This document shows positions 1 to 64,000 of a stretch of DNA of 64,000 nt, piece after piece; positions within the stretch are counted from its first letter, which is position 1; every line of letters begins with the position of its first letter. Below the pieces are notes generated by a model. That model was not told the DNA's origin. It searched no databases and saw only the letters and a list, made by a program, of their open reading frames with translations. The position numbers and the translations under genes were made by a program. The DNA is from Armatimonadota bacterium. GTDB taxonomy: Bacteria > Armatimonadota > SYMT01. The stretch spans positions 12,063-76,062 of the forward strand of contig JBKBRF010000030.1 of NCBI GenBank assembly GCA_046292385.1. The letters run 5' to 3'.

Positions 1-2837
1 AGCGGGAGACCGGGCCGGCGCTCACCCTGAAGCAGGTGCACAGCGTCACCAGCCGGGACTACACGAACGTCGCCGGCGCCATCCGCCTGGCGCTCGCCGC
101 CTTTCCGGACGACGCCCAACGGAGACTGGTGCTCGTCTCGGACGGGAATGAAAACCTCGGGAGCGCGGTGCAGGAGGCGGCCGCCGCGGCTTCCGCGGAG
201 GTGCAGATCGACGTCGTGCCGGTCACCTACGAGTACCCCCGCGAGGTGCTGCTGGAAAAGATGGTCAATCCCAGCGAAGCGAAGGTGGGGGAGCCGTTCG
301 AGGTGCGGCTGATCGCGCGGAGCACGGTCAAGACCAGCTCCACCATCAACCTGCTCCGCAACGGAGAGCTGATCGCGCGGCAGCGGGTCGATCTGCTGCC
401 GGGTCCGAACGTCGTCACCTTCAAGCAGGCGCTCGAAGAATCTCGCTTCCACACCTACGAAGCGGTGATCGAGACCGGCAACGACGAGCTGGCGGAGAAC
501 AACCGGGCGCTCGGCTTCGTGCTGGTGAAGGGCAAGCCGAAGGTGCTGATCGTGGAGAGCAACCCGGCCGACGCCCGCTACCTGGCCGCCTCGCTGCAGG
601 GGCAGCAGCTGGAGGTCGACATCCGCGAGCCGGGCCGCCTGCCCGCCACGCTGGCGGAGTTCCAGACCTACGACAGCATCGTGCTGAGCAACGTGGGGGC
701 TTACCAGCTGACACCGGACCAGATGAAGGCGATCCGGAGCAGCGTACGCGATCTCGGCACCGGCCTGGTGATGATCGGCGGCGAGAACAGCTACGGACCG
801 GGCGCCTACAAGGGAACCCCGATCGAAGAGGCGCTGCCGGTCGACATGGACGTGCGCAAGCACAAGGTGATGCCGGTCGGCGCCGTAGCGATGGTGCTCC
901 ACACCTGCGAATTCCCGGACGGCAACCGCTGGGCCGCGGAGACGGCCGCCTCGGTGGTCGACGTGCTGGGCGAGCGGGACAAGGTCGGCGTGCTGCTCTA
1001 CGGCATGTCCGGCGAGCAGTGGGGCCTGCCGATGCAGCCGGCCGCCAACAAGGAGCGGATCAAGGCGCAGATCTACAACCTCGATCCGGGCGACGCGCCG
1101 GACTTCCACTCGCTGATGGACCTCGGCCACAAGGGCCTGATGACCGACGCGAGCGAGGCCGCCGTCAAGCACATGATCATCATCTCGGACGGCGACCCCT
1201 CGCCGCCGACTCCGGAGCTGCTGAACAAGATCCGGAAGGACAAGATCACCGTCAGCACCGTCGCGGTCTTCCCGCACGGCGGCGGCACCGGCACGCTGGA
1301 GAACATCGCGGCGGTCGGCAAGGGGCAGTTCTACAACGTCCGCCGCCCGGAAGAGATCCCGCGCATCTTCCTCAAGGAAGCGCAGCGGGTGCTGAAGCCC
1401 GCCATCATCGAGGAGACCTTCTCTCCGAACGTACTGCGGGACAGCCAACTCCTCTCCGGCATCCAGGGCGTGCCGCCGCTGATGGGATACGTCGCCACCA
1501 CCGCCAAGGAAGCGCCGAGCGTGGAAGTGGCGATGACCTCCAAGCGGGACGACCCGATCCTCGCCTCCTGGCGGTTCGGCCTCGGCAAGTCGGTCGCGTT
1601 CATGTCGGACGCCAAAAACCGCTGGGCCGCGCCGTGGGTCTCCGCCGGCACCACCTTCTCCCGCTTCTGGGCCCAGACGATCCGGTGGACCGTCCGCAGC
1701 ACCGCCCGCGCCAATCTCGACGCCAACGTGGAGATCGCCGAGCGGAAGGGGAGGGTGGTGATCGACGTCGTCGATCCGCAGGGCAACTTCATCAACATGC
1801 TCGACATCCGCGGCAGCGTGGCGGGAGACAACGTCTCGCCCTCTCTGCGGATCGACCAGACCGCCCCCGGCCGCTACGAAGGCACCTTCGAAGCTCCCGA
1901 GAAGGGGCAGTACATGGTCGCGCTGCGCTACACCGACAAAGACGGCACCCCGCGCATCCACCGCGTCGGCGCCGCGGTGCCGTACTCCAACGAGTACCGC
2001 AATCTCTCCGCGAACACGGCCACGCTGACCACCGTCTCGGAGCGAACCGGCGGACGCCTCTACCCGCCGCTGGGACCGGAGCGCCACGAGCAGGACCTCA
2101 CCCACGTCTGGCGGCATGACCGCCGCAGCCACACCTCGCCGCAGGATCTCTGGCCCTGGCTGGTGCTGCTGGGAGCGCTGCTGCTGCCGGTCGACATCGG
2201 TGTGCGCCGCCTGATGATGAGCCGCACGGAGTGGCTCGCGATCATGGACCAGATCCACGCCGCCACCTTCGGCAAGCTCGGAGGGGGGCGGACGGCGGAG
2301 AAGGTCGAGTCGACCAACCGCCTCCTGGGCGCCAAGGCACGCGCTGCCGGTCGGATTACCGAGGCGCCCGCGCCGGAGGCAGGCGGCGTGACCGAGCCGG
2401 CGGCAGCGCCCGCCGCGCCCGAAGCGCCCGCGCGGCCTCGCTACGAAGGTCCGGCGCGCAAGCTGCCGACGGTCGAGGGCGCCTCCACCGTCTCCCCCGC
2501 GCCGGGTGCGAGTGCGGCCCGCACCGGTCCGCTGCCGGAGATCGAGATCGCCGCTCCCACTGCAGCGGCACCGGTGCCGTCCGCGTCCACCGCTGCCGCC
2601 GAGAAAGCGCCCGAGCCGGCGAAGCCCGCCGCGCCGAAGCCGGCGGAGCCGCCGCGCGGCGGTGGCGTGGTGTGGCACAAGCCGGTGCCCGGCGTCGACC
2701 CGGCCGCCTCGTCCGCGCCGACGCCCCCCTCGTCCGAGCAGAAGAAGCCCGAAGCCCCTGCCGCGGACGGGGACGGCGACGGCTCGACCAGCCGCCTGCT
2801 GAAGGCGAAGCGGCGCGCGCGGGACCAGCAGGAGTAG
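1..2837 (+). CDS. vWA-domain / glutamine-amidotransferase-like (DUF1355-type) membrane protein, 5' truncated by the window edge
   Basis: Open frame from the window start. vWA-like LVSDG and IISDG motifs, GATase-like segment (GLVMIGGENSYGPGAYKGTPIEEALPV), late TM helix (LWPWLVLLGALLLPVDI) and Pro/Ala-rich tail. Confidence 0.8.
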   Translation, partial: RETGPALTLKQVHSVTSRDYTNVAGAIRLALAAFPDDAQRRLVLVSDGNENLGSAVQEAAAAASAEVQIDVVPVTYEYPREVLLEKMVNPSEAKVGEPFEVRLIARSTVKTSSTINLLRNGELIARQRVDLLPGPNVVTFKQALEESRFHTYEAVIETGNDELAENNRALGFVLVKGKPKVLIVESNPADARYLAASLQGQQLEVDIREPGRLPATLAEFQTYDSIVLSNVGAYQLTPDQMKAIRSSVRDLGTGLVMIGGENSYGPGAYKGTPIEEALPVDMDVRKHKVMPVGAVAMVLHTCEFPDGNRWAAETAASVVDVLGERDKVGVLLYGMSGEQWGLPMQPAANKERIKAQIYNLDPGDAPDFHSLMDLGHKGLMTDASEAAVKHMIIISDGDPSPPTPELLNKIRKDKITVSTVAVFPHGGGTGTLENIAAVGKGQFYNVRRPEEIPRIFLKEAQRVLKPAIIEETFSPNVLRDSQLLSGIQGVPPLMGYVATTAKEAPSVEVAMTSKRDDPILASWRFGLGKSVAFMSDAKNRWAAPWVSAGTTFSRFWAQTIRWTVRSTARANLDANVEIAERKGRVVIDVVDPQGNFINMLDIRGSVAGDNVSPSLRIDQTAPGRYEGTFEAPEKGQYMVALRYTDKDGTPRIHRVGAAVPYSNEYRNLSANTATLTTVSERTGGRLYPPLGPERHEQDLTHVWRHDRRSHTSPQDLWPWLVLLGALLLPVDIGVRRLMMSRTEWLAIMDQIHAATFGKLGGGRTAEKVESTNRLLGAKARAAGRITEAPAPEAGGVTEPAAAPAAPEAPARPRYEGPARKLPTVEGASTVSPAPGASAARTGPLPEIEIAAPTAAAPVPSASTAAAEKAPEPAKPAAPKPAEPPRGGGVVWHKPVPGVDPAASSAPTPPSSEQKKPEAPAADGDGDGSTSRLLKAKRRARDQQE

Positions 2838-2839
2838 TT

Positions 2840-4465
2840 TTGACAGGGCTGGCACGAGCGGCGGATGCACCCGCCGGGAAGAACGAACAGACCGCCGGGC
2901 GGCGCGGGTGGGCCGCGCTCCGGCGCACGGCACAGCTGGGCTGTGCCGCCCTCTCCGCGCTGCTGTTGAACCTGGCGTGCCCTCCCTACGACCTCGCCTG
3001 GCTCGCCTGGCCCGCCCTGGTGCCGCTCTTCCTGGCGCTGCTCCGCTTCGGTGCGCCGGAGGAGCCGGGCACCCGCGGAGCTCGCGCCGCGCGGATGCCG
3101 TTCGCTCTCGGCTTCACGTGGGGCTTCGTCTTCCTGCTCCTCCACGTCCCGTGGTTCGCCGGGTTCAGCCCGGCAGGATATCCGGTCGCGGCGGCGTACT
3201 GGGGCGTGCTCGGAGGGCTGGTCTGCCTCGCCGCCGTCACCATCCAGCGCGCCGCGCCGCTGCGGTGGACCCCCATGGTCTTTGCCTCCGCCTGGGTACT
3301 CTTCGAATGGCTGCGCGCACAGGGGACGCTCGCCTTCCCGTGGGGCACGCTCTCCGTGACCCAGTACCGGGCGCTCCCGCTGCTCCAGATGCTGGACCTC
3401 ACCGGCTCGTACGGCCTCAGTTTCCTGATGGCCCTCACCGCAGCGGGCGCTGCCTGCGCGGCGCTCTATCCGGGGAATGCCCCCGTCCGCAAGCTGCGGG
3501 TGGTAGGGGCGGGGTGGGCGGGCGTGGCCCTGCTGCTGGTGGCCGGAGGAGTGGTGCGCGGCAACTCGATCCTGGCGCAGCCCACGAATACCGAAGGCTC
3601 GGCGCGCGTGGCCGTGATCCAGGCGAGCCACTCTGTGAAGTCCAGCGGGGTCGAGGTGGTCACCGTCTCGCCTCCCGGGGAGTATGCTGCCCGCACCCGG
3701 GAGGCGATCCGGGCCGGGGCCGACCTGGTGGTGTGGCCGGAATCTGCCAGCCAGGAAGACGGCGTGAACGATCCGTACGTCCGGCAGCACCTGGCTGGGC
3801 TCGTCGCGGGCACGGAAACCCACCTCCTCGCCGGGAGCTTTATCGAGGACCTACCTTCCGGGATGCTGACCAACGCGGCCGCAATGTTCGCCCCGACCGG
3901 GGAGGTTACGGGCCAGTACGCAAAGGTCCTCATCGTCCCGTTCGGGGAGTACCTGCCGCTCAGGCCGCTGCTGAGCTGGACGGAGCGCCTCGGCATGCCC
4001 CCCAACGATCTTCGCGCCGGCACCGGCTGGAACCCGGTACCGTGGAGCGGCGGAGCGGTGGGAATCTCGATCTGCTTCGAGTCCGCCTTCGGCTACGTCT
4101 CTCGAGAGATGGTGAACCGCGGCGCGAACCTGCTGGCGGTGCTCACCAGCGACGGCTGGGCCGGCCGCTCCGCCGCCGGTCTCCAGCACGCCGCCTTCGC
4201 GCCGCTCCGCGCCGTGGAGACGCGGCGGTCGGTCGCCCGCGCCGCCGCCACCGGCGTCTCCCAGCTCCTCGACCCGCACGGCCGGCCGCTGGAGTCGATT
4301 CCGATGTTCACCAAGGGCTTCGCCGTCGCGGAGCTGCCGCTGCGCACCGACCTCACCCTCTACGCCCGCCTCGGCGACTGGCCGGTGCTCCTCGCCGCCG
4401 CCTGCCTCGCCCTGCTCGCGATCTCCGCCCGTCGACAATCCGCCAGAGGGGCCGTGAGGCATTGA
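2840..4465 (+). CDS. lnt: Apolipoprotein N-acyltransferase
   Basis: Multi-TM N-terminus with FPW motif, then nitrilase-fold motifs VVWPE, K..IVPFGEYLP, ICFES and RAVET. TTG start at 2840 after AGGAG (start inferred). Confidence 0.92.
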   Translation: MTGLARAADAPAGKNEQTAGRRGWAALRRTAQLGCAALSALLLNLACPPYDLAWLAWPALVPLFLALLRFGAPEEPGTRGARAARMPFALGFTWGFVFLLLHVPWFAGFSPAGYPVAAAYWGVLGGLVCLAAVTIQRAAPLRWTPMVFASAWVLFEWLRAQGTLAFPWGTLSVTQYRALPLLQMLDLTGSYGLSFLMALTAAGAACAALYPGNAPVRKLRVVGAGWAGVALLLVAGGVVRGNSILAQPTNTEGSARVAVIQASHSVKSSGVEVVTVSPPGEYAARTREAIRAGADLVVWPESASQEDGVNDPYVRQHLAGLVAGTETHLLAGSFIEDLPSGMLTNAAAMFAPTGEVTGQYAKVLIVPFGEYLPLRPLLSWTERLGMPPNDLRAGTGWNPVPWSGGAVGISICFESAFGYVSREMVNRGANLLAVLTSDGWAGRSAAGLQHAAFAPLRAVETRRSVARAAATGVSQLLDPHGRPLESIPMFTKGFAVAELPLRTDLTLYARLGDWPVLLAAACLALLAISARRQSARGAVRH

Positions 4466-4790
4466 AATACCTCGCTGGAAGGCCTTCGGCCAAGCGTCCT
4501 CCGGACGCCCAAACCCGACCCTGCTCGGTCCCCGGAGGGGTCGCCCATCCGGGGGATGAAACTTCGTGCCGTGGTTGCCGTGGTTTCAACCGCCCGGTGG
4601 CTGCGGGCGACTGTGTTCCCTGATCTGTGTTCCTTCTGTTGGCTCCTCTGTACTACTAACCGCGAGAATCTTGCCGGGACGCGCAAATTCTGCCGGTGGT
4701 CCTCGCGAGCGTGGACCTTGCGAAGCGGGAGGGGCCAGTCTCGAGGCGTCCTTGCTTCTCTTCGAGATGCAGTCTCGAGCCCGCAACCCG

Positions 4791-5364
4791 ACCCCGCGCC
4801 CTTGTGCCGGGAGGCAGCCCTCCCGCGACGCAGGCCCTCCGCGGCCTTTTCACACTCCGCTGCGCTCCGTTAGCAGGCCGCTGCGGGAGTAGGCTCCGGT
4901 AAGCTCATCCCGCGCCAGGAAGCGTCACCCGTGCCGACAGGGGAGCCCACGGGCTGCCTCCCGACCCTTCGAGCGACCACCCCTGGCCAGGGGTGGTCAC
5001 AACTGGCGCCCTCCGGGCGCCTCCGGTCTGAGCACGGTCGGCAGCCGACGGATTGCCCGAAGCCGGTGCCGACTACCGGCTTCGCGCCCCCGGGCGTGGG
5101 GATCTGCGGAGCCCGGAAGCGCTGCCGGAGGCAGGGCGGGAGGGGTTCACTTGTGACCACCCCTGGCAGGGGTGGTCGCTTGAGCCGCCTGGAGCGGCCC
5201 GTGAGTCGCCGCATTGCCACTACCGCAGGCCGCGAACGCGGAGCGCAGCCAACCGATGGGCACGCCCGGAGCAGTCCGCTAGCGGAGCCGCAGGCGGAGC
5301 GTGAAAGGACTGCGGGAGGGCCAACCACGCGGGAGGGCCGCTCCAGGCGGTGAGGGCGCGGGGT
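4791..5364. repeat. ~570-bp imperfect palindromic (REPIN-like) element, copy 1
   Basis: The left arm (4791-~5005) is an imperfect reverse complement of the right arm (~5148-5364). Internal hairpins GACCACCCCT..AGGGGTGGTC at 4975-4998 and 5155-5177. Homologous to 26029-26570. Confidence 0.85.
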
Positions 5365-5567
5365 GAACACCCGGAGCGATGACGGTCGCGCCGAGAGAAT
5401 CCTTCTCCCGCGGCCTTGAGCTTGGTTGCGGCATCAGCCGCGCTGTGTCGGTCTGTGTCTGGGTCCGGAACGTTCGTCGTACCGGCAATCGAGTTTACCG
5501 GCGCCGTGCTGCGGTTAATTCATCTGTGCGCGTTGGACGCTGCGGGGCAGCGGAGGAAAGGCACCAG

Positions 5568-6197
5568 ATGGATATCCGGATCGGAGTCGCCGTGGCGGCG
5601 GAAGACGGGAACGCCGGCCGCGTGTCGGGGATCATCCTGCATCCCGAGTCGCAGGAGGTGGAGGGGATCGTCGCGGAGCAGGGCGGCATGCTCGCGCACG
5701 ACGTCGTGATTCCGATCGAGCGGATCGTCTCTGCGGGAGAGGACGTGGTGCGCGTCCGCGGCACGGTCGACGAGATCTCGGAGTGCCCCGCCTTCGCGCA
5801 GAGCCAGTACGTCGAGCCGCCGGACGAGTGGATCCCGCCGCTCGGCGGTCCCCCCACCCATTACCTCTTCCCCGCGACCCCGTACTCGGTGGGAGCCTTC
5901 ACGTTCCCCTCGGTCCAGGGGGCGCCTCCGGAGCACGAAGTCGAGAACCTGGAGCCGGGCGACGTGGAGGTGGCCGCGGACACCCAGGTCTACCTGCGGG
6001 ACGGATCGACCGTCGGCCGGGTAGAGCGCGTCGTCACCGAAGGCGACTCCGACCGGGTGAGTCATCTCGTGGTGTCGCGGACCGCCGGCAAAGACGTGAT
6101 GGTGGGAGTCGACCGCGTGGCGCGGATGGGGGAAGACGGCATTCACCTGCAGTTGGACGAGGTCGAGCTCGACACGCTGCCGGCGGCGGCCGACTGA
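5568..6197 (+). CDS. Tandem PRC-barrel domain protein
   Basis: Two PRC-barrel-like repeats (V.A.DG.AGRV and VYLRDGSTVGRVERVV). ATG at 5568 after GGAGG. Confidence 0.8.
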   Translation: MDIRIGVAVAAEDGNAGRVSGIILHPESQEVEGIVAEQGGMLAHDVVIPIERIVSAGEDVVRVRGTVDEISECPAFAQSQYVEPPDEWIPPLGGPPTHYLFPATPYSVGAFTFPSVQGAPPEHEVENLEPGDVEVAADTQVYLRDGSTVGRVERVVTEGDSDRVSHLVVSRTAGKDVMVGVDRVARMGEDGIHLQLDEVELDTLPAAAD

Positions 6198-6206
6198 TCG
6201 TCCCCG

Positions 6207-6869
6207 TTATTCGCTCAGGTGCTTCCCGGCCTGGCCGAGCCATTCCTGGATCGGAAGCTCGAAGCCGGGGAGCACCTCGCCGCCGGTCAGCACGCCGTCC
6301 GCACCCAGCACCTCGCACTCCTCCGGCGAGGTGTAGCAGCGCACGCGCGGGATCTCCGGCTCCGCGATCCAGACCAGCCGCGTCCCCGCCGCGAAGTACT
6401 CCCTCAGCTTCCGCTGCATCTCCGCCTCGGTGTTGGTTGGGCTTACCACTTCCACTGCTAGGTCAGGTGCCTCGTGCCCGAACGATCCAGCTGGGAATGC
6501 GCGGTTCGGAAAGCGACTCCAGCGATAGAAGGAGACGTCCGGCTGCCTCACCAATCCCGCTCGCAGCCTGAGTAGCGCGTCCGCCCCCACAGCGAAGCCG
6601 AAGCCATCCCGTGCGCCCCACCCTTCAAGGATGTGGGCTAGCGCCATGGCGACGCGCGACTCATAGAATTCCATCGGCTTCTCCACGAGTGTCCCGTCCA
6701 CCAGTTCATAGAGTCTCCCGTCGACATCAGCGTGGCGTTCGAGGTCGGCTTCGCGAGCGGTACCCGGCGCGGGATGCGCCGCGATTCGCTCTAAGGGGAT
6801 CGAACCGAGTTCGCGCACCAGGTCCGCGAGGGTCGCGATGGTCTGCGGCGGTTCTAGGGTAAGTGTCAT
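6207..6869 (-). CDS. Uma2 / DUF820 family endonuclease-like protein
   Basis: Motifs YELVDGTLVEK, VRQPDVSF, APDLAVEVVSP, KLREYFAAGTRLVW and LPGFEL. Confidence 0.92.
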   Translation of the reverse strand: MTLTLEPPQTIATLADLVRELGSIPLERIAAHPAPGTAREADLERHADVDGRLYELVDGTLVEKPMEFYESRVAMALAHILEGWGARDGFGFAVGADALLRLRAGLVRQPDVSFYRWSRFPNRAFPAGSFGHEAPDLAVEVVSPTNTEAEMQRKLREYFAAGTRLVWIAEPEIPRVRCYTSPEECEVLGADGVLTGGEVLPGFELPIQEWLGQAGKHLSE

Positions 6870-6922
6870 GCGGCCACCTCAGGCGGGCTCCAACGGCTCG
6901 TGCTCCAATGAGATGATACCCA

Positions 6923-8533
6923 TCAGTCTCCAGGCGGGCAGATCAACGTGTCCTTTACCCAGTGGGCGTCGTCCCGCTCCGGGTGGTCGACGTTGAAGTG
7001 CAGGCCCCGGCTCTCCTTGCGGCGGAGCGCGCACTCGATGATGAGCCAGCCCGCCTCCGTGATGTTCATCAGCTCGAGCAGCTCCAGGGAGACGTGGCTG
7101 GTGCGGAAGAGGTTCTCCACGGCACTGCGGAGGATCTCCACTTCCCGCTTCGCCTGGCGGAGGCGGTGTTCCGAGCGGACGATGCCGACGTGGCTCCACA
7201 TGAGCGTCTGGATCAGCAGGCGGAGCTGCGCGACGAACTCCGGCGAGACTTCGGAGGCGCGGCGCTCCGGCTGGTTCGCTTCCACCCACGCGTCGGGATC
7301 GCTCGGCGCGCCGGCGTGCCCCTCACGCTCGAAGAGCGCCTGCGTGTCGGCGGCGGCGTGGTCGGCGAAGACGAGCGCCTCCAGCAGGGAGTTGCTGGCG
7401 AGACGATTGGCGCCGTGGACTCCGGTGCACGCTACCTCGCCGACCGCATAGAGCCGGTGGATCGAGGTGCGGGCTTCCAGGTCGGTCACCACGCCCCCGC
7501 AGCTGTAGTGCGCGGCGGGGACCACCGGGATCGGCTGCTGCGTGATGTCGATGCCGAACTCCAGGCAGCGGTGGTAGATGGTCGGGAACCGGTCCCGCAC
7601 CACCTCCGGCTCCAGGTGGGTCACGTCGAGCAGCACGTAGTCGTCGCCGGTGCGCTTCAGCTCGCTGTCGATCGCCCGCGCCACGATGTCGCGCGGCGCC
7701 AGGGACGCCAGCGGGTGATAGGCGTCCATAAACGGCGTTCCATCCCGCAGGCGCAGGATGCCGCCTTCGCCGCGGACCGCCTCGGAGATCAGGAACGAGC
7801 GCGCCTCCGGGTGGTAGAGGGTGGTGGGGTGGAACTGGATGAACTCCATGTTCCCGATGACGGCCCCCGCCCGGAACGCGATCCCGATGCCGTCCGCCGT
7901 CGCGATCGCCGGGTTGGTGGTGTGGAGGTAGACCTGCCCCGCGCCGCCGGTGGCGAGCACCGTGGCGTCGGCCAGGAGCGTCTTCACCTCGTCCGCCTGG
8001 GTGTCGAGCACGGTGGCGCCGAGGCAGACCGGGCGGCCGTCGCGCTCCTCCACGATCAGGTCGACCGCCGCGTGGTGCTCGTAGACGCGGATGTTCCGGT
8101 GCCGCTGGACCGCCGTCACGAGCGTCCGCTCGACTTCGCGCCCGGTCAGGTCCTTCGCGTGGATGATCCGGTTGCGCGAGTGGCCGCCTTCCCGCCCCAG
8201 GGAGAGCCGCGGCGGCTGGTCCGCGTGCTCGTCGGTGGTGAACTGCGCGCCCCAGGCGATCAGGTCGCGGACCCGGTCCGGACCTTCCAGCACCATCTGG
8301 GTCACCGCGTCCCGGTGACAGAGGCCGGCGCCGGCGGTCTCCGTGTCCTGGATGTGCAGCTCCGGGGCATCGTCCGCGGCCATTACCGCCGCGATGCCGC
8401 CCTGTGCGTAGTTGGTATTCGACTCGCTGTCCTGCTTCTTCGTCACGAGCGTGACGGAGGCGAGCTCTGCCGCCTTGAGCGCGTAGGTCAGCCCGGCCAC
8501 GCCGCTGCCGATCACCAGGACCGTGTTCTGCAT
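6923..8533 (-). CDS. nadB: L-aspartate oxidase
   Basis: Motifs IGSGVAGL, YAQGGIA, REGGHS, MEFIQFHPT, LAPRDIVARAI, AAHYSCGG, HGANRLASNSLLE and ESRGLH. Confidence 0.96.
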   Translation of the reverse strand: MQNTVLVIGSGVAGLTYALKAAELASVTLVTKKQDSESNTNYAQGGIAAVMAADDAPELHIQDTETAGAGLCHRDAVTQMVLEGPDRVRDLIAWGAQFTTDEHADQPPRLSLGREGGHSRNRIIHAKDLTGREVERTLVTAVQRHRNIRVYEHHAAVDLIVEERDGRPVCLGATVLDTQADEVKTLLADATVLATGGAGQVYLHTTNPAIATADGIGIAFRAGAVIGNMEFIQFHPTTLYHPEARSFLISEAVRGEGGILRLRDGTPFMDAYHPLASLAPRDIVARAIDSELKRTGDDYVLLDVTHLEPEVVRDRFPTIYHRCLEFGIDITQQPIPVVPAAHYSCGGVVTDLEARTSIHRLYAVGEVACTGVHGANRLASNSLLEALVFADHAAADTQALFEREGHAGAPSDPDAWVEANQPERRASEVSPEFVAQLRLLIQTLMWSHVGIVRSEHRLRQAKREVEILRSAVENLFRTSHVSLELLELMNITEAGWLIIECALRRKESRGLHFNVDHPERDDAHWVKDTLICPPGD

Positions 8534-8690
8534 CTGGTTGAGCGTTGGTCAGATACGAAAAGAGCCCGGCGGGAAGCCGGGCTGCAGAGATTATGACACC
8601 CGCTTGCTAAGCGCGTCAACTTCGGGAGGCGGAGCGACCGCCCGGCCGGCAGCCTGCCCGCAGAGGTAGAAAGGGCGGATGGGGGGCGCC

Positions 8691-8790
8691 AGTTGCAGGT
8701 TAGCAGGTTGACAGGTTGCAAGTTGCAGGTTAAGCCCTCCGGCGGCTGGGGTTCGGAACTTGAAACCTGCCAACCTGGAACTTGTTAACA
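8691..8790. repeat. Heptamer (CAGGTTG / CAACCTG) inverted tandem-repeat element
   Basis: gttgcaggttagcaggttgacaggttgcaagttgcagg followed by the complementary gaaacctgccaacctggaacttg. The same family occurs at 14433, 33193, 54308 and 56431. Confidence 0.85.
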
Positions 8791-8799
8791 GAATCGCAC

Positions 8800-11748
8800 T
8801 CAGTCGCCCCTTCGATGGCGAGGCGCAGTCACGGGCTCGGCCACCTGAAGGTAGAGGATGCTGTGCGCCATGCCTCGCTGAGCGATGAATTCGACGTCGT
8901 TGTGGTCGCCCATCGGCTCGTCCTGGATGCCGAGACCCTGCAGCGCTACGTAGACGCCGTTGTCCCGGAACTCCCGATTGGCGACCCCGTACCACCGGCT
9001 GGCGAGGGCGATGTCGTCCCGGTACCAGCAGGCGCCGACCGCGGACGCGCTCTCGGTCCACTCGTCGTAGTAGCGGCGCTGGAGCCATCCGTCGTTGATG
9101 GTGCGGTCCGCCACCGTCATGTAGCTGAAGTAGCACGACTTCCGGTTCGCCTCGTTCACCGTTCCGACGGCGATCAGGTGCAGACGCCCCTCCGGCCCGG
9201 CCAGCGGCCCGCTCTCGAAGAGCAGGGTCGGACGGCGGGTCCCCCCGGCGCGGCCCGCCTCGCCCATCACCCAGCGGCGCCCGGCTTCCGCCAGCGCGCC
9301 ATCCGGGAGCGCGGTGAACGTGCGCAGCAGCCAGCGGCTCTTTCGGCGGGCATCCTGGTCTTCCCCACAGGCGAGGACCAGCGTGTTCCGCAGCGGGTCG
9401 ACGCACGGGCCGACCGGCACGGTGCTGCGGATCCCGAGACCGCGCTCCGGGCCGGCGCCGGAGGTCGACCATTCCCGACAGGTCAGCTCCCGGTCCGCGC
9501 CGCGCCAGAGGAAGAGCAGCAGCCGCTCTCCCCACGAGACGGCGCTGACCGACGCCCCGGCGGTCTCGTCCAGTAGATAGGCATCGCCGGTCGCGCGCCC
9601 GTCCGGGCCAACCTGCCGCGCTCGCAGCCCCTCCGCGGTGGGGTAGAAGAGCCAGAGGTCACCCGCGTGCGCCACCGCGTAAGGATCGCCGGTGGCGACG
9701 TCCTCGGAGACCGTCACCGGTTCGGACCACCGACCGTTCCCGCCCAGCACCCGCGCCGTCACCGGACCGGGGATCGGGGCCGCCGCTTGCCGCTCCTCCG
9801 GCGTCATCAGCTCGTCCGCCTTTGCGTCTCGCGGCGCGCGGACATAGAACGCGTAGAGCCGGTCCGCGTGGCTCGCCAGGAACGGCGCGTGGCCGGTGCG
9901 GTCCTGCGCGTCGAAGTCGCGGCCCGGCATCAGGATGCGGCGCACCCCCGCGGTGGTGCTGTAGCCGTAGTTGATGTCGGCCCGCACGTTCTCTTCCCCG
10001 AAGATGCCGTTCCAGTTCCAGTCGATCAGATTGGTGTCGCCGTCCGCCTTCAGCCGCCAGTGGTACGGCGGCCCGGCGAGGAACGCCGCCTCCTCATACT
10101 TCAGCGGCAGCCGTTCGGAGAGCTTCCGCTCGTCGAAGACCAGGTGGGCGAGCTTGCCCAGGCTGTAGCCGATCGCCTCCGCCTTTCCGCCGAGCTGGTA
10201 GCTGTAGGCGTAGTTCATCAGGCTCGGGTAGGCGGGACACCAGCCGCCCGGCCAGAAGCCCTCATGCGGGAGCCCAAGCTGGTGCCCGAACTCGTGGATG
10301 AAGGTGGCGTAGAGCGCGCGTCCGCCCGCGCTGCCGCGGTCGGAGAGCATGTCGGCCTGCCCGCCGCCCGCGTTCGGGGCGAGCATCCAGTGCCAGGCCC
10401 CGCGCATTCGCGCCGGGAAGTGCGCGTCGCCGACGGCGCGCCAGTCGCGACCGTTGACCTGCTCTGCCGGCAGCGCCGGCTCCAGGACGTAGTGCAGGCG
10501 GATGCCGCTCTTTCCATCCGGGTTCGGCACCGGGAGACCGGCGTAGTAGCGGACCGCGGCCTCCATGTCGGTGCGGGTCCGCTCCTCGTCCAGGTCAGCC
10601 GCGCGCTGGATGCGGACCAGGATATCGGCGTGGTCCGGGGTGCAGCCGAGCGCCGCGAGATCGAAGCCGCGCCAGCCGTTCACCTCCCAGCCGTCGAGCA
10701 GCCCGTCGTTGTCGGTATCCCTCCGCACGGGGTCGCTGCCCGCGGACTGCTCCGCCGCGGCGTCCAGGCCGTCCGAGTCGGGATCGGGATCGCCGTCCCG
10801 GTAGGCGAGATAGACCAGCACGTCACCGCCTGCGTGCCGCTCGTCGTCCCGGCGGAAGCGGACCAGGTCCGGCCGGCCGTCGCCGTTCAGATCTCCGCTC
10901 AGCAGCGTGGACGGCCGCTCCCAGCGGAGCTCGGAGAGCTCCGCGGCGCGGTCTGCCGCCCGCCCGGGTGCGGCCGGAAGCCCCAGCAGCGCGCGGGAGA
11001 GTGCCAGGCCGTCGTCCTTCGACCGCGTTCGATCGGCCCGCCGCTTTCCGGTGTCCGCGGAGAAGGCGCTCTCTCGCACCCGCTGCTCCGCGTCGGTCCA
11101 GACCACCTCCGCGCGGCCGGCGCCGGCGTCCGGGTCGCGGCCGCTCCAGCGGAGCACGGCGGCGGAGGGCGCCGCGCCGAGGTTGAACCTCCGGACGAGC
11201 GGCTCCGCCGGCTCCTCGGAGCGGGGGAGCGTGACGAGAGCCCCTTCGCCGGTGTGGGCGAGCAGGGTGAAGCGGACCGACTTCCGCCCCGCCGCGGCGG
11301 AGAGCCAGCGCACGTCGCTCCACTTCCCGGGCACCGCGGTCAGCACCCGGGAGCGCGTCTGGGCACCGTCCAGGCCTTCCGCCAGGTGCAGCGTGCCGTC
11401 CGCGGAGAGCGCCAGCACCTCCGCGCGGCGGTCGCCGTCCAGGTCGAGCGCGGTCGCCGCCACGCAGCCGCCGCCGAAGTCGCCGAGCACCCGCCGCGGC
11501 GGCAGCGACTTCTCCCCGCCGGCGTTCCGTGCCAGGTCGAGCCACCCGCGGCCGCGCGGCCAGAGGGAGAGGAGATCGTCGAACCCGTCGCCGTCGACAT
11601 CGGCCACGATCGGGATCCGCGGCCCGGCGCCGAGATCGCGCGCCCAGGGAAACGGCGGCGTCACCCGCGTACGGCGCGGCGCCGCCGCAGACGCGGCCGC
11701 AGCGACACAGAAGAGGGCAAGGAGGAGCAGGGATCGAGAAGGCGGCAT
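8800..11748 (-). CDS. Secreted FG-GAP/VCBS-repeat protein with a metzincin-like Zn-metalloprotease domain
   Basis: Signal peptide, DVDGDGFDDL / DLDGDRRAE / DLNGDGRPDL repeats, DTDNDGLLDGWE Ca-binding-like repeats, HEFGHQLGLPH and Met-turn-like SLMNY. Confidence 0.75.
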   Translation of the reverse strand: MPPSRSLLLLALFCVAAAASAAAPRRTRVTPPFPWARDLGAGPRIPIVADVDGDGFDDLLSLWPRGRGWLDLARNAGGEKSLPPRRVLGDFGGGCVAATALDLDGDRRAEVLALSADGTLHLAEGLDGAQTRSRVLTAVPGKWSDVRWLSAAAGRKSVRFTLLAHTGEGALVTLPRSEEPAEPLVRRFNLGAAPSAAVLRWSGRDPDAGAGRAEVVWTDAEQRVRESAFSADTGKRRADRTRSKDDGLALSRALLGLPAAPGRAADRAAELSELRWERPSTLLSGDLNGDGRPDLVRFRRDDERHAGGDVLVYLAYRDGDPDPDSDGLDAAAEQSAGSDPVRRDTDNDGLLDGWEVNGWRGFDLAALGCTPDHADILVRIQRAADLDEERTRTDMEAAVRYYAGLPVPNPDGKSGIRLHYVLEPALPAEQVNGRDWRAVGDAHFPARMRGAWHWMLAPNAGGGQADMLSDRGSAGGRALYATFIHEFGHQLGLPHEGFWPGGWCPAYPSLMNYAYSYQLGGKAEAIGYSLGKLAHLVFDERKLSERLPLKYEEAAFLAGPPYHWRLKADGDTNLIDWNWNGIFGEENVRADINYGYSTTAGVRRILMPGRDFDAQDRTGHAPFLASHADRLYAFYVRAPRDAKADELMTPEERQAAAPIPGPVTARVLGGNGRWSEPVTVSEDVATGDPYAVAHAGDLWLFYPTAEGLRARQVGPDGRATGDAYLLDETAGASVSAVSWGERLLLFLWRGADRELTCREWSTSGAGPERGLGIRSTVPVGPCVDPLRNTLVLACGEDQDARRKSRWLLRTFTALPDGALAEAGRRWVMGEAGRAGGTRRPTLLFESGPLAGPEGRLHLIAVGTVNEANRKSCYFSYMTVADRTINDGWLQRRYYDEWTESASAVGACWYRDDIALASRWYGVANREFRDNGVYVALQGLGIQDEPMGDHNDVEFIAQRGMAHSILYLQVAEPVTAPRHRRGD

Positions 11749-11863
11749 AGAGCAGGTCCGGGAGACCGCTCCATGCGGCTTCCCGGACTCAGTCGCGCCC
11801 CCCGCGCTCGGACTCCTCCGCTCGCCGGCCTACTCTGCAGGCTTTCAGTACTGTCCGAAGCCG

Positions 11864-11965
11864 CTAGTCGATATGGATGTTCCGGCTGGCCACCAGGTAG
11901 TAGACCAGGAATCCCAGCGCCAGCAAGATCAGCAGCGGTATGACGATGTATCCGATGAGCACCAT
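11864..11965 (-). CDS. Small single-TM membrane protein (33 aa)
   Basis: MVLIGYIVIPLLILLALGFLVYYLVASRNIHID, with a GAGAGG RBS just upstream of the ATG and GC-rich third codon positions. Confidence 0.6.
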   Translation of the reverse strand: MVLIGYIVIPLLILLALGFLVYYLVASRNIHID

Positions 11966-12176
11966 GTTCCTCTCCCGCTCCCTCTCAGCCCCTCCGCATA
12001 GGTGGTACCCGCTCCGCGGAGCGCCCAGTCTCCGGCATTGCTCCATGCTGTTTGGTTGTGATCCGCCCGCCACGCCGTGTGGGCATTTCCCGTCCGCGTA
12101 GGGAGCCGCGCGGCGAACGTCCAACCTCCACGTGGCCGCACGCGGGAGCCCCACACTGCCTCACTCGAGCGCGATC

Positions 12177-13565
12177 ATGCCCAAGCGACAGAACCTCCTC
12201 CTCATCGGGATCGACAGCCTGTGGGCCGACCACATGAGCTGCTACGGCTACCACCGTCTCACCACTCCGCACATCGACCGCTTCGCCGGCGAGGGAGTGC
12301 TCTTCGAGCGCAACTACTCCCCGCATATCCCGACGACCAGCGCTTATGCGAGCATGCTGACCGGGACCGACTGCTTCTCCAACCAGGTGGTGGCGCTGCG
12401 GCACGAGGGCGGGCTCACCGAGCGGGTGCGGACGCTGCCGGAGATCCTGCGCGAGGCGGGCTACACCTCCACCTGCGTCGGCTTCAGCGGCAACCCCAGC
12501 TCACGCGGGTTCGACGAGTACCTCACCTATCCGGGGTGGGGGAGCTGGGCGGAGCGGCCCAGCCGAAAGGCAGAGAGCCTGAACGAGGTGACGCTGCCGG
12601 AGCTGGACCGCCTCGCGGCGGGAGAGCAGCCGTTCTTCCTCTTCCTGCGGCACATGGACCCGCACAGCCCATACCTGCCGCCGGAGCCGTTCGAGCATCT
12701 CTTCTACAGCGGCGATCCGTGCGATCCCTCCAAGAGCTCCATCAAACCGGTGCTGGAGTTCAAGCCGATGCGGGACTACTTCGCCACCTGGATGCCACCC
12801 GGCATCACCGACGCGGAGTACGTCATCGCGCAGTACGACGGCGCGGTCGCCTACATGGACGCGTGCATCCAGCGGATCTTCCAGCGCCTGGAAGAGCTGG
12901 GGATCGCCGACGACACGCTGGTGGTGCTGAACGGCGACCACGGCGAGACGCTGATGGACCACGAGTGCTATTTCGACCACCACGGGCTCTACGACTGCAC
13001 CCTGCACGTGCCGCTGATCCTGCGCCACCCGAAGCTGCCGCGGGGAGTGCGCGTGCCGGGCTACACGCTCCACCAGGACCTGGTCCCGACGATCCTGGAG
13101 CTGCTGGAGCTGGAGGCGCCGGACCGGTTCGACGGCAGGAGCCTGCTGCCGCTGGTGAGCGGAGAGCGGGCGAGCAACTGGTCGGACTTCTACCTGACGG
13201 AGTGCACCTGGATGCGGAAGCACGGCTGGCGCGCGCCGGAGTGGAAGCTGATCCAGGCGCTGGAGCCGGACTTCCACTTCAAGCCGGAGGTGGAGCTCTA
13301 CAACCTGGTCCGGGATCCCGGCGAGAACCGGAACCTGGCGGAGGCGGAGCCGGGCATCGTCGACGCGCTGCGGGCGCGGATGGAAGCCTGGATCGCCCGG
13401 CGAGAGGCGGAAACCGGTCTCCGGAACCCGATCTACACCAACCTGAACTGGCACGGCAGCACCACACACCGCGGGCCGTTCACCAGCTCTCAGCAGGCAT
13501 ACGATACGCTGCACCTCGGAGACCCGGGCGCGGCGGCGCGCCTGCAGGCCAAGGACGCGAAATGA
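12177..13565 (+). CDS. Sulfatase-like / alkaline phosphatase superfamily hydrolase
   Basis: Motifs NLLLIGIDSL, TTPHIDRFA, DPHSPY, GDHGE, HHGLY..LHVPLI and ELYNL..DPGE..NLA. The nucleophile site reads TTSAY rather than CxPxR. Confidence 0.88.
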   Translation: MPKRQNLLLIGIDSLWADHMSCYGYHRLTTPHIDRFAGEGVLFERNYSPHIPTTSAYASMLTGTDCFSNQVVALRHEGGLTERVRTLPEILREAGYTSTCVGFSGNPSSRGFDEYLTYPGWGSWAERPSRKAESLNEVTLPELDRLAAGEQPFFLFLRHMDPHSPYLPPEPFEHLFYSGDPCDPSKSSIKPVLEFKPMRDYFATWMPPGITDAEYVIAQYDGAVAYMDACIQRIFQRLEELGIADDTLVVLNGDHGETLMDHECYFDHHGLYDCTLHVPLILRHPKLPRGVRVPGYTLHQDLVPTILELLELEAPDRFDGRSLLPLVSGERASNWSDFYLTECTWMRKHGWRAPEWKLIQALEPDFHFKPEVELYNLVRDPGENRNLAEAEPGIVDALRARMEAWIARREAETGLRNPIYTNLNWHGSTTHRGPFTSSQQAYDTLHLGDPGAAARLQAKDAK

Positions 13566-14428
13566 AAGAGCAGACCCACCCCACCCGGCGCGCCTTCCTG
13601 GCGCTCTCCGCAGGAGCCCTCCTCGGCGCCGTGCCCGCGGCCGCGCAGGAGCGCGCCGGCGCGGAGATCGTTTCCCGCTACGTGAAGATCGGGGAGATCC
13701 CGGCGCTCGTCGTCTCGCCACGGCAGACCCGCGGGCGCAGCCTGGTGATCTGGCTGACCGGCTTCAGCGGCAGCAAAGACTCGGTCAAGAGCCACCTGCA
13801 GGAGCTCGCGGCGCGCGGCTTCGTCGCCATCAGCTTCGATCCGTACCAGCACGGCGACCGGCGCATCGAGGAGCAGGCGCAGCTCGTCTCCCGCGTGCGC
13901 GGCAACATCCGGCGCTACTTCTGGCCGATCCTCGCCCGCAGCGCGGAGGAGGTGCCGCTCATCATCGATTGGGCGGTGAAGGAGCTGGGCGTGAAGGACG
14001 AGGTGGGCGTGGGCGGTATCTCGATGGGAGGCGACATCTCGGTCGCCGCCGCGGGGGTCGACCGCCGCGTCCAGGTCGTCTCCGCGGCGGTCGCCACGCC
14101 GGACTGGCTCCGTGCCGGGTCGTTCGAGCCGCCGGGTGAGCCGGACGCCGCCGCGCAGGCCGACTTCGACCGCCGCAACCCGGCCACGCACCTCCGCGCT
14201 TACCGGCACAAGCCGGCGATCGCGTTCCAGAGCGGCGCGGACGACCGCCAGGTGCCGCCGGACGCGGGGGAGCGCTTTGTAGCGGCGCTGAAGCCGATCT
14301 ACGGCGCCGACGCGGACCGGCTGAAGGTGAACCTCTTCCCGAACGTGGGCCACGCGTTCCCGCCGGAGATGTGGACTGCCTCCCTCGCCTGGTTCGAGCA
14401 GCACCTGGGCAAACAGCCGAGTCCGTAG
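13562..14428 (+). CDS. Tat-exported alpha/beta hydrolase (esterase-like)
   Basis: TRRAFL twin-arginine signal, GISMGG nucleophile elbow, DDRQVP Asp and VGH His. ATGA overlap with the sulfatase stop codon. Confidence 0.85.
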   Translation: MKEQTHPTRRAFLALSAGALLGAVPAAAQERAGAEIVSRYVKIGEIPALVVSPRQTRGRSLVIWLTGFSGSKDSVKSHLQELAARGFVAISFDPYQHGDRRIEEQAQLVSRVRGNIRRYFWPILARSAEEVPLIIDWAVKELGVKDEVGVGGISMGGDISVAAAGVDRRVQVVSAAVATPDWLRAGSFEPPGEPDAAAQADFDRRNPATHLRAYRHKPAIAFQSGADDRQVPPDAGERFVAALKPIYGADADRLKVNLFPNVGHAFPPEMWTASLAWFEQHLGKQPSP

Positions 14429-14432
14429 CATG

Positions 14433-14532
14433 AGTTCGCAAGTTGCAGGTTGGCAGGTTACAGGTTTCGAACCCCGTCGTCGCGGAGCAAACCTGTTAAC
14501 CTGCAACCTGCAACTTGCTAACCTGCAACTGG
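14433..14532. repeat. Heptamer CAGGTTG-family inverted tandem-repeat element
   Basis: agttgcaggttggcaggttacagg ... aacctgttaacctgcaacctgcaacttgctaacctgcaac. Confidence 0.85.
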
Positions 14533-14540
14533 TGTTATCG

Positions 14541-14939
14541 ATGGAGCAGCCGCCTCGACCGGTCAATCCGAACCGCGCTCGCGACCACCTGGCGAACGAG
14601 CGGACCTACCTGGCGTGGATGCGGACCGGGATCGGGATGATGGGCCTGGGCGTCGTGATCGTGCGGCTGCGCTTCCTGCTGCCGAGCGAGCTTTCCGGCA
14701 CGACCCACGGATGGCATCTCGGGCTGCTATTCGGTCTGGTCGGGCTCCTGGTGGTGCCGTGCTCCACCGTCCACTACTTCGCGGTGAAAAACGGCATCGA
14801 GAGCGACCGGTATGAGCCCGCGACCCTGTGGGTGATCCTCTTCAGCGCGGCGGTGTCACTCATCGGCGCCGCCACCCTGTACATCCTGCTCACCGCGCCC
14901 GCGGTGGTGCCGGGTGCGCCGGCTGTCCCCCAGTTCTGA
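14541..14939 (+). CDS. DUF202 / YidH family membrane protein
   Basis: RDHLANERTYLAWMRTG signature and three TM helices. Confidence 0.92.
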   Translation: MEQPPRPVNPNRARDHLANERTYLAWMRTGIGMMGLGVVIVRLRFLLPSELSGTTHGWHLGLLFGLVGLLVVPCSTVHYFAVKNGIESDRYEPATLWVILFSAAVSLIGAATLYILLTAPAVVPGAPAVPQF

Positions 14940-14943
14940 CAGG

Positions 14944-15681
14944 TCAGCGGCCGGCGCGCCCGTTCAGGCACGATTCCGCCGTGAGGGGCACCGGGATCAC
15001 GCGATCGATGCAGGTCGGGTAGCCGGCCTTGGTGGCGCCGACCAGGCGCTCGCGGTCGAGGATCTTGATCATCCGGTAGCGGGTGTCGATGATCTCCTCG
15101 TTGCGCAGGGCGCCGAGGATGAGCGCCAGCGTCTCCCGCCGCGTGCCGACGATGCCGGAGAGCTGCTCCTGGGTGATCGGGATGTTCTTGGAGCGGAGCC
15201 GGTCCCCCAGCCGCAGCAGTGCTACCGCCGCGCGGGCGCGGACGTCGAGCGTCGTCGCGCGGACGAAGTCGTCCGTCATCTCCGCCAGCCGCCCCGCCGC
15301 GAATCCGGCCAGCAGCCGCGCCAGCACCCCGCCTCTTTCCACCGCCAGCCGCGCGTGCTCGCCGGGGATCTCCACCACCTCCGCCTCCGTGAGCGCGTGG
15401 GCCGATTCCGGCGCGTGCGCGCCCGGATGGAGGCACTGGATGTTGAAGCACTGGCTCGCGTCGATCAGACCCGTCATCCGCGTCTCCCCGGTGCGGGCTT
15501 CGATGCAGAGGACGACGATCCCACGCGTGAGGAGAAAGAGAGAGAGGTCTCGGTCTCCCGGGGAGACCAGCGTCTCCCGGCGCTCTACCTGCTGGCGCCT
15601 GGCTACCCCGGCCCACGGCTCCAACTCTGCTTCCGGGATGGGAGACAGGAACGGAATCTGCTTGAGTTCGGCGGCGGTCAT
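14944..15681 (-). CDS. Crp/Fnr family transcriptional regulator
   Basis: N-terminal cNMP-like beta-roll (LKQIPFLS) and C-terminal HTH ITQEQLSGIVGTRRETL...IKILD. Confidence 0.9.
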   Translation of the reverse strand: MTAAELKQIPFLSPIPEAELEPWAGVARRQQVERRETLVSPGDRDLSLFLLTRGIVVLCIEARTGETRMTGLIDASQCFNIQCLHPGAHAPESAHALTEAEVVEIPGEHARLAVERGGVLARLLAGFAAGRLAEMTDDFVRATTLDVRARAAVALLRLGDRLRSKNIPITQEQLSGIVGTRRETLALILGALRNEEIIDTRYRMIKILDRERLVGATKAGYPTCIDRVIPVPLTAESCLNGRAGR

Positions 15682-15918
15682 GGCGGCGTTCCCGGTCGGG
15701 CCGTGGTGGGGATCTGGCGCTGCGCCGTCTCGACCGGCGCAGCCGACCCGAGGCGGCTGGGAAACGTCCGCTCGGGCGCGCGGTTGCGCGGTCAGCGGGC
15801 GGACACGCCACAGTTTATCTCAAACAGGCGGATTCCTTCCTATCTTAAAAGTGTCCATCTCTCTCAACATCATCAGAAAGGTACAAACTAATCGGAAAAG
15901 AAGTTGGGCCGGGACGCC

Positions 15919-18048
15919 TCAATCACTCTGGTAGAGCTCCGCTCGCCGCTTCTGGGCGAGCAGCCCGATTCGGTACCGTGCCAGGGGAATATCGAGCAGC
16001 AGCCGCTGGAACGCCCGGCCGGGGAGCTCCAGCACGCGCGTCGGCTCGACCGCCGTCACCGTGGCGGTGCGCACTTCTTCGCCGAGGAGCGCGATCTCTC
16101 CGAAGTGATAGCCGCCCCGGAACTGGCCGAAGGTCCGCGCGGAGCCGTTCTGGCGGCTTACTTCCACACAGCCGTCGATCACCACGTAGAAGTGGGTGGC
16201 CGGCTCGCTCTGCCGCACGATCATGGCGCCGGGATTGAACTTCCGCTCCCGGCTCAGCTCCGCCAGCTCCACCAGGGTGTCGAGACCCAGCTCCTCCCCG
16301 GTCACCTCTCGCCACCAGTTGCGGGTCTGGTAGAGCCGGTCCAGGCGCGCCTTCAGGCCGGTGTCGCGCAGGAGGGCGCCGTAGAGCGCCTCCGGGATTC
16401 GGAGCAGCCGGGTCCAGCGGGCGGTGGAGACGAGTGCCGGCGCGGCGAGCTCGGGCATCAGGGAGTGATGGAACAGGTCGCCGCGCTGCAGCGGGAGCAG
16501 CGGCTGCGCGCCCTCACGCAGCTCCAGGCTGCCGGCGAGAACCATCACCGCGCCGTCGCCGGGCAGGAGCTCCTCCTCGCCCGGGGTCCACACCTCGCCG
16601 CCGTAGAGGAGCGTGAGCAGCCAGCGCTCCGGGACGTGCTGGAGCACCGGGGAGTTGAAGAGCGCCATCGCCTCCTCCGGGCTGCGCTCTGCGCGGGGGA
16701 TCAGCGTCACCGCGGTGCCCGGATCGGCGGTCGGGAGGTACTGCCGGGCGGCCTCGGGGATGTGCGTCACCATCAGCCGGCTGCAGCAGCCGTACTTCAC
16801 CAGCTCCTGCACCTCCTCGGGGTCCGGGTGGATCGGCCCGCCGCCGGCGTCGGCAACGATCACGTCGGCACCCTCGTAGCTGCGGCGGACCAGCTCCGCG
16901 CGGGCGGGCGTAACGACCCCCTGCTCCAGCAGCGGGTCGAGCTGCCGTCCCCAGAGGGTGTCGCCCGGCAGGCGGATCCGCTTCCCGTCCATCGCGATGT
17001 CGACGCCGAGGGTGGGGAGGGTGTGGACGCTGTACCAGGTGCGGATCTCCGCCCCGAACCAGTGGAGCGGCTCGCCGAACTCCTCGGTGCCCGGCCGCAG
17101 CACCACCCAGCGGAACAGGCGGCGGACTTCCTCCTCCGCCACCGCGAGGATCGCGGCGAGACGGGACACGAGGCCCGCCATCACCGGGCCGCTGGTGAGC
17201 ACCGTCACCGGGCGCCGCCCGATGAGCTGGCTCAGCGCGTTGGCGTGGTCCTCGTGGTTGTGCGTTATCAGGTAGCCGAGGATGTGGTCGTCCTCGATTC
17301 CGAGCCGCTTCAGGTGCTCGTCGAGGTAGGGGGTCCCGTCTACGATCAGCGGCTGGCCGTTGATCCAGACGACGAAGCAGGAGCCCCACTCCGCCCCGGA
17401 GAAGCCGCTGGCGCTGCCGATCACCTGCAGCCCGAAGCGGGGCCCCGCGACGGCGCGGTCGACGTCCGCAAAGTAGAACGGCAGCGCCTCCCGCGCGGGC
17501 GCCCGCCGCGGCACCGCGAGCACCTCGCCGCCATGGGTCACCTGCAGCGCTCCGCCCGGGAGCTCCTCCAGTAAGGTGCCGTCCGGAAGCGCGGCGCGGC
17601 CGTCTTCAAAGGCGATCACCCGCGCCATCGACTCCACCGGCGTCTGCGCGACCGGGCCGCCGACGACCGCCATCTCCCGCAGGAGCTGGCGCCGCTGGCT
17701 GGCGGGCGTGCGGTACGCCGCCATTTCCTCATCCGACGGACCCCGTAGCGAGTGCTGGAGCATCCGCTCCACGCGCTCCTGCTGCTCCGGGTCGCACACG
17801 ACGACGAACGGAACCCCGTCGCGCAGGCCGTGGAGTTGGAAGAGGTGGTTAAAGAGGAGAAACTCGAAGCTGGCCTGGTTCACCCCGTGGGCGAAGAGCG
17901 GGTCGGGCGGAAGCACCACCACGCTCGGGCCCGGGTACTCCCACAGCACCAGCACCTTCAGCGCTTCGGGTGGGGCTCCCACCATGAGGGCGCCGCCGCT
18001 GGGGAGGGTGACCAGATGGGCGGTATCGATGACCTGGATCGCTTCCAT
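15919..18048 (-). CDS. Metallo-beta-lactamase-fold protein with C-terminal cyclic-nucleotide-binding domains (putative cNMP-regulated phosphodiesterase)
   Basis: THNHEDH metal motif plus H (VHTLP), GD, IHP and TH. C-terminal cNMP domain HFGEIALLGEEVRTATV preceded by a degenerate cNMP domain. Start taken at MEAIQ. Confidence 0.8.
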   Translation of the reverse strand: MEAIQVIDTAHLVTLPSGGALMVGAPPEALKVLVLWEYPGPSVVVLPPDPLFAHGVNQASFEFLLFNHLFQLHGLRDGVPFVVVCDPEQQERVERMLQHSLRGPSDEEMAAYRTPASQRRQLLREMAVVGGPVAQTPVESMARVIAFEDGRAALPDGTLLEELPGGALQVTHGGEVLAVPRRAPAREALPFYFADVDRAVAGPRFGLQVIGSASGFSGAEWGSCFVVWINGQPLIVDGTPYLDEHLKRLGIEDDHILGYLITHNHEDHANALSQLIGRRPVTVLTSGPVMAGLVSRLAAILAVAEEEVRRLFRWVVLRPGTEEFGEPLHWFGAEIRTWYSVHTLPTLGVDIAMDGKRIRLPGDTLWGRQLDPLLEQGVVTPARAELVRRSYEGADVIVADAGGGPIHPDPEEVQELVKYGCCSRLMVTHIPEAARQYLPTADPGTAVTLIPRAERSPEEAMALFNSPVLQHVPERWLLTLLYGGEVWTPGEEELLPGDGAVMVLAGSLELREGAQPLLPLQRGDLFHHSLMPELAAPALVSTARWTRLLRIPEALYGALLRDTGLKARLDRLYQTRNWWREVTGEELGLDTLVELAELSRERKFNPGAMIVRQSEPATHFYVVIDGCVEVSRQNGSARTFGQFRGGYHFGEIALLGEEVRTATVTAVEPTRVLELPGRAFQRLLLDIPLARYRIGLLAQKRRAELYQSD

Positions 18049-18386
18049 GGGAGCTCCGGCGCCGCCGGCAAAAGCGGAGGGGCGCCCTTTGCGTGCCCGA
18101 GTCGGCAGCACCGCCCCATGCCGCAGCCCGCTTGACGCCTTGCCGGGCAAGCGAACGCGGGAGGGGACGAGTCCACGTTGCCGAAACGGCGGCGTTTACC
18201 CTGCCGGCCCGCCGCCGGTGTGGAAAAGTTCACACCCGGCTCGTAGTGCGTGCCGAGTATTGCGCAGCGTCGGGCAGCTACCCTCGATCGTGCCGGGCGA
18301 GGAGGCAGGGATCGCGTGTCGATCGGCAGGATCTTCCGTGAACGTCGAAGACCGGCCGATACGGACTACCCTCCAATCGCTCCGTT

Positions 18387-20393
18387 TCAGGCTGTGGGCG
18401 TGGGGCGGTCTTCGGCAGCGAAGCCTGGACCCTTGAGCAGATGGCGAATCGCCTCCGGATCGACCGGCTTGGTCAGGTGGTGGTCGAAGCCGGCCTGCTC
18501 GGCCTGCTCCCGGTCATGAGGACGGCCGTAGCCAGTGACGGCGACCAGCGGAATATGCCGGAGCTCCGGGTTGCTGCGCAGCCGCCGCGCGACCTCGTAG
18601 CCGTCCATCCCCGGGAGACCGATATCGAGGATGACCAGCTCCGGCTTGTGCAGGCCGGCTTCCAGCAGCGCGGAGGCGCCGTCGTGCGCCACCGCCACGT
18701 GGTGTCCCCACAGCTCCAGCAGCTCCGAGAGCGTCTCCGCGGCGTCGACGTTATCGTCCACCACCAGAATCTGCTTGCCGCTGACCGGTACGGGAGTGGC
18801 GGCCTCCGGACCCCCGGCATCCGCGGCGAGCGGCACGCCGGTGGTGACTGGAAGCCACACGGTGAACTCGCTGCCGCGCCCGGCGCCCTCACTGTGAGCC
18901 TCGATGGTGCCGCCATGGAGCTCGACGAGGTTCTTGACCAGGGTGAGCCCGATTCCGAGACCCTGCTGATCGGCCTCTCCGGCGTGATCCAGGCGCGTGA
19001 ACAGCTGGAACACCTCGCCGAGACGCCCGGTGGGGATGCCCTGGCCGGTATCCTTCACCCGGATGCACACCTGATCGGCGGCTCGCTCCACCCGTAGCTC
19101 GATGCGGCCTCCCGGCGGCGTGTACTTCGCCGCGTTGTTCAGCAGGTTGCCGATCACCTGGGTGAGCCGAGCCGGATCCGCGAAGAGGCACAACGGGGCC
19201 TCTTCGAGCCGGACCTCGAGCTGGTGCGCCCGGCTCTCGATCAGCGGCGCCGCCATCTGCACCGCCTGTTCTAGCAGGCTCCGCAGATCCACGCGCTCCA
19301 GCCGCAGCTCGATGGTCCCCCGCGTAATCCGCGCGACGTCGAGCAGGTCGTCAATCAGCCGCGCCATGTGACGGATCTGCCGCTCGATCACCAGCCGCTG
19401 GCGCCGGACGACCTCCGGCGAGGAGTTTTCCTGGAGGATCGCCGTGGCGGAGAGGATGGGGGCAAGAGGATTGCGCAGCTCATGCCCCAGGATCGCCAGG
19501 AACCGGTTCTTCTCGGCATCGGCAGCAGCCAGCGCCTCGGCCTGACGTCGGAGCTGCTCCTCGTTCCGCTTCTGATCGGTGACGTCGGTACAGAGACCCA
19601 CCCATTCGCGAACGCCGCCGTCCCGATCCAGCACCGGCACCCCGCGGGAGGCGAAGTGCCGGTAGGTTCCGTCACTGGCAAGCAGCCGGTACTCCGTGGC
19701 GTACAGTGTCCGAGTCCGGCACGCGTCCAGCCAGCTAGCCCGCACCCGCTCCCGATCATCCGGGTGCAGGTCGTCCAGCCAGCGGAGCCCGAGAGTCGTC
19801 TCCGCCTCCTTTCCGGTTACCTGCCGCCAGCCCGGCATGTCCTGCGTGACGTTTCCGGCCTCATCAGTGGTCCAGACGACCTGGGAGATCGCCTCGACCA
19901 GGCTGCGATACCGCTGCTCGCTGGTGCGCAGCGCTGCTTCGAGCCGGGTACGCTCCCGGCGCTCATCCCGCTCCCGAAGCGCCCGCTGCACCGCGGGAGT
20001 CAGGCGCTCCAGCCGGTCCTTCAACACGTAATCCGTGGCACCCCGCTTCAGCGTGTCGATCGCCAGCTCTTCTCCCAGCGCGCCGGTCACGAAGAGAAAG
20101 GGGATGTCGGGGCGATAGGCTCGGGTCAGCTCCAGGGCGGTGATTCCGTCGAACGACGGCAGGGAGTAGTCGGCGAGGATCAGGTCCGGGTCGCGCGCCA
20201 GCTCGCGGGTGAAATCCGCCTCGGTGTCGACTCGCACCGCTTCGACGAGCTCCAGACCCCCGTCCGTGAGGTGCGCCAGGGCCAGCTCCGCGTCGAGCGG
20301 GCTGTCCTCGAGCAGCAGCAGCCGCAGCGGCTCCGGGGCCCTCCCCGGAGTCGCCGTACTGCTTTCCGCCGTGTTGTCCGTTGGATGGTACAT
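18387..20393 (-). CDS. Hybrid sensor histidine kinase (REC-PAS-HisKA-HATPase-REC)
   Basis: LLLEDS and ILADY receiver, PAS with LHPDD, GHELRNPL H-box, NAAKYT, GLGIGL and a C-terminal receiver. Confidence 0.93.
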   Translation of the reverse strand: MYHPTDNTAESSTATPGRAPEPLRLLLLEDSPLDAELALAHLTDGGLELVEAVRVDTEADFTRELARDPDLILADYSLPSFDGITALELTRAYRPDIPFLFVTGALGEELAIDTLKRGATDYVLKDRLERLTPAVQRALRERDERRERTRLEAALRTSEQRYRSLVEAISQVVWTTDEAGNVTQDMPGWRQVTGKEAETTLGLRWLDDLHPDDRERVRASWLDACRTRTLYATEYRLLASDGTYRHFASRGVPVLDRDGGVREWVGLCTDVTDQKRNEEQLRRQAEALAAADAEKNRFLAILGHELRNPLAPILSATAILQENSSPEVVRRQRLVIERQIRHMARLIDDLLDVARITRGTIELRLERVDLRSLLEQAVQMAAPLIESRAHQLEVRLEEAPLCLFADPARLTQVIGNLLNNAAKYTPPGGRIELRVERAADQVCIRVKDTGQGIPTGRLGEVFQLFTRLDHAGEADQQGLGIGLTLVKNLVELHGGTIEAHSEGAGRGSEFTVWLPVTTGVPLAADAGGPEAATPVPVSGKQILVVDDNVDAAETLSELLELWGHHVAVAHDGASALLEAGLHKPELVILDIGLPGMDGYEVARRLRSNPELRHIPLVAVTGYGRPHDREQAEQAGFDHHLTKPVDPEAIRHLLKGPGFAAEDRPTPTA

Positions 20394-20412
20394 GCGATGG
20401 CCGAGCCGCGCG

Positions 20413-20871
20413 CTACTGTTTCACCGAGCCGGGCGGCGGCTGGTTGATGATCGCCCAGAACAATCCGAGCTCGCGGATGGCGCTGACGAACTCGGTAAAG
20501 TCGACCGGCTTGACCACGTAAGCGTTCACGCCGAGGCTGTAGCTCCGGATCAGGTCCTTCTCCTCGTTGGATGAAGTGAGCATCACGACCGGGACGTAGC
20601 GGAGGCCGTCGTTCTGGCGCATCTGCTCCAGCACCTCGAGGCCGTCTACCTTCGGGAGCTTCAGGTCGAGGAGCACCACCGCCGGGTTGCCTTCCGCGCG
20701 CAGCCGGAATATTCCCCGCCGGTTCAGGTAGTCGAGCGCCTCCTGCCCATCCCGCACCACTACCACCTCGTTCGCCAGGTGGTTCTCCTCCATGGCGTTC
20801 AGGACCAGCTCGATGTCGTTCGGGCTGTCTTCCACGAGCAGGATGCGCTTCAACTCCGCGGCGGGTTCCAT
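20413..20871 (-). CDS. Single-domain response regulator (Rcp1-like)
   Basis: Motifs ILLVEDSPND, VLLDLKLPKVDG, VVMLTSS and NAYVVKP. Confidence 0.93.
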   Translation of the reverse strand: MEPAAELKRILLVEDSPNDIELVLNAMEENHLANEVVVVRDGQEALDYLNRRGIFRLRAEGNPAVVLLDLKLPKVDGLEVLEQMRQNDGLRYVPVVMLTSSNEEKDLIRSYSLGVNAYVVKPVDFTEFVSAIRELGLFWAIINQPPPGSVKQ

Positions 20872-23800
20872 CACCGGTCCTTTCCGTTCAGATCTGGCAG
20901 TGAGAAGTAAAACGTGGCGCCTCGATCCAGCTCGCCCTCGGCCCAGACCCGTCCGCCGTGCCGATGGATGATGCGGCGCACGTTGGCGAGTCCGATACCG
21001 GTGCCTTCGAAGTCTTCCGCGCGATGCAGGCGCTGGAAGACGCCGAAGAGCTTGTTGGCGTACTGCATATCGAATCCGACGCCGTTGTCCCGCACGAAGA
21101 AGATTGTCTCGTCCTCACCCCGGTAGGTGCCGATCTCGACTCGCGCCTGGGCGCGAGGCCGGCTGTACTTCACGGCGTTCGAGGCGAGATTCCGGAGCAC
21201 CAGCCGGAGCATCGAGGCATCGGCTTGCACCGAGGGGAGCGGTGCGATTGCCCACTCGATCTCCCGCCCCAGCATCTCCGGCTCCAGGTCCCGGCGCACT
21301 TCCTCGACCAGGCGGTTCAAGTCCACCGTCATGAACCGCATCTCCGCCCGACCCATGCGGGAGAAGGCGAGCAGGTCATCCACCAGCGCGCCCGCATGCT
21401 TTGCCGATTCGCGGATGGTACGCAGGTAGCGGCGGCTCGCCTCGTCGAGCGCCCCCGCGGCCCGTTTCTCCAGCATATCCGCAAATCCGGAGATGTGGCG
21501 TACCGGCGCTCTCAGGTCGTGCGACACCGAGTACGAGAATGCTTCCAGCTCCCGGTTTGCGTCCTGGAGGGCTGCGGTCCGCTCCTGCACGCGGCGCTCC
21601 AGCGTGGCATTCAACCGGCGGATCTCCTCTTCGGCGCGCTTGCGCTCGATCCCCTGCGCGATGACGCCCGCCACGGAGGCGAGCGCCTGGAGGGTGTCTT
21701 CCGGCAGCGCCTCTCGCGCAAACAGCGCCAGCACTCCGACCAGCCGCTCTTCCACCACGAGCGGATAGCCGGCAAAGGCCTGCATCCCTTCCCGCCGCGC
21801 CCACTCCTGGTTGCTCACGCGGGAATCGGTCTGAACCGAGTTCGTCAGGTGAGGCAGCCGCTCTTCGGCGATGCGGCCGATCTTGAACGCGCCGACCGGC
21901 ACCCGCCCGTGTGCGCCGTCGATGTGCGTGTAGAGCCCCGCGCTCGCCTCCAGCTCCAGGACGTTCTCTTCCGCGTTGAGGGTCCAGACCCGGGCGAACG
22001 CCGCGCCGAGGTGGTCCACGATCGCCTGGGTGCACCGCTGCAGCGACCGGCGAAGCGAGCCGGTTTCATTCAGGGCCAGGCCCACCTCGGCCACCAGCGC
22101 CGCCTGCCGGGCGCGCCGCTCCTCGACCCGACGCGCTGACTCCGTCTCGTTATAGAGCCGCGCGTTATCGAGCGCGACCGAAGCCAGCTGCGCGAGCTGC
22201 AGGAGGACCGCCTCGTCCTCCTCTGTGAACTCCCCTTCGTACCGGTCGGAGAGCTGGATCAGGCCGATGTTCCGTCCGTCTCGAGACGTCAGCGGCACCG
22301 CCAGCCAACCCCGCATCGGCGGGTGCTGGTCGGCCCACTTGCCGAACCCCCTCCACTGCGGGTGACGGACCAGCTCCTCCTGGGTGAGACGCATCGGCTG
22401 GTTCAGCCGGCAGACTTCCGCATAGATGCCGGACCCGTCCGGGGGCTCGACAAAGTCCTTCCACCGAGCGTACTTCTCCGACAGGGAAAGACCCGTAATC
22501 GCCTGGCTCCAGTTGTGGTCGATGGTCAGGCTGACCACCCCCTGGTGCGCGCCGATAATCTCCCGCGCCTGGTGGGTGATGGTGTCCAGCAGCTCCTGTA
22601 CCGACAGCGTCAGGTTGATCGCCAGCGAAGCATCCGTGATCTTCCGCTGGCGCTCGGCATGCTCCCGCTCTCGCTGCAGCAGCCGTCGGCGCTCCGTAAC
22701 GTCCTGCATCGCCCCGACCAGGCGGATCGGACGGCCGGACTCGTCGTGGATAGCGTAGCCGCGGTCGAAGATCAGCGCGTAGCTGCCATCCGCCTTCTGG
22801 AAGCGATACTCGTCCGACCAGGAGCGGCCGCCATGATCGATGACGGCGTGGATCCCGCCCACCACTCGCTGCCGATCGTCCGGATGGATCTGCTCATACC
22901 ACCAGCTCGCGTCCGCCGGAATCGCCTCCCGCTCGTATCCGAAGAGGCTGCGCACGCCCTCGTTCCACCAGACGGTGTTCTCCACCAGGTTCCAGTCCCA
23001 GATCGCGTCGTTCGTGGCGCGGGAGACGATCTCAAACCGCTCCACGCTCTCCCGCAGCGCCTGCTGGGCCTGCTTCTCCTCGGTGAGATCCCGCACCTCG
23101 ACCACGGTCCCGATCGGGATTCCGTCCCGGAAGATCGGCTCCGCCGCCACCAGCACGGGGAAGAAGGTGCCGTCCTTCCGGATGAAGACGTCCTCGTGAG
23201 CGCGGACCTGGTTCTTTTCCGGCAGCGCCCGGTCGATGGGACACTCGGTAAGGGGATAGGGGCGGCCGTCCGGGTGGTGGTGGTGGATCGCGTCGTGCAG
23301 CGGAAGGTCCCGCAGCTCCTCCAGCCGGTAGCCGATCATCGCCTCCGCCGCCGGGTTCATGAAGGTGCAGCGCCCCTGCGTGTCCATCATGAACAGCGCC
23401 GCCGTGGCGTTGTCCGTGATGGTCCGGTTCAGGTTCGCCAGCTCCTGGATGCGTTCGCGCGTCCGCACGTGCTCGGTCACGTCCACGCCGTGGACGAAAA
23501 CCCCGGAGATCGAGCCATCCGCCTCCCGGAGCGGCTGGAACACGAAGTTGACGATCACCTCCTGCGGCGGGCCGCCGGGCTCGTGCTGGATCGTCACGGG
23601 CATCTCCGTGCCCACGAACGGCTCGCCGGTCTCGCAAACCCGGTCGAGCAGCTCGAAATACCCCTGCCCCTCTACCTCCGGCAGCGCCTCCCGCACCGGC
23701 TTGCCCAGGATCTCCCGATGCCCGACCAGCTGCAGATAGGCGGGGTTGGCGATCTCGAACACGTGGTCCGGTCCCCGCAGCGCGGCGATGAACGCCGGCG

Positions 23801-24686
23801 CCTGGGTGAAGACGTCGCGGAGCCTTTGCCGCTCCGTCTCGAGCTGCTGCTCGAGCTGCCGAAGCCCCGACACATCGGAATGCAGCCCGATCCACTCCCG
23901 AACGGAGCCATCCCGATCGAGAATCGGGATCCCGCGAACCAGCATCGAGCGGTAAACTCCGTCCCGTCGACGAAGTCGATGCTCGACCTCGTACGACACC
24001 TTTCGCTCGACCGCCGACATCCAGGTGGCGATGGTCTGATCCCGGTCTTCCGGATGGACGGCCTGCAGCCAGCCCTCTCCCCGGTATTCCTCCCACGATT
24101 GTCCCGTAAAGGCTTCCCACTCCGGAATCGGGTTCTCGATCCGTCCTGTGGGGGCCACGTTCCAGGCGATGGAGGCGGTCGCCCGCACGAGGGAGCGATA
24201 CCGCGCCTCGCTCTCGAGCAGCGCTTGTTGGGCCTGCTTCTCCTCGGTGACGTCCCGCACCTCGACCACGGTTCCGATCGGGACTCCGTCCCGGAAGATC
24301 GGCTCCGCCGCCACCAGCACGGGGAAGAAGGTGCCGTCCTTCCGGATGAAGACGTCCTCGTGGGCGCGGACCTGGTTCTTCTCCGGCAGCGCCCGGTCGA
24401 TGGGGCACTCGGTGAGGGGATAGGGGCGGCCGTCCGGGTGGTGATGGTGGATCGCGTCGTGCAGCGGAAGGTCCCGCAGCTCCTCCAGCCGGTAGCCGAT
24501 CATCGCCTCCGCCGCCGGGTTCATGAAGGTGCAGCGCCCCTGCGTGTCCATCATGAACAGCGCCGCCGTGGCGTTCGCGGCAATCGTCGCTGCGAGCGAG
24601 CCTTCGATTACCCGTTCCGGCTCGGGCGCGGGACCCGCGTCGGGCCCCGAGATCAGGATTTCGGTAGCGGAAGTAACGGCACTCAC
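20871..24686 (-). CDS. Multi-PAS / GAF sensor histidine kinase
   Basis: About five PAS domains, two GAF domains, [13 protein letters not shown]-box and FEGTGIGLA. Start uncertain: GTG at 24686 chosen, frame open to 24863. Confidence 0.9.
23054..24575. repeat. Intragenic direct duplication (~355 bp) of a PAS domain: 23054-23411 and 24218-24575
   Basis: Near-identical nucleotide blocks 1164 bp (388 codons) apart, both encoding [15 protein letters not shown]...EEKQAQQAL. Confidence 0.92.
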
Positions 24687-24995
24687 CGGTGTAGCGGGTC
24701 CTGGTCGAAAAGGGAGCGACGGAAGCGGGAGACCTGCCCGGCGACGGTTGCTCCGCAGCGGGAGCCAGCTTTCGAACGGTTGGCAGCCAAAGGAGCAAGC
24801 GGGGAGCCGCTCGGAGGCCGCCGGAGCGAGGAGTCGGGAAGGCTCAAGCACAGGTATAACCACCCGAGCGCCGCCGTAAACCTGGTGGAAGCGAGCGCGG
24901 CGGGGTGCCTTCGGTAACTCCGCGGGCGGCCGCCCCCTTTCCCAGGCGTGTCTCGGCCGCGTCTCCGGCGCGGCCGAATTTCCCGCGCCGGGCTC

Positions 24996-25024
24996 TTGAC
25001 TTCGATCCGGCCCTCACCTATAAT
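24996..25024 (+). promoter_or_regulatory. Sigma70-type promoter of the tRNA operon
   Basis: TTGACT-17 bp-TATAAT just upstream of tRNA-Phe. Confidence 0.85.
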
Positions 25025-25049
25025 CACCCTCGCCGCCGGAACAGGCTGC

Positions 25050-25122
<73 letters not shown>

Positions 25123-25140
25123 CTTAACACACTTCCGGCC

Positions 25141-25213
25141 GCCGACGTAGCTCAGTTGGCAGAGCAGCTGTTTCGTAAACAGCAGGTCACCGGTTCGAGC
25201 CCGGTCGTCGGCT
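25141..25213 (+). tRNA. tRNA-Thr (CGT)
   Basis: Acceptor GCCGACG/CGTCGGC, anticodon arm GCTGT-TTCGTAA-ACAGC and GGTTCGAGCC T-loop. CCA is not encoded. Confidence 0.95.
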
Positions 25214-25230
25214 ACCCCGTCCCACCTCCT

Positions 25231-25265
25231 GAAGGCGCCCTTTGCGGCGCCTTCTCGTGTTTTCT
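25231..25265 (+). terminator. Likely intrinsic terminator after the tRNAs
   Basis: GAAGGCGCC-ctttgc-GGCGCCTTC hairpin followed by a T-rich tract. Confidence 0.6.
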
Positions 25266-25360
25266 GCCCCTGCCTGTGGCGAGCATCGCAGCAGCTTCGG
25301 CCGTCGATTCCCCGCGAGTGAATCGCGCCTGCCGCGGGAACAGTCCTGCGGGAGGACGTT

Positions 25361-25624
25361 ATGCCAGAAGTACGGTGTACCGTTTGTAACTGCGAGTACT
25401 GGGACGAGGGGAACGCCTGCTCCGCGGGGCAGATCCTGATTACGGCGGGAGGGGTCGGGACGGATGACCCGGCGGGCGAGCAGGCGGCGCGGCTGCCGGC
25501 GACGCCGATCCCGACCGCCGCCTACAGCCTCTGCCGGACCTACACGCCGCGCGGCTCGGAGGATCCGGACGAGGTGGAGACCGGCTCGGAGGTGGAGGCG
25601 AATCTCGATCTGCCCTTGCGCTGA
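25361..25624 (+). CDS. DUF1540-like Cys-rich small protein
   Basis: V.CTV.NCEYW...N.C.A..I.I...C.TY pattern, with a GGAGG RBS. Confidence 0.8.
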   Translation: MPEVRCTVCNCEYWDEGNACSAGQILITAGGVGTDDPAGEQAARLPATPIPTAAYSLCRTYTPRGSEDPDEVETGSEVEANLDLPLR

Positions 25625-25734
25625 CGGCTGCTTTACTCTGCTGCCGGGCAGGTTAAGATAGGCCTGTCCGGCAGCCCGGCACGCTGCCGCGATGCTTTCG
25701 AAGAGTGCCGTCGAGCCGAACCGGAGAGCCCCCG

Positions 25735-25959
25735 ATGAAAGTGCGCATCGAGTACTGCACCGCTTGAAACTACCTGCCCCGGGCCGTGGGCCTGGCCGAC
25801 AAGGTGTTGAACCATTACAAGACGGCGATCAGCTCGCTGGAGCTCGTCCCCAGCAGTGGGGGAGTGTTCGAAGTCTCCGTGGATGGGGAGCTGGCGTTCT
25901 CCAAGAAGGAGAGCGGGCGGTTTCCGGAGTGGGAGGAGATCCGGGGGGCGTTGGCCTGA
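25735..25959 (+). CDS. SelT/SelW/SelH (Rdx) family selenoprotein, Sec at UGA 25765-25767
   Basis: Manual translation MKVRIEYCTA-U-NYLPRAVGLADKVLNHYKTAISSLELVPSSGGVFEVSVDGELAFSKKESGRFPEWEEIRGALA. It carries CxxU plus the GG.FEV.VDG..FSK..GRFP Rdx signature and has a GGAG RBS. Absent from the ORF track. Confidence 0.92.
25779..25795 (+). promoter_or_regulatory. Putative bacterial SECIS hairpin of the Rdx selenoprotein
   Basis: CCGGGCC-GTG-GGCCTGG stem-loop. The G-initiated apical loop lies 18 nt after the UGA. Confidence 0.6.
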
Positions 25960-26028
25960 CGTTTCGACACGTTCTGGGGGTTCGCAGGAGCACCCTCCTG
26001 GCGGACCGCCGGCCTTGCCCGAGGGCCG

Positions 26029-26570
26029 ACCCCGAGCCCTAGTCGGCCGATTCAGCCCTCCCGCGACGTGGGCCCTCCGCCGGCCCTTTCACACTCCGCT
26101 TCGCTCCGTTAGCGGGCCGCTCCGGGAGTGCGCTCCGGAATGCTCTTCCCGCGCCACAGCCACGGCATCCATCAAGGGCGCGGCTCACGGGCTGAATCGG
26201 CCGCCGTCGAGCTACCACCCCTGACTCCCAGGGGTGGTCACAAGTGGCGTCCTGCGGACGCGTCGGGTTGGTGCAGTTCGGGGGGCCTACGCTGCGCCAC
26301 GTTTAAGCAGAGCGCCAAAACCTGCGGAGCCCGGAGGCGGAGCCGGAGGGGTCCACTTGTGAAGACCCCTGGCGAGGGGTCTTCGCTTGAGCCGTCCGGA
26401 GCGGCCCGTGAGCCGCCCCGATGCGGACGCCGCAGCCTGCGACCGCGGAGCTCAGCAGCACGGGGAGTTCGCCCGGAGCAGTCCGCTAGCGGAGCCGCAG
26501 GCGGAGCGTGAAAGGACTGCGGGAGGGCCCAACTCGCGGGAGGGCCGGTCCGGCGGTGAGGGCGCGGGGT
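26029..26570. repeat. ~540-bp imperfect palindromic (REPIN-like) element, copy 2
   Basis: Collinear with 4791-5364. 26470-26529 is identical to 5263-5322 over 60 nt. Hairpins at 26214-26238 and 26361-26384. Confidence 0.85.
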
Positions 26571-26677
26571 GGGAACCTCGGGGAGATGCTGGGTTCGCCA
26601 CGCCAGCCCACATTCGCCGCACACCTCCGGTGGTGGGGATTCGGCCGGGCCGAACCCCCACTCCGGAACAGAGATTA

Positions 26678-27325
26678 TTACAGCGCGAACTCTCCGAAGA
26701 AGGCGTTGTTCTGGTCGGTGGCGCTCCAGGCCTTCAGGAGGGTGCCGTCGCGGTACTCCACGTTGACGCAGTAGCCGGTCTTCGCGGCCTTCACCGGGAT
26801 GAACGGCTTGCCCCAGACCTCGTACGGCTGCTTGCAGCAGAGCTCGGCGGTGCCCTTCTTGATCTTCATGGAGGCGCGGCCGTCGACCGCCACCGTGAAC
26901 ATGTCCTTGGCGGAGTCGAAGCGGACCGGCGCGACGCGGACGTCGACCACTTCGCCGAGGGCGCCCGCGGCGCGCTCCTTCAGCAGGGCGGCGGCGGCCT
27001 GGCGCTGGGCCGGCGTGGCGGCCTCGGAGAGGTAGACGACCGAGCGGCGCTTCGCGTCGTCGAACTTCAGGTGCTTGTCCGCGGCGACCACGGCGACCAC
27101 GTTCACGCCTTCCATCGAGACGCCCTGGTACTCGCCGCCGGTCATCTTCCACGCCAGCACCGCGTTGCGGCCGGCGGTCAGGATCTCACCCTCGTGGTGG
27201 CAGGCGCCGACGAAGACGTTCGCAGAGCGGGCCTCCACGTACTCGCCGGTGACGGCGGGCGCGGCCTGCGCGGCGCTCGCGAGGACGGCGGTCAGCGCGG
27301 TCGCGGCAAAGATGGAGAACTTCAT
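26678..27325 (-). CDS. Secreted DUF1326-like protein
   Basis: Signal peptide, GEYVEAR...GACH and AW....GEY.GV.MEG pattern. Confidence 0.7.
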   Translation of the reverse strand: MKFSIFAATALTAVLASAAQAAPAVTGEYVEARSANVFVGACHHEGEILTAGRNAVLAWKMTGGEYQGVSMEGVNVVAVVAADKHLKFDDAKRRSVVYLSEAATPAQRQAAAALLKERAAGALGEVVDVRVAPVRFDSAKDMFTVAVDGRASMKIKKGTAELCCKQPYEVWGKPFIPVKAAKTGYCVNVEYRDGTLLKAWSATDQNNAFFGEFAL

Positions 27326-27567
27326 CCCGGATTCCCTCCTGAGGTGCGGTGTGCCCCGCACGTTACAGATCACCTGTCAGGGTCGACCGGGTAGGCCGAC
27401 GAGCCGGGATCGCCCGGCGACACGGTTTACCTGAGTATTCTACGACACCTTGCCCCCGGTCGGGTTTCGCCAATCCGGCTCCATGGGGCCGCAACTCCCC
27501 GCGCGCCGCGAACTCTCAGTAGGTCAAAGCCGGAGCCTTGGATCGATCAGTCAACCCGGAAACTGGT

Positions 27568-30168
27568 ATGCGCCCCCATCCGCTGCTGTTGTCGCTCGTT
27601 CCCGCCGCCCTCCTCGCCGGGGCAGCCTTCGCCCTCGCCGCGGAGGCGCCCGCCCCGTCGCCGGCGCCTTCGGCGGAGCAGGCGCGGTTCTTCGAGAGCA
27701 GGATCCGGCCGGTGCTCGTCTCCCGCTGCGGAGCGTGCCATGGCGCGAAGGAGCAGAAGGGCGGGCTGCGGGTCGATTCGCGGGCGGCGCTGCTGAAGGG
27801 CGGCGCGCGCGGCCCGGCGGTGCTGCCGGGAGAGCCGGACGGAGGCACGCTGCTGGCGGCGCTGACGCATGCGGACGGCGTGCCGAAGATGCCGCCGACG
27901 GGTAAGCTCTCCGACCGGGAGCTCGCCGACCTCCGCCGCTGGATCGAGACGGGCGCTCCGTGGCCCGAGACGCGGAAGCCGTCCGGCGGCGAGGCGGACG
28001 GCACGCACTGGTCGTTCCGTCCGATCCGGCGGCCCGCGGTGCCCCGCGTGAAGAACCAGGCGTGGGTGCGGAACCCGATCGACGCGTTCGTCCTGGCGGA
28101 GCTGGAGCGGCGCGGCCTCTCCCCGGCACCGGAGGCCGACCGCCGCACCCTGATCCGGCGCGTTACGTTTGACCTGACCGGTCTCCCGCCGACCCCCGCG
28201 GAAGTGCAGCAGTTCCTCACCGACCGCTCTCCGGACGCCTACGAGACACTGGTGGAGCGGCTCCTCGCCTCCCCGCGGCACGGAGAGCGCTGGGGGCGCC
28301 ACTGGCTCGACGTGGCGCGCTACGCGGACTCCAACGGGATGGACGAGAACGTCCACTACGGCAACGCCTGGCGGTACCGGGACTACGTGGTGCGGTCGTT
28401 CAACCAGGACAAGCCGTTCGACCAGTTCATCCGGGAGCAGCTCGCGGGCGACTTGCTTCCGGCCTCGGAGCAGCCGGCGCGGCACGAGCAGCTCATCGCC
28501 ACCGGGTTCCTCTCCATCGGCCCGAAGCTGATCTCGGAGGTCGACAGCCAGAAGGTGGAGATGGACATCATCGACGAGCAGATCGACACGGTCGGCCGCG
28601 CCTTTATGGGGCTGACCCTCGGCTGCGCGCGGTGCCACGACCACAAGTTCGACCCGATCTCCGCCAAGGACTACTACGCGCTCGCCGGGATCTTCAAGAG
28701 CACGCAGACGATCGACGCCTGGAACAAGCCGCGGATGTGGTTCGAGCACTCGATCGCCACCGAGGCGGACCTCGCCCGCAAGGCGGAGCACGAGCGGAAG
28801 GTGGCGGCGCAGAAGAAGACGATTGCAGAGGTTGGCGCCCGGGAGACGGAGCTCTGGAAGCAGGCGAACCCCGGCGCCGAGCTGCCGAAGCAGCCGGAGA
28901 CGGCATTCCGCGCCGAGGGCCAGGCGGAGCTGAAGCGCCTGCGCGAGGAGCTGGCCGCCCTGGAGAAGGCGGCCCCGGAAATGCCGGCCTGCATGGGAGT
29001 GCGGGACCAGAAGGTGGTCGACGTTCCCGTCCACCTCCGCGGCGACTTCCTCACCCTGGGAGAGATGGTGCCCCGCCGCTTCCCCGCCGTGCTCGCGGGC
29101 ACCGACCAGCCGCCCCTTCCGGAGACGCGCAGCGGCCGCCTGGAGCTGGCGCAGTGGATCGCCAGCCCGGAGAACCCGCTCACCGCCCGCGTCGCGGTGA
29201 ACCGCGCCTGGCGCTGGCACTTCGGCCAGGGACTGGTCCGCTCGACCGACAACTTCGGCATCCTTGGGGAGAAGCCGTCGCACCCGGCGCTGCTCGACTA
29301 TCTCGCGTGGGCGTTCTCATCTCCCGCCCGCGAAGGCGGGACAGAGAGACAGAGAGACGGAGAGAGCCGTACCCGCAACGCAGGGTCAGCTCCGCGGGAG
29401 GCGGGGGTTCGGAATCGCTCTGTCCCTCTGTCGCTCCGTCCCTCTGTCGCAAACGGTCCCTCTGTCTCTCCGTCGTCACCGGGAGGTATGGGATGGAGCG
29501 TTAAGCGGCTGCATCGGCTGATCGTGCTCTCCAGCACTTACCGGATGAGCAGCCGTCACGACCCGCGGGCGGCGGAGGTCGATCCGGAGAACCGGCTGCG
29601 GTGGCGGTTCGACGTGCGGCGGCTCCAGGCGGAGGAGATTCGGGACGCGCTGCTCTTCACCGGCGGGCTGCTCGACCCGGCGATGGGCGGACCGGCGCTG
29701 TCGCTGAAGAACCGGGAGTACGTCTTCGACCACACCTCGAAGGACAACACGAAGTACGACAGCCGGCGGCGGTCGCTCTACCTGCCGGTAGTACGGAACC
29801 ACCTCTACGACGTATTCCAGCTCTTCGACTTCGGCGACGCCAGCCTGGTGGAGGGGAACCGGCCCACGACGACCGTGGCCCCGCAGGCGCTCTTCATGTT
29901 GAACGCCGACCTGGTGATGGACGCGGCGGACGCGCTGGCGGGCAAGGCGCTCGAGCGGAAGCGGCTCACGCCGGAGCAGCGGGTGCGCGTTCTCTACTTC
30001 GAAGCCTACGGCCGCTACGCCACGCCGGAGGAGACGGCGCGCTCCCTGAAGCTGCTCTCCGACTTGGAACGGACCGTTCCGGGCGAGGGAGAGGCCCGGG
30101 AGCGCAGGGCCTGGGGGGCGCTGGCACACACCCTGGTGGCTGCCAACGAGTTCATCTTCGTGCGCTGA
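27568..30168 (+). CDS. PSD1 / planctomycete cytochrome c protein (PSCyt1 + DUF1549 + DUF1553)
   Basis: Motifs FFESRIRPVL..RCGACHG, HWSF.P, NPIDAF, GERWGRHWLDVARYADS, GCARCHDHKFDP, PLTARV.VNR.W and PQALFMLN. Confidence 0.95.
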   Translation: MRPHPLLLSLVPAALLAGAAFALAAEAPAPSPAPSAEQARFFESRIRPVLVSRCGACHGAKEQKGGLRVDSRAALLKGGARGPAVLPGEPDGGTLLAALTHADGVPKMPPTGKLSDRELADLRRWIETGAPWPETRKPSGGEADGTHWSFRPIRRPAVPRVKNQAWVRNPIDAFVLAELERRGLSPAPEADRRTLIRRVTFDLTGLPPTPAEVQQFLTDRSPDAYETLVERLLASPRHGERWGRHWLDVARYADSNGMDENVHYGNAWRYRDYVVRSFNQDKPFDQFIREQLAGDLLPASEQPARHEQLIATGFLSIGPKLISEVDSQKVEMDIIDEQIDTVGRAFMGLTLGCARCHDHKFDPISAKDYYALAGIFKSTQTIDAWNKPRMWFEHSIATEADLARKAEHERKVAAQKKTIAEVGARETELWKQANPGAELPKQPETAFRAEGQAELKRLREELAALEKAAPEMPACMGVRDQKVVDVPVHLRGDFLTLGEMVPRRFPAVLAGTDQPPLPETRSGRLELAQWIASPENPLTARVAVNRAWRWHFGQGLVRSTDNFGILGEKPSHPALLDYLAWAFSSPAREGGTERQRDGESRTRNAGSAPREAGVRNRSVPLSLRPSVANGPSVSPSSPGGMGWSVKRLHRLIVLSSTYRMSSRHDPRAAEVDPENRLRWRFDVRRLQAEEIRDALLFTGGLLDPAMGGPALSLKNREYVFDHTSKDNTKYDSRRRSLYLPVVRNHLYDVFQLFDFGDASLVEGNRPTTTVAPQALFMLNADLVMDAADALAGKALERKRLTPEQRVRVLYFEAYGRYATPEETARSLKLLSDLERTVPGEGEARERRAWGALAHTLVAANEFIFVR
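29317..29487. repeat. Octamer (GAGACAGA / TCTGTCTC) inverted-repeat element inserted in frame in the PSD1 gene
   Basis: gggacagagagacagagagacggagaga (29338-29365) with complementary ctctgtccctctgtcgctccgtccctctgtc (29418-29448). The same unit is intergenic at 31893-31939. Confidence 0.8.
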
Positions 30169-30180
30169 GGAAGCACCGGT

Positions 30181-31640
<1,460 letters not shown>

Positions 31641-31641
<1 letters not shown>

Positions 31642-31940
31642 GGGATGAGGGCGGAAGGATGAGGGATGAATCCGAACCCTCCGTAGACGGAGGATCCTGC
31701 TCCTGCTCCTGCTCGCTGGCGACCTTCGGGGCTTCGGCACGTCCTGGTGAGGTCCGAAGGGTTCCGCCGCCCCTCCAGGGCGGGTGATTGGGGACGGCGG
31801 AGGTCCGGGGGCTGCGCTGCGCTTGCACCCCGGCTATCGTCTCGCGCCCCTCCGGGGCGCCATCCCCGCCATCCCCGCCATGCTCGCTGCGCTCCGTCCC
31901 TCTGTCTCTCCGTCCCTCTGTCTCTCCGTCTCTCCATCTC
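31641..31940. repeat. Composite intergenic repeat: GGATGAG heptamers, REP-like hairpins and CTCTGTCT octamers
   Basis: gggatgagggcggaaggatgagggatgaa (31641-31670); hairpins cgcccctccagggcg (31768-31782), ccggggg..gcgctgcgc..ccccgg (31805-31833) and gcgcccctccggggcgc (31844-31860); octamers at 31893-31939. Confidence 0.7.
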
Positions 31941-31957
31941 AGGGGCGGCCGTCCGCG

Positions 31958-33157
31958 CTAGGCGGTCTCGCCTTCGAAGAGCTGGGGCAGGAGCTCGGAG
32001 GCTTTATCGATGCGCCAGCGGGCGTCGTCGATGGCACGCTCGTCGAACGGAAGGATGCCGCGAGTCTGGGGCGCTTCGCGGCTGCCGGTGATCATGAACG
32101 GCATCCAGCCCGCCTCGGCCCGCCGCTCCTCCGTGTAGGTGGCATGGTCGACGACGACCATGATCCGGAAGTCGTCGAGCAGCCCGATCCGGTCAAGGAG
32201 TGTGCCGAAGAAGCGCTCGTCGATCCGCTTTACGGCGTCGAGCTTCGCTTCCCAGTCGCCGTCCAGACCCGCCTCGTTCGGCGACTCGAGGTGGACCAGG
32301 CAGAAGTCCCGCTCCTGCAGCGCGGTCAGCGTGGCCCGCGCCTTCATGGCGTAGTCGGTGTCGAGCGAGCCGGTGGCGCCGGGAACGTCGAGCACGCGCA
32401 GGCCGCTCAGACGCGCCAGCCCCTTGACCATCGCGCTGCCGGCGACGCACGAGCCGCCGACCCCGTGCCGGAACCCGAACCCCTGGAGCTGCGGGGCGCG
32501 GCCCGGCGACCAGGGCCACACCATGTCGGCGGTGGGCCGCCCGTCGTCGCGCAGCCGCTTGTTGAACGGGTGCTCCGCCAGCACCTCGGCACTGTCCCAC
32601 ATCACGCTCACCAGCTGCTCCGCGCGGTCGCCGGTGGGGAACACCTCTCGCAGCGGGCGGCCCGCCGCGGCGTACGGAGAGGTGCACGCAATCCCGTCCG
32701 GACCGCCGCGCCAGACCAGCACGTGCCGGTAGCCGGAGCCCGGGTAGAACTGCAGCGTGCGGTGCCGCAGCGACTGCTGCACGTGGCGCACCAGCTCCCG
32801 GCCGACGTTCTTGCCCAGCTTGCCGGCGGTCGGCTCCTGCAGCACGGCGCCGTCGGTATGGACCAGGTTCAAGCTGAACGCGGTGTCGCCGTGGTCGAGG
32901 TCGATCTCTACCGCCGCGGCTTCCAGCGGTCCCCGGCCGGTCCAGTGCTCCACCGGATCGAACCCGAAGAGCCCCATCAGTGCCGCCTCGGGGTCGCCCT
33001 TCCAGTCCGGCGGCAGCGTCTGGACCACTCCCACGCGCGCCTTGCGGGCCATGGCGGTCAGGTGCTCGCCCGCCCCGACGATCAGCGGTGTACGGTCGTC
33101 GAGCGCCTTGATCGGGGCATCGACCGCCCCGTCGAGGATCACCATCACGTATTTCAT
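31958..33157 (-). CDS. ApgM-family (cofactor-independent phosphoglycerate mutase / proposed homoserine kinase) homolog with a degenerate active site
   Basis: Motifs MKYVMVILDGAVD.P...L..RTPL, GRGPLEAA, YPG.GYRHVLVW, W.WSPG and VPGATG.LDTDY. The catalytic Ser and several metal ligands appear substituted. Confidence 0.85.
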   Translation of the reverse strand: MKYVMVILDGAVDAPIKALDDRTPLIVGAGEHLTAMARKARVGVVQTLPPDWKGDPEAALMGLFGFDPVEHWTGRGPLEAAAVEIDLDHGDTAFSLNLVHTDGAVLQEPTAGKLGKNVGRELVRHVQQSLRHRTLQFYPGSGYRHVLVWRGGPDGIACTSPYAAAGRPLREVFPTGDRAEQLVSVMWDSAEVLAEHPFNKRLRDDGRPTADMVWPWSPGRAPQLQGFGFRHGVGGSCVAGSAMVKGLARLSGLRVLDVPGATGSLDTDYAMKARATLTALQERDFCLVHLESPNEAGLDGDWEAKLDAVKRIDERFFGTLLDRIGLLDDFRIMVVVDHATYTEERRAEAGWMPFMITGSREAPQTRGILPFDERAIDDARWRIDKASELLPQLFEGETA

Positions 33158-33192
33158 GGGGCTGTCACGATATCGGGGAGCGGGAGGCGCTG

Positions 33193-33281
33193 TTCCAGGT
33201 TTGCAGGTTGCAGGTTAGCAAGTTGGGCACCGCTCGATGGAGTCCGGAACCTGCAACCTGAAACCTGCCAACTCGCTAACT
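33193..33281. repeat. Heptamer CAGGTTG-family inverted tandem-repeat element inside the thr/pur gene run
   Basis: caggtttgcaggttgcaggttagcaagttg ... aacctgcaacctgaaacctgccaact. Confidence 0.85.
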
Positions 33282-33283
33282 AC

Positions 33284-34210
33284 CTAATCGAGCTCGCGTC
33301 CGGTGATCCGGCGGTAGATCTCGCGGTATTTCTCGGCGGTCCGCTCCGCCACCTCGGCGGGGAGGGCGGGGGCCGGCGGCTCGTGATTCCAGCCGATGCC
33401 GTCCAGGTAGTCCCGCACGTACTGCTTGTCGAAGCTCGGCTGGGGACCGCCGGGCTCGTACCCTTCCGCATCCCAGAAGCGAGAGGAGTCGGGGGTCAGG
33501 CACTCGTCGATCATCGTCACCTGCCCGTCGAGCAGTCCGAATTCGAACTTGGTATCGGCGATGAGGATGCCGCGCTCGCGCGCGTGCTCGGAGGCGGTGG
33601 TGTAGACCCGGAGGCTCAATTCGATGAGCTGAGCCATCTCGCCGGCGGGGACCAGCTCCGCCATCTCCTGGTGCGTGATGTTCTCGTCGTGTCCGCTGGC
33701 GGCCTTGGTCGAAGGGGTAAAGATCGGCTCCGGCAGGCGGGAGCCCTGCAGCAGGCCCGCCGGCAGCCCGATGCCGCAGACCGAGCCGGAGCGCCGGTAC
33801 TCCTTCCAGGCGCTGCCCTCCAGGTAGCCGCGGACCACGCACTCGACCGGATAGGCCTTCGCCTTGCGGGCCAGCATCGCGCGCCCGTTCAGCACTTCCT
33901 CCGGCAGGCTCGCGCCCGCCTCCCCGAGCGCCGCGCGGATCTCGGCGGCGTCGGTCGTCACGAGGTGGCTGGGGCAGAAGGGGCGGATGAAGTCGAACCA
34001 GAAGGCGGAGATCAGGTTCAGCACCCGGCCCTTGTCCGGGATCCCGGTGGGGAGCACGCAGTCGAACGCGGAGAGGCGGTCGGTGGTGACGATCAGCAGG
34101 TGCTGGTCCAGGTCGTAGACGTCCCGCACCTTGCCGCGGATGAAGCCGGGGAGACCCGGCAGGTGCGTCTCCAGCAGCACGCCGTCCGCACCGGTCACTT
34201 CAGCGCTCAT
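33284..34210 (-). CDS. purC: Phosphoribosylaminoimidazole-succinocarboxamide synthase
   Basis: Motifs RGKVRDVY, TDRLSAFD, ECVVRGYL.GS, ADTKFEFG, TPDSSRFW and SFDKQYVRDYL. Confidence 0.97.
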   Translation of the reverse strand: MSAEVTGADGVLLETHLPGLPGFIRGKVRDVYDLDQHLLIVTTDRLSAFDCVLPTGIPDKGRVLNLISAFWFDFIRPFCPSHLVTTDAAEIRAALGEAGASLPEEVLNGRAMLARKAKAYPVECVVRGYLEGSAWKEYRRSGSVCGIGLPAGLLQGSRLPEPIFTPSTKAASGHDENITHQEMAELVPAGEMAQLIELSLRVYTTASEHARERGILIADTKFEFGLLDGQVTMIDECLTPDSSRFWDAEGYEPGGPQPSFDKQYVRDYLDGIGWNHEPPAPALPAEVAERTAEKYREIYRRITGRELD

Positions 34211-34242
34211 CGGGTCGATCTCCAGTCCGGGGCGAGGGTGGG

Positions 34243-35337
34243 TTATAGTCGGGCCGCGGCGAGCACCGCCTCGCAGGTGGCGGGCACGGGTACCGGCTCG
34301 TCGATGGCGCCCAGCACCGTCGCCGGATCCTTGAGGCCGTGGCCCGTGAGGGTGCAGACCACGATCCGCTCCTCTTCCGGCACTCCGGCGAAGTAGCCCG
34401 CGTTCCAGAGCTTGCGGAGCCCCGCGACGGAGGCGGCCGAGGCGGGCTCGCAGAAGACACCGACCTCCGCGGCCAGCATCCGGTAGGCCGCCAGGATCTC
34501 TTCGTCGGTCACCGCGTCGATCGTTCCGCCGCTCTCGTCCCGGGCCGCAACCGCCGGCTGCCAGCTGGCGGGGTTGCCGATGCGGATGGCGGTGGCGATC
34601 GTCTCCGGCGCGCTGACGGGCTCTCCGCGCACGATCGGCGCGGCGCCGGCGGCCTGGAAGCCGAGCATGCGGGGCAGGCGCGCGGCGCGGCCGAGGCGGT
34701 GGTACTCCTGATAGCCCAGCCAGTAGGCGGTGATGTTCCCCGCGTTGCCGACCGGAATGCAGTGGAACGCCGGGGCGTCGCCCAGCCAGTCGCAGATCTC
34801 GAAGGCGGCGGTCTTCTGCCCCTGGATGCGGTCCGGGTTGATGCTGTTCACCACCGCGACCGGCCGCACGTGGGAGACTTCCCGCACCAGGCGGAGAGCG
34901 TCGTCGAAGTTACCCCGGATCGCCACCACGCAGGCGCCGTGGATCAGCGCCTGGCTCAGCTTCCCCATGGCGATGGCACCGTGCGGGATGAGCACCAGGC
35001 ACTGCAGGCCGGCGCGCGCGGAGTAGGCGGCCGCGGAGGCGGAGGTATTGCCGGTGGAGGCGCAGATCACCGCCTCGGCGCCGCGGGAGACCGCCTGGGT
35101 GATCGCAACCGTCATCCCGCGGTCCTTAAAGGAGCCGGTGGGGTTCAGCCCCTCGCACTTGAGGTAGAGGCGAAGGGAATCGCCGCCGGAGATCGCCCGC
35201 GCCAGGCGCGGCGCCTCCAGCAGCGGCGTGTTGCCCTCCAGCAGGGTGACGACCTCGCTGGCCGGCTCCACTGGAAGGAACTCCCGGTAAGCCTGGATGA
35301 GGCCCGGCCAGGCGGCGGCAATCGGCGCGGGGGCCAT
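34243..35337 (-). CDS. thrC: Threonine synthase
   Basis: Motifs [16 protein letters not shown] (PLP lysine), [18 protein letters not shown] and LTGHGLKD. Confidence 0.96.
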
Positions 35338-35338
35338 C

Positions 35339-36634
35339 CTACTCCTCCACCCGGATGCAGTTGGCAACCTGCCGCACCACCGGCAGTGCCTCGATCTCCT
35401 GCAGGGCCGCCCGCAAGTTCCCCTCGTTGGTGCGGTGGGTAATCCAGACGATCTCCGCCGACTCCTCGCTCACCTGCTTCTGGATCATCGACTCCAGCGA
35501 GACGTTGTGCCGGCCGAAGACGGTCGCCACCGCCGCCAGCACGCCGGGGCGGTCGTCGGTCTCGGTCCGCACGTAGTAGTGCGACTCGGTCTCCTCGATC
35601 GGGAGGATCGTCTTCTCGTGGAAGCAGGTGCAGGCGATCCGGCCGGAGCCCCCGAAGACGATGCCTCGCGCCGCTTCCATAATGTCGGCGGCCACCGAGC
35701 TGCCGGTCGGCATCGCCCCCGCCCCGCGGCCGAAGAACATCACGTCGCCCACCGCGTTCCCGCGGACCAGGACGGCGTTGAAGACGTCGTTCACCGCCGC
35801 CAGCGGGTGGGAGAGCGGCAGCATCGCGGGGTGCACCCGCAGCTCCAGGCCGTGGGGCCGCTCCTTCGCGAGCGCGACCAGCTTGATCGCGTAGCCGAGC
35901 TGCTTGGCGTACTCGATGTCGCGGTCGGAGATCTTGCGGATCCCTTCGTGATAGACCCGCTCCAGCGGCACGCGGCTCTGGAAGCCGATGCTGGCGAGGA
36001 TCGCGAGCTTGTAGGCGGCGTCGAAGCCGTCGACGTCGTCGGTCGGGTCGGCCTCCGCGTAGCCCTGCTCCTGCGCCTGGCGGAGCGCGACCTCGAAGTC
36101 GAGACCCTGCTGGCTCATTTGCGTCAGGATGTAGTTGGTCGTCCCGTTGACGATCCCCACCACCTCGCGGATCCGGTTCGCGGCGAGGGAGACCTTCATC
36201 GCGCGGATGATCGGGATGCCGCCCGCCACGGCGCCTTCGAAGAAGAAGTCGAGCTTCCGCTCCGCGGCGCGGACCAGGAGCTGGTGCCCCGCCTTGGCGA
36301 TCAGCTCCTTGTTGGCGGTGACGACGTGCTTGCCGTTGGAGAGGGCGCGGAGGATGTAGTCGCCCGCTGGCGCGATGCCGCCGATCAGCTCCGCCACGAT
36401 CTGCACTTCCGGATCGTCCAGTACTTCCGCCGGATCGGTGGTGAGCAGGCCGCTCGGGAGGTCGACCGCGCGCGGTTTCTCCGGGCTGCGGACGCAGACG
36501 CGCTTGACTTCGATGCGGGCGCCGAGCTGGCGCTCGATGGCGGCGGCATTCTCCCGCAGCGTCTGGTAGGTGCCGGACCCCACCACGCCGCAGCCGAGCA
36601 TTCCGACGACGATGGTGCGAGGATCGGCCGACAT
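35339..36634 (-). CDS. hom: Homoserine dehydrogenase with C-terminal ACT domain
   Basis: Motifs [47 protein letters not shown] and [11 protein letters not shown]. Confidence 0.96.
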
Positions 36635-36840
36635 AGATACTCCTGGTCGGGAGCCGCGCCGGTCAGGCGAGGCGAGGCTCCAGAGACTTCCGATTATATC
36701 CCACGGCTCCGCGCCTGCTGTCAAACCCTCGCCCCGCTGTGAGACGGCTATCCCCGGCCTGCAGGAGACTCGCCGCCGCGCTCTGAACCTCGGGACGAAA
36801 GACGAACCGGATGGAGCCGGGGACAGGGGGTGGGGGAACG

Positions 36841-37482
36841 ATGCGGCTGCTGGTGACCGGGGCGGAGAGCCCGCTCGGCAGGGTGGTGGTGGAAGCGCTG
36901 GAGGGGGAGCACGAGCTGCGCGGGACCGGGGACGCCGACCTCCGCAGCCCGGAGCAGCTCCGGCCGCTGCTGGAGGGGGTGGAGACAGTGCTCCACCTGG
37001 CGCCGCACTCGCCGGCGAGCCCCGCCACTCCCGAAGCGGAGGCGGAAGTGCTCGACCTCGCCGCGCGGGGCACCTACGTGCTCCTGAAGGAGGCGCTCGC
37101 CGCGGGAGTGCGGCGGGTCGTCCTCGCCTCCCGGCTGGAGGTGCTGACCCGCTACGAGGAGGCGTATCTGCTCGACGAGAGCTGGAAGCCGCGTCCCGCG
37201 CCCGAAGCCGCCGCGCTCGCCCCGCACCTGGCGGAGCTGGCGGTGCGGGAATTCGTCCGCGCGGAGCCGCTCCTCGCCGTCTGCCTCCGCCTCGGCGACC
37301 TCGACGGCGCCGATCCCGCCACCTCCCCCGCACTCGCGGTCGAGGCGATCCGGAAAGCGCTCGCACTCGATCCCGGCGGCTCGCACTACCGCTGGTGGCT
37401 CTACCACGTGACCGAGTCGCCGCGCTTCAGCCCGGCCCGCGCCGCGGAGGCGCCGCTCGGCCTGCGCGGGGGAGGAGCCTGA
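36841..37482 (+). CDS. NAD(P)-dependent epimerase/dehydratase-like (SDR) protein, degenerate
   Basis: MRLLVTGAESPLG Rossmann start, HLA and GVRRVVLAS. No clear YxxxK motif. Confidence 0.75.
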   Translation: MRLLVTGAESPLGRVVVEALEGEHELRGTGDADLRSPEQLRPLLEGVETVLHLAPHSPASPATPEAEAEVLDLAARGTYVLLKEALAAGVRRVVLASRLEVLTRYEEAYLLDESWKPRPAPEAAALAPHLAELAVREFVRAEPLLAVCLRLGDLDGADPATSPALAVEAIRKALALDPGGSHYRWWLYHVTESPRFSPARAAEAPLGLRGGGA

Positions 37483-38297
37483 TGGGAGCCGTGCACTCGG
37501 GACGGGTCGTAGTCTTCGGGGCCGGGGGACCGGTCGGCGCCTCCGCGGCACGGGCGCTGCGGGAGCACTACACGCTGCTGCTCACCGACGCGCGCCCGCT
37601 CCCGGAGATCGCGGCGGCGGGCGAGCGGCAGTCGCCCGGCGCGCCGCTGCCGGAGGTGCTGCCGGCGCCGCACGAGACGCGGGTGGTCGACGTCACCCGC
37701 TACGAGGAAGTGCTGAAGGCCGCCCGGGGCGCCGACGCGCTGATCAACTGCACCGTGGTGCGGCGGGAGCTGGAGCCGGCGTTCGGCGTGAACCTGGTCG
37801 GCGCCTACCACGTGGCAAAGGCCGCCGTGGAGCTGGGCATCCGGCGGCTGATCCACACCGGGCCGTACCACACCGGGCTGGACCACAACGCCGACACCTG
37901 GTGGGAGCACGACGTCTCCCCGGACGCTCCGCTCCACCCGGGCAGCGACCTGTACGCGATGAGCAAGTTCCTGGGAGGGGAAGTGACGCGGATCTTCGCG
38001 GAGGAGCACGGGCTGGAGGTGGTGACGTTCCTCTACTGCGCCTTCCGCCCCGGCGAGGGGGACGAGGCGCCGGACGGGAGTGGGGTCCACCCGTTCACCA
38101 CGCGCTGGGATGACTGCGGCGAGGCGTTCCTCTACGGCCTCCGCGCCCCGGAGCTGCCGCGCCCGTACGAGCCGTTCTTCATCTGCTCCGACCTGCCGCA
38201 CGGCAAGTACCGCACCGACAAGGCGAAGCAGCTCCTCGGCTTCGAAGCCCGCCACCGCTTCGAGCGCCTCTGGACGCGCGCGGAGTCTGAAGGGTAG
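37482..38297 (+). CDS. NAD(P)-dependent epimerase/dehydratase family protein
   Basis: VVVFGAGGPVG, VNLVGAY and catalytic YAMSK. Translationally coupled to the upstream gene (TGATG). Confidence 0.85.
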   Translation: MGAVHSGRVVVFGAGGPVGASAARALREHYTLLLTDARPLPEIAAAGERQSPGAPLPEVLPAPHETRVVDVTRYEEVLKAARGADALINCTVVRRELEPAFGVNLVGAYHVAKAAVELGIRRLIHTGPYHTGLDHNADTWWEHDVSPDAPLHPGSDLYAMSKFLGGEVTRIFAEEHGLEVVTFLYCAFRPGEGDEAPDGSGVHPFTTRWDDCGEAFLYGLRAPELPRPYEPFFICSDLPHGKYRTDKAKQLLGFEARHRFERLWTRAESEG

Positions 38298-38306
38298 CGA
38301 GGCGCT

Positions 38307-38732
38307 TCAGCGTGGGCGGGACCCCGGAAGGTCATGCTCCAGGAGATACCAGTCTTCCGGCGCCTCCGGTTTGTAAAGGGCGAGCCGCCCGGGGAGGCAG
38401 GAGAGCACGATCGCGAAGTCGTGCGTCACCGCGCTCTCCAGCGCCTTCCGCAGCGGTACCTCGCAGCCGTCGAGCTCCAGTGCGCACGCGATGACGTGGC
38501 AGGTCGCCGGCGCAGCCCGCTCCCGCAGGAGCCCTTCCACCGCCTGGACGGTACGCTCTCCGCGCGGAATGAGGCGCGCCCGGGAGAGGTCGACGTCCGC
38601 GCCGTGGTTCAGGCGGTCCAGGATCTCCCGGCGGCGCTTCGGATGGGCGAGCAACTCGCCGCAGCGCCGGCGCTTCTCCGCCCGGACAAAGACCCGGCAG
38701 AATGCCTCTTCGTGTTCGTTCAGCGTGCTCAT
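38307..38732 (-). CDS. Hypothetical protein
   Basis: Open frame MSTLNEHEEAF...LSCLPGRLALY. Start overlaps the stop of the upstream gene. Confidence 0.65.
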   Translation of the reverse strand: MSTLNEHEEAFCRVFVRAEKRRRCGELLAHPKRRREILDRLNHGADVDLSRARLIPRGERTVQAVEGLLRERAAPATCHVIACALELDGCEVPLRKALESAVTHDFAIVLSCLPGRLALYKPEAPEDWYLLEHDLPGSRPR

Positions 38733-39223
38733 CAGATGCCGAGATGCAGGATGTAGAACTCTCCGGTAGCCGCGGCCCGGCCCCACTCCGCGAGTAGCTC
38801 CAGGTCCCGCACGAGTTCGTCGCGCCGGACGAGGAGCTTTTGAGTTTCCTCGTCGCTGCGCCTTCCATCCTCGTCGCGCGTATACACCCAGCCGGCGGAG
38901 AGAATGATCTCTTCCGGGCCGAGGCGAAAGAGCTGTGCCCACGCCGCGAAGACTTCCGCGAAGAGCGCTCCACCCTCGTGGTTCACGATCGTGTCCCCGT
39001 AGAGATCGAGACCCTGAATCGGCTTGGGCGCTCGCTTTCTGTCCTGGACCAGCGCCGGAAACCATTCCAGAGAGTCGTAGAAGTAGCGCAGTACGTCGTC
39101 AGCGATCCGGAGTGGGGCATCCCGCCGACGGAGATAATCCCAGTAAGCTGCGTAGGGGACTTCCCCTTCTCGGAGAAGCCAGAAGTCGTGATACGGGCCA
39201 CGCGGCTCTTCCAGGATCATCAC
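38732..39223 (-). CDS. Hypothetical protein (possibly immunity-like)
   Basis: 163-aa frame rich in aromatic and acidic residues, ending FYILHLGI, with lower GC than its neighbours. Confidence 0.65.
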   Translation of the reverse strand: MMILEEPRGPYHDFWLLREGEVPYAAYWDYLRRRDAPLRIADDVLRYFYDSLEWFPALVQDRKRAPKPIQGLDLYGDTIVNHEGGALFAEVFAAWAQLFRLGPEEIILSAGWVYTRDEDGRRSDEETQKLLVRRDELVRDLELLAEWGRAAATGEFYILHLGI

Positions 39224-39227
39224 TGAA

Positions 39228-39422
39228 TCACCACCAGATCAACAGCTGCAGTAGCTCCCACAGCCCCCGCGCAACGGAGCCGCAGCCGGGCCGCTCCCGG
39301 CGCTGGTGGTCGCGCCAGGTGACCGGCCGCAGCCACCACCAGAGCAGCAGCGCGAGGAGCGCGACGACGACCAGCGCCCCGGTCACGGCGAGGATCGGGC
39401 TGAGTTGGGTGACGGTGCTCAC
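39228..39422 (-). CDS. Small membrane protein
   Basis: 64-aa ORF with a strong TM helix, co-oriented with and 4 bp from the next gene. Confidence 0.45.
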   Translation of the reverse strand: MSTVTQLSPILAVTGALVVVALLALLLWWWLRPVTWRDHQRRERPGCGSVARGLWELLQLLIWW

Positions 39423-39620
39423 GATCGGTTAGCGGGTTCTTGGGTGGGGCGTCCGTCCGGTGGGGGAGAGGCGCTCTTGCTCGCGGTTGGAGACACCGAC
39501 TACCCCCGGCGCGCTACCCTGTCCGGCTCGCCGAGCCGGGCGGAAGCGACTTCACTGCGCAATGACGGGCCGGGCTCCGTTTGTAGAACGAGGCCCGGCG
39601 CTCGATGGTTGCGGTGTGGG

Positions 39621-41930
39621 TCAGGCGGCGTCGCGCGAGGCGCCCTGGCGGAGCTGTTCGAACAGCTCCGGATGCTGCTCCGGGCCGGCGGTCTGGGTGA
39701 CCACCACCTCCACCCGCACGCGCGCCTGGAGCGGGGGATAGCACTGGCTGTCGTCGCACGGCTGCATCGCGAGGGTGGCGATCAGCGGGTAGCGGCCCGG
39801 GGCCACCACTTCGGAGACTTCCAGCTCGGCGCCGAGCAGCACGCTGCCGGAGTAGACGGAGAGCGTCTCGTCGGCGAACGGGGCCTGCCAGTCGGTCCCC
39901 TTGGGGTAGGAGCCGGCTTCGAGCTGGAAGCCCTCCGGCATCTCCAGGCTGATCTGCGTCGGCATCAGGTAGTCCTGCTTCGGCCGGAAGCTGTTCAGGT
40001 GGTAGCCGTCGCGGATGTCGAGCCGGACGCCGATCCAGAAGCGGCTGCCTGGAGCGACCGACTTCCGCGAGAGGAAGACCTCCAGCCCCACCGCGTCGCC
40101 GCCCGGCACGCCGACCCCGTCCGGCCACTCCGCCAGGTACTCGTCCGCGGCGACCAGCATGTTGGGGAACGCCGGGCTCATCTCCGCCATCACCGGCGCG
40201 GAGCGGGAGAGGAGGTGGGCGGCGCGCTTCCGGTACTCCTCGTCGCCGGTGCTCTTCGCCGCGCGGATCAGGGCCAGCGCGGCCATCGAGTTGCCGGAGG
40301 GGGTGGCACCGTCCTGCAGGCTGTGGGTGCGGGTGATCAGCTCCTCGTGGTCGTGGCTGGTGAAGAAGTACGCGCCCGCCTCCGGGTCCCAGAACTGCTC
40401 GTCCATCCGCTTCAGCAGGGAGAGCGCAGCCTGACTCCACTCGCCCTCGCCGGTCACCTCGTGGAGGTCAAGGAGGGCGACCGCCAGGTAGGCGTAGTCT
40501 TCCAGGTAGGCGTTCAGGTGCGCCTTGCCCGCGCGGAACGAGCGCAGCAGCCGCTCGCCGTTCCGCATCGTGCCGAGCACGAACCGCGCGGCGGCCTCCG
40601 CGGCAGCGCGGTACCGCTCGTCCTGGAAGACGCGGTACCCCTCTGCGAACGCGCGGATCATCAGCCCGTTCCAGCCGGCAAGCACCTTGTCGTCCAGCAG
40701 CGGATGCACGCGCCGCTCCCGATGCTCCCAGAGGCGGGCGCGCAGCGCGGCCAGGCGGTGGTCGAGCTCCGGCGCAGTAGTGCCCAGCTCCGCCGCCCAC
40801 TCCTCCAGGCTGCGCGGGAGCAGGTTGGGGATCGAGCTGCCTTCGAAATTGCCGCCGGGGGTGATGTCGTAGATCCGGTTGAAGAGGGTGCCGTCGGCCT
40901 CGCCCAGGACCTCCACCACTTCTTCCGGACCCCACACGAAGAAATTGCCTTCCACGCCCTCGCTGTCGGCATCGGTGGCGGAGTAGAAGCCGCCGTCCGG
41001 GTGGGTCATCTCGCGGAGGACGTAGTCGAGGATCTCTCGCGCCACCCGGCCGTAGTACCACTCGCCAGTCTGCGCGTGCGCCAGCGCGTAGACGCGCGCC
41101 AGGAGCGCGTTGTCGTACAGCATCTTCTCGAAGTGGGGCACCAGCCACCGCTCGTCCACGCTGTAGCGGTGGAAGCCGCCGCCGACCTGGTCGTACATCC
41201 CGCCGCGCGCCATGCGGTCGAGCGTCTTGCGGACCATCGGCAGCAGGTGAGTATCGCCGCGGCGCCCCGCCCGCCGGAGGAGCAGCTCCAGGCGCATCGA
41301 GGGCGGGAACTTCGGCGCGCCGCCGAAGCCGCCGTGCTCCGCGTCGTAGGTGCCGGCGGTGACGCGGACCGCATTCTCCACCAGCTCGTCCTTGACGGCG
41401 CCCTGGCCTGCGGTGGCGGTGGAGTACTGGTGGATTGCCAGCGCCACGCGGCTGGCCTGGTCTTCCAGCTCCGGCCGCCGCTCGCGCCACGCGCGGGCGA
41501 TCTCCTGCAGCAGCGTCCCGAAGCCGGGGCGGCCCCACCGGTCCTCCGGCGGGAAGTAGGTGCCGGCGTAGAACGGGCGCAGGTCCGGGGTGAGGAAGAC
41601 CGACATCGGCCAGCCGCCGCTCTGGGTCATGAGCTGCGTCGCCGTCATGTAGATCTCGTCGAGGTCCGGCCGCTCCTCGCGGTCGACCTTGATCGAGACG
41701 AACTCCCGGTTCAGGATCTCGGCGATCGCCGGGTTCTCGAAGCTCTCCCGCTCCATCACGTGGCACCAGTGGCAGGCGGAGTAGCCGATGGAGAGGAAGA
41801 TCGGCCGGTTCTCCGCGCGCGCCCGCCCCAGCGCCTCCTCGCCCCACGGGTACCAGTCGACCGGGTTGTGCGCGTGCTGGAGCAGGTAGGGACTGGTCGA
41901 GTCGATTAGGCGGTTGGGCGATGCGGACAC
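39621..41930 (-). CDS. YyaL/SSP411-like thioredoxin-domain protein (DUF255) with C-terminal DsbD-N-like domain
   Basis: Motifs [47 protein letters not shown] and C-terminal [14 protein letters not shown] start after GAGG. Confidence 0.92.
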
Positions 41931-41985
41931 GGGAGGTTCCTCTGGCTCTCGTCGGCAGTGGGTCGAGATCGGCGGCTGCGGTGCG

Positions 41986-42273
41986 AAGTATTCCGTATCG
42001 CGTATCGCGTATCGTCGTCGGCTTCCTTTTACCGCTGGCGTCGTGCCGGGCGGAGGGGATGGCGGCCCCTGGTCACCGGCGGCGTGCTCCGGCATGAGCT
42101 ACCCGCGCCAGTGCGAGGATACTCCACTTCCCGCGGGGGGGAGGCGGGTTCGACGGAGAAAAGGGGGCGAAGAGGCGCTGCGCCCGGCACGACGTTCGCG
42201 GGGAGCGGCCGAGGCGGGCCGCTACGGAATACGCGATACGGAATACGCGATTAAGCGATACGGAATACGCGCT
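41986..42273. repeat. Heptamer (CGTATCG / ATACGCG) inverted tandem-repeat element
   Basis: gtattccgtatcgcgtatcgcgtatcg (~41988-42015) and the complementary tacggaatacgcgatacggaatacgcg...atacggaatacgc (~42223-42272). Confidence 0.85.
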
Positions 42274-44149
42274 ATGCCCCGCAGGCGGCGAAGGAGCGGG
42301 TCTCTTCCAGGGCGCGGCGGATCTCTTCCGGCGCGGCGGGCTTGACCAGGTGGAGGTCGAAGCCGGCTTCGCGGGCGGCGGCGACGTCCCGCTCCTGGCC
42401 GTAGCCGGTCAGCGCGATCAGCCGCAGCTCCGCGCCGCGCTCCTGCCGCAGGCGGCGGGCGACTTCGTAGCCGTCCACGCCCGGGAGACCGATGTCGACG
42501 ATGGCGAGGTCCGGCTGCTCCGAACGGGCAACGGTGAGTCCTTCCGAGCCGGTGCGGGCCACGCAGGGGCGGTAGCCCCACATCTCCAGCATCTCCGCCA
42601 GCGTCTCCGCGGCGTCGACGTTGTCTTCCACCACCAGGACCTTGAGACGGCGGTCGCCGGAGCCGTCGCTCCTCGAGACGCTCGGTGCCGGTTCCGGGGA
42701 CTGCGCCAGCGGGAGGTAGGCGCGGAACTCGCTGCCGCGGCCCGGGCCTTCACTCCGGACCTCCACCCGCCCTCCGTGCAGCTCCAGCAGGCTCTTCACC
42801 AGCGTGAGGCCGATGCCGAGCCCGCCCTGGCTGTGGGCGAGCGACTCGTCTGCCTGGACGAATAGCTCGAACACCTTCGGGAGCAGCTCCGGGCTGATGC
42901 CGACGCCGTTGTCCTTCACGGTCAGCACCGCCTGCCCGCCGTCCCGCTCGAGCCGCACTTCGATCCGCCCGCCCGCGGGCGTGTACTTGGCCGCATTCGT
43001 GAGGAGGTTGGAGAAGACCTGCTCGACGCGGACCCGGTCGACCCTGGCCGGCACCGGGGTGGAGCAGATCAGCTCCCGCAGCTGGTGGTCGCCCGCCTGG
43101 ACCAGCGGATGCGCCGTATCGAGCGCGCTGCGCAGCACGTCGCGCAGGTCCACCACCTCCGGGCGCAGCTCCACCACGCCCCGCGTGATGCGGGAGACGT
43201 CGAGGAGATCGTCGACCAGCCGCTTCAGGTGGTGCGACTGGCGGCCGATCACGCCGAGATAGCGGCTCAGCTCCGGGTCGTTCTGCAGCCGGCGGTCGAG
43301 CACGTAGTGCGCGTTGGTGATCGAGGCGAGCGGGTTCCGCAGCTCGTGCGCCAGCATCGCGAGGAACTGGTCCTTGCGCCGGTTCGCCTCTTCCTCCGCC
43401 TCGTAGAGCCGGGCCACCTTCTCCGCCATCTCTCGCTCGCGCCGCACCGTTTCTATATAGGCGGTGTAGCCGCGGAAGCCGAGGAAGAGACACGGCAGCA
43501 GCAGGAGCGCGGCGGGCCCGGTGAGGAGGTACGTGCCCCAGACCCCGGCCGCCGCCGCCGCGCAGCCGAAGTAGGCCGGCGCGGTCCAGAGATAGTGCTC
43601 CCGCCAGACCTCCAGCGGCGGCTGCTCCTGCTCCAGCGCGATCGCGGTGGCCACCCCCAGCGTGTTCAGACAGAAGTAGACCGCCGTGAAGAGGAGCACG
43701 CCGCAGAGCAGGCCGAGCTCCCCCGCGGGAAGCAGGGGCGCCGCGGTCCACGCGCCGAGCGCCGCCGCGCCGCTCACCAGGGCGCAGTGGGCTCCATTGA
43801 AGACCCGCCGGTACATCGGCTGTACCACCCAGCGGAAGCGGCCCTCCGCGTCCCGCCGGATCAGGTGGGTGGAGGTGGCGCCCAGGGCGGCGCAGGCCAT
43901 CGCCACCCAGGCCGGCTGCAGGAGGAACGCCAGGCAGACGACCGCGAAGACGAGACTCTGCTTCCCCCGCAGGATGGTGAGCTGGACCTTCCACGTCCCG
44001 GCGATGAACGATGCCAGCAGGAGCACGACCGCGGTGATGCCGTCCACCGCCTGCGGCTGGCGCAGCGCGGCCCAGAGCACCGGCGCCAGCAGGAGCACCT
44101 GGGCCGCCACGTAGGTCTGCAGCCGTATCGGGAGCTTACTGAAGCTCAC
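42272..44149 (-). CDS. Membrane-bound hybrid histidine kinase (multi-TM sensor + HisKA + HATPase + REC)
   Basis: About 6-7 TM segments, LAHELRNPL, NAAKYT, GGLGIGL and receiver VLVVEDN/DIGLP. Confidence 0.92.
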   Translation of the reverse strand: MSFSKLPIRLQTYVAAQVLLLAPVLWAALRQPQAVDGITAVVLLLASFIAGTWKVQLTILRGKQSLVFAVVCLAFLLQPAWVAMACAALGATSTHLIRRDAEGRFRWVVQPMYRRVFNGAHCALVSGAAALGAWTAAPLLPAGELGLLCGVLLFTAVYFCLNTLGVATAIALEQEQPPLEVWREHYLWTAPAYFGCAAAAAGVWGTYLLTGPAALLLLPCLFLGFRGYTAYIETVRREREMAEKVARLYEAEEEANRRKDQFLAMLAHELRNPLASITNAHYVLDRRLQNDPELSRYLGVIGRQSHHLKRLVDDLLDVSRITRGVVELRPEVVDLRDVLRSALDTAHPLVQAGDHQLRELICSTPVPARVDRVRVEQVFSNLLTNAAKYTPAGGRIEVRLERDGGQAVLTVKDNGVGISPELLPKVFELFVQADESLAHSQGGLGIGLTLVKSLLELHGGRVEVRSEGPGRGSEFRAYLPLAQSPEPAPSVSRSDGSGDRRLKVLVVEDNVDAAETLAEMLEMWGYRPCVARTGSEGLTVARSEQPDLAIVDIGLPGVDGYEVARRLRQERGAELRLIALTGYGQERDVAAAREAGFDLHLVKPAAPEEIRRALEETRSFAACGA

Positions 44150-44184
44150 TTCATCTCCATCGGTTCGGGAGGCGGAGCGTGCGG

Positions 44185-45921
44185 TCAGAGCTCGACCGAG
44201 TGCATCGGCGCGTCGCCGACCGCCAGCACGTCGTCGTCACCCCAGGTCGACTGGTCGCCCCAGAGGCCGCCATCGTTCCACGCAGCCTGGTTGCTCCACG
44301 CCGCCTGCTGCTCCGCCACGCCGTTGCTCTGCGAGGTGACCGCGCCGGTCCAGGTGGTGGAGGCGCCCCAGAAGAGCTGCGGGCTCCAGGCTTGCTGGCG
44401 GTAGCCGAAGAGGTCGTTACCCGAGAGGACGCGATCCGCCCAGTACAGGTTCCGATTCCATGAGAAGGTACGGGCATTGATCGTACTGGAGTAGGTGGGC
44501 GCGGCCGTCTGCCAGTAGGCGCCCGCTGACGCGCCATGGCTCACGCAGCCCGCCAGCGCCAGCGCGCCGACCACGTTCAGGCTGCCCGCTCCTTGAGTGA
44601 CGGTGGAAAGCCCGGACGGGAGCGGATAGCCCCAGGAGTCGGTTACGGGGAGCCGCTCCGCCGTAAAGGTGAGCAGCCCCTTGACGGTGTTCGGGTCGAG
44701 GGCAGGATAGGCCTGGAGCAGCAGCGCCGCGGCGCCCGACGCCTGCGGCGCCGCGAAGCTGGTGCCGGAGAGCCTGAAGTAGTCGACGGTCGACGGCGTC
44801 GAGCCGTCCGCATCGACCCGGTTGTTCGGAAGCTGGGCGTCGAGGTACGACCCCGGCGCGCGGACGGAGACGATTCGGTTCCCCGGCGCCACCAGGTCCG
44901 GCTTCGCCCAGTGGTCCAGGTACGTCGGGCCGCGGCTGCTGAAGCTGGCGACCCGATCGTCGCCCCGCGTGCCGGTCTCCATCGTGTTCAGCGCGCCGAC
45001 GGTGAGCGCCGCCGGCTCGTTGCCGGGGCTCGAGATGCCGCCGTAGACGGTTTGCCCGTTGGCGTTCTTCCCCTTGTTCCCGGCGGAGCAGACCACCACC
45101 AGCCCCGCGGAGACCGCCCGCCGCACCGCGGCGCAGAGCGGGTCGGTCGTGGTGCTCTCGCCGGGCCGCTGCCCCAGCGACAGGTTGACGACGCGCAGGT
45201 TGTAGGCGGCCCGGTTCGTCACACACCAGTCGAGACCGGCGATCACCGTGCTGGTGTAGCCGGAGCCGTTCTGCCCCAGCACCTTCACCGCTACGAGGTC
45301 CGCGTCCGGGGCGATGCCGCGGATCGACTGGTTGGACGCGGCGCCGCTGCCCAGCAGCGCCCCCGCCACGTGGGTGCCGTGCCCGTTGTCGTCGTACGGC
45401 GCCGTGTAGCCGTTGATCAGGTCCTTCCAGCCCACGACGCGGCTGGTGGAGGTGCCCCAGCGGTTCCACTCCGCCGTGTTGCTCACCACGCCGGAATCGA
45501 GCACCGCCACGCGCACGCCGGTGCCGCCGTAGCCCGGACTGGCCCAGACCTGGTGCGCGCCGACCGTCTGGTGATCGTAGTCATTCTGGCGCACCACCAG
45601 GCGATCGGGGGAAACCCACGCCACCGCGGAATCGAGCGCCAGCTCGTCGATGAAAGTGAGGGGGATCGAAAGGACGGCCGCCTGGATACCGGGGAGCCGC
45701 GCGATCGAGAGCCCACCGTAGGCGAGAGCGAGGAGAGACGGGCTCACGTTCGGCCGCGCGAGCTGCACGATCACCCGGCGCGGCGTGAGATCGAGCGGCC
45801 GGCTCTGCAGCTCGGAGTGCAGGTCCGGAGCGATCCCCCCGGCCGACGCCGGGCCCGCCGCGCCTAGGCAGAGGAGCGCCATCCACAGCAGGCGCGGCTG
45901 AATTCTGAGCAGGGCCTTCAT
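44185..45921 (-). CDS. Secreted S8 subtilisin-like serine protease (AprX-like) with Trp-repeat C-terminus
   Basis: Signal peptide, catalytic triad VAVLDSG, NGHGTHVAG and SGTSFAAP, SFSSRGPT, and a tail QAWS/LFWG/TTWT/AAWS/AAWN/GLWG/STWG. Confidence 0.93.
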   Translation of the reverse strand: MKALLRIQPRLLWMALLCLGAAGPASAGGIAPDLHSELQSRPLDLTPRRVIVQLARPNVSPSLLALAYGGLSIARLPGIQAAVLSIPLTFIDELALDSAVAWVSPDRLVVRQNDYDHQTVGAHQVWASPGYGGTGVRVAVLDSGVVSNTAEWNRWGTSTSRVVGWKDLINGYTAPYDDNGHGTHVAGALLGSGAASNQSIRGIAPDADLVAVKVLGQNGSGYTSTVIAGLDWCVTNRAAYNLRVVNLSLGQRPGESTTTDPLCAAVRRAVSAGLVVVCSAGNKGKNANGQTVYGGISSPGNEPAALTVGALNTMETGTRGDDRVASFSSRGPTYLDHWAKPDLVAPGNRIVSVRAPGSYLDAQLPNNRVDADGSTPSTVDYFRLSGTSFAAPQASGAAALLLQAYPALDPNTVKGLLTFTAERLPVTDSWGYPLPSGLSTVTQGAGSLNVVGALALAGCVSHGASAGAYWQTAAPTYSSTINARTFSWNRNLYWADRVLSGNDLFGYRQQAWSPQLFWGASTTWTGAVTSQSNGVAEQQAAWSNQAAWNDGGLWGDQSTWGDDDVLAVGDAPMHSVEL

Positions 45922-46216
45922 ACCGTCTCCTCCCTGCCAACGCAGGTAGACGCCTCGGATCTCTCCCTCTTGATCCAGATGGTGCCAGGCAGGGAGAGCT
46001 TCATCAGGGTGCTTTTCCGACCACCAAACGAGAGCCAGTGGCTCTTGGTAGAAAAGAGCTCGAAGGGCGAGCGACAGAGCGCACTCAAAGTTACCCCTGA
46101 AGGCGCAGGCTCAATCGTGCGGCGCAAGAGTAAGGGCCGCCCCCGCGGGGGCGGCCCGGAGTGGAGAGCGAGTTGGAAGCGACCGCGAGAGGCGGTCGCC
46201 CACGGGGTGGCGTGGA

Positions 46217-46897
46217 CTAACCCGCGCCGGCTCCCGCGGTCTCCTCGGCTTCCTCCGCTTCCTCCTCGGTAGTCACCGCTTCGGCTGCCGCGTGCGCCGC
46301 TTCTTCGGCGTCGAGCGCCGCTTCCACGTCGGCCGGGATGCTCGGCGCGTTCACGGTAGCGACCGGCAGATCCGGATCCTTGGTCGGCTCTACGCCCTCC
46401 GGCAGACCGAGGTCCGCGATGCGGATGGCGGTGCCCGCCTCGCACTCTGCGACGTTGACGGTGATCATCGTCGGGAGCAGGTCCGCGCGACCCGTCACCT
46501 CGAGCTCCGTCATCTGGCGCTCCAGCACCAGATGGTTCGCGATCACCTCGTCCTCACCCACGAAGGTGACCGGGACGGTGGAGCGGATCGTCTCCCGCAT
46601 GTCGATCCGCTGGAAGCCGATCGTGGTTACCCGTCCCGTCACGCCGTCTCGATCCAGCTCCCGGATCAGGGCGGGGGTCGACTCGCCGTTCACCTGCAGC
46701 TCCACGATGCCGCCGGGCGCGTGGTAGCGGAGGAAATCGGAGAGGGTCCGCTCGGAGAGCTGGATCAGCCTCGGATCTCCGTGGCCGAAGAGCGATCCGG
46801 GCACGTACCCGTCCCGACGGAGGCGTTTCAGGTCGGACTTGCGGCCGGTCGGCTGCCGCGGCTCCGCGGCGATATGGGGTCTGGTCTGGCTTGCCAT
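46217..46897 (-). CDS. rplY: 50S ribosomal protein L25 / Ctc
   Basis: Motifs KRLRRDGYVPGSLFG, VPVTFVG and IRIADL.LPEGV, with an acidic tail and a GGAAG RBS. Confidence 0.9.
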   Translation of the reverse strand: MASQTRPHIAAEPRQPTGRKSDLKRLRRDGYVPGSLFGHGDPRLIQLSERTLSDFLRYHAPGGIVELQVNGESTPALIRELDRDGVTGRVTTIGFQRIDMRETIRSTVPVTFVGEDEVIANHLVLERQMTELEVTGRADLLPTMITVNVAECEAGTAIRIADLGLPEGVEPTKDPDLPVATVNAPSIPADVEAALDAEEAAHAAAEAVTTEEEAEEAEETAGAGAG

Positions 46898-47037
46898 ACT
46901 CTTCCTTCCTGCGGTGGGGCAACACCTCATGATTGCCGCACCCGCTGTTTGCCAAACTTGCGGGTTCCGCGCGGGGAGGTGGGGCGCTCGGACGTGGCGG
47001 GTGTGGGCGCGGGCGGCGGCAGGCTGGCGAGAGGCTG

Positions 47038-47191
47038 GCGTATTGCGTATTCCGTATTGCGTAGCGGCGGGCCTGCTGCGCTCTGCGGGTCATCCTGCCG
47101 GGCGAAACGCTGCGGGCAAGCGCCCGCCCGGCACGATGTCCTGGAACCGAGGTAGCGGCTGTCCGCTACGCAATACGCGATACGCGATACG
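47038..47191. repeat. Heptamer CGTATTG / ATACGCG-family inverted tandem-repeat element
   Basis: gcgtattgcgtattccgtattgcgtagcgg ... ccgctacgcaatacgcgatacgcgatacg. Confidence 0.85.
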
Positions 47192-47214
47192 TCCCACCCG
47201 CAGCCGAGTACGAG

Positions 47215-48693
47215 CTACGGGATCCGCCGATAGACGTAGAAGACGAACGGCTGGCGGTCGCGCGGGCGGCGGTACCGGAAGGTGCGCACCCGCGCGTATT
47301 GCTGCTCCCACTCGGGTCCGGCGGCGCTGGTGACGTTCTCCAGCTCTCGGGGGCGCAGGACGATCCACTCCGGCTGCCGGGTGCGGGCAATCTCCCAGAG
47401 GGGGGAGGGGCCGCCGCGCCGCCAGTAGGGGATTACCTCCGGCGAGACGAGGCCGATCACGTCGAGGATCCGGCGCCCGGAGAAGTAGCCGGCGTATCCG
47501 ATCGGCTCCAGCATGATCGTCTCGCCCGGCGCGACCTGCTCCCGCAGCCAGAGCGCCATCGGCTTTCGGAGCCGGTCCTCGATGAGCTGCGTGGTGCGAG
47601 CGGCGTGGTAGCTCCAGCCGACCAGCCCCACCGCCAGGACCGCGGCCGCCGTTCCCGCGAGCAGCCGGCCGGCGGCGGGCGGCTGCCGGCGGCACAGCGG
47701 CTCCGCGGCCGTGACGATCCCGATTCCTACCAGCAGGTCGTGCACTGGCAGCGGAGGGACGAGATACCACTCGAAAACCGGCACCCGCACGGCGGCGGCG
47801 ATGGCGCCCAGGTAGAGGAGGGCCCAGGCCAGCGGCGGAAGCAGCGCCCAGCTCCGGGCGGCGACCACCTGCCGCAGCCCGATCAGCGCCACCAGGTGTG
47901 CGGCCAGATAGGCCGGCTCCACCAGCCGCGTGAGCACCCCTCTCGTACCGGGGAACAGCTCCAGCGCGCCCGGCCAGTTGTAGACGGTCATCTTCGCCGC
48001 CGCGGTGCCGGGGAGCGGCGAGCCGAAGTAGAGAGTCGCGAACGCGAGCCACGGCGCCGCGAGCACGAGGAAGAGCGCCAGTCCGCGCCACGGAATCCGC
48101 CGCTCCCGGATCGTGAAGGCGACGGTGACGGCTCCCGCCAGCAGCGCGCCGTCCCAGCGCAGGAGGAAGAGGGCGGCGAGCAGCGCATAGGCCGGCAGCT
48201 CCCGCCGGTGGGTGTACGCCAGCCAGGCGGCGGCCCCACAGAGCGCGACGAGCGAGGTCTCCATCCCGGAGACCGCCCAGCGGATGTGGAGCGGGTGCAC
48301 GGCGATCCAGAACGCGGCGGCCCGCCCCGCGCGCTCCCATCCCAGTGCGGTGAGCCAGCGGTACGCCACCAGGCAGAGGGCGCCGTCCGCCGCGATGTTG
48401 AGCGCCTTTCCAACGTACAGCGCCGGCGCGCCGAGCCACGACGCCACCGCCAGCAGCAGGGTGTAGAGCGGGGTGGTGGTCCCCAGCACCCGCTCTCCCG
48501 GGTTGTAGACAAAGCCGAGCCCGTGCGCCAGGTTTTCCGCGTAGCGCAGCGTGATGAGCGCATCCTCGTTGGTGAAGTGCGTTCCCCACGCCACCCCCAC
48601 CCGAACCAGCACCGCCAGCGCGGCCAGCACCCACACCAGCGGCGGGATGAGAGGGGAGGAGGGGGCAGTCGGCTCCGGAGAAGGTTGGCTCAT
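47215..48693 (-). CDS. GT-C-fold integral membrane glycosyltransferase-like protein
   Basis: EDALITLRYAENLAHGLGFVYNPGERVLGTTTPLYTLLL, SGMET, RWDG and D..GLVSP motifs, with many TM helices. Confidence 0.8.
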   Translation of the reverse strand: MSQPSPEPTAPSSPLIPPLVWVLAALAVLVRVGVAWGTHFTNEDALITLRYAENLAHGLGFVYNPGERVLGTTTPLYTLLLAVASWLGAPALYVGKALNIAADGALCLVAYRWLTALGWERAGRAAAFWIAVHPLHIRWAVSGMETSLVALCGAAAWLAYTHRRELPAYALLAALFLLRWDGALLAGAVTVAFTIRERRIPWRGLALFLVLAAPWLAFATLYFGSPLPGTAAAKMTVYNWPGALELFPGTRGVLTRLVEPAYLAAHLVALIGLRQVVAARSWALLPPLAWALLYLGAIAAAVRVPVFEWYLVPPLPVHDLLVGIGIVTAAEPLCRRQPPAAGRLLAGTAAAVLAVGLVGWSYHAARTTQLIEDRLRKPMALWLREQVAPGETIMLEPIGYAGYFSGRRILDVIGLVSPEVIPYWRRGGPSPLWEIARTRQPEWIVLRPRELENVTSAAGPEWEQQYARVRTFRYRRPRDRQPFVFYVYRRIP

Positions 48694-48810
48694 GAAAAAA
48701 GGTAGCGGGAGCTTGCCGGCTCTGCGGCCAGGGGTGGGGCAGCTCGAGTGGGCGGGAGGCGTTTTTTGCGGAAGCGCTCGCCCGGTGAAGGATTTTCCCG
48801 CCGCCAGGAA

Positions 48811-48839
48811 GGAACACCACTGAAGAGCCGCCAGTCCAA
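48811..48839 (+). promoter_or_regulatory. Possible ECF (sigmaE-like) promoter
   Basis: GGAAC-N18-GTCCAA upstream of an outer-membrane protein gene. Motif match only. Confidence 0.3.
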
Positions 48840-48959
48840 TGGCTGGTAGCCTGTTACCTGGTTCCCCACGCCCGGACCAAGTTTAGAGGCAACCCACCCC
48901 GCACGTCCGGCCGGCTCCGGCGTCCGCCCCGCCGTCCGCTGCCCCGAGAGCTCCACTCG

Positions 48960-50945
48960 ATGACGACTCGCATCCTCCGCCTGCTTCTGCTCCTGGCGCT
49001 CGTCTGCTGCGGCGGCCTTCGCCCGGCCCACGCGGCCGGCTCGATCCGCGTCACCGTAAGCCCCAACGTGCTGCTGGCGGACGGCATCAGCACTACCACG
49101 GTGACGGCGGAGGTGCGCAACTCCAACGGACGCCCGGCGCGGGACGGCACGGAAGTGCGATTCTACACCACCGCCGGCACCATCACGCAGGTGGCGTTCA
49201 CCTCGGCGGGCGTGGCGCGGGCCACGCTCACCTCCTCCGCGGTGCCGCAGGCGGCGAACATCAGCGTCTCGGCCGGCCTGGACCAGTCCGTCATCACCGT
49301 GCCGATGGTGAGCAAGCTGGTGGAGGCAAACGTCGGCGGGCGCGTGATGCGCATCACCGGCAAGTACGTGGCGTACAGTGAGGACAAGCGCTACATCCAG
49401 GCGGACGACCAGGTGCGGGTGAAGTACCGCGGCGTCACGCTGGAAGCGAACTCGGTCCAGATCGACCTCAACCAGGACACCGTGAAGGCCCTGGGGAAGA
49501 TCCAGATCGCCAGCGACGACAAAACGATGGTCGGCGAGCGGCTCTGGTGGAATCTCAAGACGTTCGAAGGCTACATCCTGGCGGTGGGGGACCGGCAGTG
49601 GTTCAGCGCCTACGGCCTGACCGAGCTGCCGGAGCGTCCGAAGGAGATGAACCCGGACTTCGACCTGGTCGACATCTCCGACAGCAAGCTGGTCTGGGTC
49701 GCCGATCAGGCGAACTACGTGGTGGGCGAGCGAGTGCAGGTACAGGGCGCTCGCGCCTACGTAGGCGGCATCAAGAGCATCCGCATGCCGTTCCACCAGT
49801 CGCACCTGAACGGCGGCGGCTCCTTCGGCACGGGCACCGACCAGTACGTCGGCCTCGGCACCGAGGGCCTGTCGCTGAACATCCCGCTCTACGTGCGGAT
49901 GACCCCCGGCTCCAGCACGGCGTTCAACGTCGGCTACGGCTCCCGCGGCGGGGTCGGCTACTTCAACCGGAACAACGGGCTCAACATCGACCTCGTCCAG
50001 CGCTACGGCTTCTCCGGCGCCAGCGAGGGCGAGGCGGCGCTCACCAACATCAACTCGCTCGACCGGTGGGGCTTCCAGTGGAACCACATGCACCAGGTCA
50101 CCAAGAGCACCCGCCTGGTGACCAACCTGCAGTTCCCGTCCCACCGCGACCTCTATGCCCAGGCGAACCTGACCCAGGGCCTGCCGATCGGCACGCTGCA
50201 GCTCGCCGTCTCCGGCCAGAAGCCCCAGCGGGCCGGCTTCTCCAAGACCTACCAGATCGGCTTCGAGTCGAAGCCGAAGCCGCTGCTGGACGGCAAAGTG
50301 GGCGTCTCGTTCGAGGCCAGCGCGTTCGGGCAGGACAAGCAGGATGTGCGGCTCGGCGCCAACCTCAGCCCGGCAGCGCGGCGCGCCTTCCGCGGCAACC
50401 GGATCGCGGTGCCGGCCAGGCAGTACCAGAGCTTCGGCATCCGGGCGCGTCCGGCGTCGCTCTCGCTGGGCAGCGGTCTCACCCTCGACTCCAGCGTCTC
50501 CCTGCGAGCGGTCACCGGCACCATCGGCAGCAGCTTCGGCCCCTCGTTCGAGACGACGGTCCGCAAGCAGCTCGGCAACAACGGCTTCATCCAGGCCGGC
50601 CTGCGCTACAACAACTTGACCACGATCTCGGACGTGATCCCGAACCAGGGGAAGCTCGGCGCCACCTTCAACGCGATGGTGCCGGTCGGCAGCCGCTTCA
50701 AGCTGAGCGCCTTCGGCACGATGGCGCTCGACGCCACCAACCACCACAGCCTCCTCCAGGCGAGCTACCAGCTCTCCGACAAGTGGCGCCTCGACTTCCT
50801 CCACTCGCTTTTCCAATTCGGCGAGTTCGGCAACTTCGACTACCAGCTCGGCATCGCGAGAATGCTCGGCGACCGGGAGCTCGGCCTCTACTGGAGCCAC
50901 CGGGAGCACCGGGTGCTGGTAGAGTTCGGCGCCGCACGATTCTAG
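48960..50945 (+). CDS. Secreted Ig-like (invasin/Big_1) domain protein fused to an LptD/OstA-like outer-membrane domain
   Basis: Signal peptide, LLADGISTTTVTAEVRNSNGRPARDGTEVRF Big_1-like segment, OstA-like beta-jellyroll, amphipathic beta strands and a terminal Phe. Confidence 0.65.
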   Translation: MTTRILRLLLLLALVCCGGLRPAHAAGSIRVTVSPNVLLADGISTTTVTAEVRNSNGRPARDGTEVRFYTTAGTITQVAFTSAGVARATLTSSAVPQAANISVSAGLDQSVITVPMVSKLVEANVGGRVMRITGKYVAYSEDKRYIQADDQVRVKYRGVTLEANSVQIDLNQDTVKALGKIQIASDDKTMVGERLWWNLKTFEGYILAVGDRQWFSAYGLTELPERPKEMNPDFDLVDISDSKLVWVADQANYVVGERVQVQGARAYVGGIKSIRMPFHQSHLNGGGSFGTGTDQYVGLGTEGLSLNIPLYVRMTPGSSTAFNVGYGSRGGVGYFNRNNGLNIDLVQRYGFSGASEGEAALTNINSLDRWGFQWNHMHQVTKSTRLVTNLQFPSHRDLYAQANLTQGLPIGTLQLAVSGQKPQRAGFSKTYQIGFESKPKPLLDGKVGVSFEASAFGQDKQDVRLGANLSPAARRAFRGNRIAVPARQYQSFGIRARPASLSLGSGLTLDSSVSLRAVTGTIGSSFGPSFETTVRKQLGNNGFIQAGLRYNNLTTISDVIPNQGKLGATFNAMVPVGSRFKLSAFGTMALDATNHHSLLQASYQLSDKWRLDFLHSLFQFGEFGNFDYQLGIARMLGDRELGLYWSHREHRVLVEFGAARF

Positions 50946-51121
50946 GGTGTAGGGTGTAGCGTTTAGGGTGTAGGTCTGTGGTTGGCGGACTGCGCCATTC
51001 GGGCACGGCTGCTTCTGCACTCGCTTTTGACCGGCACCAGCGGCGGGAATAGAGGCGCATCGGTTGGGGTGAGCCCAGCCAACCGTGCCCCTACACGCTA
51101 CACCCTACACCCTAAACCCTT
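50943..51121. repeat. Heptamer (TAGGGTG / CACCCTA) inverted tandem-repeat element
   Basis: tagggtgtagggtgtagcgtttagggtgtagg ... ccctacacgctacaccctacaccctaaaccct. Confidence 0.88.
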
Positions 51122-51202
51122 CCCCAAGGCTGGTAACCCCGGGCCGCCTCCGCACGTCTAAGTGGGTAGCATCGACGGTACGCCGGCCGGGGAGTGCGTT
51201 CG

Positions 51203-51231
51203 TTGACGCCCCTCAGGGGCCGTCCTATACT
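51203..51231 (+). promoter_or_regulatory. Sigma70-type promoter
   Basis: TTGACG-17 bp-TATACT about 50 bp upstream of the ATG at 51284. Confidence 0.7.
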
Positions 51232-51283
51232 CGGATCAGGCGAGGGTCGGCCCGCCGCTCGGCGCTCCCGGGGAGTCTGCCAC

Positions 51284-52504
51284 ATGTCACTCAACGTCAG
51301 CCAGGACCAGTTGCTCCAGGGCAAGGTCGGCGAGGTCCGCCGCCGCATCCGCCTCCTGCTCGCGCAGCAGTGGCTCTGCGTGGGGCTGGCGGCCGCGATG
51401 GCGGCGAGCCTGCTGCTGGTGGCGCTCACCAAGCTCCAGTGGTGGACCGACGCGATGGACTACATCTGGGCGCTGATCCTCCTCGGCGGGATCGTGGGGT
51501 TCATCGTCGGGTGGTCCCGCAAGATCACCCCGATGGCGGCGGCGCAGATCGCGGACGAGCGCGCCGGCCTGAAGGAGCGGCTCTCCACGGCGGTGGAGCT
51601 CTCGTCCCGCGAGCGCACGGAGCTGACCGACGCGCAGATCCACGACGCCGCGCGCCACGCCGAATCGCTGCGCGCCTCCGAAGTGCTGCCGTGGCGCGCG
51701 CCGAAGCACCTCCGCTGGGTGGCGGCGGCCGGCGCGGTGCTGGCGGCGGTCGTCTTCGTCCCGGATCTGCCGATCTTCCACACCAAGCAGGAGCTGGCGG
51801 ACCGCGAGGCGATGCGGACCGAGGGCGAGCGGATCCAGCAGATCGCGAAGAGCCTGGAGAAGAAGGCCAGGGAGCAGCGCGCGGACGACAAGAACGCCGA
51901 GATCCTGCGCCAGATCAGCCAGAACATGAAGCAGGTGGGGAAAGACGCCGCCAAAAACCGGATCTCCAAGAAGCAGGCTCTCCTGAAGATGGGCGAGCTC
52001 CAGAAGCAGCTCCGCGACGCCGAGGAGAAGCTGGGCGGCGGCAAGCCGGGCCAGAAGTCGATGGACCAGGTAGCGGCGGACCTGCAGGAAGCAGCGAACA
52101 AGGCGGCCGGCTCCGGCGACAAGGAGAAGGCGAAGTCGCTCCAGCAGATGGCGGAGAACCTTTCCAAGCGGGATTTCGACGGGGCGAAGCGCCAGCTCGA
52201 GGAGATGGCGCAGAAGATCCAATCCGGCAAGATGAGCTCCGAGGAAGCCCAGAAGGCGGCGGAGACGCTGGAGCAGATGGCCGCTTCGATGGACAAGTCG
52301 GGCCTGCAGGAAGCGGCCGAGCAGATGCGCGCCGCGGCGGAGCAGCTCAAGAAGGCCTCCGAGCAGGTGAAGCAGCTCGAGCAGCAGATGGCACAGGCGA
52401 AGACCGACGCCGAGCGGCAGCAGATCCAGCAGCAGATGGAGCAGACGATGCAGCAGGCCGCCCAGCAGGCGGCGAGCGACTGCAAACAGGCGGGCGGCAC
52501 ATGA
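51284..52504 (+). CDS. MoxR-associated membrane-anchored coiled-coil protein, N-terminal part (ends at an in-frame UGA that is probably read through to 53083)
   Basis: Three TM segments, AAAQIADERAGLKERLSTAVEL motif and a long Q/E/K/A coiled coil. The frame stays open after UGA 52502-52504. Confidence 0.85.
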   Translation: MSLNVSQDQLLQGKVGEVRRRIRLLLAQQWLCVGLAAAMAASLLLVALTKLQWWTDAMDYIWALILLGGIVGFIVGWSRKITPMAAAQIADERAGLKERLSTAVELSSRERTELTDAQIHDAARHAESLRASEVLPWRAPKHLRWVAAAGAVLAAVVFVPDLPIFHTKQELADREAMRTEGERIQQIAKSLEKKAREQRADDKNAEILRQISQNMKQVGKDAAKNRISKKQALLKMGELQKQLRDAEEKLGGGKPGQKSMDQVAADLQEAANKAAGSGDKEKAKSLQQMAENLSKRDFDGAKRQLEEMAQKIQSGKMSSEEAQKAAETLEQMAASMDKSGLQEAAEQMRAAAEQLKKASEQVKQLEQQMAQAKTDAERQQIQQQMEQTMQQAAQQAASDCKQAGGT

Positions 52505-53083
52505 GCGTCCACCGGTAAAGCCCAGCAGGCTGCTGGGTCCATGCAAGAGCTTTCGAAGTCTCTCCAGTCGGCGCAGAAGTCACTCCAGCAGGCAGGCCTC
52601 CAGTCCGCCAAGAACGGACAGCAAGGCGGACAGCAGGGCCAGGGACAGGGCCAGGGCAAGAACGGCGAGTCCGGCGCCAGCGATGAGGAGTGGGGGAAGG
52701 AATTCCGACCCGGCGGCTCCCAGCAGGCGAAGGGCTCCGCCTCCGGCAGAGGTGGTCAGAAGCCGCAGGGCGGCAAGCAGGGCAGCGGCAGTGGCCAGGG
52801 CATGCAAGGAGCCGGCCGTGGCGCCGGCGGCAGCGCCGGACCGCAGCAGCCGCTCCCCGGCAGCAAGAAGGACAGCCTGATTACCCCGATGGTGAACGAG
52901 AAGGGCGACAAGCTGACCCGCAGCTACATGGGCACCCCCGACCCGACGCAGGACCGCGCCGCCTACTACAGCGTCGTACCGCAGAAGACCCGTGCCGCGG
53001 AAGCCTCGCTGAACCGGGAAGAGATCCCCGCCGGCTACAAGAAGCAGGTGAAAGAGTATTTCGAGTCGATCCAACCGAAGTAG
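52505..53083 (+). CDS. C-terminal part of the same coiled-coil protein (Gly/Gln-rich linker and conserved-looking terminus); ORF track starts it at ATG 52541
   Basis: Same frame as 51284-52504 with no intervening stop. Ends EEIPAGYKKQVKEYFESI. No clear SD before ATG 52541. Confidence 0.75.
   Translation, partial: ASTGKAQQAAGSMQELSKSLQSAQKSLQQAGLQSAKNGQQGGQQGQGQGQGKNGESGASDEEWGKEFRPGGSQQAKGSASGRGGQKPQGGKQGSGSGQGMQGAGRGAGGSAGPQQPLPGSKKDSLITPMVNEKGDKLTRSYMGTPDPTQDRAAYYSVVPQKTRAAEASLNREEIPAGYKKQVKEYFESIQPK
52520..52538 (+). promoter_or_regulatory. Putative bacterial SECIS hairpin
   Basis: GCCCAGCA-GGC-TGCTGGGT 8-bp stem. The G-initiated loop lies 23 nt after the in-frame UGA. Confidence 0.5.
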
Positions 53084-53257
53084 GAAGGGTCTAGGGGGTA
53101 GGGTTTAGGGTGTAGGACTGTGGCGCCGGGTGCGCCATTCGACTGCGGTTGCGCCTGCCCTTATTCTTGCCTCTCGACCACGGCAGTTCAGCTCTCGGTT
53201 TGGATGATCCCCGCCCTCGTATCCCCAAGACCCTGGACCCTAACCCCTAGACCCTAG
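53081..53257. repeat. TAGGGT-family inverted tandem-repeat element
   Basis: agggtctagggggtagggtttagggtgtagg ... accctggaccctaacccctagacccta. Shares internal ctgtgg...tgcgccattcg with 50943-51121. Confidence 0.85.
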
Positions 53258-53273
53258 AAAAGAGCGAAGCGAC

Positions 53274-54299
<1,026 letters not shown>

Positions 54300-54434
54300 T
54301 CTCCGGAATTGCAGGTTGGCAAGTTCCAGGTTGCACGTTGGCCGGAACCGAAAGCGGGGACGCCTCGCACCCGCGCTGGTGCCCACCGGGAATGCAGACG
54401 GGCCTACCCGGGGCCATCAGGCCGGAGGTGGAAG

Positions 54435-54671
54435 GTGGACGTCGAAAAACCATTGCGGGACGAGCTTATCGACCTGATCCGCAAGTACATCAACGACTGC
54501 CATTCGACGGAAGAGCTGGAGCAGACGCTTCATCGCATCGAGCGGCGGGTCGCACATCCGGACGTTGCCGGCGTCATTCACCGACTGTACGAAGAACTCC
54601 CGGCGCGTGCTGCGGATGAGCTTTTGGCCTCCAAAGCAACTGCGTTACCTCCGCCGACAGCAAGTCCCTAG
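54435..54671 (+). CDS. Small colicin/pyocin-immunity (Im7/Im9-like) protein
   Basis: RDELIDLIRK...EELEQ.L..IERRVAHPDV..I...A.DE.LA.K..AL pattern. GTG start after GGAGG. Confidence 0.55.
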   Translation: MDVEKPLRDELIDLIRKYINDCHSTEELEQTLHRIERRVAHPDVAGVIHRLYEELPARAADELLASKATALPPPTASP

Positions 54672-54695
54672 ATCGTAATCCCTAGACCCCAGAAA

Positions 54696-55943
54696 ATGTC
54701 CGCCACGTCCGCCGCAATCCGGCCTTCCGGGGAGCCTACCGGGGCACCGCTGCGCCGCGGACGCGCCGAGTCGGCACCGATCGCTACGTACCTGCTGATC
54801 GCGGCGCAGATCGCGGCCTGGTTCGTGGTGCGGCGGTTCCTGCTCACGGGGGGCGCCTGGACCAGCTTCGCGCTCATTCCCGGCGCGCCGAGCGAACTGG
54901 GGCTGATTGTCTCCCCGTTCGTGCACCTCGACCCGACCCACCTGGGGCTCAACCTGGCGGTGCTCTGGCTGTTCGGCACTAACCTGGAGCGGGCGCTCGG
55001 CTCGCTCCACTTCCTGTTCCTCTACCTGGGCGCGGCTTGGTTCGCCTCGCTGATGCAGTGGGCGGTGGGGACGAGCTTCCACCTCACGCAGGACCTCGCC
55101 GTGCACCCGGCGGCGGTCGGCGCTTCCGGCGCGATCGCCGGCATTCTCGGCGCCAGCCTGGTCCGTTTTCCGCTGGTGCGTCTCCGCTTCCCGCTCGTGA
55201 GCGGCGCCACCTTCTCCAGCGCGCCGATCCTGGTGCTCTGGTTCGTCTACACGCTCATCCGCGCGCTGGTGACCACCGTCTCCGGCTCAAGCTCCGGGGT
55301 GGGGCACTGGGCGCACCTCTCCGGCTTCATCTTCGGGCTCGGCATGGCGCAGATCGCGGGGCTGCACCACGTCGCCCGGGAGGAGTTCCTGGAGCGCGCC
55401 GCCGAGGAGGCGACCCAGCGCCGCGATTCCCGCGCCGCGGCGCTCGCCTGGGCCGCGCTGCTGACCTACCGGCCCCGCGACCTGGCGGCCCGCCGCGCGC
55501 TCATCGCCGCGCGCCTGGAGCTGGATGACGACCCCGGCGCCCGCCGGCTGGCGCGGCAGGGATTGGAGCTGCTGGTCCGCGCGGGCGACCGCGAGGCCGC
55601 CTGCGCCGCCCTGGCGGAGTACACGGCGCTGCTGCCCGACCTCGACCTACCCCCCGGCCTGCGGTACCGGATCGGGTGCTGGCTGGCGGAGGCGGGCGAC
55701 CTGGATGAGTCATACCGCGTGCTCTGGGACAGCGTGCGCGACGAGGGGCAGGCCGCCGCTGCCCCGGCCGCGCTGCACCGCGCCGCCCTGATCGCGTGGG
55801 AGCGCCTCCACAGCCCGGAGCGCGCCCGGGCCGCGTGGCTGCGGCTGGTGGAGCAGTATCCCCAATCGCCCTGGACCCACGCCGCGCGAGAGCGCCTGGC
55901 GCTCCTCGGCGACAGCCCCCCGAGCCGCGAGCAGGCCGATTGA
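54696..55943 (+). CDS. Rhomboid family intramembrane serine protease with TPR-like C-terminus
   Basis: FVH...HL..N...LWLFG..LE, catalytic GASG and WAHLSG, followed by a helical TPR-like tail ending LVEQYPQSPW. Confidence 0.9.
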   Translation: MSATSAAIRPSGEPTGAPLRRGRAESAPIATYLLIAAQIAAWFVVRRFLLTGGAWTSFALIPGAPSELGLIVSPFVHLDPTHLGLNLAVLWLFGTNLERALGSLHFLFLYLGAAWFASLMQWAVGTSFHLTQDLAVHPAAVGASGAIAGILGASLVRFPLVRLRFPLVSGATFSSAPILVLWFVYTLIRALVTTVSGSSSGVGHWAHLSGFIFGLGMAQIAGLHHVAREEFLERAAEEATQRRDSRAAALAWAALLTYRPRDLAARRALIAARLELDDDPGARRLARQGLELLVRAGDREAACAALAEYTALLPDLDLPPGLRYRIGCWLAEAGDLDESYRVLWDSVRDEGQAAAAPAALHRAALIAWERLHSPERARAAWLRLVEQYPQSPWTHAARERLALLGDSPPSREQAD

Positions 55944-55968
55944 CTCCGGCACGGCGGAATCGTACCAT
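55940..55968 (+). promoter_or_regulatory. Sigma70-type promoter of rnpB
   Basis: TTGACT-17 bp-TACCAT immediately before the RNase P RNA. Confidence 0.75.
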
Positions 55969-55972
55969 GAGC

Positions 55973-56347
<375 letters not shown>

Positions 56348-56430
56348 TCTTTGCGGAGGCGTTCACCACCTCCCGGCCGTGAGTGGGAGCGAGGGCGAGT
56401 GGGGGAGTGGGAGAGCCACTCTCCGGTGTT

Positions 56431-56514
56431 TCAAGTTAACAGGTTGGCAGGTTACAGGTTCGCTGCACTACGCAGTTCCGAACCCGCAACCTGGAACTTG
56501 CTAACCTGCTAACC
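56431..56514. repeat. Heptamer CAGGTTG-family inverted tandem-repeat element
   Basis: caagttaacaggttggcaggttacaggtt ... aacccgcaacctggaacttgctaacctgctaacc. Confidence 0.85.
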
Positions 56515-56586
56515 AGGGTTCGGGGAAGGAACCAGCGGGGCGGCGCGCGAACTGGCGCGCGGATTCACTCGCCCGGAGCCGCTCTC

Positions 56587-57810
56587 ATGCCTCGACGCCA
56601 CTTTTCCCCCCGCCTGTCGCTGCTCGTCCTCGCCGCGGGGCTCGCGCTGGTCAGTCCTGCCGCGGGCCAGAACCCGGAGCGGCTCAATCTCTCCGAGATC
56701 AGCGCACAGCTGGAGAAGGGTGCCGAGGGCGACGCCGGCCGGGCGCTCGCCGCGCGGCTGCGCGAAGGGTTCGGCGCGGAGGCGCTGCGCGACGGAACCG
56801 CCGCCCGGCTGGAGGGAACGCGCGTCCTCTGGGCCGTGGAGAGCCCGGACGCGCGGCCCAGCGTGGTGCCGGTCGGCAACATCCGAGCGTGGCAGCTCAC
56901 CCGGCTGGCCGACACCGACGTCTACGCCGCCGTCGCCAACCTCCCGAACTTCCACGTCACCGCGTTCCAGTACCAGGTGAACGGCCGCCGCTTCGGGGGC
57001 CGCGCGCTCCAGGTGGAGCACTTCGCGCCGCACCCGGACACGGTGGAGCGGCAGGGGGTTTCGAAGGGTAAGGTGACGAAGCACGAGTGGCGGAGCCGGG
57101 TCTTCGATGGAACGATCCGCGACTACTGGGTCTACGTGCCGGTGCAGTACCGGGACGAGCAGCCGGCGGCGGTGATGGTGTTCCAGGACGGCGAGAGCTA
57201 CCTGCGGCAGGCGAAGATGGCGACCGTCTTCGACAACCTGATCGCCCGCGGCGACCTGCCGCCGACCATCGGCATCTTCATCAACCCTGGTCGCTTCGAG
57301 AACGGGCGCTCGAACCGCAGCTTCGAGTACGACACCCTCTCCGACCAGTACGCCCGCTTCATCCGGGACGAGATCCTGCCGGAGGTCGGCAAGAGCTACC
57401 GCCTCACCACCGACCCGGAGCGCCGCGCCATCTGCGGCATTTCCTCCGGCGCGATCTGCGCGTGGACGGTCGCCTGGCAGATGCCGGACCAGTTCCGAAA
57501 GGTCATCTCCCACGTGGGGAGCTACGTCAACATCGCCGCCGGCCCCACGCTGCGAGAGGGCGGGCACAACTACGCCGCGCTCATCCGCAAGACCCCGAAG
57601 AAGCCGATCCGCGTCTGGCTCCAGGACGGAGCGAACGACCTGAACAACGAGCACGGCAACTGGCCGCTGGCGAACCAGGAGATGGCCTCTTCCCTCGACT
57701 TCGCCGGGTACGACTACTACTTCGACTACGGCAAGGGATTCCACAGCCTGAACCACGGCGCCGCCACCCTGCCGGAGTCGCTCCGGTGGCTCTTCCGGGA
57801 CGTGCGGTGA
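56587..57810 (+). CDS. Secreted enterochelin-esterase-like (Fes-type) alpha/beta hydrolase
   Basis: Signal peptide, RDYWVYVP, VMVFQDG, NRSFEYD, GISSGA elbow and LRWLFR. Confidence 0.88.
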   Translation: MPRRHFSPRLSLLVLAAGLALVSPAAGQNPERLNLSEISAQLEKGAEGDAGRALAARLREGFGAEALRDGTAARLEGTRVLWAVESPDARPSVVPVGNIRAWQLTRLADTDVYAAVANLPNFHVTAFQYQVNGRRFGGRALQVEHFAPHPDTVERQGVSKGKVTKHEWRSRVFDGTIRDYWVYVPVQYRDEQPAAVMVFQDGESYLRQAKMATVFDNLIARGDLPPTIGIFINPGRFENGRSNRSFEYDTLSDQYARFIRDEILPEVGKSYRLTTDPERRAICGISSGAICAWTVAWQMPDQFRKVISHVGSYVNIAAGPTLREGGHNYAALIRKTPKKPIRVWLQDGANDLNNEHGNWPLANQEMASSLDFAGYDYYFDYGKGFHSLNHGAATLPESLRWLFRDVR

Positions 57811-57841
57811 GCCGCCTTACGCGCTGCCGGGAGCCCCGCGC

Positions 57842-58921
57842 GTGACGCCGCTGGAAGAGCTGGAAGCAAAGCTCGCCCGCATCCGCGCGCTGCTGGAGCG
57901 GCGGGGTAAGTCTGGAGTGCTCCTCAGTAGCTTCGGACCTGTGTCGTGGTTGATGCCGGAGCGTCCGACCAGCCTCAGCATTCTCGTCACCCGCGAAGCG
58001 CACATCTTGATCTTGCAGGGCAGCAGTGCGACCCTGCCCGACGGTGAGCTCTACGAGCAGGCGGGCTTCTCGATTGCGGCTCTCCCCTGGTGGGACCTGC
58101 GGAGCCTTGCACCGGAGGTCCTCCACGTTATTCCACCCGATCAGCTCCTCTCCGATCAGTTCATCCCTGGCGCGCAGCCACTGCTTCGCGAGGACGCGCT
58201 GGCCCTGCGCACGCCGCTGCTCTCGTCGGAAGTGGAGCGTTTCCGGCAGGTGGGGGAAACGCTGGGAGTGGCGCTCACCCACGTGATGCTCCACTGCCGC
58301 CCCGGGCTCACCGAGCACCAGCTCGCCGGAATGCTGGCCGGCACCCTGACCGACATGGGGATGAGCGGGATCAATCCTGCCGCAGCGGCCGACGACCGGA
58401 CGTTGGACTGGGCCGAGCCGGTGCCGACCGGCCGCCGGATGGAGCGCTACGCCGTAGTCTCCGTGGCGGCCGCACAGCACGGGATGTACGTCTCCGCGAC
58501 CCGGAGCGTCCACTTCGGGGCACCACCCGAGGAGCTTCTGCAGCGCCACCATGCCTGCGCCGGTATCGACGCCGCCCTGATCGCCGCTACCCGCCCGGGA
58601 AGACCCCTGGGCGAGCTTCTGGAGACGGGCATCCACGCCTACGCGGCGGCCGGTGCCCCCGATGGCTGGCAGCGGTACCCTTTCGGCCACGCCATCGGCT
58701 ATGAGTTGATCGACGCGCTGGTCGGTCCGGAAGAAGTGACGGCAGTCGGCCCGCCACAGGCGTTCGCCTGGAGTCCTACGCTTCCCGGCGTCCGCTCCCA
58801 TGACACCATGCTCGTCACCGAGACCGGCCACGAGATCCTCACCCGTACCCCGGACCTGCCCACGCTGACGATCGAGACACCCGCCGGCCCGATCGAGCGC
58901 CCCGCGATCCTCGTGCGGTAA
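57842..58921 (+). CDS. M24 (Xaa-Pro peptidase/creatinase) family protein
   Basis: Creatinase-like N-terminus, RPGLTE, SATRSVHFG, GHAIGY and DTMLVTETGHEILT. Confidence 0.8.
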   Translation: MTPLEELEAKLARIRALLERRGKSGVLLSSFGPVSWLMPERPTSLSILVTREAHILILQGSSATLPDGELYEQAGFSIAALPWWDLRSLAPEVLHVIPPDQLLSDQFIPGAQPLLREDALALRTPLLSSEVERFRQVGETLGVALTHVMLHCRPGLTEHQLAGMLAGTLTDMGMSGINPAAAADDRTLDWAEPVPTGRRMERYAVVSVAAAQHGMYVSATRSVHFGAPPEELLQRHHACAGIDAALIAATRPGRPLGELLETGIHAYAAAGAPDGWQRYPFGHAIGYELIDALVGPEEVTAVGPPQAFAWSPTLPGVRSHDTMLVTETGHEILTRTPDLPTLTIETPAGPIERPAILVR

Positions 58922-58958
58922 AGCATTGTGAACGTGGGCTCAGCGGCTGCCGTTCGCC

Positions 58959-59011
58959 CGCGCGCGAGTAAACTCGGCGCTACATAGAGCGAAGCCCGCC
59001 TGCGCGGGCTG
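58959..59011 (-). repeat. GTAG-type REP-like palindrome between convergent genes
   Basis: The minus strand reads AGCCCGCGCAGGCGGGCTTCG...GTAGCGCCGAGTTTACTCGCGC: two hairpins with a GTAG foot. Confidence 0.6.
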
Positions 59012-59107
59012 GGAAACCCCTCTCGCGGGTAGCTGCCGCGCAAGTCCAGTCCGGTTCCCTTCGCGGTCTTCACGAGACTTCGCGCCTTCGCGTCAGTTCG
59101 GAAAGGC

Positions 59108-60211
59108 CTACCGCGTAGCCAGGTACTCCTCGGAGAGGGCGAAGCGCAGCAGCTCCCGCAGGCGCTCGGCCAGCTCCCGCTCGCGGCTCTGGGCAGTGGT
59201 GAGCAGCGGGCGGGCGCCGCGCAGGACGTGCGTGTCGGCGTCGACCAGCGGCGAGAAGCGGAGCAGCCCCTCGCAGGCGGCGGAGACGCTGCCCGCCTGA
59301 AGCAGGCCGCCGCGGTCGGCGGAGAGCTCCACGCCCTGGATCCAGGAGCGGACCCACGCGTGGACCGCCTCCGGCAGCACCGTCTCCTGGCCGTGCTCCG
59401 GGAGGAGATCGCCGAGCGTGTTCGCCATCCGCTGGCCCGCCGACTGCTGCGGGAGCCGCTCGCCGACGCGCCGCACCGCCTCGTTGGCGCGGGTCCAGCC
59501 GACCACCTTCGACGCGAGCTTCACCGGATGGCGGACCAGGAACGGCAGCTCGTCCAGCACCATCGCCTCCAGCACGTCCGGGCTGAGCTGCAGCAGCGCC
59601 GCGTGCCCGCCCCGCAGGTGCTCCAGGCAGCGGCCGATCCCGAACCGGACCGCCGGGGCAGGGAGCGGGGACCGCTCTTCCAGCGCGACGAAGTCCCGGT
59701 GTACGCAGAGGAACGGAGAGCGGTCGAGCAGCACCGCGAAGAGCCGCTCCTCGCCCCGCGCGACCCGCACCGCCGGCGGCTCCATCTCCGCCGTGGCCGC
59801 GCACTGCGCCAGCAGCCGGCAGAAGCCGGGGTAGGCGGGTGGGGTCGCCGCTTCCGTGACCCGCGCCACCGCCCGCGCCATGTCGGAGCCGCGGAACAGG
59901 TGGAGAATCTTGCTCAGGACCGAGGCAAGCTGGTGCTGCCGCTCCCGCTTCTCCCGCGGGTGCACCACGAGCTGCTCCCGGAGCGTGCCCCCGAGCCGCG
60001 CCGCCGGCTCCGGCGAGCCGACCGGCTCCCAGCCGCCGCCGTCCAGCACGTTGCAGACCTCTTCCAACGCGTTCAGCACGCCAGGACGCCCGCTCCGCCG
60101 CGCCTCCCCGATTCCACTACGCAGCCGCGCCGCCGCCCCCGGATCGGCGAGCTGCTCGGAGAGCTCGCGGCGGAGCGTGTCGAGCTGGGGAGTAAGGACC
60201 GGCACGGACAT
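59108..60211 (-). CDS. M48-peptidase-like protein lacking HExxH
   Basis: VRFGIGRCLEHLRGGH at the HExxH position, with ELSADRGGLL retained. Confidence 0.6.
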   Translation of the reverse strand: MSVPVLTPQLDTLRRELSEQLADPGAAARLRSGIGEARRSGRPGVLNALEEVCNVLDGGGWEPVGSPEPAARLGGTLREQLVVHPREKRERQHQLASVLSKILHLFRGSDMARAVARVTEAATPPAYPGFCRLLAQCAATAEMEPPAVRVARGEERLFAVLLDRSPFLCVHRDFVALEERSPLPAPAVRFGIGRCLEHLRGGHAALLQLSPDVLEAMVLDELPFLVRHPVKLASKVVGWTRANEAVRRVGERLPQQSAGQRMANTLGDLLPEHGQETVLPEAVHAWVRSWIQGVELSADRGGLLQAGSVSAACEGLLRFSPLVDADTHVLRGARPLLTTAQSRERELAERLRELLRFALSEEYLATR

Positions 60212-60407
60212 GGCTGAGTCTCCGTAGACGCAGGAAGCAGGCAAACGAGTGCAAGAATGTCAGGTCGGTGCACCTCTCTCCGCCCGTCTCCAGTGGATTA
60301 GAGACGCCCCGCGAGTCAATGGTGAGTCTTTGCCCGGAGTTCCTGCCTAGCCACCGGGCGGAGATCCGCTCCCGGTTTTTGTCACTTCCTCGAAGGGGGG
60401 CCACGAG

Positions 60408-60968
60408 TTGGACAAGCTTCTCGAAACTCCGCCTTTCCCGATCCTGATATGGGACGACTTCTGCTGGCGAGGCTCACTCCAACTGAAGTCATGGGCCGGC
60501 TTCCAGTCTCGCCGCGGCCCCTACAATTCGGTCGATTCTCCTGCGGGATCCGACGGCACGGCGAGCCTGACCGTTTTCACCAGCAACGACCAGCCAGTTC
60601 CGCCCACGGTAGAACAGGCTGCGGCCATCCGGTTTCTCTTCGAACACGAGGAGCAAATCCGAGACTCCATCCTTCGAGCCGTCCTGGACGCCTACCCGGA
60701 AATCCGCGAGGATTACGAGGATGCAGGGGAGGAGATGCCCGACATCTCCGTGCCTGACGAGTTGATGCCGCATCTTGGCCTGTCATTCGTTCACTGCCTC
60801 AGGGTCTCGCGGAGCGACATGGTCTATCTTGGGTTCGAGCTCGGCTGCAGTTGGGAACCGGAGCACGGCCTCGGAGTGATGACCCACGGGACGCGGGTTA
60901 TCGAAGTGGGTGGCGCTGACACGTCGTTTCTTGAATGGATCGCTGACACAGACGCAGCAGAGAACTGA
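60408..60968 (+). CDS. DUF6985-like (immunity-type) protein
   Basis: C-terminal YLGFELGCSWEPEHGLGV..HG.RVIEVG motif, acidic composition and lower GC. Confidence 0.65.
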   Translation: MDKLLETPPFPILIWDDFCWRGSLQLKSWAGFQSRRGPYNSVDSPAGSDGTASLTVFTSNDQPVPPTVEQAAAIRFLFEHEEQIRDSILRAVLDAYPEIREDYEDAGEEMPDISVPDELMPHLGLSFVHCLRVSRSDMVYLGFELGCSWEPEHGLGVMTHGTRVIEVGGADTSFLEWIADTDAAEN

Positions 60969-61031
60969 GGTGGGCCGGCTCGTTCCCACCTGGCGGGCGG
61001 CGCGCCTTGTCAGATCAGAGACTCAATTCAG

Positions 61032-61241
61032 ATGACACGTGATACGGACAGCACGGAACTTCCCCCGTTCGACAGCCGAGAACGGAAGGAATCTTCTCCC
61101 CAAGACCGAAGGCGCCCTGTCGGCGAGATCGTGTTGGAGATGGCGCGATCGCATCCGGAGGAGCAGTTGGAAAGGATTCCGCATGATGCGGCAGATAATC
61201 ACGATCACTACCTGTACGGTGGTCCGCGGAGGACGGTTTGA
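61032..61241 (+). CDS. Small antitoxin-like protein
   Basis: Ends ...ERIPHDAADNHDHYLYG.PRR, a motif I associate with antitoxins of PIN (VapC) toxins. Confidence 0.6.
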   Translation: MTRDTDSTELPPFDSRERKESSPQDRRRPVGEIVLEMARSHPEEQLERIPHDAADNHDHYLYGGPRRTV

Positions 61242-62051
61242 ATGCGCGTGTTGATCATGTCCGATATGGAGGGGGTGTCCGGGATCGTGGACTGGCAGCA
61301 GGTCAACGGCGGGGCGGCGATGTACGAGGAGGGGCGGCGGCTCTACACGGAGGAGATCAACGCGGCGATCCGGGGGGCGCGGGCGGCGGGAGCGACGGAG
61401 ATCGTGGCGGTCGACTGCCACGGGGCGGGAGGGCCGTGGACCTTCAACTCGCTGGTGCCGGAGCTGCTCGACCCCGGCTGCGAGTGGGTGGCGCACCATA
61501 CCTGGACGGGCTTTACGGAGCTGCTGGAGCAGGGCTGCGACGCCGCGCTGTTCGTCGGCATGCACGCGATGGCGGGCAGCGAGACCGGCGTGCTCTCCCA
61601 CACCGTCTCCAGCGAGGCGTGGCACAACCTCTGGTTCAACGACGTCCTGGTGGGGGAGACCGGCATCAACGCGGCGCTCTGCGGCCACTGGGGCTGCCCG
61701 GTGCTGCTGGTGACCGGCGACACCGCCACCTGCGACGAAGCCCGCGCGCTCCTGGGCGACAGCCTCACCACCGTCGCCGTGAAGAAGGGGCTCAGCCGCT
61801 TCAGCGCGCGCCAGATCCCACCGGTCCGCGCCCGCCGGATGATCGAGGAGGGCGCCCGCGCCGGGCTGCAGGACCTCCAGGCCGTAAAGCCCTACAACCC
61901 CGGGAAGCCGTGCGAGATCGTGGTCGAGGTGGTGAGCCCGGACAAGCTCGACCGCTTCCGTCGCAAGCCCGGCGTGGAGGTGATCGAGCCCCGCAAACTC
62001 CGCTCCCGCGCCGACGACTGGTGGACCGCCTGGCAGCAGTTCTGGTTCTGA
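61242..62051 (+). CDS. M55 family D-aminopeptidase (DppA-like)
   Basis: Motifs SDMEGVSG, VDCHG, FVGMHA, LSHT, GETGINA, TGD and VAVK. Confidence 0.93.
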   Translation: MRVLIMSDMEGVSGIVDWQQVNGGAAMYEEGRRLYTEEINAAIRGARAAGATEIVAVDCHGAGGPWTFNSLVPELLDPGCEWVAHHTWTGFTELLEQGCDAALFVGMHAMAGSETGVLSHTVSSEAWHNLWFNDVLVGETGINAALCGHWGCPVLLVTGDTATCDEARALLGDSLTTVAVKKGLSRFSARQIPPVRARRMIEEGARAGLQDLQAVKPYNPGKPCEIVVEVVSPDKLDRFRRKPGVEVIEPRKLRSRADDWWTAWQQFWF

Positions 62052-62073
62052 GGACGGGGATTCCGAACCTGAT

Positions 62074-62315
62074 TAACCACGGAGCGCACGGAGATCACAG
62101 AGAATCCGAACCTGGATTCACCGCAGAGGACGCGGAGAGCGCAGAGGGAACGCAGAGGGGGGAACCAGAGAGGGGTTTGGACTGGACCGCCTGTCGAGTA
62201 CCGTACAGCGGCCCCGGAGTATCTCCTTGTGGTTCCTCTCTGCGTCTTTTGCGCTCTCCGCGGTGAATCCCCGTTCGGTTCTCCTCTGTGCCCTCTGTGC
62301 GCTCTGTGGTGAGAC
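62074..62315. repeat. Nested nonamer (CACAGAGAG / CGCAGAGAG-type) inverted-repeat elements
   Basis: Outer arms accacggagcgcacggagatcacagagaa / ctctgtgccctctgtgcgctctgtggt, and inner arms ttcaccgcagaggacgcggagagcgcagagg / cctctctgcgtcttttgcgctctccgcggtgaa. Confidence 0.82.
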
Positions 62316-62324
62316 CACGTTCCA

Positions 62325-63710
62325 TCACTGCCCCGTGCCGCGGCGGCGGAAGGGGCCCCATCTCCGTCTGGTGTCCGGCAGCTCTTCGCCCGCGCCGATC
62401 GCCATGCCGGTGTCGCGCACTTCTACCAGCTCCGCTTCGCTGTAGGGGCGCATCACCGCGGCGGCGGCGAGCATGATGGCGATGGAGGAGAGGGTGAGCA
62501 CCAGGGCCGGGAGCACCGGGAGCATGATGGAGCGGGCCCAGAAGAGCACCCAGCCGAGCAGCAGGTAGCCGGCGAGGATCAGCACCGCCGCGAGCGCCGA
62601 GGGGCCGGGGCGGAAGAGCGGCGCCACGGCTCCCAGCAGCAGGGCCAGGCCAAAAATCGCCCAGGCGCCGACCACGTGCGGAAGCACCAGCGACCGCTGG
62701 TCCAGGAAGCCCTGCGTCATCTGCGCGGTGATCTCCACCCGCGGCATCGTCGTGCCGGTCGGCGTCCGCTGGTAGTCGGAGAGCTCGTCCCCGGGCACGG
62801 TGCTGCCGACGAAGACGATGCGGTCTTTGATCCGCGCCGAGTCGACCTCTCCCTCGATCACGTCCGACATCGAGACGCGCGGAAGGGTCCCTGCCGGGCC
62901 TACGTAGTCGATCGGCACGAAGCCCTGCGCGTCGAGCGGCACCCGGGTAGCGGTCCCGAAGGCGAGCCGCTGCCCGAAACGGTAGTCGAGGCTCTGCTCG
63001 TCGCCTCCCATGGCGGCGACCGCCGTCGAAACCGCCAGGTTCGGGATCACGGCGTAGAAGTTCGTCAGCTTCCCCTGCTCTTCGTCCGCGGGGTAGAGCA
63101 CGCGAGTGAAGTAGGCGGCGCGCGATCTCCGCAGCACGCCGTCGCCATCGCGCGACTGCTCGTCGACCGCCACCCCGGCGGCGTGGGCGGAGTGGATGAA
63201 GTCGGAGGTCGCGGGCGTGAAGTCGAGCCAGTTCCATTCGGGGGTCCGGCCGGTGAGCCCGACCTCCTGCCACTTGACCGAGCGCTCCAGCGCGCGGAGT
63301 CCCCGCAGCTCATCGTCGTCCGGGTTCCGCGTAGCGTCGGCGCGGTGGCGCACCAGCACCAGCGTCCGGCGCGAAGCCTCGATGGCGCGCCAGAGCGCGC
63401 CGTCCGCCGCGCGGCCCTGCCGCTCGTCGAGATCCAGGTCGAGCACGATCCAGGCGGCGCCGGCGTCGGTGAGGCGGCGGACCAGCCGCGCGTAGTCCGC
63501 GTGGCTTGGCTTGCCCAGTTCCTTCAGCGTCTTCGGGTCGCGGGCCACGATCAGCAGGTCCCGGCGCGGCGCGCGGGCGGGGCGGGTGCGGAACCAGAGG
63601 TCGGAGACCACGGTCTCCGGCCCGAACGGCCGCAGGTTGTGCGCCCACACGGCGAGGGGGGTCGCCACCACCAGGATCAGCACCAGAGTGATCCACCGGA
63701 AGGTGTTCAC
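62325..63710 (-). CDS. Stand-alone CHASE2 domain membrane protein
   Basis: N-terminal TM, D..FR.R, A.LVRRL..AGA..I.LD, D.DGVLRR, KDRIVFVG, TP.G.MPRVEI.A and three TM helices. Only a ~35-aa cytoplasmic tail. GTG start at 63710 inferred. Confidence 0.85.
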   Translation of the reverse strand: MNTFRWITLVLILVVATPLAVWAHNLRPFGPETVVSDLWFRTRPARAPRRDLLIVARDPKTLKELGKPSHADYARLVRRLTDAGAAWIVLDLDLDERQGRAADGALWRAIEASRRTLVLVRHRADATRNPDDDELRGLRALERSVKWQEVGLTGRTPEWNWLDFTPATSDFIHSAHAAGVAVDEQSRDGDGVLRRSRAAYFTRVLYPADEEQGKLTNFYAVIPNLAVSTAVAAMGGDEQSLDYRFGQRLAFGTATRVPLDAQGFVPIDYVGPAGTLPRVSMSDVIEGEVDSARIKDRIVFVGSTVPGDELSDYQRTPTGTTMPRVEITAQMTQGFLDQRSLVLPHVVGAWAIFGLALLLGAVAPLFRPGPSALAAVLILAGYLLLGWVLFWARSIMLPVLPALVLTLSSIAIMLAAAAVMRPYSEAELVEVRDTGMAIGAGEELPDTRRRWGPFRRRGTGQ

Positions 63711-63897
63711 TCGTCCTTCGTTGCCGGGTCCGCCCATGTCTCGCGCGCTCCACTTTCTCTCGATTGCCCGCCCGGCGAGGTTTACCCGGGCGGGCAGGCA
63801 GCGGAAACGCAGCACCCGTGTCGTGACGTGCCGGGCGGAATGGCCGTATATCATGTGCGGCGAGCCCCCATTCCCCGCTCGCCTACGGTGATCTGCT

Positions 63898-64000
63898 ATG
63901 CTGCGTCCCACCCATCGCCTCCCGGTTACCGGCCTCGGTCTCACCGCGCTGCTCGCCCTGCCGCTCGCGGCGGAGCCGCCGCGCGACACGGAGATCTCCA
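63898..64000 (+). CDS. Start of a probable secreted protein, 3' truncated by the window edge
   Basis: MLRPTHRLPVTGLGLTALLALPLAAEPPRD looks like a signal peptide and the frame is open to the window end. Confidence 0.5.
   Translation, partial: MLRPTHRLPVTGLGLTALLALPLAAEPPRDTEIS

Follow-up and report, generated by a model that had tools for sequence, protein, structure and literature searches.

A membrane protein gene beside moxR, split by annotation at an in-frame TGA, most likely encodes a selenoprotein absent from current catalogues

A gene that annotation splits in two in an Armatimonadota bacterium most likely encodes one membrane protein containing selenocysteine (Sec), and comparison with orthologous sequences indicates that its in-frame TGA is almost certainly a Sec codon. 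The gene lies upstream of moxR in the stretch of DNA that was analysed (64,000 nucleotides, hereafter the window), and we consider it highly probable that its product is both a selenoprotein and a partner of MoxR. Among the sequences compared we found a conserved UGA, putative Sec/Cys pairs, a covarying SECIS-type hairpin, the Sec machinery and MoxR synteny.

One reading frame with a single TGA

The whole gene spans 51284..53083 on the + strand and comprises 599 codons including Sec407, followed by TAG. The sequence-only reading had taken the open reading frames 51284-52504 and 52541-53083 to be one frame broken by a single TGA, and this proved correct: the sole internal TGA of the frame is codon 407 (52502-52504, + strand), within the peptide SDCKQAGGT-U-ASTGKAQQAAGSMQE. 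Orthologs can be aligned across residues 5-599 of the read-through protein, and their N-termini share the start Met with the gene beginning at 51284. Upstream of this ATG, a promoter-like site defined by pattern matching (TTGACG, 17 nt, TATACT; 51203..51231, + strand) was the one site returned by a promoter consensus scan, against 0.1 expected in shuffles. The codons near the TGA (GGT AAA GCT GCT), which had been described as atypical, are indeed rare in five Pfam-supported neighbour genes, where the share among codons for the same amino acid is 8% for GGT (Gly), 4% for AAA (Lys) and 3% for GCT (Ala); the gene has four GCT codons, two of them within the 3' arm of the hairpin described below.

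If the TGA were a true stop, the locus would encode a 406-residue membrane protein and either a separate 180-residue protein starting from ATG 52541 or nothing more, with the hairpin being intercistronic. Gene callers do end the gene there: all 44 short database homologs (46-62% identical) terminate exactly at AGGT or AAGT, just before the TGA site. An ATG is present at 52541, and two metagenome contigs have stops 13-20 codons past the TGA; one of them (L113) carries a one-base frameshift in the hairpin loop and in the other (L116) the final ~50 nt, at the contig end, are divergent. On the other hand, wherever a Sec form extends to the C-terminal motif, its N- and C-terminal parts share a frame, and the forms with Cys exactly at the TGA column are single uninterrupted ORFs, in agreement with the earlier claim that the two terminal motifs belong to one polypeptide. 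The Met at 52541 is not conserved, being replaced by Leu or other residues in relatives, and no GGAGG-like stretch precedes this ATG, which had already been noted to lack a clear Shine-Dalgarno sequence. Moreover, the second codon after the TGA encodes Ser in 16 of 17 sequences (TCC in 13, TCT in 2 and AGC in 1) and the fourth encodes Gly in 15 of 17 by three synonymous codons, which shows constraint at the protein level between the TGA and the first ATG, ahead of the hairpin. TGA forms are also confined to genomes with selA (14/14). A true stop at this position thus seems quite improbable, and we return to the reading of the TGA as Sec.

Conservation and decoding of the TGA codon

The TGA occupies the same column in 34 distinct orthologous sequences, in a GG[TG]-U or G[TGS]-U motif. 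These sequences come from separate assemblies and extend down to about 26% identity, which makes the shared codon a feature beyond chance. A homolog was found in 26 of 41 related genomes, and in 14 of these the TGA stands in the G[TGS]-U motif. In metagenome contigs, the TGA was found in all 12 close homologs reaching the site and in 6 more distant ones; the scan with a single protein gave no relative, and the scan with an alignment gave these. Cys stands at the TGA column in L003, L008, L009, L016, L019, L043 and the database proteins P0003-P0005, and Planctomycete homologs have CxxC at the site or at most one column away. Codon 407 in orthologs, which the sequence-only reading had singled out for inspection, is thus found as TGA or Cys. 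The family tree of 84 members also holds 21 in which the site is neither Cys nor Sec, suggesting that the site is an accessory of the family and not its core. Its 11 Cys rows are in some cases nested among Sec rows; as a FastTree phylogeny with a midpoint root only, it gives by itself no order of Sec first versus Cys first.

The assembly is of metagenome style, with 91 contigs, and one nonsense codon in it could also arise from an assembly or sequencing error, or mark a recent pseudogene. This explanation has to face the recurrence of the same codon in the 34 separately assembled orthologous sequences and the protein-level conservation that continues downstream to residue 599. In addition, the TGA at 52502 is unchanged in contigs of two other samples, a DNA contig (X2, covering 52429-53047) and an RNA-library contig (X16, covering 52320-52547), in a cover check that leaves out the uncovered parts of X3 and X5 and short X2 and X5 pieces ending 6 nt past the TGA. 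As far as sequence comparison can tell, the error or pseudogene reading is refuted, and we assign it a negligible probability.

The machinery for Sec insertion, whose presence had been named as a check, was found in the genome: selA (578 bits), selB (367 bits), selD (362 bits) and tRNA-Sec, the selC product (66.6 bits), all match over the curated cut-offs, and selD is itself Sec-containing with its own in-frame TGA. The selA match was above the cut-off in all 14 related genomes that have the TGA form, and in the nine genomes without a selA match the TGA form was found in none and a homolog in three. The window also encodes an Rdx selenoprotein, as had been stated, at 25738-25944 (PF10262, 74.5 bits, one in-frame TGA). 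Because the frame stays open past the UGA, one could instead suppose that UGA is read as Trp, Gly or Cys by a near-cognate tRNA or is reassigned in this organism. TGA serves as the ordinary stop in three of five neighbouring genes and is therefore not reassigned; homologs have Cys at the column, not Trp or Gly, and a complete Sec system is present together with a SECIS-type hairpin. We regard such decoding as highly improbable and continue with Sec insertion.

The SECIS-type hairpin lies at 52520..52538 (+ strand) and has an 8-bp stem with the arms GCCCAGCA (52520-52527) and TGCTGGGT (52531-52538) around a GGC loop (52528-52530) that begins 23 nt past the TGA, matching the structure and spacing given in the sequence-only reading. 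The bSECIS criteria, as excerpted from a 2026 review (PMC13188914), ask for a loop of 3-9 nt, a stem of 4-16 bp, G in the first two loop positions, a distance of 16-37 nt from the UGA and a minimum free energy (MFE) of -7.5 kcal/mol or lower. The window hairpin passes all four bSECIS criteria (3-nt loop, 8-bp stem, G-first, 23-nt spacing, -12.4 kcal/mol), and all were passed by 28 of 32 Sec forms as compared with 11.5% of the other codons in the same genes; the remaining four (L005, L010, L112 and L117) fall short of the strict energy threshold in the bulge-free scan. Within the window gene, an equally good hairpin in SECIS geometry occurs at 1.2% of codon positions.

Conservation and covariation of the hairpin, also put forward as a check, were seen across 17 orthologs, with 91% of cells paired and a compensatory change in 6 of 8 pairs, values reached by 0 of 500 shuffles. 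In a distant clade another hairpin, 93% paired, stands equally far from the TGA. The hairpin is also kept in two Cys forms (L008 and L009) and is absent in L003 and the distant Cys forms. The difference in hairpin energy between Sec and Cys forms was not significant (33 vs 8, one-sided p = 0.11), and the 81-nt stretch around the site folded no better than shuffles (z = +0.30). Hairpins are common in this GC-rich gene, and folding of a whole region is uninformative in GC-rich DNA.

We propose that the UGA at 52502-52504 would be decoded as Sec by SelA, SelB, SelD and tRNA-Sec under the direction of the hairpin at 52520-52538, and that this decoding would yield one 599-residue membrane protein. 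The arrangement resembles that of bacterial genes with a SECIS inside the ORF, of which E. coli fdhF is the prototype, in the in-frame UGA, the small G-first loop, the Cys homologs and the selA/selB/selC/selD set. It differs from SelB-decoded genes such as fdhF in its product, which is not an oxidoreductase fold but a long helical domain anchored in the membrane by three helices.

Protein architecture and the MoxR neighbour

After two membrane helices, the read-through protein would continue with a MoxR-docking loop domain, a third membrane helix and a long helical domain, and would end in a disordered Gly/Gln linker followed by a C-terminal motif (all coordinates on the + strand). The first two membrane helices are predicted at about residues 29-49 and 58-78 (51368..51517), where AF2 places helices 7-50 and 58-78. 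Over 40 sequences, K+R averaged 4.3 in the N-terminal flank and 1.3 in the loop joining the two helices, a modest contrast from which we infer the membrane topology. The conserved loop domain follows at residues 79-142 (51518..51709) and contains D121-A122 and R-x-GLKERLS[ST]A, the most conserved motif of the family with nearly invariant columns; it is the predicted MoxR-docking site. A third membrane helix is predicted at about residues 143-161 (51710..51766), consistent with a hydrophobic stretch in the sequence and with AF2 helix 142-161.

Residues 165-447 (51776..52624) form an all-helical domain in the AF2 model and harbour the Sec site. The 10-residue block means of pLDDT were 76-97 over blocks 161-440 and about 72 for 441-450. 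Residue 407 falls within the modelled helix 375-447, a helix that comes from the model only and contains Gly-Gly. A Gly/Gln-rich low-complexity linker at residues 453-560 (52640..52963) has pLDDT below 50 over 453-566, and the protein ends in a conserved two-helix motif (52964..53080; AAYY..V....AAE.SL..EEIP..YK..V..YF.SI), in which P582, Y592 and F593 are invariant and AF2 predicts helices 561-578 and 583-596. Searching the PDB by fold with the AF2 model returned generic helical proteins only, none of them at E <= 0.001. In a profile search against solved structures only de novo designed coiled-coil bundles matched, a composition-driven result, and the sub-threshold Pfam matches (sugar transporter, Wzy_C, SPC12 and PYRIN) were treated as noise.

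The conserved downstream gene, moxR, encodes an AAA_3 ATPase (53274..54299, + strand; PF07726, 213 bits; AAA_lid_2, 62 bits), and a search of 167 related loci found a MoxR homolog directly downstream in 80, many of the rest ending earlier. In the relative L045, the gene order is ABC-2 permease, selenoprotein-family protein, MoxR, DUF58 and BatA/vWA. The sequence-only reading had assigned the gene to a MoxR/vWA system; the MoxR part of this assignment stands, whereas no DUF58 or vWA gene lies beside moxR in the window, the four DUF58 matches of the genome being on other contigs. Two minus-strand upstream ORFs (776 and 576 aa) were considered as part of the unit and dropped, as they had no family match and no counterpart in related loci.

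When MoxR was modelled in complex with residues 79-142, the score was 0.72 as compared with 0.01 for the best of three controls. The same mark was attained for 58 of 80 solved complexes and for 2 of 110 mismatched pairs, counts that apply only approximately here, since the complex was modelled from our own alignments. At least 87% of contacts were common to the runs, and the pLDDT of the partner was at least 76. The modelled interface comprises residues 97-99, 101-103 and 121-122 of the selenoprotein and residues 229-236 and 282-294 in the lid region of MoxR. The model thus predicts that the GLKERLSTA loop docks on the MoxR ATPase encoded downstream.

MoxR AAA+ ATPases with dedicated partners include RavA with ViaA and CbbQ with CbbO. 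As in these pairs, a MoxR ATPase is encoded here beside its candidate partner, with the contact being predicted by modelling; unlike them, the partner is not a vWA protein, and in the model the MoxR lid meets a membrane protein at its small helical loop domain. The Bat operons of Bacteroides, Leptospira and Borrelia (MoxR-DUF58-BatA(vWA)) have the same MoxR AAA_3 neighbour, and their full order is seen only in relatives such as L045. The window protein differs from Bat proteins in that it gave no BatA, VWA or TPR match and has no BatA-E homology, and there is no adjacent DUF58 or vWA gene in the window. Bat proteins have been proposed to act on the periplasmic redox state, and MoxR/Bat systems are described as having had no agreed function since 1999 (PMC3557215). 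Literature searches found neither selenocysteine together with 'Bacteroides aerotolerance' nor a selenoprotein-MoxR link, the one co-mention being in the context of RAS-driven cancers.

The Sec/Cys site and its place among selenoproteins

Cys400 (TGC, 52481..52483, + strand) lies seven residues before Sec and is the only Cys of the soluble part; the protein's second Cys, C32, is in the first membrane helix, bearing out the earlier description of a nearly Cys-free protein with a Cys seven residues upstream of Sec. Of the 34 Sec forms, 32 (all but L010 and L014) have a Cys no more than 12 residues from Sec, and in 29 of the 34 the soluble part contains no further Cys. In the 18 close orthologs, Cys is at -7 in 6 and at +3 in 11, never both, giving Cx6U in the window protein and five others, UxxC in 11 and neither in one. 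In total 38 Cys lie that close to Sec, and 30 of them are at -7, +3 or +10, positions that would share one face of the predicted helix with Sec. We also considered placing Sec and Cys at the a/d core positions of a coiled coil and rejected it, as the downstream leucines 423, 427 and 434 are off register.

The sequence-only reading had guessed at a Cys-Sec redox switch or a metal site, and this inference about the protein's function gains some support from the Cys that lies near Sec in nearly all Sec forms. The most likely function of the Sec/Cys pair would be that of a redox-active site, forming a selenylsulfide, or of a metal-binding site. A redox switch in particular is plausible, though we would put its chances somewhat below even. 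Alternatively, with Sec still inserted, the pair may be a ligand for a metal (e.g., Cu, Zn, Hg or Cd) that helices or protomers share, making the protein either a sensor of metal or a scaffold that handles it for the MoxR system. The Cys at -7, +3 and +10 are on the helix face of Sec, and those at -7 and +10 are unlikely to bond directly with Sec along a single straight helix; the helix may, however, break at Gly-Gly. Metal-binding and CopZ-like selenoprotein families are catalogued in Table 1 of PMC13188914, and MoxR ATPases have been postulated to help metal insertion at the vWA MIDAS sites of Bat proteins (PMC3557215). Against a metal ligand, Pfam and NCBIfam revealed neither a metal-binding domain nor additional ligand residues, and the UxxC and CxxC of many members are also a classic redox motif. 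We hold the metal-ligand reading to be possible but rather doubtful.

Taking the redox and metal readings together, a MoxR-coupled envelope protein might respond to oxidants or metals on the membrane side opposite MoxR. One speculative interpretation, which we think rather unlikely, is that the family is the missing chemical handle of MoxR/Bat envelope systems: the far-side Sec/Cys site would sense oxidants or metals by forming selenylsulfide or diselenide bonds or by sharing a metal between protomers, and its state would be relayed through the membrane anchor to the docked MoxR. As the site is Sec, Cys, CxxC or absent depending on the lineage, selenium would then tune the sensitivity of a widespread stress module. 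The gene order and the predicted MoxR interface make the selenium/thiol site a concrete hypothesis for redox or metal sensing across the membrane.

The window protein had no Pfam match over the cut-off and no NCBIfam match at E <= 0.001, and no like protein is named among the 119 families and subfamilies in Table 1 of the 2026 review PMC13188914, from which it was set apart by their descriptions; in this comparison the model scan covered families with Pfam, NCBIfam or TIGR models, as opposed to those with cd or PTHR identifiers only, and S9 Table of PMC4807772 or Table S2 of PMC12013277 could list a member. By Pfam, NCBIfam and Table 1 of the review, the family is most likely absent from current catalogues, in keeping with the earlier remark that it was not known as a described selenoprotein family. 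It would add a widespread and systematically mis-annotated family to the bacterial selenoproteome, and because gene calls are cut at the Sec codon in all 44 close database homologs, selenoproteome counts and annotations would be too low for these lineages. The scaffold, membrane-anchored and helical, is unusual for a selenoprotein, most characterised ones having a thioredoxin-like fold according to PMC13188914.

At the site itself there is a resemblance to the UGSC-containing selenoprotein family NF041046, whose members are small and soluble. The orthologs L004, L005 and L112 read U-G-S-C at the site, whereas the window protein has U-A-S-T there and, having no NCBIfam match, does not match NF041046.

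In-frame TGA and SECIS-type hairpin

The plus-strand segment 51284-53083 of the window sequence is a single 599-codon frame with one internal TGA at 52502-52504 (codon 407), as the sequence-only reading had proposed for the two ORFs that this TGA separates. The surrounding peptide is SDCKQAGGT-U-ASTGK, and the protein contains only two Cys residues, C32 within a membrane helix and C400. The nearby codons, described in that reading as atypical, are indeed rare in five neighbouring genes, where GGT accounts for 8%, AAA for 4% and GCT for 3% of the codons for the respective amino acid; both GCT codons fall within the 3' arm (52531-52538) of a hairpin. TGA serves as an ordinary stop in three of five neighbouring genes of the same genome.

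The SECIS-like hairpin was also found as first described (52520-52538, plus strand), with 8 bp formed by 52520-52527 and 52531-52538 and a GGC loop starting 23 nt past the TGA. The bSECIS model, as given in a 2026 selenoprotein review (PMC13188914), has a loop of 3-9 nt with a G in its first two positions, a stem of 4-16 bp, a UGA-to-loop distance of 16-37 nt and an MFE of -7.5 kcal/mol or lower. The window hairpin satisfies all four bSECIS requirements at -12.4 kcal/mol, and an equally good hairpin in this geometry follows just 1.2% of the codons of the gene. In a strict bulge-free scan, 28 of 32 homologs with an in-frame TGA at the site (Sec forms) satisfied the model, compared with a rate of 11.5% for the remaining codons of these genes. 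Among 17 close orthologs the hairpin is conserved and covaries: 91% of cells were paired, six of the eight pairs showed compensatory changes, none of 500 shuffles reached the observed values, and pairing fell to 14-47% when the 3' partner was shifted by 1-3 columns. A distant clade of 12 sequences carries another hairpin at an equal distance (CGCACUG-GGU-CAGUGCG, 93% paired), for which no covariation was found in these sequences. Other results complicate this picture: the hairpin energy did not differ significantly between Sec forms and homologs with Cys in the same column (Cys forms; p = 0.11), and the whole 81-nt region around the site folded no better than its own shuffles.

The TGA was unchanged in two contigs from other samples, namely X2, from a soil DNA run (covering 52429-53047; away from this site it differs by one substitution and by a deletion of 6 nt), and X16, which comes from an RNA library of the rhizosphere (52320-52547, 20 differences), an origin that is no proof of transcription. 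A genome search detected a homolog in 26 of 41 related genomes. When 19 related loci were aligned with TGA translated as U, the column held TGA in 12, after a conserved A-G-G-T, and Cys in five; two more genomes (G028 and G038) have TGA following GGT and GST, respectively, bringing the genomes with the TGA form to 14. TGA was likewise present in all 12 close metagenome homologs that reach the site and in six remoter ones (26-34% identity). Altogether 34 distinct Sec-form sequences were collected, once two duplicates, one ambiguous case and two false hits lying past the genuine stop had been set aside. In the protein database, all 44 short homologs (46-62% identical) terminate exactly at AGGT or AAGT, and three full-length homologs have Cys at the TGA column. 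Orthologs carry TGA or Cys at codon 407. Planctomycete homologs have CxxC at the site column or at most one column away, and other family members have no Cys there.

In the 17 close orthologs, the stretch from the TGA to the hairpin resembles coding sequence: codon +2 encodes Ser in 16, via TCC, TCT and even AGC, and codon +4 encodes Gly in 15 through three synonymous codons. Where Sec forms extend to the C-terminal motif, it shares the reading frame of the N-terminal part, except in L113, where a 1-base frameshift within the hairpin loop makes the expected sequence resume in a different frame, and in L116, which diverges over the final ~50 nt of its contig. Judged from these sequence comparisons, TGA 52502-52504 is almost certainly a real, conserved selenocysteine codon.

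Selenocysteine machinery and variation at the site

The genes for Sec insertion are all present in the genome, with selA (578 bits), selD (362 bits) and tRNA-Sec (66.6 bits) adjoining one another on contig 11 (87438-90122, minus strand) and selB (367 bits) on contig 16; selD itself bears an in-frame TGA. The Rdx selenoprotein that had been noticed elsewhere in the window was recovered as a SelW/Rdx-family gene at 25738-25944 (plus strand; PF10262, 74.5 bits) that contains a single in-frame TGA, just 3' of two tRNA genes (25050-25213). Of the 41 related genomes, 32 had selA above cut-off, among them every one of the 14 carrying the TGA form, and the nine selA-negative genomes contained a homolog in three cases and the TGA form in none. 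Because genomes carrying the Cys form also have selA, loss of the Sec system does not explain the Cys forms. Two of these forms, L008 and L009, retain a hairpin, possibly left over from a recent replacement of Sec by Cys; no hairpin was found at the SECIS position in L003 and the distant Cys forms.

A Cys lies at most 12 residues from Sec in 32 of the 34 Sec forms, and 29 of the 34 have no further Cys in the ~400-residue soluble part. Among 18 close orthologs this Cys is at +3 in 11 and at -7 in six, with neither in one and both in none; members of the distant clade mostly have it at +10. On the predicted helix, positions -7, 0, +3 and +10 would share one face. This arrangement fits a paired selenol/thiol site, redox-active or metal-binding, a role of selenium that we infer. 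In a family tree of 84 rows (Sec 25, Cys 11, CxxC 27, none 21), some Cys forms are nested in Sec clades and a quarter of the members lack the site; it is therefore an accessory feature rather than the family core, and probably regulatory.

Two members carry TGAs in other arrangements. L109, from a MAG labelled Planctomycetota, has the family motifs LKERLSS and IPAGYKKLVKDYF and two in-frame TGAs 12 codons apart (read-through residues 430 and 442; SGGT-U and GEG-U), preceded by CQKC; 3' of the second is a hairpin of 8 bp whose loop is GGU. L194, a distant member from G038, has its in-frame TGA at frame residue 543 (DCPPGST-U) within a Gly/Gln-rich linker outside the helical domain, and its relative L197 has neither Cys nor TGA at the corresponding position.

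Protein architecture and the MoxR neighbour

No Pfam family exceeded the cut-off for the protein and NCBIfam gave no match; its protein-database homologs are all "hypothetical" or unnamed, save two with generic automatic names. An AlphaFold2 model built on a 40-sequence alignment (mean pLDDT 80.6, pTM 0.54) predicts helices at residues 7-50 and 58-78, a small helical region at 83-134, a helix at 142-161, a helical domain up to residue 447 with Sec407 within helix 375-447, and a disordered stretch (453-566) before two C-terminal helices. Over the 40 sequences, K+R averaged 4.3 in the N-terminal flank and 1.3 in the first loop, and 3.0 ahead of the third helix and 2.1 behind it. By the positive-inside rule this suggests that the N-terminus and loop 79-142 are inside and the helical domain outside, a prediction drawn from a modest contrast.

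The next gene, at 53274-54299, encodes a MoxR AAA_3 ATPase (213 bits). Among the 167 related loci searched, 80 have a MoxR homolog immediately 3' of the family gene, and many of the remainder stop short of that position. Locus L045 has the order ABC-2 permease, homolog, MoxR, DUF58 and BatA/vWA, and ABC transporter genes are also upstream in L049 and L043. In the window, moxR is followed by a gene for a rhomboid-TPR protein, and the DUF58 genes of this genome are on other contigs. The best-conserved segment of the family is residues 79-142, with R-x-GLKERLS[ST]A and D121-A122. A complex model of this segment with MoxR scored 0.72 versus 0.01 for the best control; out of 80 solved complexes 58 attained this mark, as did 2 of the 110 mismatched pairs, counts that are only rough because our own alignments were used. 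At least 87% of contacts were common to the runs, the partner pLDDT was at least 76, and loop residues 97-99, 101-103 and 121-122 faced MoxR 229-236 and 282-294 in the lid region. The modelled interface supports binding of residues 79-142 to MoxR, which would make the protein a membrane partner of this ATPase. To our knowledge, no complex of this type has been solved. A former proposal gave the Bat proteins of MoxR-type operons a role in the periplasmic redox state, but a Leptospira deletion study did not find an oxidative-stress phenotype (PMC3557215).

Literature, taxon labels and surrounding DNA

Table 1 of the 2026 review counts 119 prokaryotic selenoprotein families and subfamilies (PMC13188914), and no such protein is described in the examined parts of this table and text or named in those of the deep-Sep paper. 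Full-text searches returned nothing relevant linking selenoproteins with MoxR and nothing joining selenocysteine with "Bacteroides aerotolerance". Text on selenoproteins in Armatimonadetes, as far as covered, concerns other families, and titles and abstracts for Armatimonadota held nothing relevant. Within the main texts covered, this is a selenoprotein family not found catalogued. Named relatives are mostly labelled Armatimonadota. The records of L041 and L044, from the window's own family-level group, read Actinomycetota/Actinomycetes, whereas the other named Sec- or Cys-form relatives (L042-L057, L063, L067, L069, L081 and L083) read Armatimonadota or Chthonomonadales, so that the labels may be inconsistent.

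Two large ORFs of 576 and 776 aa (47090-51020, minus strand) diverge from the gene, with no Pfam or NCBIfam match and no counterpart among the related loci searched. RNase P RNA lies just 3' of the rhomboid-TPR gene (55975-56348, plus strand, 265.7 bits), and a borderline CRISPR-DR28 match (58988-59011, plus strand; 35.4 against a 35-bit threshold) is probably due to chance. A telomere-like heptamer, TAGGGTN, forms short arrays that occur as inverted pairs in the intergenic gaps flanking the gene and after moxR (plus strand, 50943-50975 and 53085-53117; minus strand, 51089-51121, 53231-53256 and 54680-54691), and the G-rich arm behind the stop codon includes four runs of GGG. The window holds 16 matches versus 0.24 expected. 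Genome-wide there are 165 exact matches, often in plus/minus pairs spaced 70-200 bp, and the reversed control gave 0. Among 198 loci, matches were present in just the two from this genome; the heptamer looks like a genome-specific dispersed intergenic repeat.
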